From NCBI GenBank assembly GCA_976226885.1, contig OZ320317.1, positions 79,794,001 to 79,858,000 on the forward strand: a stretch of DNA of 64,000 bases, in the 5' to 3' direction. Position 1 is the first letter of the stretch, and every line of letters begins with the position of its first letter. This stretch comes from Iphione sp. A-MEVVRFRX5 (taxonomy: Eukaryota). The notes under the pieces were generated by a model. That model made no database searches. It saw nothing but the letters and a program-made list of their open reading frames with translations, and was not told the DNA's origin. Positions 1 through 64,000 of the stretch are shown piece by piece. The position numbers and the translations under genes are program-made.

Positions 1-289
1 CTCTACCACCTGGCGTCTAGATAGTTGGCTGTATATATTTTTACAAGACACAAATATGTGAAAGGTTGCTCTTTTGCGGCTATGGTTGTACAACGTTTGA
101 GAGGAATCAATGTTGGGACAGGGGTTTAGACACAGTGCTTGCGACACACTTTGTCTTCAAAATGTGCACTCTTCAAACTAACGTTCTATACATTGTAACG
201 TGTCAATCGTCGTCAGGCCGGATGGCCACCGCGAAATAAAGAACTTCCACACAGAATATGCGTTGTTGCTCTCACTTCCAAGTCCGGAT

Positions 290-540
290 GAGAACTGTCT
301 TTATTCAGGAAATCAGTGCCCTTATATACAGAGTCTGGCTCTAAAATTAGCCATGGTACATCCTTAAAAATAGTAACACCCTCCCCCAGAGATCTTTCTG
401 GAGGGGTGCTTCTGGAAACTTCTATAGCACATACTACCTTTCTCTACAGGATTCTTCTGGAGAGATCCTTTCTAGAACCTTCCGAGCTATGCTCGGTACA
501 CACGTACTCCCTCCTAGGGGAGTTTCTAGAATGTTCTTCC
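290..540 (-). promoter_or_regulatory. Heat-shock (HSF) promoter directed leftwards out of the window
   Basis: Three perfect 3-unit HSEs (TTCnnGAAnnTTC) at 410-422, 470-482 and 524-536, plus imperfect ones at 391-403 and 455-467. Minus-strand TATATAAG at 328-321 and an Inr-like ACAGTT with its A at 296, 32 nt downstream of the TATA start. Confidence 0.8.
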
Positions 541-1519
541 CACCCCACGCCACCGGTGGCTATGTCGGAGGATTATCCTCCGAGAACCCTTTCGGAGGAA
601 ACACTCTCAATGCGCATTTTATCTATACCAAATGCCGAAACGCTACAACATATATCACGATGCCACAGTCCTTTGTTTTACAAATCCTTTCTCTCTATCC
701 TGCCTATAATTTTTGTGTCCGGATCCAGTATCCCATTGGATCCATTAGAGGTACGTAATGTTTGAGTCAATATGAAAAAAGCACTATCTATTTTTCATTA
801 TTCTGTGATGCTATTCACGATACTACGCACATTCAAAGCGAACACTAATTAATTAATAGTAATTAATCCATAATTCTGATCCAGGAATCGACCCTGGAGG
901 GACTAAGTAGTTTGGTCTGCCTGCCAGATAGAAATATGAATCTATATAGAGCTATCTATATAGTGCTCACAGCTTCCAAATTATCTACGGCAGTCAGGTG
1001 TAGTCCAACTCTCTGAATAGTAATACGTCTTTATAATTGTCATCAGATAACTCAGTGTTCCTTCATTTGTCTCATTCCAGTATTAGGATGTAATTACGGA
1101 TAGTTTTTTAAAGATGGCTGGATCACATTTGTAGCAAAACATGACAAAGTATCAGATCAGCTTAAAATATTATAGTATACAAATATGTTGAAGGCACATA
1201 AAGCATTGTCTGGTATATGAAAGCCTGTTACGAACGGTTTATATCGTCAAGGATATCCATGAGCATGCAATATCAACTTATTTACAACTACCTAAATAGA
1301 TGTAGGCAAAAGCATATGTGGACGTATAAACATACGACAAGCTTAACAAATACTATACAATGTCACGATGCGGGCAGTTTGTTATTCTGGGATAAACTAC
1401 CCTCACTTTTAATCTGCCCTCTTTCTGGCCCTTTTGTGAAGGAGATAATAGATTTTTTTATTTTAGATTTTTTTATTTTCCTATTTCTAAATTGTTTTCC
1501 ATCGTGGTGTGTCAATAAA

Positions 1520-1560
1520 TTGGATGTGTTCCACTAGCATTTGGATGTGTTCCAATAGCA
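1520..1560. repeat. 21-bp tandem duplication
   Basis: TTGGATGTGTTCCA(C/A)TAGCA occurs at 1520 and again at 1541. Confidence 0.9.
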
Positions 1561-3383
1561 ATAAAAAGGCACGCATAAAAAAAAGCGCGCAAGATCCCTT
1601 GTAAGGTAAATGTTCAGAAATCACATAAAGTAATTATATCCGATATCATTGAATACATTCCCTGAAGAAATGAAGGGTGTCCTCGATTGTTTGCCCTCAA
1701 GTTGAAGCAGAGCCAGGGAGGCACATCTGAGGAAATCTCTGAGATGACAGATGAGCAAATGATATGGCTGAGGTACTTTTATTTGTATATACTCTCAGCT
1801 AATTGATGCAATCAGAACAAGTGACAGAAAAAAGTTTAAGCTGATTCCCAGAAGGCATCTAATCCTCGAGAGATGAAATTGTAGCCTGAAGAGTGGAAAA
1901 TTAAATTTCTAAGAAGCGCGGACTGCCCTGGGCTGACATTCTATGAGAACAGGAAACTGCACATAGTGCATATACTGGTGGGTGTGTACTGCTGACAAAT
2001 TACATATTCCCCAACGAAGATTGTAGATAATCCAGTCAACTTTTTAATCTGAGGATCAAGAGGTTGCCATCTCGAACTCTCTCAATTCTATGACGTTGCT
2101 TCCCCCCAGAAAGGCCGGACTCTTATCATAATGAGATTTGCTTGGATTATTCTTTTTTTTTCTCTCTCTCTGTTTTTTTGTCACCGCTGGTGTTCCATAT
2201 TTGCAGCTGCGCGGATAACAGACACAGTGTGCGGGAGGCATCTGTGCTGCCCCCTACGGCCTCCCTCACTCCCTCTGGTGATGGCCGCTTTCCTTTGACG
2301 TCTGATCGCCAACTGACGCGAAAAACAAGTCGCTCGATCTTGCCGCCTTGCTCTCCGCGTATGGACTGCGCATCTGCCTCACGCTGAGGAGGGTCTGCCA
2401 GACGGCGTCCGTCCAGCTTCCCTTGCCACCCCGCCTCGCCCTACATATTACCCCCCCCCACACACACACACACACACTCCCTCCTTCCACCTCTACCACA
2501 ACCAGCGGACCAGCTGTCCGACCTTATTGAAGTGACAGCCGAGATATTACCCCCGAGATGGTAACGCCAGCGAACGGTGCACTTTTTTTTGGTTGACAGA
2601 TCTGATTGGACTGTGGGCTTGGATACACCGCCGAAGTGTCGAGCTCGTCTAAGGCCTGATGGACGAATCCAGTTTGCTTCCAGGAGCATTAATTTGTAAG
2701 AAAGTAGCCAGGAAAGTGGCAGGTCCTCATTGCTTGGGGAGCAGAGGGGCGAAAGAGAAAGTAGGGGTAGAAATTGCAGTATCCATATATGCTAGTGAAT
2801 ACAACCTCTTGTCGTGTTCTATTTCAGAGCTGAAAGACCGGACCAGATCTATCCTTATACTAAGATGTGCTTTTTGACTTATCCGAAATTACGGTCATCG
2901 TGTACTTCTGGAAGGGAACTTGCAAGTAAAGAGTGGCCTATGTACTTATGTTCATTTATAAAGACAGCGATGACAATAATGCATTTTAATATTCCGGGAA
3001 GAAAGAGGAGTGGTAATCGGTATCCGAAAATGACAAGAGAACAGGAAGGAAAGACCAGTCTGAGCGTTAACCAAAACACGCTTCCGTCGGAAAATTAAAA
3101 GAAATTGTGCACTGATATGGCCGCAGATACCTATCTCTTCCAATACATTCATTTCCATGACAACATCTTTCTGATAGACAATCAGATACCTGCAAGTTCA
3201 AGGGCACGTTTACGTTAAGAAGGACAGCGCCGGGCTGAGGCGAAGGCCGATGCAGGTGACCCAGGAATGGGAGAGGGAGGCGCGGGGGAAGGTTCTACAA
3301 AAAATGGAAATCAGACCGAGATCAACCGGCAGACGACGAAGAATTGCACTAATTTGGTCCCTATCCAATCTTTATTCCCGGAC

Positions 3384-3488
3384 GGCCGCCATGTTTTGGT
3401 GACTGTGTGCGGCGTCTGTCAGCCAAAATGGCGTCTGCTGGGCACCGAGGCGACACCTAGTGGTCGCCGTGCCAAAGTCAATGGCGGC
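3384..3488. promoter_or_regulatory. YY1/Pho-like motif cluster around a CTCF-like site
   Basis: GGCCGCCATGTTTT 3384-3397, CAAAATGGCG 3424-3433 and CAATGGCGGC 3479-3488. A minus-strand CCACTAGGTGTCGC lies at 3450-3463, inside a CpG-rich patch. Confidence 0.4.
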
Positions 3489-5556
3489 AGACGACATTTT
3501 GATGTAGCCGCTCCTGGCGAACTGTCGCCGGGAGTTAACTACATACGGATCAGGATGCCTCCCAGTCCCGTGGAAGTCTTTTTTCATCTTCTCCACCATT
3601 CTCCTCCTCGTTCTCCATGCTTTCCTATTCCTCTTCTCATCGTGAGGATAGTAATAAATGTATATAGAACGCGGAGAAAAAAAGCTCGCCAGGATGAAGA
3701 AACTGAGGAATCCTTCGAAGGTAATATGGATAACTCAGAACAGAAAGTGTTCATCAGGAAACAATATTTTTATCTCTTGAAAACAAGTTTCTCGTTACGC
3801 TCCACTGCGTTGCGCTTAGCTTATCAAAACTGTAATGGATACTAACACTTCATTTGATATGCTCCTATATCCGATTTTCTGTCAACTGATTGGTCACCCC
3901 GAGTGGCCACGTTTTCAATTACGAAGTATAATATGAATGCACTGCCTTCTCCGTTTTTAGTTCTTGGAAAGAACCCTACATCATTAGCTTTTGAAGAGTA
4001 AAAAATTATTCGAAGAATTCAAAAAATACTTATTCGTCATGTTCAGTAACAGTAGGGAACTTCAAAGCAAGAGACCAACGGTACTCTATGGGGTGCCCTG
4101 TAGGTATAAAAATGACGTCTTCACGTAGCCTACTGCTGAGATTGATTCTACACTTGGGTATTATTTAAAGGCATGGGGAGAGACTGCCCATATCATTCCC
4201 CATATTTCATCTGTTCCCTCAACGTATCCACTTACATCCAGTTGATGGCCAGTCAGCTGAACTTAATGCTCCAAATGCAGGACCCCTAAGTGAACGTTCC
4301 CAATATTGGAAGGCGGCTGTCGGACCTGCATTCCGCCATGTTTATATTCCTCGGTCTGCCCATATATTTCCGGTAGGCTACAGCGGCACCGAACTCAGAT
4401 CCAACTAATGGCCCGAATCTACTCATAATTGCCTGGGATTACTTGCATATTATCCCCTCTTTATTCATAGGTAGCCGGAAATCGCTGGAAGGACACCCTA
4501 TTACTGCGCGTGCGCTGAAAGTGGTTTTATTTACTGGGGGTGGGGGGTGGGGATGGCTGGATAGTCCGAACTCTCTCACCAAGGCTCTTAATAATTTGTC
4601 AGCGCGAATACTGTCTATGTTTTCAATCATGCTTAGTTTCCGTGCGTTTTTTTTTTCGCTGGTATCATTACGAGCTTTGGGCCTGAGTGAAGGCTCGCGC
4701 CGTGCTCCTGACATTGGCAGCGTCCGTCTCCCCTCCCCCTCCCTCCCCCTCCGTCTCCCCCTGCTCCTCCCCCCGCCCCTTCTTGACTGCTGACTGCTGC
4801 CTTACCCACAGACGGAGTGGCTCAATTTGTCCCATCATACTCAGTCGCCTTCCTGGGTCATGTTCTTCACCTGCTAAAAGCCTGTGCGGAAGAATAATTG
4901 AAGCGGCGTAAGGCGTCCTGTGCCTGACCGCATAACCTCGGCCATATCACTCCGCTGAGCCTACTCCGAGGTGGCCGTGCAACAACTGTGCGTTGGGCGT
5001 GTCTGGCTCGACGGCAGCGGCCGTCGGCCGTTGTCACCCTTTAAGTTCATAGTCACGAACTATTTTTGCCAAGGAAAAAAGTCGACATCGTGCGTTCCTC
5101 CATTATAGGCCCAGTGATCTGCAGTGGGTTCTTTGAAGGCATGCAGACAGAAGAAATGATGGAATTGTCGGGGTTTTTAGAGGCAAATCTGACCTGAACA
5201 CTATGATAAATCATACAAGACTGAACCCATAAAATATCGACCAAAGCAAATAGATATCACTCACTAAGGTAATATTTACATGTATATATCCTTATTCATA
5301 TTGATCCCCTCTTCGGCGACAGATTTGAGGTGACAAATTCGCCCTCTAGAATGCTGATGTATACATTTCCCAGATACTAAGGTATCTCGTCATAAAATTA
5401 TCATTCACGATCACCTTTGACTCTCTCCAAAATCTGAGACCTTTACACTGGTTGAAACAAAGTTAGGATTGATTTCCGTGCCTGTGTTCGCAAATACGGA
5501 CACATTGATGGTGTTGACATCTTTCCCTGGACAGTCACAAACAGGGGCTACCCTTA

Positions 5557-6211
5557 GCCCCGGTTTCCTTACGTGCGTTGCCGTCCGTGTGCGTTGCTGT
5601 GCTTTGAAGTGCGGTGAATTATGTCATTATCGATCTATAAGCTATCAGTGAGAGTGTTTCCTTACCTGCATTGCTGTCCGTGTGCGTTGCTGTCCATTGC
5701 TGTCCGGTGCTCGTTTTCGGACCTTTCCCATAATTTTGCTGCAACCGCACTGCGCAACTCACTGCTATTTCCTCATTTTGACTGAATTTGACTGAATTTG
5801 ACTGACTTTTGACTGTAGATACCACACATTTCCGCACATTTCCGCACAATGACGTTTTTCCCCCAAATTTTTCCGCACATTTTTACCGTTTTGCGGGCTG
5901 TTTTGCATGAAATTAGTCGTTTTTCGGGCTGGTTTCCATGAAATTTGCCGTTTTGGGGGCGAATTTGCGTGAAATAATTGTTTTTCGGGACCATTTGCAT
6001 GGAATTTGCCGTTTTTCGGCATTTATTTTGCCGTTTTTTGTATAGTTTCATGTGTTTTCTCCCATCATTTCCTGCACTGTCCCGCAGGGTGTTTTAGGAC
6101 ACCCCTGTGCGTTGCCGTGCGGTAAGAGTACAACGCACATAAACGCACTTGGAACGCACGCAGACCTCTCCGCACCTCGCCGCACTTCACCGCATGTAAG
6201 GAAACCGGGCC
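5557..6211. mobile_element. PIF/Harbinger-type MITE (655 bp)
   Basis: TIRs GCCCCGGTTTCCTTACGTGCGTTG and (reverse complement) GGCCCGGTTTCCTTACATGCGGTG match at 21/24. Flanks are TTA and ATA (TWA-like 3-bp target). Internal 10-bp tandem repeats TTTGACTGAA and CCGCACATTT. No ORF. Confidence 0.8.
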
Positions 6212-6348
6212 ATATACAGTATCCCTCGACTACTACCACTTCAGCAATGCAGGTCCCATGCTATTCCAGCCAATTGCCTGGGAACAGATTCATTTCCATC
6301 ATAATCTAATACGTTAACCCTTCAGCAATCTTGCCATGATTGCCATAT

Positions 6349-7375
6349 CATCTGGGGATGATACTGGATGAGAGGATGACCTTCCAGCAGCATGTTGAAT
6401 ACACACTTAGGAAGATTAGCTATAAAGAGTACCTGTTAAAAGGATGAGAGTAAATATGACGAAGGAAATAGCATTTAGGATTATAAGAACCATGGTTGAG
6501 CCCGTTTTGACATATGGGCATAAAGTGATGGGGGTAGCAGGGAGAGCACAGATAGAGATGAAATCTACAAGTTGTACAAGATTGCACTCAATGCAAACAG
6601 TCAAGGAGTGATTAGGTGTAGGCCCTGTTTCCATACATGCGGCGATATCCAGAGCAGTGTGGCAGACCTCCGTATTCATTTCCAGTGTGTTTGTGTACAT
6701 TTTTGTTTTCCTGCACTCTCCTGCACAGGGGTGTTCCATACCTGCGGGAAAGTGATGGGATTGTGACTTTAACAGAAAGAGAGAGAGATTTATATGTTTT
6801 CATAGAGATTGAGGCATATCGGTAGAAATTGTGTGGTTTTTATGCAAATGATATGCAAATTATAAAATATTCATTTCATCTAACATATTATTAGACTAGT
6901 ACATAAATCATGTTGAAAAGTCAGGAAATGTGAAGGAATAGCAGTGCATTGGTGTGCATTGCCATGCGTGTGTGGTAAATGATTGAACCTGGTCCGAAAA
7001 TGGGCAACACACTTCACTGCACACATACTTCACTGCATGTATGGAACATCCTTCACTGATAACCTATTAGCCAATAATGATGCACTTCACTGCACAGAAT
7101 TGCACACAGACATCGACGCATGTAAGAAAACCAGGCCTTAGAACTGAAAGGAAGATGGTCCCAGTTCGGATTGATAAGATTATGTAATGGTGATAATGCA
7201 TAAACAATTACGTAATAGAGATGAACTATTCCAGATTAAAAGGAAAGGGAGAAGGGGTGTGCAATTAATTGTTAAGAGGGTAAAAAAGGAGGTCTCTCGG
7301 GACAGTTGGTGTTATGATGGTAGTCTGAACTCGAATACGTTATCAAATTCCTTAAAAGATGAGGCCAAAAAAACA
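6349..7375 (+). pseudogene. Decayed 3' part of a LINE ORF2 (CR1/L2-like), split by a MITE
   Basis: HLGMILDERMTFQQHVEY (YLGVxLDxxLTFxxHV motif) and RTMVEPVLTYG before the MITE. VKRVKKEVSRDSWCYDGSLNSNTL (resembles SFxYxGxxxWNxL) after it. Contains frameshifts. Confidence 0.65.
6621..7137. mobile_element. Second PIF/Harbinger-type MITE (517 bp), same family as 5557-6211
   Basis: TIRs GGCCCTGTTTCCATACATGCG and (reverse complement) GGCCTGGTTTTCTTACATGCG match at 17/21. Flanks GTA and TTA. Shares the internal word TTCCTGCACTxTCC with the first MITE. Confidence 0.7.
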
Positions 7376-9394
7376 TAGGTCTGTTTCTGGTCTAGGTAGG
7401 AAGGGGGGTATATTTTTTTTATTTTTTTCCATTTTCTTCCTCTGGATTTCAATGATAATAAAGACAATAAGAAGGAGTTTGACCAATCTGTATGAGTTTT
7501 ACAGTTTTTAGTGAATTTCCATGGATTTTGTTGTTTTTCTACTAAATTTACCAAAAACATGTGTTGTGAAAACATATATCTAAGGAGATTCAGCCTTGGA
7601 AATTCTCTGGGCCCAAAATTGTTTAGATAAGGTGCAGTTCTACTAGGTAGGGCTGGGTTACCAGAAACACACCTATTATTTTTTTTGGCTTGAGATGAAA
7701 CTGAGGGAGTTCAGTAGAAAACTTATGCGGACATGGGGAATAAATATAAACATGAGAACTTTAGAATTACATGAACGTATCTAACCTTACGGATGGATTA
7801 TGGGTTAGACAATTGAGCTTTTGTCGTCAACAACATCATTTTTTATTATTATAATTATTAATGTTATTTTAAAATGCAAGAGATAAGGAAAGTAGAAGAA
7901 GTTCTGGTAATGTAACAATAATCATGAAGTCCTTTCATGTTAAGGTAGGTTAAGACAGTGGAATAGCATTGAATAAAATGTCATTGAGTATCTGGTAACA
8001 GGGGTTAATGCCTTAATAAAGATAAAGCAATAAGGACCCTGTTTGCCTGTAAGTGGGATTGAGGCATCCCATGGGATATTATAGTGAAAAATCAATACAA
8101 AATTCCAAGATGTCCCAGATGGTTCCCCTCACCCTGCAATCAAATTCTCTCACCTCTCCTGATCACATTTGCATACAATTTTACTACAAATTACCCTTCA
8201 TTTTCTTATAGTGCACATTTGTATCATTTCATTTGATCATTATTCTGTTGTGTATTGGATATGACTTATTTCATCTAATAAACCTCCAGAATATTGTTCC
8301 TGTATCATTTCTTCCACGTCCTTTTTACTTTGAATTTGTATTCATGGTTTTCCAAATTAGCTTGGAACAAATGGTGGTCGGATTTCCGAGGGGATACTGC
8401 AATTTTATGAGGCAACGTGTGCATGAGGGCTGCTCATTCTAGTGACAGCCTCATGTGAGGCCAGACGAAAGTCTGCTGAAGGTTATGTGCAACCCAAATG
8501 CTTTAGATGAATAAAAAATATATTTTGCAGGCTTGAGGAAATGTGTAGAAATGTGAAACACACATAAAATTGACCTTTCTCAAAAAAACCTCGAGGAATG
8601 AATCCTCTAAGAAAAAAACAGTTTTAACGCATTCATTGCAAGGAAATTAGGAAGTAGGGACATGTACATCTATAAGACCGAATGATGTACATGTATTAAT
8701 AAACATCAAGTGAAAACCTTGCCTCTCATAATGAAATTTCCCATACCAAAGGGAAATCAAGATGCACATGTGCATGCATTTCATTAACAGAGATACACCT
8801 GTACGTATATACACACTACTTGATTCTAAACTTATTCTTTTATACTACTGGTTTGTTCCTGTGCATGGATGTATTATTGTATAAAAATAACGAGCACTGT
8901 TCAACAGTGCACTCGCATATGGTAATGCAAAAGCATTAATAGGGAAGGCATGTATGTTAACAATCAGGTTCATTACAATGTCTTCATTATAAACGCAATA
9001 TGAATGCAATGCTTTGGTGCAAGTATGGAAACATGCCCTTGATCCTCAAAAGATTAACGGAAAAGTGTCTAAAATCTAAACTCAAAAACTTCCGTAAACC
9101 CTGTAATTTTCACACAATACCAGAATGCTTAGGGCGGATACCCAGCGTGCCGCCCCGAAAGGAATGACTACAAAGATTTCCTAGATGGCATGCTGTATTC
9201 TTAGCTATTATTTATATACTGTACAATCATATTCATACGGTAATCGGCACACCTGGTTTCAGAAGTGAGTTTCCCTTGGCAAACGTTCTATCTGTAGTCT
9301 TCATGTCAGTTTACTACGAGTTCAATTCAGTAAATTCTGCCCGATCAAGAACGTGTCCCATTTCAAGTTCCTTGGGAATACAATTGATGTTAAG

Positions 9395-9958
9395 CTGAGT
9401 CGAAGACAACATGCTCTGGAGGTGAAGAGGGGGGTGAGGCAGAGGGCCTTCCTAATGTGGATATTGGTAGTCCCCCTCCTGGGATCCCTGAGGGTTGCCA
9501 TCCCATCAACACAGTTAAGACAGAAGGCCCACATGCCATCGCTTGAGGCCAGGGGAGACCTACAGCTAGTCCTACTAATCCACAGGCTAGTATTAATGCA
9601 TGAGTGTTGTATTGCGACGAATAAGAGAGATACTAGATAGAGTATTGAGTCAAATGCTGCCCGTGAAATGTCCCAAAACTAGCCTGTATCGGACCAGTTT
9701 CAAGTATTGGAGTTTGACTAAGTGGAACTTCTTAAAAATTCATGGCAAGCTGTTGCTGACAACTGTCCTGTAAACTTGCAATGTCTAGATGAGGAGAGGA
9801 CCTGCATGTAGGATTGTACTACTTCCCAACTCCATATACGTGTTGTCTATGTGTGTTAAATTCTGTGTCCTTAAGTGTTTCTTCCACTGGAAGAGCTCGA
9901 TGTATGATTAATATAATATTGTACAAGAGAAGCAGAATAAAATCGTAAAATCTTGAAA
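9395..9958 (+). pseudogene. LINE 3' fragment (ORF2 C-terminus, 3' UTR and tail)
   Basis: LRQKAHMPSLEARGDLQLVLLIHRL and PKTSLYRTSFKYWSLTKWNFL are typical post-RT motifs of CR1/L2-group LINEs. AATAAA at 9936-9941 is followed by an AAAATC-like tail. Confidence 0.65.
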
Positions 9959-11804
9959 ATTACTGACACAATTAAGAAGGTAATACCTATTCGTCGTCGC
10001 TATGATAAATTGTGTACGAAACCTATGATGCGTGATGAGCTACTGTTGAGTTAGCACTTCAGATACTATGTGAGAAAATGTCGTACTCATACTGTCCAAC
10101 AAAACATTCCTGGCAGACCTCTCCAAGCTATCCTTAATTCCTAAAACAGATTATAAAGTAATTTTTCTTGGCCAAACTCGCCATAATTCTGGTCTTGTTT
10201 ATTTTGAGGTCTGTCCCATATGTGGCATTTCACTGTACCTATTAGCTTTTTGCACGTGTGCCTACGTGTATACATGTAAGTATGTACACTTATGTGAGTG
10301 CAGGTACGCGTCTGTGACGCAAGGACATCAAACGGAACTACACATATACCAAATACCACACAAATACCATTCTCGTTAAATATCAGTAAATAGCGCTGCT
10401 TGTGTATGTTTATCGATAGCTCTTAGTAGTAGTGTGCCCTGCGCACGTTTGAAACAATCCTAAAAAGCTGCATCAATAAATCATCTGGAACATGAAATAA
10501 ATCAAAATGCGTCGCCTGTCCGTCAGCCTGTCTCCTCGCCAGAACGCCCAATCACCTCGGGGCTTGTGTCATTCATTACCTCTCCACAGCTCGATGACAG
10601 TGCCGCCTGGTGGAAAGACAAGGCACAGGCAGCTCACTAATCAGTTGTAGGTTTTTGTTTCAAATCACGCTGGGCTGTTACTAATGTATACCTTTCGCTG
10701 GGTGTCAGTCATTTCCACCTCAGCGACTCCTCAGTGCGTTTAGAGTGTATGCGCGACGATGAGTGATAATACACTTGGCACTTTCAGCATGAAAGCCTTA
10801 CTTATAAGTGCCACTGAGTGTCAATACTTGTCAGGTAGTCCAATTTTCAGTGTGGTGATATAATTTTTGCCTTTTCGCATCTTCCCTCTATTGAGTTTTT
10901 CCTCATTTGGCATGCACGTCTCTTGTCCCTGCGTCCTTCCCCTAAACCGCCCCCCCCTTCTGCATACCACTGCTAGAACTGAAAATAATTATAAACGCAC
11001 TTGTCACATACGCATCGCCTGCTGCATGCGAACGACTGGATTACTACGTCTTGTGTGTTATGGTAAATGTTCACATACACTCTCTCTACTTTCATGGTCT
11101 AGACCTTTTTGTTATGATTGTGAACTCCGGTACACCACCTCGAGGAGAGAATTAGCCTCGCTTTGTCAATTTCGTTATGGCTAAGTGTTGCTTTCCCAGC
11201 CTTCATCACAACAGGAACCTATTAAAATGGTAATTGCGCTCACGCACATCTTTCAAATTCCGCTTTCAACTTTAATGGATGAAGGATATAGTTGTAAGTC
11301 TCATGAATATGCCACAAAATACAACTGCCCACAATATAATGTAGAAGACTGACTGTTACAAAGTAAAGAAGTACGTAAAATGGTATAATGACAGAATACA
11401 GAATAATAATGAATACACTTGGAGACGCACATACCAAATGACAGAATGCAAACAGTAGAGTGCACACTAGCAACGTGTATAACCACCAGATTCCACCAAT
11501 GTGAGTCCCTGATCCTCGAGCGACTCTCCGCCCTCCATTTCCCGGCAGAATGAGATAATAGATTACATGCATACTTAACATGCAGATCTCACTAAGAGAA
11601 GTACATATCATACCTATGTTCGCAATAAAATGACAGATATGTGCACAGCATGAAATATGATATACAATTAACCCAAATACAAACCAACAATGGGCCGTAA
11701 ACAAAAGATACACCCTCAAAAATAATATGCAACTAGCATCATGAATGTGCCAGTGATTAAAACGTAGCTACCGCTCGTGTCAGTGATTTAACAGAATTGC
11801 CGTT

Positions 11805-11810
11805 TACACA

Positions 11811-11841
<31 letters not shown>

Positions 11842-11865
11842 GCGCACACACACATGCATACACAC
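11805..11865. repeat. Compound (CA)n(CG)9(CA)n microsatellite
   Basis: About 60 bp of uninterrupted purine/pyrimidine alternation, with (CG)9 at 11827-11844. Confidence 0.95.
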
Positions 11866-14800
11866 TCACCTCAAGGGCCTGGGGTCCGGGGCAGAGGGAC
11901 ACGTCCAGCAGCACCCGGTCCGTGCTTCGCATGGCCCTCACGTCGCACACCACAAATGACCTCTATTACTTTCATAGCCCCGCCGGCCCACGCCCCCCAT
12001 TACTCAAGGGTGACGACAGGGACGGAGAGTAGATTGTTGCCGGCCATGCTGAAAAACGCCCCTAGGTTGCCACTAAATCGAATCATCTTCGTCATTCAGG
12101 TACTAATGTTGGCCATTATGACCACCAGGTGGCCCGCGAAACAGAACGCTGGCTTCTCCACCGACCGGAAGTCGATGCGAGCTTCCCCAGCGTCCCGAAA
12201 GGGGGAGCTTCGATGGGTGGTTGAGACCTCGGCGTAGAAGGCGGGGTGGTGTTGCAAGGGGGGGGGGGTTGTTACACCGACTTTTTCGCAATAAAATAAA
12301 AAGAGCCAGCAGAATGGCTGGACCCGTTGTTTACATTTGTTGCAAAAAGGAGTGGAAATGAATTGGACGATGATTAATATGCGCTGTCAACTGCGACCAG
12401 CAGAATAAAACGCCGATTCGTTTAATGGTGGCCAGTGTTTGCTCTGTAATTTCTCCCATTCCTGCATCATCAATCAGAAACTTGGAGGCATATCGTAGCA
12501 TATACTGGCGGCTGTTTGATATCCGTAATGGCGATCGATGAGGGAAGGAGAGCCTTTACAAACCAAAGTTGTCGTGGGCATTATCTTGCGTCGCGTCTGA
12601 CTTAATTAAACTTGTCGCCCCTCGTGTAATTTGATTTCTGAAAATTATTTTCGTGTCCTGCCGCGGTTCTTTCGAGTTGCAATGAATACGAACTAATGAC
12701 TGCCGTGCGTTTTTCCACATTTCTAGCACCTGCATTGCTTTGGAAACTTTCTAACGTAACGGGCCCTGCATGAGGTACGTCGTCCGCCGTTGTTTTCTTG
12801 AGCACATCGTTCCGCGGTATATTTCTCGTAAAAAGAGGCGTCGACATAAGTATACATAGGGAAATTTAACGCGATTATATTCATCCGGCTGGCTTTCTAG
12901 ACAGAACTACTTGAGCAATAAGATGGGAGTGAGGCCCGGGCTGGCCCGCTGCTGGGCCTGACAAAATAGTGAAGGGAAAGGTAGGCAAGATAAGGGGTGA
13001 CATGAGTGGAAGAGGGGATAGTGGAGACAGCGCAGGCGGGCTTGAGCGAAAGGCGCAGCGGCGGCCGCTGACAACAGCGTAGAAAGTGCTGTCGGGCGTG
13101 TGAGAGACGCCCACTGTGGCGCCCTCTCTCTGCTGTCAATCAAACCAATTAACGAGCGGCGAACGCTGCCCGCCCTGTTTCCGGCGACTTCAGATATTTT
13201 CACTTTCAGACTGCTGACACGTGTGTCGAGCGTGCAAATCAAATTACACTGGTCGCTATTTGGTTTGCATTCGAATCTTCTCCTCTGACGAACACAGTCA
13301 CGGCAACTCTAGACAGATAGAGATAGAGAAGTGACCCAGAAGACAGGGAGGGACTTTGAAAGGCACAGCCCAAGATTAAAAAAAACACTGACTTTATGAT
13401 GGAGAATATGATGAATTATCTTACGTTTTCCATTTAATCTGTCACATGGATCATCAAACGTAAAGAATAACTGTATCGTGCATTGAAGTCTTTCAATACA
13501 TTTCTCCCCCAACCCCCAAAAAACTGCAATATTCTCCCATTCACTTCAGGTTGTCCTTTCAGAAATGCCATCAGACCTCGGCGTAAGATTGAGTGTCGAC
13601 AAATTAAGCTATGTAGGGAAGACTTTCGAGTGCGCACTCTGCACGTGCGCAAGTGACAGGGCAACGAGTGGGATGTTTCGGGGATGGATAACATGTCACC
13701 TGTGGACTTCGAACAGCTGGGAAAAAACATCCCATCGTGATCTCTTGATCCGCAGCCCACGTGACTGTTTCTCTGTCCTCTCCCCCAAGGGCTGAAGCGG
13801 TCGTGGGGTATCGTTGACGATGCATGATAGGGGTGGGGGAGGGAGAGTATTGGTAGCACACGGGAGAACGTTTTCTGTAGGCCCGTCAGCGCGAGCCCAT
13901 TCGTCAAAGTCAAACGCCGCATTGTTCGAGGTTTAAACCGGATCAGCGCTGCTGAGTAGGATTATGAAGGCAGAGTTTGGAGCGAGGTGCCTCGCCCCTG
14001 CGAACGAAGGGGCAAATGGAGGCAATGGAAATGGGAGTCTAAGAAGGCGAATTAGATATAGCGCTCTAAGAAGCAGTCTCTTGTTGGGAACATCCACGAC
14101 TGCGAGATATTAAGGGAGGCACGGCCGGCGAAAGCCTTCTACTTCTCCTTGGAAAGGACAGGGCCTGAGAGGGCCGGGGAGGGGCAGGCAAGGTTCCCGA
14201 GTAGTCTGGTAGTCCGCCTCCCTCCCAATTGGTGGGGATTTTCTTGCCCGAGTCCCAGGCCCGGGCGCCGCTTGATTGATGGGAGAAATGAGGAGGAGGA
14301 CATCTCTGGAGAAGATATTGTCTCTGGGTCAGGCTCCCCAGCTATTTGTACGGGGAGATTCCTGGAGTAGGTAGGCAGGGGTAAGAATGACATTGCAGAG
14401 TGGCGGCGGGACGCACAGCTCCGAGTATCTCGGGAAGCGGAGATACGTAGAGGTGGGGCGGGGGGTGAGCAATAGGCCCTGAGTGAGTCCGACCTGCTCT
14501 TGCTCCTGCTTTCGATTCATCGACGACGCAACGTTGGTTACGCTCGCCTAATGCGCGGCCAACGCTGGTGGAGGATATTGATGTTGACAGAATTGTCATT
14601 TTAGCAGGATCCAGCCGACGGTGGACCCGCCCGCCGAGAGGCTGGTAATTGTGACTGATCTGCGCCTTTGTCGAGCCTGGATCTGTAGCCGAGTATTACT
14701 CCTCGCTACCCATCTTTGCTTGATTAAAGCTGAGGCTTGTTGCTCGTAGGACGACAATATGAGACTGAAAGTCCCCGAGCGTACCCACCCCCAGACTACC

Positions 14801-17253
14801 ACCCACCCACCCAGAACCAGAGAGAACCGGCTCCAGCGAGCGCACTGAGGGCCTGCGAGTTAGCATCAGTCCATCCGGGGGATTGAGGGCCTATTAGCTT
14901 GGTTGCTGAACGCTCCCGTAAACATTTCCCTCCGACAGGGATTCCATCTCGGCGCTCGGTCAATGGCAGGAGTGTCGTGGAATATCAATAAAGAATGGCC
15001 ACTGACAGCAGTACGAGGCCCATTACATCGAGAGGGCACATCAGGAGCGGCGAGTTTGGATGCTCGAGGGGGAGGGGGAGCCAGGGGGAGGGGGGCATTA
15101 GTGGGTTTGTTACGGGTAATCGCCTTCACTTCCACTGACACACCGACCTGTTGGCTTAATCGTGGGAGAAGAAATATATACATAGGGAGGGAGAAAAAAA
15201 ATGATGCTATCCTCCACGCTATCAACCCTACCTGGCGCAGCGGGCGTGAAATGAGCTCCAAAAGGTCGTGCAAGTGATCTGAGCGATATGGAAAACAATG
15301 GCGGGTCGGAGATATACGATTTGACGAAGCAATGTGAACAAGGCCAATGTATTCACCGCCGCCGGCCATTGCTCGGACTATCGGTCATTCTCCACCGGGC
15401 GCCATGCCGTAGCGATATGCTGGAAGGATGTGGTATGGTCAGGGGCATTCTTCCAGAAGGGGCACTCTCTCCGCTCTGTTTACCACCATTGTTCCAAAAG
15501 ACTCAAGGCCCTCAAGCAGCTGTGAACACTAATGTTCCTGTTCTTAAAATGGCAACGCATCAATCATTTGATCCATAGCAGAAAGTAATGTAACTCCCAG
15601 TACCTGTTGATAGGCGTCACAGGGAAAAGTGAATCGATTTTCTGTCTCTAATAGCAGTAATTGCCTCTCACCACCGCCTACAAGAAGGTGAATATTTAAT
15701 ACATATCTCAGCGGTGTCGATCATAGGTAAATCAAAAATGCCCCAGGACATTAAACCTTAAGGTACGATTTGTAAGGGTTATATCCTCTGTTAAATTTTA
15801 AAATCCTGGTGTTTTCGTGGAAACTGAATCCATCAAGGGTTGAGCGTAAGATACCGGACCACCGAGACGTTAAACGGGTGATTCTTATTCGCTTCTTTCT
15901 CTCCGTACATTTTTAATGGGACAGTCAGAGAAGAGGTGAACCCATGAGTCGTACATGCGAGGGGCCCTTTACGTCGTTAGACTGCCCCTTTTGGCGCCAC
16001 TTGCTTCGTTCCTGACCAATCCGTCAAGGGGAGCCGCTATCGGATTAGTCACATGCAATTATCACAGATAATAGAGGCTGACTGTCTGACAACTGCTGGC
16101 CGCTGATGGATAACGAGGGACGTGAACTACAACAACCCAAGCATCTCCCGTTCAGCATTTACATGCCACATGAATTTATCGCCGGCCGAACGCTCACGCC
16201 CGGAGCCCAGGCCTCTTTGCAATGCTCGGCACTGCTTTAGGATCGCCCTTGACCTGGCTGAAGAGACTACCCCAAAGTGCAAACTTTACTAGATTTATTT
16301 GTCTCTTTCTGTACCCTGGGAAGTAAGTTTGTGGGTGTTTTCAGGTATTTTTTGTCGGTATGGAACGCAGGCTTAAGCAGCATTATCTATCTGAAAAACA
16401 TTTTAACTTCACTGAGGAGTTATGTGTCTCAGGTCAGGAGATACCCATGTTTCATCCCCACCCCCAACCCCACGTTCTTTGCTGGAGGCATCGCTTAGAT
16501 TTTTCCCTTCTATCACTTGCGGAGCATGATAGGAGGCATCAATACCATGGCCATCGCCAACAACCTTAAACAACCCACTGGGCTCTGATTCCGGGCAAAT
16601 GGGAACGAATCTACGCCGATATTGACTGAAAGGTATGATTATATTTTGTAGGCACTCGTCTCCCTAATCCCAGCACTGCTTTCAGAGTCGATTCCCCGGG
16701 TCCCTTCCATTCCGTTTGCTCTCTCCGGCGACACTGCCCATAGATACTATCGGCCATGTTGAATAGGTCTGGCCTCCCAGTACACTGACTACATTCTTCT
16801 TGCGAGTCTATTCGGATCCATATCGCGATCACGCAAGCACTCCTATCTGAAATTTCGATGTCGTTTGTGAAATACGTCGGCTTACGCCATCTTATTTGTG
16901 CACAGATCAGAACTCAGGAACTTCAGGCTTAAAATTCAATACTCACAACCTTATTTCAAGAAGTAATCTTGATGTTATACTCACAGTGAGTCGAAGTACC
17001 TGAATAGAATTCGGATGGTAGATTCATTTACATTTGCATTACAAACTGTCTCAATATTCTCTGTCCCCGCAAGTGGTTGTTTTTAACCGTCTAACCGTTG
17101 GAACATTTACCCTTTTTGCACGTCTCAATGTTGAGGAGGCGAGCCCTGTTGGGTGGAAGCTAGAGGACGGTGAGAAAGACACGAACACAAGTCCATTCGC
17201 GTTTAGCTGAGCAGACATGTATCCTGGTCACAGCGGTCCGTGGTGTAGATGAG

Positions 17254-17336
17254 GATGACGTCATAATGACGTCATCTTCGCGTGCCTGACAGTCTCATAA
17301 GACAGATAAATTCCAGGGGAGCTACTGGGATATAAA
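17254..17336 (+). promoter_or_regulatory. Double palindromic CRE followed by a TATA box
   Basis: GATGACGTCATAATGACGTCATC (17254-17276; perfect 11-bp arms around one central base) contains two TGACGTCA. TATAAA lies at 17331-17336. Confidence 0.6.
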
Positions 17337-17899
17337 GTGAAAAGTGTGAGAGGCAGGTTTTAATACAGGTTGTCCTGAAACAATTCCGACTGAAAAAAGA
17401 CCAAATGGACTCCGTTCGTATCGTGCTACTTTTGCGCCATGTTGATACGTCGACACAGTCGTCATGAACTTGACGCAGCACGGCGCTGAGAGGCCTGCAG
17501 GCCTGCTCCACAGAGCGTTCAAAGTCAAAGCCATCCCTGTCATCCGACGAAGAAACAATCCATTAACATGTGCACTTGAAGCGAATCATTTCCAGTGTTT
17601 TTGTTTCCATTGAAGGATGAAGGGAATCTGGACAGATGGATGGAGACCTTTCTACCGCGATGTGAAGAATAATTTTACTTTTCAGATCAATGTTTCTGAC
17701 CAATATCTATAAAAATAGACAATAGACACTTCATCAGCTTCAGCTTTCAATCTGCGTTGTACCTGACGTGATATGCTGTGTCTCGATTAGGTCTATAACA
17801 TTGAGATGTCACTTCAATAAAGAATGGCATTTAATATCGAAATCAAGAAGTTCGTGTGTGTTTTTTACTCATATTCCCCGAGTTAATTGTGTTAACCAA

Positions 17900-18580
17900 G
17901 GCAGTTGAGCACCAACACATTGTAACATGTCCAAGTCTAGAGGAGCGTTGGCAGGTAGAAGGTCAAACAGATAATGAAAGTAAAGAATTTGGTTCACTCC
18001 AAATATACAAAAATAGTTGTGCATGGGGTGATCTTTATTGTGAGTGCAAAGAGAAATGGTCTGTTTATTCAAGAAAACATGCTTACTTATATACTCCATA
18101 GCTCTGCAATATCTTTAGGATTACATAACGATTGCTAAAAATAGATGCACTGTCTAGAAATATGTCTTGACTGGAGGAGATTATGTAATCATTACATAAT
18201 CTGTACTAAGTTTACCTACCAAATCCTGTTGCACCATAGATATATATGTTGCAGTAATCTTTATTGTACAACACCCATATACACAGCACAATCCTGAAAT
18301 GGATCCTCTAAGGTGGATCACCTGAAATGGATTACCCTGAGCCAGATCGCTCACGAAATACATGCACACACTACATCTACTCCAGGGCCCACACATAATA
18401 TTCTTAGATCTGGCGGCCTTGGGAGAGATCCAATACACCATTATTTTTATGATGCTTAATGTTCGGGCGAATCAAGGAATTTTCCCACCCATTTTAGTCT
18501 CCAATCTGGTTTCTTGCAGTACAGTCACAGCCAAGAAGCATTATTGATTCAAGTTTCTGTTTGAACCTCTGACATGCTTT
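17900..18580 (-). pseudogene. Possible heavily decayed LINE APE endonuclease relic
   Basis: HVRG (resembles NVRG; 18577-18566), TVLQETRL (18519-18502 core) and LCCVYG occur in the expected order. Many stops, and GDFN is not preserved. Confidence 0.35.
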
Positions 18581-21500
18581 TAAAAAAAGTAATTGGTAAT
18601 TTCAGCTGTTCTCTTAGTACATCACGTGTCTGAACTGTACAGTACAGGGTGGAGCAGTTTGATTCAATTCTCTACAATTCTCTATCCTCTATCTCTTTCT
18701 CTCTCTCTGCGTCCTTCTCTCCCCCCCCCCTTTTTTTTGAAAGCACACCTCAAGATCTGGCAGTCCGTCACTGAACAAGGTCAGGTAGCCGATCACAAAT
18801 GGCATTGGTGGTTGATGCCAGACTGCTTGCGCTAATATAAAAGGCATGAATATAAGCAAGAATAAATACAACATTGCGGGATAAGCATTCTGACTGGTTA
18901 TATGCGGAAGCACCTTCTTTGTAAAATTCACATAGCCTCGATCAAGTCGTAGAAAATATAATACACATTTGTATATGTATTTATACTAAACATGCATGCC
19001 TAGAGAAAATTTGTGCCTGACAAGTTGTTTAATTTGGGAGGGCAGGGGCGTCGCGTTAGTACACTGATCCCAAGTTTTATAGTCCAAGCCCTGCCAGGAA
19101 CCGACTAGAGTCTAGCAGTTTACCAACAGGGATCTACGACGTGTAGCATTCTATTTCCTCTGCGCCCAAAGACAGATACCCATTCAAAACAAACGTAGAT
19201 ATGGTTTTCTAGCATATCATGCTTAACAATAGAGAGACACACTGAATGGAAGACTAGTCCAGAAAGAGATCACCATCACCAAAGGCCCCCCCCTTTGTGA
19301 TATCCACTCCTAGAAGTATGATGCCGATGTGAAGTATTTACTCAAATACTGTATAAATACTGATTGAATTTTGTTGTTGTCATGGGTGTAATTTTTTTCT
19401 ACTTGCTTTTCTCTTGCACTCAAACATAAACAGTACCTCTTTTTTCAAGTGGCGCTGTGACCTTTCAAATGGTTTCAATCCCAAGGCTTACTTTACGTGA
19501 ACGGTCAGTCGGTGAATGTTTTTTTTGTCGGCTGATCACACGCTACATCGATTATCGTTCCTGGCAAGACCATTAATACATTAACATTGGTATTTATGAG
19601 GAGGTCAGAGCACCAGAACAGTGCGTGCTTTCTGGGCATGGCTAGATATATTGATCTTGGCTGCTGTCGTCTGTGGTCCTCCTAGTTCACAGAACCATTG
19701 GAAGACTGTTGCTTTTTGTAGCGCGTGACTTCGAAAGGCGGTTCATAAGAAAAATCACACGGAACTGTACAGACTGAGGAATCTCTTCTATAAAAATGCA
19801 CCAAATACGAAATCCATTAAAAGCAGGATCAATAGGAACAAGTTCCTAACAAACGTTCCAATAAAATCGTACAAGAATGTCTGCATGGGCCAGATCTTCA
19901 TGTTTTGTTAATTGTTGGAAATAGAAATCAAGCGATTACTTTGTGATTACTTGTTAACTTTTGTAAAATCAATTTGGTCTTCTACTACCAATTGCTACCA
20001 GTAGTTGTTCTAGTTTATATGTAACAAAAATATATACTTTCTGACCGGACCAGTTCATATAGACTGAGGGTTACTCTTACTGTTAGCCGCATCAAAGAGA
20101 AGTTACTCATATCGTGTAAACACTGCGCTTCACTGAAGATTGCCTTCACATTCCAGACTAAATTTTTCCCGCTCTACCTGAGTTGTAAGCCTGTTACACG
20201 CCTCCAGGTTCTGAACCATTATGTCGGACATCTTTCTTCAGACCGTTTGTAATTAGATAAGATGACAAAGGAAGCTTTCATAATCCATAAAATACCACGT
20301 GTCTGCTTAACGTCTCTCAAGTATTGTAGCACACATAATGGAACCTCCTCTCTCTCTCTCGCAGTTTTGTCCTTAGTGTTCTTTTTTCGCCACCTTGCCG
20401 AGGTAGGCGGCCCGTATGTCTGAGGGACGTATCAGGTCAGGGTCCGCGCCTTAAAATATTTTCCCTGAGAAAGTGGCGGGGACATAATTATAAGAGCGCC
20501 CTTCAATACGTCGGAGGAAGTGGGGCGGCGATGGACGCAGGCGTGCGGCCTGCGGAAAGTGACCTTTCGCTGCGAGTGCCGAGTGTGGGAACACGCAAGC
20601 TGCTCCATGGTCTGAGGGCCCTTGTGAGCACCTCGGAGCCACTCGCCTCCTCTCGTACCTACAGGCCGGGAAACCCCTTGATACCGCCGGTCCTCTGTGG
20701 GCCCGCAGCATAACCATCACAAAGACTATCCGCTGGAGACAAAGACACGACCCTGTGCTAAGTAGGCGAGGACTTGGCCTCCCTTCTTAGGGGAGTGGAC
20801 AGGAAGGCTCTTAGTCTCCTCCTTAGGGGAAGGTGGGGGAGTGCTCGCCTTTCATCGTTGTCATATGCCTCTGTTTTTTACACTATCGCTCTCTTGTGCT
20901 AAGTGCCACCCAGTCATCCATGCAGCAAAGGTTGAATACTGTCCCATATTTCTATACATGCCCATATATTTCAAGCAGGGCACTATAGGTAAAGGCCATA
21001 GATCATGTAATGTAAGGACCGAGGATGTAAACAACGCTGGACATTAAACAATTTACCTTGATCATAAAGTTATGACCCGGCTGATATGTTCTGGCTATTG
21101 CTGTCTTATGAATAAGTTTTTTTACTACACAGTTACACGGGGTTTGAATGTAATACCAGCCCACTTTCCATTGGTTGTCTTTTTGGGTCTGGGACATCTG
21201 TTTGTGCCCCATTTATATAATTGTGACCCAGGCGGTTGATACATTTTTCAATTTAAACTTTCTGGTTAAATAACAAAATGTGTTGGGGAAATAATTAAAA
21301 TGTGTTTGACACAAAGGATCAGTGGGCAAATCGAAGCGCAAACTCTGCAAAGGCGTTCCTTTGTATATACATTTACGAGACAACTCTTTCTGCAGGGCCG
21401 GTATTATTCTTTTATAAAAGTTCGGAAGGTGCAGCATCCTATTTACCCAATACTCTTCAAGGATACTGAGAAGTGATATTCTTGGAGATAGAGAAGCGTA

Positions 21501-21617
21501 TCGAGTAAATAATTATTAGTAATATATAGCTTTTAATTCCAAGGATTTCACGCGTTACCAGAAATGTATCACACTGCTAAGCCTGGATCATGATGGAGGT
21601 CACCTACTTTACTTAAA

Positions 21618-21855
21618 TGTAAACCTGCCTTTCGGGGGCAATATGTGTCTAGACGTAACACGATAACGAGAAACACACATTAAGATAGTTCCTCGTTACA
21701 CTACTTATATAAAACGTTGCCTGAAAGTAGTCCAACCATCGGTGAAGATCTCATGTGTATGAGACGCGTCCTAAACCTCTTTTATTCTTTTCTGTTATAT
21801 TGTTATGTTACTCCTTTTTGGAATAAAAGCTGTCACGTGTTTTATGGTAGAAAAC
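21618..21855 (+). mobile_element. Possible solo LTR or pLTR remnant
   Basis: Reads TGT...AACA with an internal TATATAAAA (~21706) and AATAAA (~21822). No convincing TSD. Confidence 0.25.
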
Positions 21856-22062
21856 AGAATACAAAGCCGGAGGTGCTTGTTTAACTTAATAACATGTCAG
21901 CTCTGAACTAAAATTAAGTAACATTCTCCTCTGAGTGCAACGCCTTTTAGTACCTGGTCTTCGCTTAAATGTTCAAAGCCTACCGCGCTTCATAACAGGC
22001 CCCAACCGTGCGCCTCTCATTCTATCATCTCTTTCGTCCTGATCCCCGTCTGCCTAGTGCGC

Positions 22063-22162
22063 TATAAAGGACGACGAAGCTCACACAAATTCTACTTCCG
22101 GTAGTTGAGGGACTTGCCACATCCAGACTTTGGTATAGACTATTCCCATAGTGAAGGTAAGA
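22063..22162 (+). promoter_or_regulatory. Candidate TATA promoter with short non-coding first exon
   Basis: TATAAAG at 22063-22069, ETS-like ACTTCCGG at 22094-22101 near the expected TSS, and a strong donor GAAG|GTAAGA at 22156/22157. Confidence 0.35.
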
Positions 22163-25100
22163 GTCATGTGCCCAGCTGCTTGAATCTGCCCACTTCTCGC
22201 GTCCAAAACGTGATTTCCTTTAGTACCCTGTTACTCATATTTCACGTCAAAGCGCGTTCCTCTGTACTATGGCAGAAATACGGGCTACCCAACTTTATAC
22301 CCTATAACTCACCCGTCCTTCTCTCCGCTCCGTTATAAGCTGTGGCGCGGAGCGGAGACGAAATATGAGAACCCACAGAGGAGCTGGGCACCTACCGCGG
22401 ATCACCCACCGAAATGATTCACGTAGCACGTTTGTTAGTCACGGCGGCGACATGCTTTGCGTCATATCCCGTCGATGACGTGGTGGCGACGTCCAACGTT
22501 TCATGTGAAGCGTGCATGACGTACAGCGCAAGTTTGTTGTTCTGTTTGGCCGGGGTTGCTGCTCAATGTTTAGTACCACCTCTGACGATAGGTGGCGGGG
22601 TGATTGTTCTCATGAACCGGATCTTAAAGCGACCTTGAGGTGGGATAGGGGGTGGGGGGTGCTCCTCGTCGTGTTATGCACGCGGTGCAGGATCGCATCA
22701 TTCTTATGACGACCTGTCATGAACGATTCCTTTATGTGTGGGTTACTAAGTGCAAAGAAATAACAACACTCTGATATCTCTCTCGTCTGATAGGTTGTCA
22801 ACGCGGGGGAAAAAGTTGTCTCCATATGCAAGCAGCATGAATGGCAGTGAGTGAAATATAGCCATTGTTCTGTGTCATGGCACCCGGCTTTTATCACCGC
22901 GGGAACAACCCCACAGAACAAATATTTCCCAATCTATTTGAGGATATACTCATTCTGCGAGGGACAAAGGCTATGCGTCACAGGAATTTCATCATGTTGA
23001 CAGTGCTGCTCAGCGGCTTTGCTCGTGCGTCCATCATAATCCACTAATTTTTTGGAGGGGAAGGGAGCGCCTGACATAACTTTAATAGACGTAATTAACG
23101 TTCGGGTTTAATTGTCCTTTTTCTCCATCCCTCGATGGAATTCATTTTCTGGTCGATTTTACCGTCATTTTAATTGGAAATTATGGGCTACCATGCAGAG
23201 CAATTAGTAGCCAGTCATTCCAACATGTGCCAGTTCTTCATATGCGCTGCTCACTAGCAGACGACATTTGAAGCCCGCGAAAACCTAATTGATGCTGTCA
23301 ACAGTGCACGTCTACGGAAGGGGGCGCTCTGGAAGTCCCCGCTCTAACCCAGTGACTCGTATCATTACTGCCCTTTATCTCACCCCTAACACCACAACCC
23401 CTGGCGACCCTGCAGGCCCCTCGGCTCTTATCTAAAATGGACCTTCCAATTTCCGCGACCGTAAACCTTCCTGTGTGAATGGACAAAAAGGGAAAGTGAG
23501 GGAGAGGCAAAAGAAGGCGCGCGCCGACCGGGCAGTAAATCCGGCCCCTTTCTCGACACTGCCCAGCGCGCTCTGTCGGTAGTTTTGATTTGTTATGATG
23601 TATGGGGGCTGTGTGGGTGATGTGTGGCCGGTGGAGAAGGTCCAACCTGGACGATAGGGTTTCGAACCTCGACTGCCGAGCCACATGCAGCCAGAGGTTA
23701 TCGTTCGCCCGCTAGTTCCAGCTCCTGCCACCAGGTGGGGCTTCCTCTGCAGCAGCTACTATCTTTCCGGTGGTGCGCGCGCCGAGGACCGCTTTTCTGT
23801 AGGCCTTTTGGTCATGTGACGGAGAGCATGATTCATGGGGTTCGTAATGGAAATTGTCTTCTCACATTGCTCCTCGGCTGACCGCTCCGCGAAAACGAAG
23901 TACATGCATATACACGGACGTAATACTAAATAGTTGTTACAATATTTCAACTGTGATGAACAGAAAAGCATATTTATCACGATTCCGTACAAACTTATAA
24001 TGTGAACCTGAAATCTCATCTATCGGAGTATTCACCAGGCAAAACTTAGCTGAATATGTGTTTGTTCCCATTAGAGGAAATTGATTTTTTTTTATAGAAT
24101 TATTTGAAAATATGGCTCGTGGCGCCTCTGCTGGCCGTACCATGTAATAGCCTGAGGAGGCAAACAGAGTAACCCATTTCAACGGCACACACATGCTCTG
24201 CCGGATGCTATATATAGCAGGGATATCCACGGTCCAATTTCCGCCGTTCATGAATAGCAATCAATGCCCACCCACGGACATGATTCATCCCAGCCACGTA
24301 GGCTAGTCGACGGTAAGATGGGCCTCACCCAGAGGCATGTCGTTAAAGTCTGAATTTGTGTCTAATTTCAGTTAAAGTCAGCCTCCTAAACTGTGACTGG
24401 TCCGCGGGGCCGAACTTGCGTCATTTCACGGCGGACATGACGTAAGCTGGTCTGGCTGTGTAACACCTCATTCCGGGAATCAATCGTCATCTGTCTCAGG
24501 TACTAGCAATTCAGGCCGTTGATCGTACTATAATGGAAATACCTGAACTAACCTGATGCTCTTGTTTGCTATGTAAAAATGCACCAGAGTTGCCTGTTTT
24601 TTTCTAGATGTGTCATGTAGCGGCTGTCCCACACCATCAACGTATTCTTGTCCTGGAGTATAACAGAGATACCTTCCGTGCCCTTATAATCTTTTTGGTG
24701 TATAAAACAGCGACATTTGCCAATTTGCTTCATTGCTAATCCTGTATATATTTGTAATAAAGGTATATATATATATTTCCCGTGTACTCCTGTTATTGTA
24801 TGTAGAGCGACGATATTTACAATGTTCTGTTTCACTAGATGTGGGCTAAGGTCCCTATGGAAACGTACGTATCTGCTCATATCAGCAGTTGCTGTTGCGG
24901 TGTGTAATAGAAATACTGGGACTGTTATAACAGGCTAGTTATCTTGAATAAGGATATTATTTTTGTTACCATAACATTATTGTGGTGGTGAATAAAGGAA
25001 CATATTGTGGTTGAATTCCATGGATATACATATATGATCGTTTTAATTCATGGTTCAATATGCCAGTAATGTTTCAGTCCAGTTGGAAAGTGACAGGCTA

Positions 25101-28100
25101 AGCAAAACCCATTTCTACATTTAATGCCTCATATATTCCACTGCTGCTGGGCCTTATGTCAGCAAAACGAAATGCTAGTCTAGCATGACCAGGATAATGC
25201 ATTGTTGTCGAGAACGGGGTTAGGGTGTCAATGCTCTGTGGCCCGCAATCTTCTCTCCACCAGCGCCATTTTCACTGTCATGGGGGAGGGGAAGTGACAC
25301 GAACAGGGACTGAGGGAGGCGGATGTCCTCAGACAGCTTCTGGGGATGGAACTGCCCTATCGTGTGGGCGGTAGGGGAGAGGAGAGACAGGTATACGGTG
25401 TGTGGCTCCCCCGTGTGGCCACCACGACTAACCACGCAGACACCTCACCATTATTACAATAATCATCTTCCTCCCCATGACCTAATGAAGCTGATGTTGT
25501 GCGACTATTAGACGAGATGTATATATGTGGGCGACGTGCTGATTTAAACCCGTGAAAAACTGTGAGATAATAAATACTTGATGAGGAGGGGAAACGTCTG
25601 GCATAGCCTTGCCAACGGAGCTAATGCAAATACATCTACAATGTATACACATGTCATTACTTCTATTTATTGAAATTCCACTCCAGTTTCAAAACATGGC
25701 GAAATAAAAAATGAGACTTTCCTCAAGCACATGTGCATTACAGAAGCGAAATTGGCACGACAAAACCTAAAAGATCGGATCAAAATTTCTAAAACACCAA
25801 GTACGATCGCGTTTAGACAGCCACGTTTCACACTGGTTAAAAATTCTTCAATTGTTTATCATTTAGGTCCAGCAAACCGTCCGTGTTACTAGGCGTTCTC
25901 GATGAACCATACCATTGTTGTCTTTATTTATCTACGCTACTATAATTTCATGCTATCAGCAACACATACGTTCGTGCCCGGAAATAAATCAGGCACTGAT
26001 GCATTCTCTGTGGAAAAACCTTGTAGAACGCATATGCATTCACACACATTGGCCCTAAACATCAAGGAATGCCACGCAGCAATACGAGAGATAAGATCGT
26101 GGAAATGAGCCATGGACTCGGTTGCTTAGCGGGCAAATATCCCACACACATCGTGGTTCTTTCAACTTCTACTTCAGTTCGCTCCCATTATGTAGTGTGT
26201 GACTACCTTACCGTACACAAAAGCGAGGCTTGTAAAGAAAAAAATATACGCCCATCTTTACTGGTTCTACAGTATCAAGACGCTATCGCCGACGTCAGGG
26301 AAACTGTTTTGAAAGGCATTCGCAGAAGTAAAGTTTACATCAAAGGTTGCAGCAACATTAGTTGCCTTTCTAGTATGACTTTCCTTTACACTCTTGAGGG
26401 CAGCTATACGTTCTGACTATCCAAGGTCAGGCAATCAGATATGCTTTGTCCCCGCCTGGAAGCCCTTCGGGAAGGCAGAGCCTGTTCTGTTGGGACACGT
26501 TCTAAGACGTCATCTTTACCTGGGGTCACACAAATATAGCTTCGCAGCAGGAGGCATTCGAAAGGCATGTTTGCTGACGGCTTCCCTGGCGGCCTTCTGG
26601 GTACTATCAACCAATTGTTATTTTCCTGCTCACATAAAGAATCATACCGTGCTTGGAGGAAAAATTAATTAGGGTAACAGAATCGAAACCGACAATAGGT
26701 TTATTGCCTTGCGTCGAGTATTCTCTTCACGTAAGATCAAATAAAAAAATACATGAAGATAACAGAGAACACGAGGAGAAGAACACAACAGAGAAATGCC
26801 GGGAACAGTCCGAATGCTTTGGGCAAACAGCGCCGGAACGACATCAGACAGGTAGCTCGTTGAGTGTGAAAAGCTCTCTTAAACAAGCGCACTCATTCAC
26901 ATTGCGCTGCACTTGATCTTAAGCAGCGAGCAATTGTTGCCCTCCTGATGGGAGCTGAAGGTGGCCGTGAGCTGCTCGCCCTTCCAGTGTGATTGCCGAG
27001 TGCCTGTTTGCCGAGCAGTGAAAGGGAGTTACTCGGCCGTGGAAGGCGCGAGCACTAATGAAATGCTTCTGGCTTGGAGCACTCTATTTGACCAGGGGCT
27101 TGGGCATTTGGGGGGGGGGGTTATGGGTGGATGTGTGGGTGGGTCGATGGATGTGTGGGTGGATGCTAGGGGGATTATGACCAACTGCCAGTGTGACAGA
27201 CAGCCAAATCGCTCCACCGAGCACCTCAACCCTCCCACCCAGACTCCTTCCATCTTCCCCCCTCCCCATCCACCAGGTTCGCTCGGTATCAAAGGCCCCT
27301 GGGCGCCCTGTGCTAACGGATCCCAATGAAGAATCGGTGTCATTCAGTTCTCAGTGAGTCCACATCTCACACAGACTGTCACACATCAGGGAGACAGGTT
27401 ATACTTAAATGAGCGCTTTCATTCCCCGCGGGACGATTAATCCCTTCAAAAAAAGCTTTTTGTCGAGAATTAAAACTTCCACGTCGGCCATCTTCATTCC
27501 CTGGGTAGGACTCCTCCTGATAGGCTTTAATTACAAGAGCTATTGTCTGGAGTACGGACCGTAATTAAAGTACGCGTACGAAGACTAGGGCCGCCATCTT
27601 AGACAGCTATGGGCCTGTAAAGAAGAGGTTTAAAAAAACTCTGACAGGTAGATATGATTGGGATTGATTAGAAAAATCTAGCGTTACATACCAAGATTAA
27701 AAACAATTTTCCTAGCAGAAACATCATCCCTATGATAGCTTTGATTTAACGGTATCTGATTTAGCACTAGTCAAGATAAAAGAACGTGGAATTCTGTATA
27801 TAGTATTTACATGCTTTGAAATGGCACACCGACAGTACCCAGGGAGGGGCAAGCAGAAGTAGGTGAGCGAGCAATTTCTTTCCCATTAATTGCTACAGCG
27901 AGAGGTGACATAGTAATCTCTTCTTCATCAAGTGTTCACAAGTAAATACGAGATCACCAGCGACTAGATTGACCCTTGCCACATAGTTGCAACAATGTGC
28001 GTCATTGACACGTTTGAGCATATCTTCCAAACAACTTAAATTTCCATGCAAATACATGTCATCCTGTGCCCTTTAATTTACCTAGCAAGTTTCCGGTACT

Positions 28101-28586
28101 ATCCATCAACGCTGAAAATGAATCAATTAATTTTAAATTGATAGCTTGAACACATTGCTCAGTGTTCAAATGCGTGGGGACTTGTGCATATATTAACATC
28201 TTCGAAGCAAGGTGACACTCTTGATCGATTACCAGAGCGTGCCCTATTGATTTGATGTTCTTTGAAATATGAGAGCAAATTTCACATTGGAAACCTAACA
28301 TTTTAACTTCACGCAAAGTAGCTTTAATGGATTGGACAGGCTCTGACGAATTCAACAGGCTCAGTCAAATGAATTTAAATGAGCGATATTATGCAGCTTT
28401 CAACTACTTTTTATTCGTCCGCCATTAGAGTGTTCCTTCGTTCTGACAATAACATTTGCATTCGTCTTAAACTGTATTTTTATACCAAGAATGCTACGAG
28501 ATAGAAGGGTAAATATCGACTTTCACCATATTGTAGTCCTTCTCCTCTATCTCGCGAAAGTATGGTATTTTTTCGGTTCTGTTATA

Positions 28587-28761
28587 CAGTGTCCCCTCGC
28601 TAATAAGATCACCATTGACCCTTACCTCAAGTGTGCTGAATAGGGAGTGGTCTTATTAGAGAGGGTATTTAAGTACATGTATGTTTAATCTGTTCCTAAA
28701 CTGTGGTCTTAATGGGGAGGTGGTCTGGTTAGAGAGGTGGTCGTAGTCCGAGGGGACACTG
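28587..28761. mobile_element. Tc1/pogo-type MITE (175 bp)
   Basis: Perfect 13-bp TIR CAGTGTCCCCTCG with TA on both flanks. Confidence 0.85.
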
Positions 28762-29316
28762 TATTTAGAAGGTTAACCTGCAATGTATCTTGTTGAGGAC
28801 ACATGAGTGAGAGATCTTTAGAAGACTCGAAACCATCCATTAAGTCTTCACTGTGTCTCTATGATATATCTCGCCAGCTTTCGTTCTTCCTTCCAGTGTC
28901 CAAGTATCTCTGTGTCTCTAAATCTTCATATCCGTCTGCGTCCTGATATACCATTATATTGAGTTAATATTGTATTAGAGTGTCATGAAGCAATATATAG
29001 AGTGCTTACCAGGTCATCGACCTGTATAAATTGTTTCATTATTATTATTGACATGAGCTCAAATTTCATGAGTAACTTACATAATGGCCTTACTAAATCT
29101 ACATACATAGTCATGTTTCGTGTAAGATTATATATATATATATATATCATCCACTTTCCGTAATTGTCATATCACTCTGGACGACATATATTTCAATGCA
29201 TAATTATTGCCAGAATAAACATTACTGATTACAAAATCATCTTCCTCTGCCCTCTTTCTCCGAAGTAAGCCTCTGAATGTACCTCTGTCTCGACTGATCT
29301 TCTGCCCACTGCGTCT

Positions 29317-29754
29317 GTGTCCGCCATGCCTGATTTATGCATCTTCCTTTCCCTCTTTATTTCTCTCTCTATGTTCTCTCTTTATTTCTCTCTCTCTCTC
29401 TGCCTCTCTTTCTTTTCTCTTTCCATCTGCCTCTTTGCCTCTTTCGCTATGCTTTTTTCTCCATCTCTATCCCTTGTCCTTTGTATGTCTGGATTACCTT
29501 TTCCCCGTTCTGTCTCCCTTTCTCCCTGCTGCTCCTTTCATTGCTTCAGTGTTTTTCTCTCCATACTCTGTATATATGTCCCAACATCTCTGACATCTTC
29601 TCACTTTTTAAAAATCTTATATTGCTCTTTGTTCCCCTCTGTTTCTGCCACTGTCTGCATAATTATGCCCCTATCTTTCCCTCTGTCTGACTTTGTCTTT
29701 GACTCTTTATGCCTGCCCCTGTCTCTGCCTCTTTTTGTCCCTGTCTCTGTTTGT
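29317..29754. repeat. CT-rich low-complexity tract running into an assembly gap
   Basis: TC/TCTG-rich simple sequence, followed by N at 29755-29939. Confidence 0.85.
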
Positions 29755-29939
29755 NNNNNNNNNNNNNNNNNNNNNNNNNNNNNNNNNNNNNNNNNNNNNN
29801 NNNNNNNNNNNNNNNNNNNNNNNNNNNNNNNNNNNNNNNNNNNNNNNNNNNNNNNNNNNNNNNNNNNNNNNNNNNNNNNNNNNNNNNNNNNNNNNNNNNN
29901 NNNNNNNNNNNNNNNNNNNNNNNNNNNNNNNNNNNNNNN
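29755..29939. other. Assembly gap (185 N)
   Basis: Run of N. Confidence 1.
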
Positions 29940-30418
29940 AGACCCGAATGATTAGTGATACGCGTGGAACCTCCTTACGGCAGATCGGTAAAAGATAATT
30001 GCCACGGCGACAAACCCGACCATGGCGTGACGCCTGCCCGTGACGAACGAGTGGCGCTATCTGCCCGTGGAAAACGGGCCTTATCGTATACTACTTAGGG
30101 CCCGCGCCCCTTGTCGTTATCTATCACCCATCGAACCCCTCGGGCCGCATGCCCACTGGCCTAGTGGCACGAAAAGCCAGTGTTAGAGGAGATACTGCGT
30201 CTGTTTTCATATAGGCTTTGGTGATGCAAATAGCTTTGACACTAATGATGGCAGTGGTCAGAACGGGTAGGATTGAAATGAAAGAAACTCCGTTCCCTTG
30301 ATGGAAAAATATTGACGCAGCCAAGCATAAGTTACTTCTACCTTCGTTTTTTTGGCAATAGCCATTTTACTTTTTCGATATCAATGTCAACCCACTGGCA
30401 CTAAGGATTAAACGAGAG

Positions 30419-30453
30419 TCCTAGGCTGGGACTGCGTCCTAGGCTGGGACTGC
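30419..30453. repeat. 18-bp period tandem duplication
   Basis: TCCTAGGCTGGGACTGC occurs at 30419 and 30437. Confidence 0.9.
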
Positions 30454-31099
30454 TTCATTCCATCTTTTAGCAATGGCCGCGTTTCCATGTCAAATTGAAC
30501 GAACAACCAACTCGCTCTGTTGACCTTGTTCCTGTGATCTCCGTCTACAGAGAGCGACGGCAGGCACGAAATGTGTCGAATATTGGCAGTAATGGTGGTT
30601 AATGGTGTTTCACGTTCAGTTTCAACTAGATCGAGAAGAAAGTGGGTTAGTGACGCAATCTTTTACCCCATTTAATATGACATTCTCATTCCATAAAGTG
30701 GTTGATGCTGACTGATGATGTCTCTTATTTTTAGGTTATATTATTTTCGCAGTAAAAAGGTCACTCATGCATTTTATCGGCTTAACATTCACAGGGAAAC
30801 CAACCATGCTGCTCCCAACCTCCATTCGTGTGTTCTTTAGGAAAAGAAAGTGTACAAGAGAGCTGCATCATACTATCATAGTCGACTGTCCCTGTGCGTG
30901 AATCCGGTACATTTTTTTATCTGATCGTCTTCTCACAGAGATAGCGCGGATCGGTATTTAGGGAGCAAACAATGTCAGTTCAGCGAAAACCGGAGCATTT
31001 TGAGTGGGCAAATCGATAAGATTTCTATTCACGATTTGTGCAGTTGATCAATAATTGATATTTATCGCTTTACTCAATATTTTTCTCTCATGTTTCTCT

Positions 31100-31530
31100 C
31101 AGTTTCATTAGCCTTCTATCTTTTTACCCCCTTTAAACTACTCTCTTTATTTCTCTTCACCCTGTCTCTTTCTTTTTAACTCTCCCCTTTCTTTTTCCCT
31201 TTCCTTCCTGATCCTTCCTTCTCTCTCTTCTGTCTTTCTCTTTCTTTCTCTCTCTCCTTTCCCCTCCGTTTTTCTCCTCATTCTCCTACTCCTCTTCCTT
31301 TGGCTCCATTGTCTTGTCTTCTCATAAATGTTCCCCTCTTTCTTCCCCTTCCCTGCGTTCCTCCTCTTTTCCTCTCTCCTTCTTACTCTCCGCACCTTTT
31401 CTCAGTTCTCTTCCTTCATACTCTCTTCTACTCCTTTGTCTTCCGCTGTCTTACTCCTCTTCTTCATCCTCCTGTCTCGACTTTCTCCTTCCTACACTGT
31501 GCTGGTCCGTCCGTCCCCGCCTCATCTTTT
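31100..31530. repeat. Polypyrimidine low-complexity tract
   Basis: About 430 bp, strongly C/T-biased on the plus strand. Confidence 0.85.
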
Positions 31531-34500
31531 TTTTATATAAAAAAAACTTTTATTTATCCTGGAAAATACAATTTGCTTGCTTTAATTCAGCATATGGTCA
31601 TTTGATAATATTCCAAACTATAATTCTTCATCTATATTGTCATATTACACTTTGCTCCATCTATTTATACTTACAAGATGTCTGAATCACATTCAGCATC
31701 ATTTTCAGAATTATATATATGCCCTACACAAATTGACATTGCTTCATTATTACCTTTTCATACTCGTACGTATTCATCATATACTGCCAGCAAACAATAG
31801 ATTTATCACACTATTCTCCCTTCTCTTCCAGTTAAATATTCGTTTCATTCCTTTTCTTCCTTCAGTCTCCCCCTTCTTATTACTTGTTTCATAGGGTTAC
31901 CAATATAGGAGAACTAACTTTCGAACAGCGATATTTAGGGGGTTATCGATTGATGAGACGGTAATTATTTTCCATCAACGCATCCTTTGCTTTGAGGCCG
32001 GAATGTCCAGGTTTCAAATCGGACCACTTACGGACGGGGACAAATGTGCGTTGTCGATTAGTATGCTAGTACAAAGGGCAGCGTCGTCTTCATGATCAAC
32101 TGCACATAAATGTAAAAAATGTCGTTTTTTTATATTGTTGCTATCGCACCGACTTTCAAGTTTGTTCCTTAAAGTAGATCTTACGCAGAGTTATGTTTTA
32201 TCTCGCTGTAGTCATTAGTTGCAAGCAGGCATCATCTTCAGATACATTTCGGAATTAGGTTCGGATAATTCGCCTCCACTTTAATGCTACACGCTTCTAG
32301 TTTTAACTATTATCACTCCCATGCTCTTACAAATAGAGATGATATACGGTCAGATGATAATCGTAGGCAGTGGTGTGGCAAATACGGATATGGAGCGATA
32401 GGAAATTGCCTCTTTTTAAAAAGGGGAACCGGCGCTATCTCATACTAAGGCTGTGCCCTGTAACATCTCCAGACAGGAACAACTTATGGACCCTGCATCG
32501 CGCCTCTGAGCAACGATATCTCCCATGCATTGTTATGGCGGCGGGGGGGGGGGAGGGGGTGAGGGGGATGGAGCCTGCCTTTGGGCTAGCATTATAAATC
32601 CGAAAAGGGGCGATAATCGGGAATTTGCCTCTAATCACCCTCATGAAGAGTGACGTCACGTCCTCCGCCGTCCTCTTGATGAATGTTCTGCCAGTGAGGA
32701 TGCCGTTCGACGGGGCTAACCGTGTCTTTTAGTTGCCTTTGCCTTGACAACAAGTACAGCGGCACGATAAAACCGGACGTGGTATAAATCCACTTTTGAT
32801 CCGCTTTTTGACGGAGGGAAATTAGAAGCTTGCAAGTGCCGTCAGTCGTCCTGTGGATGGGCCTGGAAGTGCGTGACGTCTTTAAGACATGCCTCGCCTG
32901 TCAGGGGTTTGGCGCAAAATTTCTTTCACGGAATATAGCTATATTATATTATTATACTCTCGAATGCGTTCGATAGCAAAGCCTGAATGTTGTCCCTGAA
33001 CGCCTCTTTGGATAGCTTTGGATAAGGAGGTGCTTCTTAATATTCTTTATATTCCTGAGATTAGATTTTAGAGTGTAAACAGACTTCCCCTTCTTCAATT
33101 GATTTAAAGCTGACGCTTCCAGTCTGTAGTCTACGAACATAAATATAGAAACACAAGTCGCCTCTCAACTGGAAACTCCTTGGTACACAATGTCGGGAAT
33201 GAAAAAAAGTAATGACAATATAGCTAAATGAAAAAGGAACGGCCTACCCGAAAAAGTTTTGAAGATAATGATGATGGATTCGGAAATGTCATGTGTTGGA
33301 TGAGATACCAGACTACAACGTATGCTTCCTGTGAAGCTGGGATCTGGCCTTTCTCTCCACTTGGACCGCCAGCCATATGCACCGACCTGATAAAATACCG
33401 ACTAATCAACGAGCCCGCAGTGTGTCCTCCACCCCACCCCCTACCCCCTACCCCCCCAGCATCCCCAAGCTTCATCTGTTGCCTTGGTGATCAAATTTTG
33501 TTGCTATGGCAATTGAATTATTGTTCCGACTCTCCAGAGAGGGGGCACCAAGGCTTTTAGTGGAAAAAAGCGAAAAACAGAAGCAAATGCTGAAGTAAAC
33601 GTTTGTCTCCTGGTGGAACTAATTTAACTGTCTTTATTTTTTTCAGATTAAAACGATTTTTTTCGTTGTGTGCCATTTATCTATTCTGGAACATGTTCCG
33701 TCTTGTAGGGACCTACTCTAACAGTCTTTTGTTGTTGGCATATTGATGTTTAGTACAATGGCCAGGCCCATTTTTATATTGGCTTCCCTCAGAAGTAAGC
33801 ATCTATATTTACCGTCAGGCCTGCAGGAGCCCTGCACGTGGTCTACACGCAGAGCACTGATAATTCCTTTAGATCATACCACGGAATGGACAACATGCAG
33901 GCGAACAAAGCTAATATGGAATAAAGACATTGTTAGTGAGTCAGACAAGGATATTCAGATACTTTCGGTTGTTATATACTATATAGGGGTAACGTGCCAA
34001 ATTGAAAGAGTACCTAATAGCCATATATGAAAGGGTAGCATGCCTCTGCGAGCCCCTTTTTCTCCTTGTATGAATAACCAATTCATTAGTGCATCTCTCC
34101 TCTTGAATCTTTATTTAACTTGTTTTTTTGCCGTTGATTTTGTTGTTATTATCTCAACTTAACTTCCGTCTGCTGCTTGATGATCTCCCTTCCAACCATG
34201 CCTGCCGGTGTCGTCATCGTCCTTGACCTTGCTCTTCTAAGCGTTCCTTTTCTCTCACATGCCACACGTCACCCTCATAAAAGGAAAGCCCTTCCCTGTG
34301 AAACTGGAGGTCCAGTACCACCGGCCTCCTTCCCTCCACCCGTCCTCCCTCTCCCTCCCTCCCTCCCTCCCTCCCTCCCGCCCATCTGCTTGCCCAGTAG
34401 GCGGCGCTCTTCGCGTAATAACGAGTCTGATACGGCAGCGGACATTTTCTACCGCCTTTTGACGTCGGCGACTTCCGCCCGGGGTTTGATCCGCGGGAGC

Positions 34501-35725
34501 AGGATGACACCACCGCGACACGCAGCTCGATTTCCACTTTCTCTACCTCTCTCCGTCCTCTAACCTGTCTTCCTCTAGTCCTGTGCACACACCCCCCGCC
34601 CAACCATCCTCCACCCTCCCACCTCCAACGCCCGCTCCCTCTACACCTTTCACGTGACAACTTCCCACGGCGTTAGGGTGCAACATGAGACCGCTTTGGT
34701 CCTCAATAACTTTCAGAGAGAGAAGACTAGACGGAGGGTGCTCCCTTACATAAAAGGATCACATGAGCAGCTTTCAATGCTTTCATCAGGTTCAGACTCA
34801 CAGCAAAATGCAGTTCTTCAGTTATCGATTACACCACCCAAACATGCCAACGGATGCAGCTGCAAATGTACTTCGGAATTATTGAGACGTGCTGTATATG
34901 TAAGTTCATAACACATAGAGAATTATTTTAGTTTCGTTGTGTACGTACTTAATACCAGAGAACATCGCTCAGATTTGGTTTTACTGTCGGCACAACGGTT
35001 TCTGAAAGCAAATGCATGTATTAGCATTAATCAAGCCATTCATTTGGCCAACACAGTTGTTTTGTTACTTAGTCTTTTTTTATGATAGTGTATAGTCTGA
35101 CATTTCTGACATTAAAGTCTGTATACGTCTTCTTCGGATTAGTATGAAGTTTGAATCATTTTATTCATTTCTTATTGTAAAAATGTTACATAGAGGTCTT
35201 CCAGTGAATGTAACAAGGACATCAATAGAAATATGCTAAACATACGACCTCTCAAGATGGAGGATTTGGGCTGCCACCGTTCACATATACATTTGCCTTC
35301 CTATTCAGTTAGTGGATAATCTGTGTCTCCACTTTCCCATGTGTGTTAGATCTTAAATTTGAATATTGATATCAACCTGAATAGTGGTTGTAATTACTGC
35401 TCTGTACATTCATCATTTTTGTGTCAAGAATTACAACAAAAAACTCTAGGAATGCTCCCTCACCTAAGTCTCCCATTTGTGGCTTGCCTTAGTAATGTGG
35501 CAGGGTGAAAACGAATTCAGTTTTGGTTGGAGTTCTTTGTATTTTGGTCGGATTAAGAAAACTAAATAATTAGAGAGAACTGTACATCAACATTTCCGAA
35601 TAAATCGTCTTCTAACCCTGACTTTATGCAAACATAAACGACCAAGTTGAGCTAGGGGGTCTTGTGTCTTTCACAACAACCTTGGTTGAGCCTTCAACAC
35701 AAACCACTAAGATTTCTATGAGCCT

Positions 35726-36292
35726 AGTAACATTGGACTGCTCTAGGTAGCTAAGTACCTGGCTCTACCTAACTCTACTGCCTTACAGATAGTAACATTG
35801 GACTGCTCTAAGTAGAGAAGTATCTGCCTCTACCTAACTCTACTGCTTTTCACCTAGTAACATTGGACTGCTCTAGGTAGCTAAGTACCTGGCTCTACCT
35901 AACTCTACTGCCTTACAGATAGTAACATTGGACTGCTCTAAGTAGAGAAGTATCTGCCTCTACCTAACTCTACTGCTTTACACCTAGTAACATTCGATCG
36001 CTCTAAGTAAACAAGTATCTGCCTCTACCTAACTCTACTGACTTACACCTAGTAACATTGGACTCCTCTAAGTAGACAAGTATCTGCCTCTACCTAACTC
36101 TACTGCCTTACACCTAGTAACATTGGACTGCTCTAAGCAGCTAAGTATCTGCCTCTACCTAACTCTACTGCCTTACACCTAGTAACATTGGACTGCTCTA
36201 AGCAGCTAAGTATCTGCCTCTACCTAACTCTACTGCCTTACACCTAGTAACATTGGACTGCTCTAAGTAGACAAGTATCTGCCTCTACCTAA
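35726..36292. repeat. 65-bp minisatellite, ~8.7 copies
   Basis: Units beginning AGTAACATTGGACTGCTCTA start at 35726, 35791, 35856, 35921, 35986, 36051, 36116, 36181 and 36246. Confidence 0.95.
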
Positions 36293-36521
36293 TTTCGATT
36301 TACTCACAAAGTCTGTACAAGAGTCAATTCCCCAGCAGAACCCAGTCACATATTGAATGCCGTGTTAAAATACGCAGAAGTATCGACCAAGTTGACGTTA
36401 AAAACTGTCTTTAAGACTGAAAGCAAATGTATTTCACTCAGTAGAAAAACATTATGCAAATATTTTAGCTGAATGGAGTTGAAAATAACCATCCAATTCA
36501 AATGACTGCACTCTATACCAG

Positions 36522-37410
36522 AATGAGCGATCACCGTTTTGGTTCATATGGTGGCCGGGAAGAGGGCTTTCCATCAAGTACAATACCAGTGAACCGTTTG
36601 GAGAGAGGACACGAGAAGATGGAGATGAAAATAGACTACTGTCAACCCTACATTGGTAGGCCTATATGAAAAATGGTTCTTAGGGATGGATCAGAATGCA
36701 CGAAGATAATTTAAAGACCTCTCCCATCCTCAGCTTCGATGATAATGTGTAAGATATTCAGAATCATGCTGAGAACTGTTTTAGAGGTTTTTACGATTTG
36801 TATTTTTTCCATTCATATCTCAGCTTAGAAGGAGGCCAATGTATACAAATGAGTAAACAAAGAGTGGAGTGCAAACCCTGCTGTAGAAAACAGCACATGG
36901 TAAAATTTAGTAGGTGAAAGAGCGTGTATATTGATTCATTGCACTGACTTTTCTTATAGGATACCGTATATCAAAAACTATGAAACGTTGTTGGCATGCG
37001 TTTGATGAATTTTCAGCACGCCTAGCGGTGTTCTACCATAACTTCTTTCAACACTGATCATCTGGATAAGAAACTTGAAAAAAGGCAATGACAATTCTAC
37101 CTCTCCTGCCAACGTTTGTGGGGCATGGACTATTTTCCTCTATACATGTATTCTTATGAAACCAGCAAATTGCTATCTGACAATGACGATCATTGTTTTG
37201 TCCACGTACACGTGTTAGAAAACGTCGGAGGCGGATTGTTATGAAATAAACTTTAGCGCATCAATCAAACTGTTTATTGTACATGCAAACAATCTGATGC
37301 GATTTTATTTATAGCGTTTCCTCCCTTCATCCCTGCAATCTGCCGACCCAGTCAAGAAGATTAAGCCACAAGAGGCAACGCAGAGGAGGCTGATAAAGGG
37401 AATTGTCACG
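36522..37410 (+). other. Candidate three-exon Cys-rich ORF (live gene fragment or transposon accessory-gene relic)
   Basis: AG/GT-bounded blocks 36522-36655, 36824-36899 and 37315-37410 join in phase into 102 stop-free codons containing CLEGGQCIQMSKQRVECKPCCR. No start or stop exon identified. Confidence 0.3.
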
Positions 37411-38049
37411 GTCAGATTGGCAAACATGGGTCTACGAAATGCTTGAAACCATTTAGTGCATTAGCTTTAAAATTATTTACCTGTTAGAATCTGAATAAAA
37501 AAAAGAAAAAGGGGATGTGGGAGTCGCCCACACATAAGTTGAGAAAAAGGCGGAAATTTTACGGGAGATTATGTAAAAGATGCCTTGAATTCATTAAAAT
37601 GCATCAAATCTTACCAGGGGTTTCTAGACCATTCTCATCACTCGGTTCATGTTCTATTTAACATAAAATGCGAATACTGTTGCCCACACCTGGCCACGGG
37701 ACATAACTGCTCGTTTCTATTGTTCTACCGTCTGCAAAGGCATTTCACATTCTATCCCTTTTCTCCATGACAGATCTGTCAGGCCTACCGTGCCACACTT
37801 TTTATGGCTCCTCCATTACGATCTATACAAACGCTTGATTTAACAGACCGCGTGCAAGCACTTTATATTGTTATTTCCAATAAAATGACCGTGTATCTAC
37901 TTTAGATATTATCATAACTGTACTTTGTGAGTTATCTTTATTCAAAGTATAAAAGAATACGTGGAGGACTTTTAACAGGCTTTGATATTAATATTTGTTA
38001 CCAGGTATAGCGTATAAGATATAAGTAGATTATAGTTTGACAGAGCATC

Positions 38050-39320
38050 TCAAACATTCACTCACTTGCAGTCCCAGTATCCATGTACCCTATCCAGCAT
38101 ACCCACAATATTTCAATCCAAGGATAAGCATTCAAGGCTAAACATGTTCAACAGATGAAGAGGAAACAAGCATTTAAAGAATGTCTGGTTCATCATATAG
38201 TATTCCAAGCAGACAGACCTGAAGGTTCTCCTTCTCTTGTTTACTGATGTGAGGTCTTGTGTTGCTTTCATCACTGAGGAGATCATGACTGAGCAGGAAA
38301 CCGACTTTAATAACAAACGGGGCCACTCTCTCTTGATTACAGCTAAGGATGACTGAACCTCTTCAAGTTCGGCTTATGGCAGAGCCTACGCCTGCCTCTT
38401 CCAGGTGCAAGAGAGAATCTGCGAGTGGAGCTTGCCAGCTGGAATCCAGGAGATGCAGACAATGTAGATAAGTATGGTGTAATTTACAGCTCCAACATCA
38501 ACGAGTCCCGGCACCGGCAGACTTAAAAGGAAGAAAGGCCTCCATTGAGAGGGTTACAATTACACACTTGCAATTGCACAGAGACAAACTAAAGCCATTT
38601 ATCAGGGACAGCGGTGCTATGAAAAGCACTTCACCCTAACAACTACACCATGTACTTGACCAACAATTCAGCATCACAGCCTAGGTACCCAGCTTCCTCA
38701 CCCCTATGCTAATTAAGCACTTTAACTCCAGTGATAAAGGCAAGGGAAGGAAGTGCCTTGCCCTTAATGATAATGCAACAAGAGGCAACAACACCACCCT
38801 CACCCTTAATTTCGTCTTAACGTTCTTTCCTCCACCACACATCAACTCAAGCATTTACATGCTTGAAGTATCACATTATTCAGTACATTCAGCTGTTGAT
38901 GTGGTACTACCTGGGTTATATTAAAGTTGGTTTTCAGCGGAAGGCAGGTCGCATGAAGTCCATCAGGATGATTACCGGCGCTTCGAGTGTAGTAATGGTC
39001 ACCATGTCCAACAACTTACACATAAAGGAATCATCAGCTACATGTATATATCCCCTGCTGAGATAGTCCAGGATGATGGAGAAAAACACACCCCGACAAA
39101 ATTACAGGTGCCTCCTTAGGAGACTATATTTTCCTGCTAAGGAGGACACTCAACTCACAACAGAGGAACATGCCCAGACTGACAGAGACCACCAGTTACC
39201 CTCAAGGGGAAGAGGCGCAGCATAGTGTGAGGGTGACATTCAGAAGTGCAGAGGGCGATTGTTGAAGTCAATTCTTTCACAAGTACTGGTGACATTCTTT
39301 ATAAAAGGTCATATTCTCCC
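38050..39320 (-). pseudogene. Heavily decayed Rex1/Babar-like LINE (APE to start of RT)
   Basis: In order: RVTGGLC, GYIHVADD..CKLL, APVIILMDFM (38981-38952, resembles APVIILGDFN), FNITQVV, ISSVMKA and RSVCLEY (resembles RMLFIDY). Many stops and indels. Confidence 0.45.
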
Positions 39321-39849
39321 TCTGGTGCGCAATTTGTGTTAGATTTGTTAGTACATACCTCATATGTTGATGCTAAATATCTCTAGTGACCTAGACATCA
39401 CAGAACATCATATAAATATTTACAGTCAGAACTCAATAACCGCACATACCACATTCAAAAAGATTCAATTTCCGAACACGTTTCGTTGATACAAATTGTA
39501 TTTTACTCTGGATATAGAACTCACAATACAACAATATGCGATTTCCAAATTTATCTTTTCAAAGGACAATATTTTGTTGCCAATATGTGAATATTATAAG
39601 ACTTGCAGTTATAAAACATTTTTAACATTTATTTCCCCTGATACTGATATACAGTATGTACATTTCTCGGGTACATTAAGATAATATAAATATCAGAGAG
39701 CAAAATATATACAGTGTAATGAATGTGATTTTTACAGGCGATACGCGTGTACTTTGGATAGGAACAATGCCAGAGCTAGTATTTCTTTTCTTAAGCAGAC
39801 CTGCAGCATCTACAATTTATTACAATGGTGAAATATGAGTGTATGTAGC

Positions 39850-40325
39850 CAGCATGTGTATGGTTATCAGTGAATTCAGTTGTGCTTCAGACATAGTCCA
39901 GAGATGCTTCTGTGACCACCTTCATTGACTGTTTATCAGAGTATTCATTACATAATGGAAATAAAGGAGTATGCCGCTTCTTACAAGTCGTCCAGACTGG
40001 GAAATGTTGTAGTGTTCATACTGAATAGTGTTAGTAGCACTAGTATTCATATAACATCATCTTCATTACATTATTATGACTTTCAAGACTGTGTCCAGGT
40101 GGGCAAGGATACACCGTTCTTCTTATCATAACAGATCACACCTTTCTGACACCCGGCCATTCAGACAGCGCCCAGAATGAGTCGGGCTATGGATATTCAT
40201 CATGTGGGTACATGATGACATTTTGCCACTACGGTCTATAGGTTGCCATATCTACTGGGTAGGTTTTTCTTTTCCATAAGAATTAACTCTTTTGGTAATG
40301 CGTTCCAGAGCTTTCATGACTACAC
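39850..40325 (-). pseudogene. Decayed Rex1-like RT fragment
   Basis: VMKALERI (40320-40300, resembles VMKCFERL), TYRP, and FTDN (39874-39863, resembles FADD). Confidence 0.45.
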
Positions 40326-40944
40326 ATCACTCTTATCTATAGTATCATATAGATGCACAGTAGCAACCCACCGTGCAAACATGTCGACTAGGAGGGCAAC
40401 CCAGTGGTAAGGGCAAATTTGAATAGTGTGGATCAAGAAGTCTGTATGGCCATATTGTCTCGTGTATGAGTGCAACTTGTGTACCAAAACACTTTATGGT
40501 CAACAGCTAACCAGTATTGAAGAATTGAAGAGAACATAGATCTCAAACCGTGCGAATGGGATACTGGCATTTTGAGGGCAGTATGAATTTATTCCAGTCT
40601 TGTTTACAATCCATGCGAGTTTCACGTCAAAAGGAAAGCATACAGTTTGAGATTCATAAACCTAAAAATTCTCCACACGATGGGTAGGTTTCCCTGTTCC
40701 TGTTAAAGGCTGATCTAAAAAAAGATTGAAGTAGTTAATATAGCATATGATGTGTTACAGTATTACTGTCTCAGTGGGAAATCCATGAAACTAATAAAAT
40801 AGTTCCCAACCTACATAATTTATTAATAAAACCATCTTCCTCCCATGCTTTCTGATCTGAAGAAAAAATGGTGATTTCTTGTATACGCCTTGCAATAAAT
40901 CAATACAGCCGTATTTTCACAGACACCTCTTTGTAAACCAAATA

Positions 40945-41631
40945 CAGTAGAGCCTCTCATAGGAGACCAAGCTTGGGACTAACCAATTTGTGTCTCTACT
41001 GAGAGGCAGTCTCCCCTGTGAAGCACTTGTCTTCTGTGCTCCCAAATAATAATAACTGTAAATCACATACAACAAAAGAGAAAATACTGATATGAACACT
41101 TATTCATTAAATAACATAAATCCTTTATACATTGCATTGGTGATCAAGTAAGTGGGGGAGCGAGGTTGCACCTCTCCTGGGTGTTGCTACCTATCAAAGG
41201 AGTCAAAAATTGCACCTCGACCCACTGTTGGGAGTGAGGTCACGGCTCTCCTGAGTGTTGGTACTCATCAAAAGAGTGATAATCGCACTTCCTCCTATCA
41301 TCAAGAGTGAGGTTGCACCTCTCTCAGGTGTTGGTACTCATCAAATGAGTGAGAATCATACCTCATTCCCATTGTTGGCACCAAGGTCACACCTCTCTCA
41401 GGTGTTGGTACCCATCAAAGGAGCTCTTGGTTGCCTCTGCAAGGCAAAACCTGGTCTTGGGTACTTAATTTCTTGGTCTCTCCCTAGAGGTGGTCTCCCT
41501 TGTGATGTGGGCTCCATTGAGAGGCCTTTATATATAGGAAATGCACAGAAAATTGTTCTGTTTTGACCAATTTTGGTCTCTTCCGAGGTTTGGTCTCCCC
41601 TGTGAAGCAGTCTTTAGAAGAGGCTCTACTG
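40945..41631. mobile_element. Tc1/pogo (Tigger-like) MITE (687 bp) with an internal ~74-bp tandem repeat
   Basis: Perfect 13-bp TIR CAGTAGAGCCTCT with TA flanks. Subterminal direct repeat GTCTCCCCTGTGAAGCA at both ends. Four diverged copies of a ...GGTGTTGGTACTCATCAAA... unit at ~41160-41425. Confidence 0.85.
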
Positions 41632-42222
41632 TAGTACCCTTTGATATCACTGGACCCAACCCTGTCACACACAGGCCTAGACAACTCCCTATGCCTAAAA
41701 TGACAAGGTGGTTACTGTGTTTGGATTAGCTAACATCTGCTTTACATGATGCTGGTGTCTTGTCACAAGAAATCTCTTCATATGTAGGCGTTTAGTCCGC
41801 AGTAGAGAACATACTTCTTTAAAAGCACGTTTTACATTTAATGTCTCAGGAATAAAAAATGTTAGATCTGCCTAAAAGAATGGAGTCTTCCGCTTTGCTT
41901 TCAATTCGTGACTTTGTGTATATTTGTGTATACATACGCAGGGGACAGGGGAAAAAGTACAACCAGACTGGGGGAAATTACAATTTCGGAGCTGGCGAGG
42001 TCACGTAACAGTATGTACCGGAATAGTTTCCTATGCAATGGCATTACTAAACGGAAGAGCTTGGAAAGAAGTCTGTAGAAATTACCGACATATAAATTTA
42101 AGAGGTTGTATAAGAATAAGCTGTCGAGGTAACCCGACCGTTATATGTTGTAAGACATGAATACCTTATTAGTTTCATCACATTCGCAATGATAGATGAT
42201 AGAATACTCAATAAAATGTGTA

Positions 42223-44070
42223 TCAATCAATCAATCAAGGAGAGTATTCTTATTTCCTCAGAGATGGCGATGATCTCAGTCTTCTACGTGCCGCCATTCT
42301 AATTTTCCAAAGCACCACCAAGTCCCAATCCTCAAGAAACTCTGAGAATCAGGACCTTCTTGCTGGGTATAACAATTTCCTTATTCTTCAAATTGTCAGC
42401 AGTGCATAGTGCCGTGCTTTAACACAGATTGCAAACGTAGAGTAGAGTCGATTGACTGAATTGCCTAGAACCGGGTATTTAATATCAATCTCGGTGAATA
42501 AAGTAAAAACCACTACCATGGTGAGCTCATTAGATGTGAATACAAATTAGTTGTTTTTTAAAAGTTTATGAGCTTATTGACACCACTCAATTTTACACTG
42601 AGATATTGCGGTGTGAAAGTTGCATATTAGAAAGTTGTTCGCAATATTTTGGAAGTACTGATCTTGTTCGTCTTCTTGAGCACATCTGGCAAGTCTTTCC
42701 ATCCTTGAATGCCTCTAACTAGGAAACCTCCTCGCATCAGAGATGACTTGGCCCTTATTTGTTGTATCTAGAGACGTCTCCCTCTTCTTGTTCTGCCCTT
42801 ACGCTCTGCTCTCAGGATACCACGCAGCTGCAACCTGTGGACTAAAGAGACACATCTAGCCATTGCTATATGATCAATTGATGATAGATCAAACCTCTCG
42901 CTCAGTCTGGTAGCTGGGATTTCTCTCTTCGAGTCTCTGGTTAATAAAACACGTTCTAGGGCCTTATTGTATTCAATTTCCAGACTCTGCAGGCCTTTTC
43001 TAGAAGCACCCGCTTTGAATGCAAGCCCATCTATAAAAAAACCGTTCAATACACCCCCTATATACCGCCAAACGTGCACAAAATGGCAAGTGAGTACTTA
43101 ATTGTCCCATCATCATACTCCTAGAGCGCACAACTGATCTTATATTTCAAAAAATGAAAGGCAACCAGGTCAGCTTAGGATCGCGCTTAAACCCCAGCAA
43201 TTTGGGATCACCTTCCATCTTAAAACTGACCCCTTTTAAGGTCAAGTCAAGATTTTAAAATCCTTGGCCTTACCAAACCCAGTAAACACAGTTTTTGATT
43301 CATTTATTTTCAGACCATTCATATCCGACCAGGCCGAAATATCTGTCAGCCCCCTCTGTAAACGCAATGTCATCAGGTTGCTGGCCGTTGCATATAGGGT
43401 TGAGTCGTCAGCATATATCACACACTGTACCAAATCTAAGCAGTCGGGGAAATCGTTAATCATCAACACAAACAATAGGGGGCCTAGGATGCTCCCTTGG
43501 GGAACACCTCTAATCACGACCTTCTCCTTCGACCTAACCAAATTACATGATGCAAATTGGTATCTATAGCTCAAATAGGACTGAATCAACTTGATGTGCC
43601 CCTTCCCCAGAAATTAAGACCTTTTTTCCAAGTGCTGTCATTTGGGAATAAATGTAGAATTATATCATCCATAATCTGACGTTGAGACTCAGTGTAATCC
43701 TATTAATTTGAGGTCTAATTCGTGTATGTCAGTTAGCTTGAGCGGATCAACAGTCAAATATACTTAACACTAAGGTCAGGCTTCCCAGCTGACTCAAGGA
43801 GCTCCTGAGTAATTGCCTGATTAATTGCTGCCAACCTGCCCGCATTGTAATCAGTTGGTCTGGCATAATCAAGTGAAAGGGGATGGTGGAGAGAATCAAA
43901 ACAGACGTGAGTTTGGGACACATCTAAAAGGCATTTTTACCTTTACAATGAAAACTTCATATTCAACGATGGTCGAATTAATTGATTCCATTCCATTTTT
44001 CAACCAAGTGGTCACTAGGGAACAAGGACAGTTGGTCAAATGAGTACTTTTGACTGTCAATCATCAAGCA
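42223..44070 (-). mobile_element. 5'-truncated CR1/L2-group LINE, RT pseudogene with (TTGA)4 tail
   Basis: LVTTWLKN..VF...PFRCVPNSRL, IQSYLSYRYQ, GVPQGSILGPLLF, YADD (ORF 43242-43589) and FLVRGIQGWKDLP. 3' hairpin GAGAT-CATCGCC-ATCTC. (TCAA)4 at 42223-42238. Confidence 0.85.
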
Positions 44071-44189
44071 TAGGCCAACAAGGTTGCTTGTAGCCTCTCT
44101 TGGTGGCCAATTTTACAACTTGTCGAGGTATCTTTTACATTGGAATAGCTGAGGGCGGATATTTTTTTATCAGATGATCAAAATCAACT

Positions 44190-44817
44190 TAACGTCGCAC
44201 TAATTCTGAATAAAGTGAAACACATACATTTATTAAACAAACTAGAGATGGTAAATATTTACAGAGCTTTTATTCGACCTCATCTGGATAATAGTACAAT
44301 ATTTCTGGTTCCCAATCAGAAGATCAAACTAGAAAGGCTCCAAAGGTTACAAAATAGGGTGTTAACACTAATTCATCACGCAGGCAGATTAAAAATGTGA
44401 TCCTACCACTGGCAGATCTCCACCGATTATCGTACAACATTGAAAGCACTGAGAGAAGAAGATATTTCTTCCAGATCTGTACTATCAATAGTATGATAGT
44501 TAACAACTTGCTTCCAATGAAGCCAGTATTGCCTACAAGAAACTCAGCGTGTCCAGTGGTGGTATTGTGTGAACAAAAAAACAATAAAGTGAAACAATCA
44601 TTATGTTATACTGGTATAAAAGCTTGGAATGATCTTGATGTACTACTATGAGGTCAAAATGAAGCTGGTGTATAAAAATTGCTGCAAAACTGAGAGCAAT
44701 GACAATGTTTAAGTACTGGATATCCAAAATGTATTAAAACAGGTAATTGTGAATATGTACTACAATATCTACTCAAGCAAGTTCTCAAGAAATAAAATCA
44801 TTATCTATCTATCTATC
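44190..44817 (+). mobile_element. LINE 3' fragment with (TATC)4 tail
   Basis: IYRAFIRPHLD, LERLQRLQNRVL and SLCYTGIKAWNDL. AATAAA at 44791-44796 and (TATC)4 at 44802-44817. Confidence 0.8.
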
Positions 44818-44879
44818 TTATTACTACCGAACACGGTGACTGATTCTATCATATTTGTTTAGTCATCAGTACGGACATC

Positions 44880-45100
44880 TTTCACGTACCTGTTCACATT
44901 CATCATATGCTCTTCACCCTGTGTTGGTATCGCGCCTAATAATGCTAGGTTACTTTTCCTCTATTTGAGCACTCATATTAATATCACAGTATCCTTCACC
45001 ATGATAACATCTTTTCTGAGCTCTCTTATGACTAATTAAAAAGCTTCAAACTCAGTTTTTATATCAGATACAAATTTCCTTACATTTTCATGTTCTATTT
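44880..45100 (-). pseudogene. Possible LINE ORF1 relic
   Basis: A coiled-coil-like stretch followed by RKSNLALLGAIPTQGEE (resembles the RRNNLIxxGIPE motif of L1-type ORF1). Contains stops. Confidence 0.3.
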
Positions 45101-45437
45101 GAAAATAGGTTTGTGGTATCCTTTGCAGATTTTACGGGGTTTTGTCTAGTATAATTGGATTTGGTAAAGATTGCAAAATAATTTAGGATGTTAGATGTAT
45201 TGTAACATAGGCTTTCATGTAAGCAAGTAGGGCACTATCTATAGATAAAGGGAGGAAATTTCTGAATAAACAGACATTCTCTCACTTCACCTGGAAAGAG
45301 GTGCACCAAGCATTTGGAGTGAACCAGATTTTCCTAAGTTTCAGTCAGTTATTTCACTCGACAGCCCTTTAGATCCGGTCAAACACCTTATCAGCTCAAT
45401 CACATGTTACACTATGGACACGTTTTCATATGTTACA

Positions 45438-45671
45438 TGTTGTTGCTGTGGCACATGGCTGTGCTAGGACTGTTCATGCTGGAGAGGGAGATGCTGGGTT
45501 TAGTGGTGCATGGTGCAGAGTGCAGGGTGCTCAGAGTGGTTTGTGATTGGCTATATAAAGGCGGCCACCTGTTTCACTCAATCACTCTGGGTTAGGTCTT
45601 GCAATAAACAACTCCTCATGTCTGTCATGCCTGTCCATGTGGATTACTATAAAGAGGTTAGAGGGGAAACA
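45438..45671 (+). mobile_element. Probable solo LTR (234 bp)
   Basis: TGTT...AACA termini, flanks TACA and TAGA (4-bp TSD with one mismatch), GATTGG at 45545-45550, TATATAAA at 45552-45559 and AATAAA at 45603-45608. Confidence 0.45.
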
Positions 45672-45929
45672 TAGACAGATGTATTTCAGTGTAACAGTGT
45701 CCATGCTTGGCCAGGACGTACATGAAAGACGGGTACTTTCTTATGCAAATCTCTACAAATAAACCATCAGACATACTAGCAGATACACTTTACCTATGCA
45801 TATGTACCCCTCTTTCTTGTATTTCTATGCCAACACAGATCTGTGCACCTTGGGAAATGGGGCATGTGTCAATCTTAAATATGGACAACACAGTCACATG
45901 CAGATTAATGGTACTGTTACAACGAAATA

Positions 45930-48156
45930 CAGTGGGACGTCCCAAATACGGATACCCTTGCTTCTGCCTCAAACTGTCCACATTTCAGATGCATCCATAT
46001 TGTAAATTGGTTAAAAGTAAATGAGATGTGTATATCGGGTAAATGGAGAACTGACAACTGTCATCATTTATCCATATTGAATAAATAGATAAATAATGCA
46101 TAATAATAACAACAAACAGTAATAGATACATACAAATGGAAATAATTGAAGGCAATTTAAACTCTATCTTTAAAAAACTGTCTACAGTTGACTGGACAAC
46201 CTTCCTTGAGAGAGTCCTGGAGGAATGGTACTGTTGGTATGGTGTTAGGAGATCAAGGCACTCCAAGTCTCCTTTAAGGAAAATATGTTTCCTCATCTTC
46301 ATGAGCATGTCCTGAATGTCAGTGGTCTCACACTTCTCCTTGATCTGTGCCTTATCCGTGCCTTGTCCTCATCCTCTAGCTCATCAGCATTCCATTCCTC
46401 CTCACTGGTACTGTCAGCTGCCAGTTCATCATCCAGGCTCTTATATTCCTCAGGTGACATCCCGATTTCCTCTGGAAGACCCTCCTGAACCTTGGAGCGG
46501 AGAGTGAGGAGTGACACATCATCGATTTCAGGAGGAATTGCCACACTCTCAGCATCATCAGGTACTGACCTAATGAAGCATGCCTCAACTGTGGACAGGT
46601 TCAAAGCCTTGACTGCAGCATGTAGCCAAGTCACTGCACACTTCATGTCCACAGTGCCAATGACTGCCCTAGGTTTCTGCTCATCCAGCTGGGACAAAAT
46701 GTACTGCAGCAGTGATTTCTTATAATGAAATTTCACTGCTTAGATTGTGCCTAAATCCAATGGCTGGAGCACAGAGGTTGCATTTGATGGGAGGAAGACC
46801 ACCTAGGCATTTAATAGCTGCAGTCCTCCTGGATGTGATGGGGCATTGTCCATCAGCAGATAGGCTTTTCTTCCTTGGGCTTTAATCTTCCTGTTGAAGT
46901 TGTGCAGCTATTCTTCAAAAATGACTGTAGTCATCCATGGATGTCTGTTACTTTTGCAGACAACTGGTGGTAATGACAGGTCCTTGACATTCCTCAAACA
47001 CCTAGAGTTTGCTGCCTTCCCAATAATGAATGTATTCTGGAATTCTCTAAGAGCATTCAAGCAAAACATACCTATGATATGATCTGTGGACTTCTTACTT
47101 GAGAAAACATCCAATCCTCTGACACTTAGTGTGTGGTCTGGTAGGGCCCTGTAAAATAAGCCAGCCTCATCGACATTAAAGATGTCTCTCAGTACATACC
47201 CCTCGAGGATGGTTGTGAGATGCTCCAGCCAAGTTTCCACTGCTGATTTGTTGACTGTGGCTCATTCCCCAACAACCTTGAAACGATCAATGCAATGTCA
47301 TTTTTTAAATTTGTGGAGCCAGCCTCTTGATCCCTTGAAGTCATCCATTCCCGGTTGCTTTGCTACTAATGGGACAAAGTATAGGTGCAGAGATGGGCAT
47401 ATCCAGCAGTCATATCCTCGAAAACCAGAAAAAGACCCTCTGATCCAGTGTGGACATGGTGGTTGACAGACAGCAATGTTTGGCATTAGGATCAGCACAG
47501 TGCTTGTAGTCATTCATAATCTCTGCTTTTCTTCTAAGAATATAGCCAGCCTGAGTTTTCCCCACTCCAAACTGCTCAGCAAGTTGACACAGACTACAAC
47601 TGGGACTACCCTTGATGATTTGCACTTTCTCACATAGGGTGAGATCCCTCCTCTTGGGGGTTGTCTAGGAGTTTACAGGCATGTTGATTGTTCAGCAGAC
47701 ATCTGGTGAATGAATTTCTCCTTGAAAACCCCCCTTATGTATGGACCAGGTTCCCCTCAAACCCTGCAGGCGTCAATTGGAATTAGCTAAGTGTCAGGAT
47801 ATCACATGGGGTGAGACCCTCTGTGCTCATTTGAGGGGCCAAGGTGACAATTTTGACCATTGTTTTTTGCAATATCAAAGTGAATAGTATCCCTTTGATT
47901 TGCCCAGGGTGTCAGGGAGGTGACAAATTTGTGCTGACTTTTGAAAAAATGTTTTTCGTAAGCCCCACCCCCCAGGACATCTTCCATTCACATGACAACA
48001 TGTTTTCCACAGGGGATGCTTCCCTAAAATGGGTGTCATGATCAGAGTGTCTTTATACATTGGTTATGTATGGGAACAGAGTCAGTTCTTTGCTGAATTG
48101 TCTGCATTTGGGATGCATCCACATTTTAGATGTGTCCACGAGGGGACATTGAACTG
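45930..48156 (-). mobile_element. Full-length decayed Tigger/pogo DNA transposon (~2.2 kb)
   Basis: TA|CAGTGGGACGTCCC... and ...GAGGGGACATTGAACTG|TA are degenerate TIRs. Subterminal GATGCATCCA repeats occur at both ends. Encloses a transposase pseudogene. Confidence 0.7.
46160..47682 (-). pseudogene. Tigger/pogo (CENP-B-like HTH + DDE_1) transposase pseudogene
   Basis: KRRDLTLCEKVQII..QLAEQFGVGKT (HTH), FKGSRGWL, IFNVDEAGLFYRALP, WMTTVIFEE, LLMDNAPSH, VLQPLDLG and C-terminal VQSTVDSFLK. Multiple stops and frameshifts. Confidence 0.92.
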
Positions 48157-48521
48157 TATTGCAGTAGTTTAGCACAGAGGCAAAAAAGGGTCAAACACAG
48201 CCATGATAAGATGATTAAATAGAAATTAGGACTTAACCCTATCAGGTCCACCAAAAATGATGTTGGATTTGGTAACTGTAGTTTGATGAATCATAATTAG
48301 CTGTAGGGATTAATACAAGAGATACTTTGTAATGGTATACACCAAGTGAAAGCCCTTGAATTGCATGTTATTTTGACAATAACTGTACATTGTACTTCAT
48401 TTATTTGGTTGCCATGGAAACAAGGCAGGGTTGAAAGTGAGATATAACTTAGAAATTTACATTTAATTTACATTTTTGGAAGAGAAACCTTAAAATATTG
48501 CTCCTAGAAGAAAATGTTCTA

Positions 48522-49310
48522 CAGGCCACTCCCCCCCCGCGGACGCGTCTCCAATGCGGACGCGTCTCAAATCCGGACGATTTGACGCAGAACGAACTGC
48601 TTTCCTATAGTTAACCATTATGAGCTGACGTCTCCAATGCGGACGCGAAATTTAGGGGAGCGCCTCCCTCCGGACGCTGATGTCGCGCGACAATTCTTAA
48701 GAAATACAGCTAAAATCACTTCAAACGGGGGCCGCCGGACCCCCAGAAGCCCGTGTTGTCGCTAAACGAGGTGTTGTCGCGCAAATTTGGGGCCCTAGAG
48801 AGGCTCCAGGGAGGCCTAAGAAGTCATTTTTCAAAGGTAGATATGAGTAACCCCTGTGGACGAGGTGTTGTCGCGCAAATTTGGGGCTCCAGGGAGGCCT
48901 AAGAAGTCATTTTTCAAAGGTAGATTGGACTTTAGATTGGACTTTAACTGGTCCAATTCAGTACTTTTAGGACTTTTACTGGTCAAATTCAGTACTTTTA
49001 GGACTTTAACTGGTCAAATTCAGGACTTTTAGGACTTTTACTGGTCAAATTCAGTACTTTTAGGACTTTAACTGGTCAAATTCAGGACTTTTAGGACTTT
49101 AACTGGTCAAATTCAGGACTTTTAGGACTTTTACTGGTCAAATTCAGTACTTTTTGGACCTCAACTGGTTAGAGAGAGAGGGAGAAAGGGAGTTCATTTT
49201 CTAGTTTGACCCCCAGTCTGTATGTACCCTGCGTCTCCAATGCGGACGCGTCTCAAATGCGGACGATTTGACGCAGAACGAAGGGTGTCCGGAATAGAGG
49301 GAGTCTACTG
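48522..49310. mobile_element. Tigger-like MITE (789 bp) nested in the piggyBac-type element
   Basis: TA flanks. Right end GGGAGTCTACTG, degenerate left end CAGGCCACTCCC. A ~50-bp direct repeat GCGTCTCCAATGCGGACGCGTCTCAAAT.CGGACGATTTGACGCAGAACGAA lies near both ends. CpG-rich, so probably young. Confidence 0.75.
48939..49170. repeat. 31-bp minisatellite, ~7.5 copies, inside the MITE
   Basis: Unit GGACTTT(A/T)ACTGGTCAAATTCAG(T/G)ACTTTTA. Confidence 0.9.
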
Positions 49311-50792
49311 TATACAGAAAGTGCTCAGGAGTTGATTGCCAGTGTTTTGATACCTAATTTTTCTATGCACATTATCTGGAACACATTTTGCCTTGACCTG
49401 CAAGTATTTTGTCCAAGAATAGTGCATCACCATGTGCATCAGGTTCACTGATGCAGATTAGATACATTATGGGATATGTAAAAAACTAGGTATAATCATA
49501 CCACAATATATATAAATAAAATAGATATAATCGTAATAAGTTCAAAAATACCAGTTCAGATGACACCTAACAAAAACCCACTATGTATTTCCTCATCATA
49601 TTTATGGCAGAAATTGAAAAAAGACAGTCTATATTACATAATTGCTATATATAATAATCAGAAGATATCATTATATACAATTTTATGTCCGATAAAAACC
49701 ATAATATGACATCAATTGCTATACTTTTAATACTGCTTCCACTAATGATTGATTATAAACCTCTGACAAGCTGTACAGATTAACTGTCTGATATTTCAAA
49801 GGAATATTTGATAATATAACAATAACCCATTAGTTATTTAAAGGTTTAAGACATATTTGTATTAATATATCTAGAAATATATGTGAACATGCTCATTGTT
49901 GAGGCTTTCATAGGTCAGGTGACTGCTTCTCCATGGGAGCCTAATGTCTGTTTCAAACATAAGTTATGTATTAAAGTGGAGTAATTTATGATATATTCAT
50001 TACTTTTCACCAAAAAGGAATCAGTCACTGTACATATAATGAAGATACCTGTGCCATTCAAAACACGTTCATATATGCAAAACTTTCTTATGGACGCACC
50101 TGATAGGGTTAACCTAGAATAACAGCTACGATATTGCAGGCATATTAAAAACGTGTACACTTGTAATCATGTTTATCAGACAGGTAACACCTTACTGCAC
50201 TTAATTTTCTCCCTATACAGGCTGAAATTGAAACATGAAAAGTGATCTCTCATTGGATACCTTGGTCAGCCATTATATGATTGGTTGAAAAGGGAGGTTA
50301 ATACACTATTACATTGGGCTATTTTCAGATATAGTACAGCAATGGCCTCCAGCCCCCCAAAAATGAATGTCTTCAGGCGCCAATAACATTGACTTCGGTC
50401 TTACAATGCAGCACAATATAAAGATATACCGGTACTCTTTATATAGATCTCATATATAACACATTGCCCAAGAGGGTAAACCGTCACATGTTGCGAATTT
50501 TGTATTATATTATGGCCAAAAATGTGTAAACGACGATACAAATGGAAGAAAGTTGTTCCTCTATTCTTAACTTATACTCAAATCATGTCTCACTATCTAG
50601 CGCCCTCAGCACTTGCACTGGGAGGTATTGAGAGACCGAGCGAGAGACAGACAGACAGAAACACAGAATTTGATTTGAAGAGAAAAAAAAGATCTTTTTT
50701 CTTGGTTCTGCTTAACTGCACACATACTACTAAGAAGGGTTGTTCTATTCATGATACCATCAGGAGGAATTCCCTTATTCCCATATCCCTAC

Positions 50793-50869
50793 ACCTAACT
50801 AGAAAAGTAGATGTAAACATTAATTGCCTTAACCTAACTAGAAAAGTAGGTGTAAACATTAATTGCCTT
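50793..50869. repeat. 39-bp period tandem duplication
   Basis: ACCTAACTAGAAAAGTAG(A/G)TGTAAACATTAATTGCCTT occurs at 50793 and 50832. Confidence 0.9.
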
Positions 50870-51646
50870 TTCTCAAACCTCATTTCCATAAGGTTTTCTT
50901 TTAATGGCCAGATCTACTTTGGGACAATGTTTTATATAGGTTGTATACCAATTAAAAATACGTGTTCTTTATGACTCGTTAGAACAGCTCTTAGTAAATG
51001 TGCATCTCTATACCTGAAAAAAACCCTAGAGAATAGCAAGCATTTTCAGGATTTCTTGACCCATGTGCTGTATTGCTATTTTAACAAGTTTTCAAGGAGC
51101 CATGTGCAGTTTTGGGGGCTGAGATGACCCAAGTTTCAGTTAAACCAGTAAAGAGAAATATTTCCCAACACACAAAAATTTACCAAATTTCAGTAAAAAA
51201 AATATTCACAGAACATGAGCGTCCAGAGAACATGCTGCCGAAAATACACGAACTGCTAGGAAGCATCACATCTTCATCTTTTGGCTGTCTCTTAAAGAGG
51301 ATGAACTAGTCTTATCATAGTTTAATTAGCCACTGAAAAAATCTACGGTCTTAAATTGTAGCAGCTAATTTCATCAGTTTTAGCACAGGAGGAACAGTAC
51401 AATGTAACTGATATGGAGCATTAACATTTCTTTAAGAATTACGGCTTGTGCTTTTTTGACCACTAAAATTCTTTTATTTTCCATTATTAATATATCAGTG
51501 GATAATATTTTTCAAAACTACAGTGAAAACCCTACTTGCGTCCACTACAATTTGCAACTAAATTCAATTTCAGACCCTTTTACTTGGGAATAGAAATATT
51601 GATTTCTCTATTGAACTATTATCGATTTGTGACCAAATTCATCAAT

Positions 51647-52198
51647 CAGGGTCCCCTCTCAAATTTCATTTTCCAATTCCCTGAGTTTTCCCTGTGCCAT
51701 GGCAGTTTTCCCTGTGTTGGTTTCTGTACAACTTTATATGACAGGGCTTTGAATTATCAATTACAATTCAAGTTTGTTGTTCTCTAGCATGTAATATGTA
51801 TCCTTTTTGTTTCATAAGTTACAAGGTCCAGTGTCAGGTACAGAACTGTGAAAATTAGAACTATAATTTCTTTTATATTCTCAATTCCATGACTTAGACT
51901 AATTCCAGTGTGAATAGGTCATCATGCTATCAGAAAGCCAAAGGAAAATAGAAGCAGTTAATGTTTGTGACTGCCATGAAGTATTTCTTACCATTTGATG
52001 ACTTATGGATAATTTTCTAACTAATGATGTTGACCTTGTCTTAAAGGAAAAAAAGATCTATGATTTTTGTTTTTGATTTTCAGAATTTTTTCGCTATGTT
52101 TTCCCTGTTTGCCCCAAATTTTCAAATTCCCTGTGTTTTCAAAGACAGGGAATTTTTTGGGCCATTTTCCCTGTTTTCCCAGTGCAGTGGGGACCCTG
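51647..52198. mobile_element. hAT-like MITE (552 bp) with a 6-bp target duplication
   Basis: Perfect 10-bp TIR CAGGGTCCCC. ATCAAT lies directly on both flanks (51641-51646 and 52199-52204). Repeated TTCCCTG subterminal words. Confidence 0.75.
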
Positions 52199-54365
52199 AT
52201 CAATGCAACCACTTGAGCTTGGTCCCAAGTGGTGGTCACAAAAAGGGTTTCAACTGTACATTTAAATGAAGGGTGAATTTGGAAGAGGCAAGGTTGGGAA
52301 ACGCCAAAATTAAGACAATAACTTAAGTAATAAGAATGTTTCTTCCATACGTGTACATAGATTCTCCCCCCCCAAAAAAAAGAAATAAAACAAATAAATA
52401 AATAAATAAAAATTAGTGGGTTACTTGAACTTACCAGTGAAATGTGACCTTGACTTTTTACCAGGAGGTGAACACAGGTGTCTAGCTGAGAATAGTACAG
52501 GTGGCGCCACCACAGGCAGTCATGCTCATTACACTCACTATTTAAAGTCAGGAATTTCTCGAAATAATTTTATTTATTTATAAGCCAGGATATCAATATA
52601 ATGGTACTTGGCTTGGATTCTATGAACATAAAAGTTCCACAATTCAATCACATCTTGTAGTCATTTATTACATTATATGTAGACAATCTGTGACATCATA
52701 TGTACAAAAAGACTATACAAAATATACAAACGTTGACAAAACTGAAACACGATTTCCTCTGACATGAAATATATATGTTTATGGATCAATGAACCGTACG
52801 GAAGTATTATTACATATCCCTCAGCACGGTCAGCATTTCAACATGAAATCAGGAGGGGTAGGACCATTTGCGTTCTATTATCCTGCATGACCATAGTAAA
52901 AGCAAGTGTTTTCCTTCAGTCTAACTCTAGCGTGCAAACAAAATAAAGAAATTGCTGTAGAAGTGTCTATAAATAGCTGTATGTACATGTGTAGTTACTA
53001 TCATCACACCATTATGCACAAGACATCATCCAAATCCTAACACTCCATAAGCTGCTACTGCCTCTAGCTTCGATTCACACGAGTAGAATTGCGCTTCATA
53101 TATCTTGCAAGTGTTTTCTTGACACCTTCCAACAGGTTAAGCATCCCATGCGATAGGTGCGAGTTTATTTCCATTTTAGTGAATTTTAATTCATGATTTT
53201 TGCTCTAACTGACCCTTTCCAAGATTTGTTTACAATGAAACACCCCTTTATCACTCGCAGGATTATATGCGTGAACATGGAATACTTTTCTACCAGAACA
53301 GCATGCCTGTACAGAATCTGTTTGATAATCAATATGATAAACCCTTGAACAGATAAACTTCAAATCTCAAGGTATACAGGTATTCAAAATTTGTCCGTTA
53401 TTTTGCAATGCGCATGTGCAGGATATATACAGGAGTTGGCAGTACGGGAGAACAACTGGTCAGTCCAAAGAAAAACATGACTACAAAAAGCTGCCTTTAA
53501 CATGTCGACAACAAAACCAAGAATGATTCATATTTATGACTCACGGACGATCAAACTTATACATAACGGAGATAATACACTTGACTTATTTGGAGAGAAA
53601 TGCTGACCATCAAACTGCAAGAACGTAAGTACGCCTACACTAGGACAGTAAAGGCATTACTACATAATGAGAGAAAGACCAGACTTGTTACCAGCTGGAG
53701 TTGGATACAACCAAAATGTCGACTTTTCAAAGTTCCTGTCATGAGAAGCCACAGAGATCGATAACAGCCAACACAGAGGCTGCGCTGTGGGGTGTCAGGG
53801 AGCAATAGTCAGATGCACTGTGGCCTGTGGCTTGGTAGTGGCTAAGGGTAGATGATTGGTTGTTTGTAGTGGAGCAGACAAGCAAAGGCTTAGCCGATGG
53901 TTGTCTGGGTGGTTATATGCAGGTGGGACAGTTACAGGGTGTATGCCTTTGGTTGAGAGGGCACTGACCGCGGGATGAGATAAGTTCTGCACAGCAGGAG
54001 ACTGCCTGGTAAACTTGCAGGGTCACAGTGTCAACAGGTGGCTGCTAGCAGGTAAGATGACAGAGATCTACATACAAATCATAGATGTCTTCCCAGTGAC
54101 TGACTAGCAACTTAGTGGTCACGGCATGGGTGCAATGGCTACCGGCAGATAAGAAATAACACTAATCCGCATGGAAAGTTTGACGGTCCTACAGGTAAAC
54201 TCACTGGTATGTTAACATGGTTGGGACTGTGACACTGGGTGCCTGCCAGTGTATACGATGCTGATACGATGAGACAGAGACAGTCGGTGGGTGATGGGTA
54301 GGCTGGTGAGAAGTCCTCGTGGCCCACTTTCTATCCTAAAATGATGGGTAATCAGTATTCTTCAG

Positions 54366-54756
54366 ATAACCATGGGTGCCAAGCAGGATCCATCCTGCAG
54401 AGGTTGTCGTGACTGTTATCTATAATCATGGGTGCAAGGCAAGAACCATCCTGCGGAGGTTGTCGTGACTGTAATCTATAACCATGGGTGCCAGGCAGGA
54501 TCCATCCTGCAGAGTTTGTCGTGACTGTTATCTATAACCATGGGTGCCAGGCAAGAACCATCCTGCAGAGGTTGTCATGACTGTTCTTATCTGTAACCAT
54601 GGGTGCCAGGCAGGATCCATCTGGCAGAGGTTGTCGTGACTGTAATCTATAACCATGGGTGCCAGGCAAGAACCATCCTGCAGAGGTTGTCGTGACTGTT
54701 ATCTATAACCATGGGTGCCAGGCAGGATCCATCCTGCAGAGGTTGTCGTGACTGTT
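54366..54756. repeat. 56-bp minisatellite, ~7 copies, with alternating A/B variants
   Basis: Units start at 54366, 54422, 54478, 54534, 54593, 54649 and 54705. The core alternates GCAGGATCC and GCAAGAACC. Confidence 0.95.
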
Positions 54757-55092
54757 GGCAGCTGCCACCAAGGTGCTCACTTTACTCTCTGCACTCTCGA
54801 AGGTGGCGAGATCTGTTGAGGGAGAAAAGTAAAGGAGAACGAAAATTAAATAACAATTAAGATATGATAGCAGAGTTGGGCAAGTTTCCTTTGTTACATC
54901 TTAAGTGTTGATTCAACTAGTCCTTTAAGCTGTGAGTAGTGTAGCACCTAGCATTCAGTCCCTAACTGGAAGGGGTGATGAGAAAAACGCCTCGTCTCTA
55001 ATATATTCAACCTTTAAACATTAACACAAATCGATGAATAATCAAAAGATAGAAAAAGAGTGTGGACCTGTGAGGTCCCTATTGTCCCCCAG

Positions 55093-55252
55093 NNNNNNNN
55101 NNNNNNNNNNNNNNNNNNNNNNNNNNNNNNNNNNNNNNNNNNNNNNNNNNNNNNNNNNNNNNNNNNNNNNNNNNNNNNNNNNNNNNNNNNNNNNNNNNNN
55201 NNNNNNNNNNNNNNNNNNNNNNNNNNNNNNNNNNNNNNNNNNNNNNNNNNNN
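55093..55252. other. Assembly gap (160 N)
   Basis: Run of N. Confidence 1.
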
Positions 55253-55319
55253 CCATCTTGATTGGTACCTTGTTTTGGGGTGGTTGGCTGGGCTTATGCC
55301 CTTCAGGTTTACAACTCTT

Positions 55320-55416
55320 GGTTCTGCCTCACTGAGCACCAGACTACTACAAACCCTCAGTTCTGCATGACTGAGCACAGCTCTTTCGGTTCTGCCTCAA
55401 TGAGCACCAGACTACT
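55320..55416. repeat. Short imperfect tandem repeat
   Basis: GGTTCTGCCTCA(C/A)TGAGCACCAGACTACT at 55320 and 55388, with a partial copy between them. Confidence 0.75.
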
Positions 55417-56676
55417 GGTAGAAGGGAGATATTGTTGAGTGTGTATGTGTGCATGTATGTGCATTGTCAGACCTAGGAAACCCTAAACCAGGTATGTATG
55501 TTTGTAGGTGTGTTAGCAAAAGAGTAAAATTTACATAATTTCACTTTTAAAATACTTGAATTATGACCAAAATTATACAGTGCCATGGGGCATTGTACAC
55601 AAATATCATATCTTAAAATCAGGTCTTTTGAGTCTTATAAGACCCACAAGAGTGTGACGGATGGTCGGGACAACAGCTGGTAGCATTCCTAATGTCCCTC
55701 CCTCTATGAGGCGGGGGACAAAAATAAATAACACATAAAGTAGTTTGTGAGAATTCTAAATGCTGTATGGCTTCAACTTAGAAACCTTCAATTTTTTCAC
55801 ACTACTGCTGTACAAACTACGTTTAAAGTTTCATTTCTAATATCGATCTTGTATAAAGGTAGGCTGCATTGACATGTAATTGGGTTAACAGCACCCTGAA
55901 GACGATCATCCCGTTGGTGTCGGATTACACTGTTTATAGGCTAGTTGGAGCGAACAGGCCTATTACAGCGACTCCCGTTCATTAGTGACAGAATCTCAGA
56001 AGGTATATTTCTACTAATCAGTTGGGTGAGTTGTCCTTTCGTACGTGCATTCTAACAGTGGCATCCTCGCTAAAAACAAGGCAGAAACAAAGCCACCCCT
56101 GGTACCATACGCAATGCCAGTCGCGGAGATATGCAGGGTGCACGTGACCAGTGGAGCCGCAGACACTCCGGGTCTGCTTCTAGAGCCCGAGGACGCGGGC
56201 AAGGACGCGGAGCCGAGCCCGGAAGGTCAGCAGTCGGCAAGCCATCCTCTACGACCACAATGAGCAACTATTACTTTTGTTTACGGCGACCTACAACAAC
56301 GGGGGGTGGGGGGTGCAGCGTGGTCGATAAGACGAGGGGGAAGGCGGCGGGGGTGGTCGGGGGAGGGGGGGGGATTGGTGAGGGCGAACCGGGCTAATGA
56401 AGCCACTTGTCGGGCTTGATAACACACCTGGCCGCTACCAAGGAGGAGGAAGGGGGCTTGAGCTGGCGTGACCCAAGCTATAGCACATCCCTGTGGTCCT
56501 GTGGCACAGAAGAGCCGGGAAGAGGAAGGGGTCATCCTCGCACTAAATACAACGGGAAGACAGGACCCCAAGACGAATATGTCAACGCACGAATACATGT
56601 ACAAAATGAACAGCTGTAATATTAGTCCATGGGGAGAGATCAGAACCAGGCATATCCACAGGCAGGCAGACAGACC

Positions 56677-56712
<36 letters not shown>
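56677..56712. repeat. (GACA)9 microsatellite
   Basis: Perfect tetranucleotide run. Confidence 0.95.
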
Positions 56713-56829
56713 GTCAAATAGACAAGCAGATAAAGGGTCGGGCAGAAAAACAAGACAGTGGGACACAGTTAACGAACGAAAAGCCAACACTATCTTTGGT
56801 GAAACACCGCAGAGATCCCGCTAATGAGC

Positions 56830-57480
56830 CTCATCTAGTATCGGTGGTGGTTACATAGGGCCCGAGGAGACGTGACCCTGCTATCCGACCATCGCCGCCG
56901 CCGCGGGCGCCGACGTCGGGCGGCCGGGACCCCGTCGACACAGGGCGCGGCAGTAGCGAGCGGCATGTGGGACTCGCATGTCTGCGCCACCAAACGGCTT
57001 CCTGCATCAATACAATTAGGACGTAGAGACATCCATCATGTTGTTGCCGGAGCCTGCCTTGTCCGATCACTTCCCCCCGCCCCCCCCTCCTCCCTCCCCC
57101 AGGCGTCCCCAATCAAACTCATCCACCCACCCGCCCCCCAGGCCCACCACGACAGCTCGTTGTGGACTCACGCCGGGCGTTGTTTCGAAGGTGCTCCACT
57201 CTTCTCTCCGTTCACATCCACCACCCCTCCCCCTCTACAAAACCAACCAACCCCGTCCTGCTGGAGAGCCGTTTAATGTACGCCGCCGAACACACACAGC
57301 TGGCGGTCGCCGGCGTCGCAGCCGGCGCGCTCAGCCGCCCGCAAATGGCGGCAACATGGCCGCTTGCCGACGTAAACACAAGGACCACAAAGACGGCCGT
57401 GGCCTGCCGCTCCTAGCGCGCGGTCCGCCGCCGCCGCCGTCGACCGCTACCGTCTCATTCATACCCCATATCCGACAAAT
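56830..57480. promoter_or_regulatory. CpG island, candidate promoter
   Basis: Very high GC and CpG content. Tandem YY1-like CAAATGGCGGCAACATGGCCGC at 57342-57363. Strong minus-strand donors nearby: GTGAGT at 57171-57166 and GTAAGT at 58030-58025. Confidence 0.45.
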
Positions 57481-58849
57481 CGATACGAAACTTGAAAGTA
57501 TTTCGCTTGTTTCCAGCATGGGGTATTGGTTCTTGCGGGGAGGCTGCCGGCTCCCTTCAATAAGATTACAGACGTCGTTCGGTGCATTGCAACAAGATTC
57601 CAAGGGCGTTTTTGATCAATCTCCCCCACCCACCGCCTCTCCACCATCATCCACATTAAACAAAGTCTCGGTCCCTGGGTACTTAATCAGCATTTCAAGA
57701 TTTCGCCTACCAAGCCAGTCTTCACTTGTCTGTTGCTGCCAACCTTTCCCGTATACCCCTTGGATCACCTTCACTCAGTATGTGTCTGTATCGTCTTTGT
57801 CTGTCTCTCTGTCTGTCTGTGGAGACAGACAAACAGACAGACAACATGTCTCTCTCTGTCTCTCTGTCTCTGTCTCTGTCTCTCTCTCGTTTCTTATCTT
57901 TTCCTGTCCCCTCCCCCTCCCTCCTCTACCTCCCACCCTCTCATCCTCCATCCATCCCCGAGCACCATCGCCAACTGTCTATGGCGCGCGTCCCAACACG
58001 ACAGCCGACTGCCCGTCAGCGAGAACTTACGGCCGGGGTGAACTCTCAAGACGCTGCATCGAGAACCTTTGGTCACAGGCAAATTGACCATCACCGAGAC
58101 GTGGCCCCGAACGGCCGGACCTTCCCGCCTGAGCGTGAGAACAGATCGATAACATCCACGGGTGAGAGCGAGGAGGGGGGGGGGGAAGAGAGACGGCGGT
58201 TTAGGTGGCGCTTGAGGAGTCCAGTACCTCTTGTTTTGGGTTTTTTTTGTTTTTGATTTTAAACTACCGTCTACCTCAAGGCCATAACTTCAGCCCCCAC
58301 TCCTCCCTCGCATCCTTTCGAGCAGCTCCCATCTGCTCACTGGAGAAGGTTGAGCAATCGATGGGCTGACCGACCCGCTTCCTCGTCCCCTTTGCACGGA
58401 ACACCGGTGTTGGGTAAGCAGGAGAACAACACGGCGGGCCGATTAACCCATCCCACACGGGGCACCAACACGGGCTCCACCGTAAACAATGCTTCACAAC
58501 CAACAGGTTGGTTGTAAGGACAGGCTGTCAAGCCATGTAGGACCCCCCCCCCCCCCCTGTTGACAGGCTAACCATACATAGAGGCCCTCCTCTGGGTGCG
58601 GGGCGTTGACAGCCCGATAAAATATACAGACATGGTCTGGGGGAGCCTAAGAATATATGATGTGAGGGAAACCCCTAGCATGCACTGGCGATGACCTCCG
58701 GGATGATATTTCCCAAGAGGGAGTAGTGGTGGGGCTCGCCTAAGTAACCCTCGCCATTCATGCGCCCATCACACGGGCACGGCTGCGTGAATTTGCATTG
58801 AATGGCATAAAAAAAAAACAACAACCTATGTGTATGGTAACTCGGGCTT

Positions 58850-59004
58850 NNNNNNNNNNNNNNNNNNNNNNNNNNNNNNNNNNNNNNNNNNNNNNNNNNN
58901 NNNNNNNNNNNNNNNNNNNNNNNNNNNNNNNNNNNNNNNNNNNNNNNNNNNNNNNNNNNNNNNNNNNNNNNNNNNNNNNNNNNNNNNNNNNNNNNNNNNN
59001 NNNN
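58850..59004. other. Assembly gap (155 N)
   Basis: Run of N. Confidence 1.
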
Positions 59005-62000
59005 TGTCGGTGTCGGTGTGGCTGACAGCAGCGAGTCCCGGGTGTCACAGGCCCTGGAGGAGCCCGGAGGCTGGCTGTATGGGCTGCCTGGTGGAGATAA
59101 GACGGTACAGGACCCAACACTGGGTACCGATAGGGGTAGCACACCACCCAATCCCCGGAGCCAATCTCCTGACTTGCCGCACGCGCCGCCCCAAGGAGCC
59201 CGAGGTGCTACCCGTGAAAGACAAGAAAGTCGAGGGAATTCTCAATGCATCAACTTCAAGTGACGCCTGTAATGTATACCTAAACACTAACAAGCCCTCG
59301 AAGTTTGCGACATAACCGGTGCTTTGAGAAGATTTAATTGCTTTTAAGGACACAACACCTTGTCAAATTAACTCACATAGGACATGTACATGTGGGCGAA
59401 ATCACAGTACTGTGTAAGTTTTCTTCCACGTTAAGCTTGTGGTTACCTTTCAACAATGATGTGACAGATGATATTTATGCTACACGTATACAAACTACTT
59501 AATTTGGCGGGTCTTATTTGACATCAGACCATATGTCATTCCGGTCTTCAGAAAGTTCACTATTCAGTTTCTTAAAGCAAAGCACAATATGCCGCTGAGT
59601 AATGGGTAGGAATAGAGTAGGGTAGCATTTCCATCGTAAGCAGTATGTGGAAAAAGTAGTTTGCTTCAGGTGCAGTCATAACTGCAGTAGGCGACAAGAA
59701 CCCTTCTCCATCTTTCTTCCCTTCCCCTCGTGCTTCGTCACGGCCTTCTCCTGCTCCTCCTGCTCTAAACTGCACATACATCAATATCCTATTCCTACAC
59801 AAATACACTGTACCAGACCAGTGCTCATTTCCACAGTGGTTTTATTATATTCTCATATGAATGAGAACAGCTTCTTCGTCTGCCTAGTATTGCACTCAAG
59901 GCCCCTTCTTTTGACGAAGTTCTGGAGTGGCTCCAGCCACCTAAACACCCATTCAATCCTTACAGTTAAAAAAAATACGTCTCAATCCGGGTATTTAGGC
60001 AATCCCACTCCATTCGATTTTATGTATATTATACCGACCATATACCTGCACTAAATCAACCTTATTCTTGCTGTTTCATCAATCTGACCGCACCAGTAAG
60101 CGGCCCTGTATAAGCACCGGTGTCACGGTTTCGTATAAAACTGCTCTAGTAGTCGCTGAATCGGGCCATTAAAAATTCAAATTGGAGGCCAGGACATCTC
60201 CAGTACCACAACCCCAAATTGGCCGCTGCCCTAACCTCCTCTACCGAGGATCGATAAGGGGAGATGGATGCACGCAGGCCGTCGTGGGGCCGGTCAGATA
60301 TGGCGGTCAAATAGGACGCACTGCTGGTGGCGCCTCTGGTGGCAGCCAGGGATCGCCACTGGGGGATCGGAGGGCGGACGAACGGCCGTGTAAAGATCCA
60401 CTTGATAAAGCCTTACAGGGTCGCCACGGTGAGAGGAAGAGGGACAGCGGGAGGGGAGGGGAGGGGAAGGGGGAGAGGAGGCAGAGAGTGAGGATGAAAG
60501 AAAGAGAGGGGATGGGCACAAGTGTGGACGGCAGACGGAGAAACACGGAAAAGAAACAGAGAAAGAAAAGGTCAGCCAAAGAGGTATACGGCCAGACTGG
60601 CAGACAGACTTACGGACAGACAGGCACACAACCTGACAAGGAAACAGACTGGCACAGACAGGAGAGGAGGGGGAGGGACGAACTAGACGTGTGGATCATA
60701 ACTAGTACGAAACAAAAACAAGAGAAGGCGGCGGCAAACGCTGAGACCGAAGATAGAAAGTCAGTGGCACACCGACTGCAGAGTTATGGCAATGCAAATA
60801 CACCCGGTGCAGAGAAATGAAGAAGAGTACAAGGTCACAAAGGCTTGCTCTAAAATAAAATACAGACTCGGTGACCTCTGCAGAAACCTGATTCTTATAG
60901 CCCGTAACGGTACTTCGGGTCTGACTCGGTGACCTCAACGCTGAAGTGATTCTATTGGCCCCAACGGTAATGCGGTTTCGCTCAGACCAACGTATTATGC
61001 ACGCCTTTGGCACCCCTTGTATATTCCGATCTCGCCAAAGCAGCACGCCAAGAAAGTATCATGAGGTTGTGTTCCCTCTCTCGTCTATTTTTAGCTTTCA
61101 AATCACTGACCGTTCGTACTGCACTACGTACAAAGGCTTCGAACGGAAACAGCGGGCAGGGGGGAAGGGGGAGGGGGGGCTGAGTTTGAATATGAGTTGT
61201 AATAACGAGAGCATAAAACGCCTGGACGAGGAAAGTAGAGCTACATGTACTGCTTTTGCCCAGAGTGGGCTGGAACTCTGCCTGGTATGGGCTCCTGGCA
61301 GCAACTTCAGCCAAGCAGCCTGGTGCAGGAAGGGCTAATTGGGACTGCGTGTACGTCTGGGTGCGGCTCGAATATGACGACCGAGCCAGGTGTGTATCAC
61401 AAAGTCTTTGACTGATTGAGACTGCTCATAATCATCTGATTCAAACCAGTTAGGACTGGTCCAAGCCAACAAGCTTAATTAAGAGCCGCTAAGAGGCAAT
61501 GGGGTTGAATACAGGTCCTTTAAAGTTTAGTCAAGGTCGGGCAGGTCATTGCTAACTAAAACCTGTTTGTCCAAGGGGGACGACATTAACACTGAGTTGC
61601 ATCTGGTTAGGTCTCAGCAGGCCCAGTCATTTAAAGTTTGGGGCCAGTCATTTCAAGTTGGTGGGGGGGGGGGGGGAGGTGGTGCCGAACACGACCACAA
61701 GACACTAGGTTCAGTGAAAGCCGCACAAATGAGGACTCTGAGGCTACCAGCCGGGAGGACCTCGAATGGCAGTCATTATGTGGATTACAAGCTTGGCCTT
61801 TGGGCTCTGGGAGTTATCCTCTGAGCGATGTGCTATCTGCCGGCCGGCACGTGTGGTCTGTGTTTCTGAATGTTGCCACCGAGGGCGGGGGAAGTGGGGG
61901 TTCACCGAATCACAGCCGGGCCTGCTGCACACGCTCGTGTGGACGCCGCTCTTAGCTGCTGGGGTGGGTGGTCTGGCGGAATCACACCAATTGAGAATGA

Positions 62001-62857
62001 TCATCTGTTCGTGAGACTGCAAAGAGGGAATCTGCCCCCGGCTAGCATGCAGACACCCTTGCTGCTACCTTCCCTGCTGACAACAGATACACGGCTCTAA
62101 TATCCTAACATACTCCCGAAATTGGTCTCTGGACAAAAAAAGAAGAGAAGACGCGAGCCTTGTATGGGCGTCCTGGTGGGAGTTTGGTGTTCTGTGTGAG
62201 AGGTGTTTTTCAGGCACTTTCCCAAAACATTTCCCACTGTGAGCGGTCCGGTCCTTTTTTTTAGAGAGAGGACGCATGTTTTGTGGCCGGCTTCGGGGGC
62301 CTCCACAGAAGTCCGTTTCGTAAGGCCTGAGGAAATAAATCCGTTTTTTATGCCCTGCGGTCACGTGTCGCCTGTAAAAGACCATGGCCGACTAAATAAA
62401 GAAAAAGCGGGCGTCTTCCTGCACTTGGTGTCGTGTCCGTGTTAATTTTGCTGCCATCTCTCAAGTCGCTTAAGGACTGTCCGCCGCCGTTTGAAATTAA
62501 GCCTCTGCAAGGGCAACGCAAGAAGGAGAAGCAGGTCTTCTTATCAAAAGAAGGTCCTTGGAGAATGTAACCTAGACAACCATTAGCGCGGGCTTTAATA
62601 AAGGGCGCTGGACCTTAACTCTGATTATCTTGATTTCCAGGCTTTCAAGAACGCGAAAGTCAGCCTGTAGCATCAGAAGTGAAGTAACGTCCATGTATTG
62701 CAGTTCTGTGTTGTCTCCAGTAAGGGCGGAACTAAGTCATTTTGAAGGTGGGGGACATTAAATTTTCTCGCTGGTATTCAGTTATGATTTCCTGCCTTTT
62801 TTTGTTTCCCTGCCACTGTATTTGCCACGTGGCATACAAACTACTCCCTCCGGCCTT

Positions 62858-62871
62858 CGACTAGGTGGCGC
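62858..62871 (+). promoter_or_regulatory. CTCF-like motif
   Basis: CGACTAGGTGGCGC, close to the CCACYAGGTGGCGC consensus. Similar sites lie at 10600-10613 (-), 12122-12135 (+) and 23728-23741 (+). Confidence 0.45.
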
Positions 62872-64000
62872 CATAACTGAACACAAACCACGTCCCGCGA
62901 GAGACCGAGCGAGAAACCGCGAGACCAGACGTCTCCAACAGCGAGAGGAATTAGCGTCTATTAGACGCTTAAAGAGATGCCGTTAGTAGAAATGTAACTT
63001 ACGATGAGGGAGAACGAAATCTCATCAATCTTATGATCTACACTTCTTTCCAACCAAAACTGAACGTTTCAAGAATGCAATATGATCCTAACAGCACCCT
63101 ATCTCCTATCCTTAACTCTCCATTATGGAGAAAGTGAGGCCTCAAGTAGGAAAATGATATCAGCCCGGTTATTGCAGTGGCAGAGTCTACACTAGCTCTG
63201 TTGTCTGCAGAAGTAACTCGTTTGTCACGATTTTTTTTTAAAAAAAGAGGGGCGGGGACTCATCTATATAAGGCTAAAAGAAAACCACGATTACTCAACA
63301 CCGCGGCCAGAAGCGCAAGAGACAAGCGGTTCGCAACCTTGGTAGACTGAAAAGATTGCGTGCCGTTTGGCCGACTTCCATTACAAAATACACCGCCTGC
63401 CATTCATCAGGCATTCTTTACGCCTCGTCTAGATGTAACACACTTTCCGTTTCAGGCCCCCGCATATTCCGTGTGCGTGCCGCCAAACGGGCCGTGTTTT
63501 ACAGCCCAACCACCGGCCGCCTTCCGGCAGACCTGCGGTGACAATCAATATTTCCTTTACCAACGCCGTTCGCGGAGGACGTAGGGGAAACAATGGCGAC
63601 TAAAATCAAGTTTCTCGGCCAACGACCAGATGTGTCATTCGGTCACATCCATCACGGGTGACGCCAGCCCAGCCTTGTTTGCCCTGCAACATCAACCCCT
63701 AACCTACAAACCTGATCGCTTAAACAAGCGCAAATCCCGAGGAGTAGATATGACAAGCCTTGATTAAAAGGCCACTTAAATATGCACACACTCTGAAAGT
63801 CGCAGGATATGCAAATATCCTCCACTTGCCAGAAACGAGCCATCACATACTATTTCGGTGAAATGTAGATGGACTGTTTATAAGAACTTCCTTTTGAATC
63901 CATCTACACTATGCATGTACATGTACATGCACTTCGATTACGCCTTTAACGAAAGTGTCGTTTAAAGCTACATGTAGCTAGGGAATGCTTACAAAGCTTT

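What the first reader, a model, noticed from the sequence alone, without database searches (positions are those of the whole stretch)
290..540. Textbook heat-shock promoter at the left edge: three perfect HSEs, TATA and initiator, with its gene outside the window
Seen: TTCnnGAAnnTTC occurs three times within 127 bp (410-422, 470-482, 524-536), with two imperfect HSEs between them. A minus-strand TATATAAG sits 32 nt upstream of an Inr-like ACAGTT. I noticed no comparable cluster elsewhere in the 64 kb. Established: clustered trimeric HSEs upstream of a TATA box are the architecture of HSF1-inducible genes (hsp70, small HSPs, hsp90). Inference: an inducible transcript starts near 296 and runs left. 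The 296 nt in view encode no chaperone; they hold only a tiny uORF (MYRTLV*) and a possible early donor (GAA|GTGAGA). The target is either an HSP just beyond the edge or, more interestingly, a heat-inducible non-coding or unknown gene. The 149-aa ORF at 316-765 is just this promoter read as protein.
Basis: partly seen in the sequence, partly recalled or inferred. Interest (0 to 1): 0.7.

Follow-up and report, generated by a model that had tools for sequence, protein, structure and literature searches.

The report
Heat-shock promoter inside a probable solo LTR
The textbook heat-shock promoter at the left edge is real. It most likely belongs to a 454-base leftover end (solo LTR) of a retrotransposon, not to a heat-shock protein gene beyond the edge, and heat-responsive LTRs of this kind are already known.

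Summary
The only three perfect TTCnnGAAnnTTC sites in 64 kb lie at 410-422, 470-482 and 524-536. On the minus strand they are followed by TATATAAG (329-322) and an Inr-like ACAGTT (298-293).

The "gene just off the edge" reading is probably wrong. The promoter sits inside a 454-bp unit, 194-647. This unit has TG...CA ends, 9/11 terminal inverted repeats and a perfect 4-bp target-site duplication (ACAT). That combination arose at 2.5% of control positions in this window.

AATAAA lies between the TATA box and the start site, with a GU-rich tract downstream. This promoter-plus-terminator layout is typical of an LTR. There is no primer-binding site, no polypurine tract and no gag/pol nearby, which fits a solo LTR.

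Earlier notes of this scan report abundant LTRs carrying heat-shock elements (HSEs) on other DNA of this genome. A public-contig scan for the same triple-HSE geometry mostly returned transposon-borne arrays.

I could not retrieve other copies, the left flank or any reads. Repetitiveness and heat induction are therefore untested.

Verdict: a probable solo LTR with a heat-shock-type promoter (confidence about 0.65), a new member of a known kind, of modest interest.

The parts
190..193 (.). Left copy of the 4-bp target-site duplication, ACAT
   Evidence: identical to 648-651, directly abutting the TG...CA unit.
194..647 (-). Candidate solo LTR of 454 bp, read on the minus strand as U3 (647-297), then R/U5 (296-194)
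   Evidence: TG..CA ends, TIR 9/11 and TSD ACAT; an equal or better candidate arose at 10 of 404 control anchors (2.5%). GC is 0.47 against 0.41 and 0.36 in the flanks.
637..647 (-). 5' terminal inverted repeat of the LTR (minus strand TGTAGCGTTTC)
194..204 (-). 3' terminal inverted repeat of the LTR (plus strand TGTAACGTGTC; the minus strand ends ...ACGTTACA)
648..651 (.). Right copy of the target-site duplication, ACAT
565..598 (.). Three TCGGAGG motifs in alternating orientation (565-571, 577-583, 592-598) in distal U3, forming a palindrome
   Evidence: 3 of the window's 7 matches lie within 34 bp; a hairpin-capable palindrome with weak significance (z = -1.8).
519..536 (.). Distal HSE: perfect trimer at 524-536 plus a fourth, degenerate unit
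445..482 (.). Middle HSE block: degenerate units at 445-467 next to the perfect trimer at 470-482
391..427 (.). Proximal HSE block: imperfect site at 391-403 and perfect trimer at 410-422 with degenerate outer units
322..329 (-). TATA box, TATATAAG
   Evidence: one of 4 TATATAAG in the window.
301..306 (-). AATAAA poly(A) signal between the TATA box and the start site, so it would be read only by transcripts arriving from upstream
   Evidence: the composite TATA..AATAAA..GU-rich occurs once in 128 kb of both strands, here.
293..298 (-). Inr-like ACAGTT; predicted start near 296
   Evidence: sequence only, no read support.
246..256 (-). GU-rich tract (TTCTGTGTGG), a candidate downstream poly(A) element after several CA dinucleotides at 268-257
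   Evidence: inference only.

Best explanation
Positions 194-647 are a solo LTR in minus orientation, left behind by an LTR retrotransposon. A Ty3/Gypsy-type element fits best, given the 4-bp target duplication and TGT...ACA ends. Its U3 region carries its own heat-shock enhancer: three perfect and two to three degenerate HSEs, built partly by 54-59-bp internal duplication. A TATA box and an initiator follow. By analogy with ONSEN and the Macrostomum LTR elements, trimerised HSF would bind the array under heat or proteotoxic stress and fire transcription at about 296 towards the left. The AATAAA sits just upstream of that start. Transcripts born here therefore lack it, while transcripts arriving from upstream would be polyadenylated about 35-45 nt later. 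This is the usual LTR arrangement for one sequence acting as both promoter and terminator. The internal part of the element is gone, so any transcript today is a read-through of the unrelated left flank. Shown here: the motifs, their statistics, the termini and duplication, and the absence of PBS, PPT and gag/pol. Inferred: LTR identity, HSF binding, heat induction, and the start and poly(A) sites.
For: The HSE cluster is real and non-random. For the 454-bp unit, the TG..CA ends, 9/11 terminal inverted repeats and perfect 4-bp duplication (ACAT) give an empirical chance of 2.5% in the same search space. The TATA-AATAAA-GU-rich composite occurs only once in 128 kb of both strands, directly downstream of the HSE array. 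After the inner end of the unit there is no TGG-type primer-binding site. Before its outer end there is no purine tract. No retroelement domain was found in ORFs up to 9 kb to the right. All of this fits a solo LTR. The 296 nt downstream of the start hold no chaperone ORF, and the uORF's ATG lies within the left target-duplication copy, in the flank. The window is transposon-rich, with a LINE reverse transcriptase fragment and pogo/Tigger remnants. Earlier notes of this scan report abundant Gypsy LTRs with 3-4 perfect HSEs upstream of a TATA box, and many solo LTRs with 4-bp duplications, elsewhere in this genome. These are leads, not tests. As a base rate, 77 of the 107 public contigs with the same triple-HSE geometry fall in multi-copy families. 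Those families sit next to Copia gag-int-RT, RVT_1, an integrase core, a gag aspartyl protease or a PIF1 helicase. One family is a sharply bounded repeat of about 285 bp. Published precedent exists: Ty3/Mdg4 LTR families of Macrostomum lignano with 1-4 canonical HSEs upstream of the start are induced more than 250-fold by heat, and the HSEs are required (PMC12801592).
Against: No second copy of the unit was found, so repetitiveness, the defining property of an LTR, is untested. Searches were blank in the window, among the metagenome loci, in prokaryote and viral collections and as a protein ORF. The termini-plus-duplication evidence is p about 0.025, and I noticed the AATAAA argument after the fact. 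The superfamily cannot be assigned without an internal region. No reads were available, so the start site, heat induction and polyadenylation are all unobserved.
Confidence: 0.65

Rival explanations
1. It is the resident promoter of a host heat-inducible gene (hsp70, a small HSP, hsp90 or an unknown gene) whose coding exons lie left of position 1. The gene would be reached through a long 5' UTR or a 5' UTR intron (donor near 272, acceptor near 31 or beyond).
For: The layout is textbook: an HSE array at about -95 to -240, a TATA box at -30 and an Inr. A plausible GT donor lies about 24 nt after the start. The sequence appears single-copy as far as I could search.
Against: The leader in view is 296 nt without a start codon and holds a uORF, which would be unusual for stress mRNAs. 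AATAAA lies immediately upstream of the start. The promoter is bracketed by TG..CA, terminal inverted repeats and a 4-bp duplication. The candidate acceptor near 31 lacks a pyrimidine tract. No HSP-type note exists for this genome in the scan's records, whereas several HSE-LTR notes do. The neighbourhood is transposon debris with no host gene recognised.
Confidence: 0.2
2. It is an LTR, but not a solo one. Either it is the 5' LTR of a full or truncated element whose body runs off the left edge, or it is another kind of HSE-carrying transposon, such as a Helitron-type or Ginger-type non-autonomous element. In either case the termini at 194 and 647 would be chance.
For: HSE arrays occur in Helitron-like contexts: a PIF1 helicase lies beside one array family, and Helitron1_CE is cited in PMC12801592. 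TG...CA ends with a 4-bp duplication are also made by other retroviral-type integrases (my own knowledge). A TGG lies at the very window edge (8-6, minus strand).
Against: The identical ACAT on both sides argues for a complete insertion unit of 454 bp. No primer-binding site follows the inner end at 193. The inverted repeats are only 11 bp long, which is short for a DNA transposon. The unit holds both promoter and poly(A) signals in one orientation.
Confidence: 0.1
3. It is a decayed or never-functional motif cluster, from internal duplication of a TTCTAGAA-containing word, with no promoter activity.
For: Part of the array arose by 54-59-bp duplication. That inflates the apparent improbability of three independent perfect sites. 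There is no expression evidence.
Against: The duplicated modules are only 76-86% identical, yet all three trimers remain perfect in their 9 specified bases. The array is correctly placed and oriented relative to an intact TATA box and Inr.
Confidence: 0.05

Closest known systems
HSE-containing Ty3/Mdg4 LTR retrotransposons of the flatworm Macrostomum lignano (Mlig-id115|Mag, Mlig-id36/55|CsRN1, Mlig-id38|Gmr1; PMC12801592)
   Same: An animal LTR with 1-4 canonical nTTCnnGAAnnTTCn sites in U3, upstream of a predicted TATA box and start site. That paper also reports solo-LTR insertions of the HSE-containing families.
   Different: There, heat induction (more than 250-fold) and the requirement for HSEs were shown by RNA-seq, qPCR and transgenes, and full elements with gag-pol define the families. 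Here there is one isolated 454-bp unit, no internal region, no other copy in hand and no expression data. No sequence similarity was tested.
ONSEN (ATCOPIA78) of Arabidopsis and other Brassicaceae
   Same: An LTR promoter that recruits the host heat-shock factor through HSEs. From my own knowledge, new insertions can make neighbouring genes heat-responsive.
   Different: ONSEN is a plant Ty1/Copia element with 5-bp target duplications and direct HSFA2 binding shown experimentally. The present unit is from an invertebrate, has a 4-bp duplication and is untested.
HSE-bearing Gypsy LTR family reported by this scan elsewhere in the same genome (s1-317811, s1-429454, s1-335015, s1-317938)
   Same: Same genome and same design as described: three to four perfect HSEs upstream of a TATA box in an LTR.
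   Different: I could not see those sequences. Whether this unit belongs to that family, to a sister family or to an unrelated one is unknown.
Canonical metazoan heat-shock gene promoters (e.g. Drosophila hsp70 or hsp83; my own knowledge)
   Same: Several trimeric HSEs within about 250 bp of a TATA box at -30 and an Inr-type start.
   Different: Those promoters are followed within about 100-250 nt by a chaperone ORF or a defined 5' UTR intron. They are not bracketed by TG..CA ends and a target duplication, and they do not carry AATAAA just upstream of the cap site.
Helitron1_CE of Caenorhabditis elegans (cited in PMC12801592)
   Same: A transposon that spreads HSEs and heat-inducible transcription around a genome.
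   Different: It is a rolling-circle DNA transposon without LTR-type termini or target duplications.

Membership tests
HSF-responsive heat-shock promoter | At least three contiguous inverted nGAAn units (a trimeric HSE), usually in several copies | tested here: met
   Three perfect trimers plus degenerate neighbours at 391-536.
HSF-responsive heat-shock promoter | Core promoter (TATA box at about -30, initiator) within a few hundred bp downstream of the HSEs on one strand | tested here: met
   TATATAAG at 329-322 and ACAGTT at 298-293 on the minus strand. The proximal perfect HSE lies about 81 bp upstream of the TATA box.
HSF-responsive heat-shock promoter | Heat-induced transcription and HSF occupancy | not testable with these tools
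   No sequencing run was listed for this stretch.
Promoter of an HSP gene | A chaperone ORF (Hsp70, Hsp20, Hsp90 or DnaJ) downstream of the start | tested here: inconclusive
   None in the 296 nt in view. The sequence left of position 1 could not be fetched.
LTR of an LTR retrotransposon (solo LTR) | 5'-TG...CA-3' ends with short terminal inverted repeats | tested here: met
   TGTAGCGTTTC ... (rc) TGTAACGTGTC, 9 of 11 matching, at 647 and 194.
LTR of an LTR retrotransposon (solo LTR) | A 4-6-bp target-site duplication directly flanking the unit | tested here: met
   ACAT at 190-193 and 648-651. The joint chance with the inverted repeats is 2.5%.
LTR of an LTR retrotransposon (solo LTR) | U3-R-U5 logic: promoter and poly(A) signal in the same orientation | tested here: met
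   The order TATA, AATAAA, Inr, CA dinucleotides, GU-rich tract; this composite is unique in the window. Motifs only.
LTR of an LTR retrotransposon (solo LTR) | Repeated in the genome, with some copies paired around gag-pol with a PBS and PPT | tested here: inconclusive
   No other copy in the window or in any reachable collection. The rest of this genome cannot be searched with these tools.
Ty3/Gypsy (Ty3/Mdg4) superfamily | RT-RNaseH-integrase domain order in the internal region | not testable with these tools
   No internal region is present. The 4-bp duplication and TGT..ACA ends are compatible but not diagnostic.

The most novel reading that the evidence does not exclude
The solo LTR has been co-opted. 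Its intact HSE, TATA and Inr module would now serve as the heat-inducible promoter or enhancer of a host transcript to the left, either a gene's alternative first exon or a stress lncRNA. In addition, its distal TCGGAGG palindrome array (565-598) would be a second input. That array is related to the GCGGAG arrays which this scan links to retrotransposon-encoded zinc fingers in the same genome. The promoter would then integrate HSF with an element-derived factor.
Probability: 0.1. Interest if true: 0.6.

Novelty: new member of a known kind. Interest (0 to 1): 0.3.

Why it matters
If this reading is right, the locus is one more copy of a transposon-borne heat switch in an invertebrate genome. 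Such LTRs can scatter HSF-dependent promoters next to host genes and can link transposition bursts to thermal stress. That has been shown experimentally in Arabidopsis (ONSEN) and in one flatworm. For annotation, the practical lesson is that a perfect HSE/TATA module does not imply a nearby chaperone gene. In my scan of public contigs, most arrays of this geometry sat in multi-copy families, several of them next to transposon genes. On its own, a single solo LTR without expression data is of modest interest.

Tried and rejected
- **Reads.** The look-up of sequencing runs listed no run.
- **Left flank.** An exact look-up of ten window ORFs in the protein collection found none. The look-up of encoding contigs therefore could not be anchored.
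- **Adjacent window notes.** The findings look-up refuses coordinates below 1.
- **Other copies of the unit.** All of these were blank: blastn and nhmmer within the window, the 107 metagenome loci, specific patterns in prokaryote genomes and viral contigs, and a protein search with the ORF read through the unit.
- **Empty-site test.** Joining the flanks in silico restores no ORF or known repeat, so it is uninformative.
- **Rfam and tandem repeats.** Rfam found nothing on the whole window. Tandem Repeats Finder found nothing across the promoter.
- **Alternative LTR boundaries.** Candidates with 5-6-bp duplications (59-769 and 59-1181) have poor inverted repeats and were rejected.
- **PBS reading.** I considered a primer-binding reading of TGGTAGAG at the window edge. 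It is too short, and it conflicts with the duplication at 190-193.
- **Self-priming.** A Tf1-type self-priming match has only a 5-nt overlap and was rejected.
- **DPE.** There is none at +28 to +33.
- **Plus-strand target gene.** No recognisable ORF or domain lies within 9 kb to the right.

Full report
**Observation.**
- The pattern TTCNNGAANNTTC occurs exactly three times in the 64-kb window, at 410-422, 470-482 and 524-536.
- Dinucleotide shuffles give 0.82 matches per window. A Poisson estimate for three sites within 127 bp is about 1e-6.
- Allowing two mismatches shows that the perfect trimers are extended or accompanied by degenerate units at 391-403, 405-427, 445-467 and 519-531.
- Part of the array was built by internal duplication: modules 391-411 and 450-470, and 469-482 and 523-536, are spaced 54-59 bp apart.
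- On the minus strand the array is followed by TATATAAG (329-322) and ACAGTT (298-293).
One small correction: one of the two imperfect sites lies on the TATA side of the first perfect site, not between perfect sites.

**What encloses the promoter.**
- I scanned for TG...CA pairs bracketing the promoter that are flanked by identical 4-6-bp words.
- The best candidate by a clear margin is 194-647 (454 bp). ACAT lies on both sides, at 190-193 and 648-651. The ends TGTAGCGTTTC and TGTAACGTGTC match at 9 of 11 positions.
- I repeated the same search around 404 other anchor positions in this window. An equal or better candidate arose at 10 of them, or 2.5%.
- Read on the minus strand, the unit has the order expected of an LTR:
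  - about 350 bp of U3 holding the HSE array and the TATA box;
  - AATAAA at 306-301, between the TATA box and the start site;
  - the Inr at about 296;
  - several CA dinucleotides at 268-257;
  - a GU-rich tract at 256-246;
  - the ...ACGTTACA end at 194.
- The composite TATA-AATAAA-GU-rich occurs once in both strands of the window, and it is here.
- A poly(A) signal just upstream of the cap site is the classic way for one repeat to act as promoter at the 5' end of an element and as terminator at its 3' end. That statement rests on my own knowledge of retroviral and retrotransposon LTRs.

**Solo or part of a full element.**
- Beyond the inner end of the unit (193 downwards, minus strand) there is no TGG-type primer-binding site.
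- Before the outer end (648 upwards) there is no purine tract.
- ORFs up to 9 kb to the right have no retroelement domain.
- With the same 4-bp word on both sides, the simplest reading is a solo LTR left by recombination between the two LTRs of one element.
- The restored target, ...TCTATACATATATCAC..., is an alternating pyrimidine-purine run. This recalls the target preference of some Gypsy-group elements (my own knowledge, not tested).
- GC content is 0.47 inside the unit, against 0.41 and 0.36 in the flanks.
It therefore lies in the flank and is not part of the promoter unit.

**Context.**
- I recognised no host gene in the window.
- It holds a LINE reverse-transcriptase fragment (43245-43613, RVT_1, E = 1.6e-16) and pogo/Tigger-like remnants (CENP-B_N and DDE_1, 46.9-47.7 kb).
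- The long ORFs in the GC-rich parts have no Pfam match.
- Earlier notes of this scan gave me the LTR lead. They are unchecked AI notes, which I treat as leads only.
  - On other DNA of the same genome they describe a young, abundant Gypsy-type LTR with three to four perfect HSEs upstream of a TATA box.
  - They also describe many solo LTRs, some with 4-bp duplications.
  - No note mentions an HSP gene.
- I could not compare sequences with those findings.

**Evidence from elsewhere.**
- One scan of public metagenome contigs for three TTCTRGAANNTTC sites at similar spacing returned 107 loci.
- None is related to this window beyond the HSE words.
- Seventy-seven of them fall in multi-copy families.
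- ORFs beside the arrays are a full Copia gag-integrase-RVT_2 polyprotein and Pol_BBD fragments, RVT_1, an integrase core, a gag aspartyl protease and a PIF1 helicase. Only one is a DnaJ.
- In the Copia-linked family the shared repeat is a sharply bounded unit of about 285 bp that contains the array.
- Arrays of this geometry in public contigs are therefore often transposon-borne.
- The published precedent in animals is Macrostomum lignano. There, Ty3/Mdg4 LTR families with 1-4 canonical HSEs upstream of the start site are induced more than 250-fold by heat, and mutating the HSEs abolishes induction. The same paper summarises ONSEN and Helitron1_CE (PMC12801592).

**Mechanism proposed.**
- Under heat or proteotoxic stress, HSF trimers would bind the three perfect sites and their degenerate neighbours.
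- They would then activate the TATA/Inr core about 80-240 bp downstream.
- Transcription would start near 296 and run left through about 100 nt of R/U5 into unrelated flank.
- In the parent element, the same sequence at the 3' end would have polyadenylated the genomic RNA some 35-45 nt after AATAAA.
- All of this is inference from motifs. No reads were available.

**What remains open.**
- The defining property of an LTR, repetition in the genome, could not be tested. No tool reaches the rest of this genome, and every reachable collection was blank.
- The left flank could not be fetched.
- I therefore hold the following odds:
  - solo LTR: about 0.65;
  - host heat-inducible gene beyond the edge: about 0.2;
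  - LTR or other transposon with different boundaries: about 0.1;
  - non-functional cluster: about 0.05.

**Verdict.**
It is a heat-shock-type promoter, but probably a transposon's own, now orphaned, and not that of an HSP gene.
- In kind it is a new member of a known class, and the scan has already met that class elsewhere in this genome.
- Interest is 0.3.

Noticed in passing
window 565-598: Three TCGGAGG motifs in alternating orientation within 34 bp (3 of the window's 7), forming a palindrome in the distal U3 of the candidate LTR. The motif is one base away from the GCGGAG arrays that earlier notes of this scan link to zinc-finger-encoding Gypsy elements of the same genome.
   Followed up: partly
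window 43245-43613 (-): Fragment of a non-LTR (LINE-type) reverse transcriptase: RVT_1, E = 1.6e-16.
   Followed up: partly
window 45988-47664 (-): Broken pogo/Tigger-like transposase split over several frames (CENP-B_N and a weak DDE_1 match, below Pfam's cut-off).
   Followed up: partly
L033:12105-12402, L022, L026, L038, L056, L058, L060, L067, L085, L036, L096: A dispersed repeat of about 285 bp, carrying a triple HSE array, is shared at 82-92% identity by 11 metagenome contigs. It sits 130-240 bp upstream of Copia-type ORFs (Pol_BBD), and a full Copia polyprotein lies at L033:3371-7921. This looks like an HSE-bearing Copia LTR in an unidentified eukaryote.
   Followed up: partly
L044:323-465 with ORF 636-1820 (-), family of 5 loci: A triple HSE array next to a PIF1-like helicase ORF. 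It is possibly a Helitron-type element carrying HSEs, as described for C. elegans Helitron1_CE.
   Followed up: no
L069:1362-1518, L007:2911-3098, L071:2776-2923: Further multi-copy HSE-array families lie beside an integrase core, a gag aspartyl protease and RVT_1 ORFs.
   Followed up: no
window 56000-62000: A GC-rich block (GC 0.47-0.57) with long proline- and serine-rich ORFs on both strands, for example a 349-aa ORF at 57038-58087. None of the three ORFs tested has a Pfam match. The block holds a masked N run at 58850-59004; another lies just upstream at 55093-55252. It looks like low-complexity sequence and not like genes.
   Followed up: partly
window 1449-1479, 1520-1560, 2459-2477: Small tandem repeats (15-bp x2, 21-bp x2) and a (CA)9 microsatellite lie to the right of the candidate LTR.
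   Followed up: no
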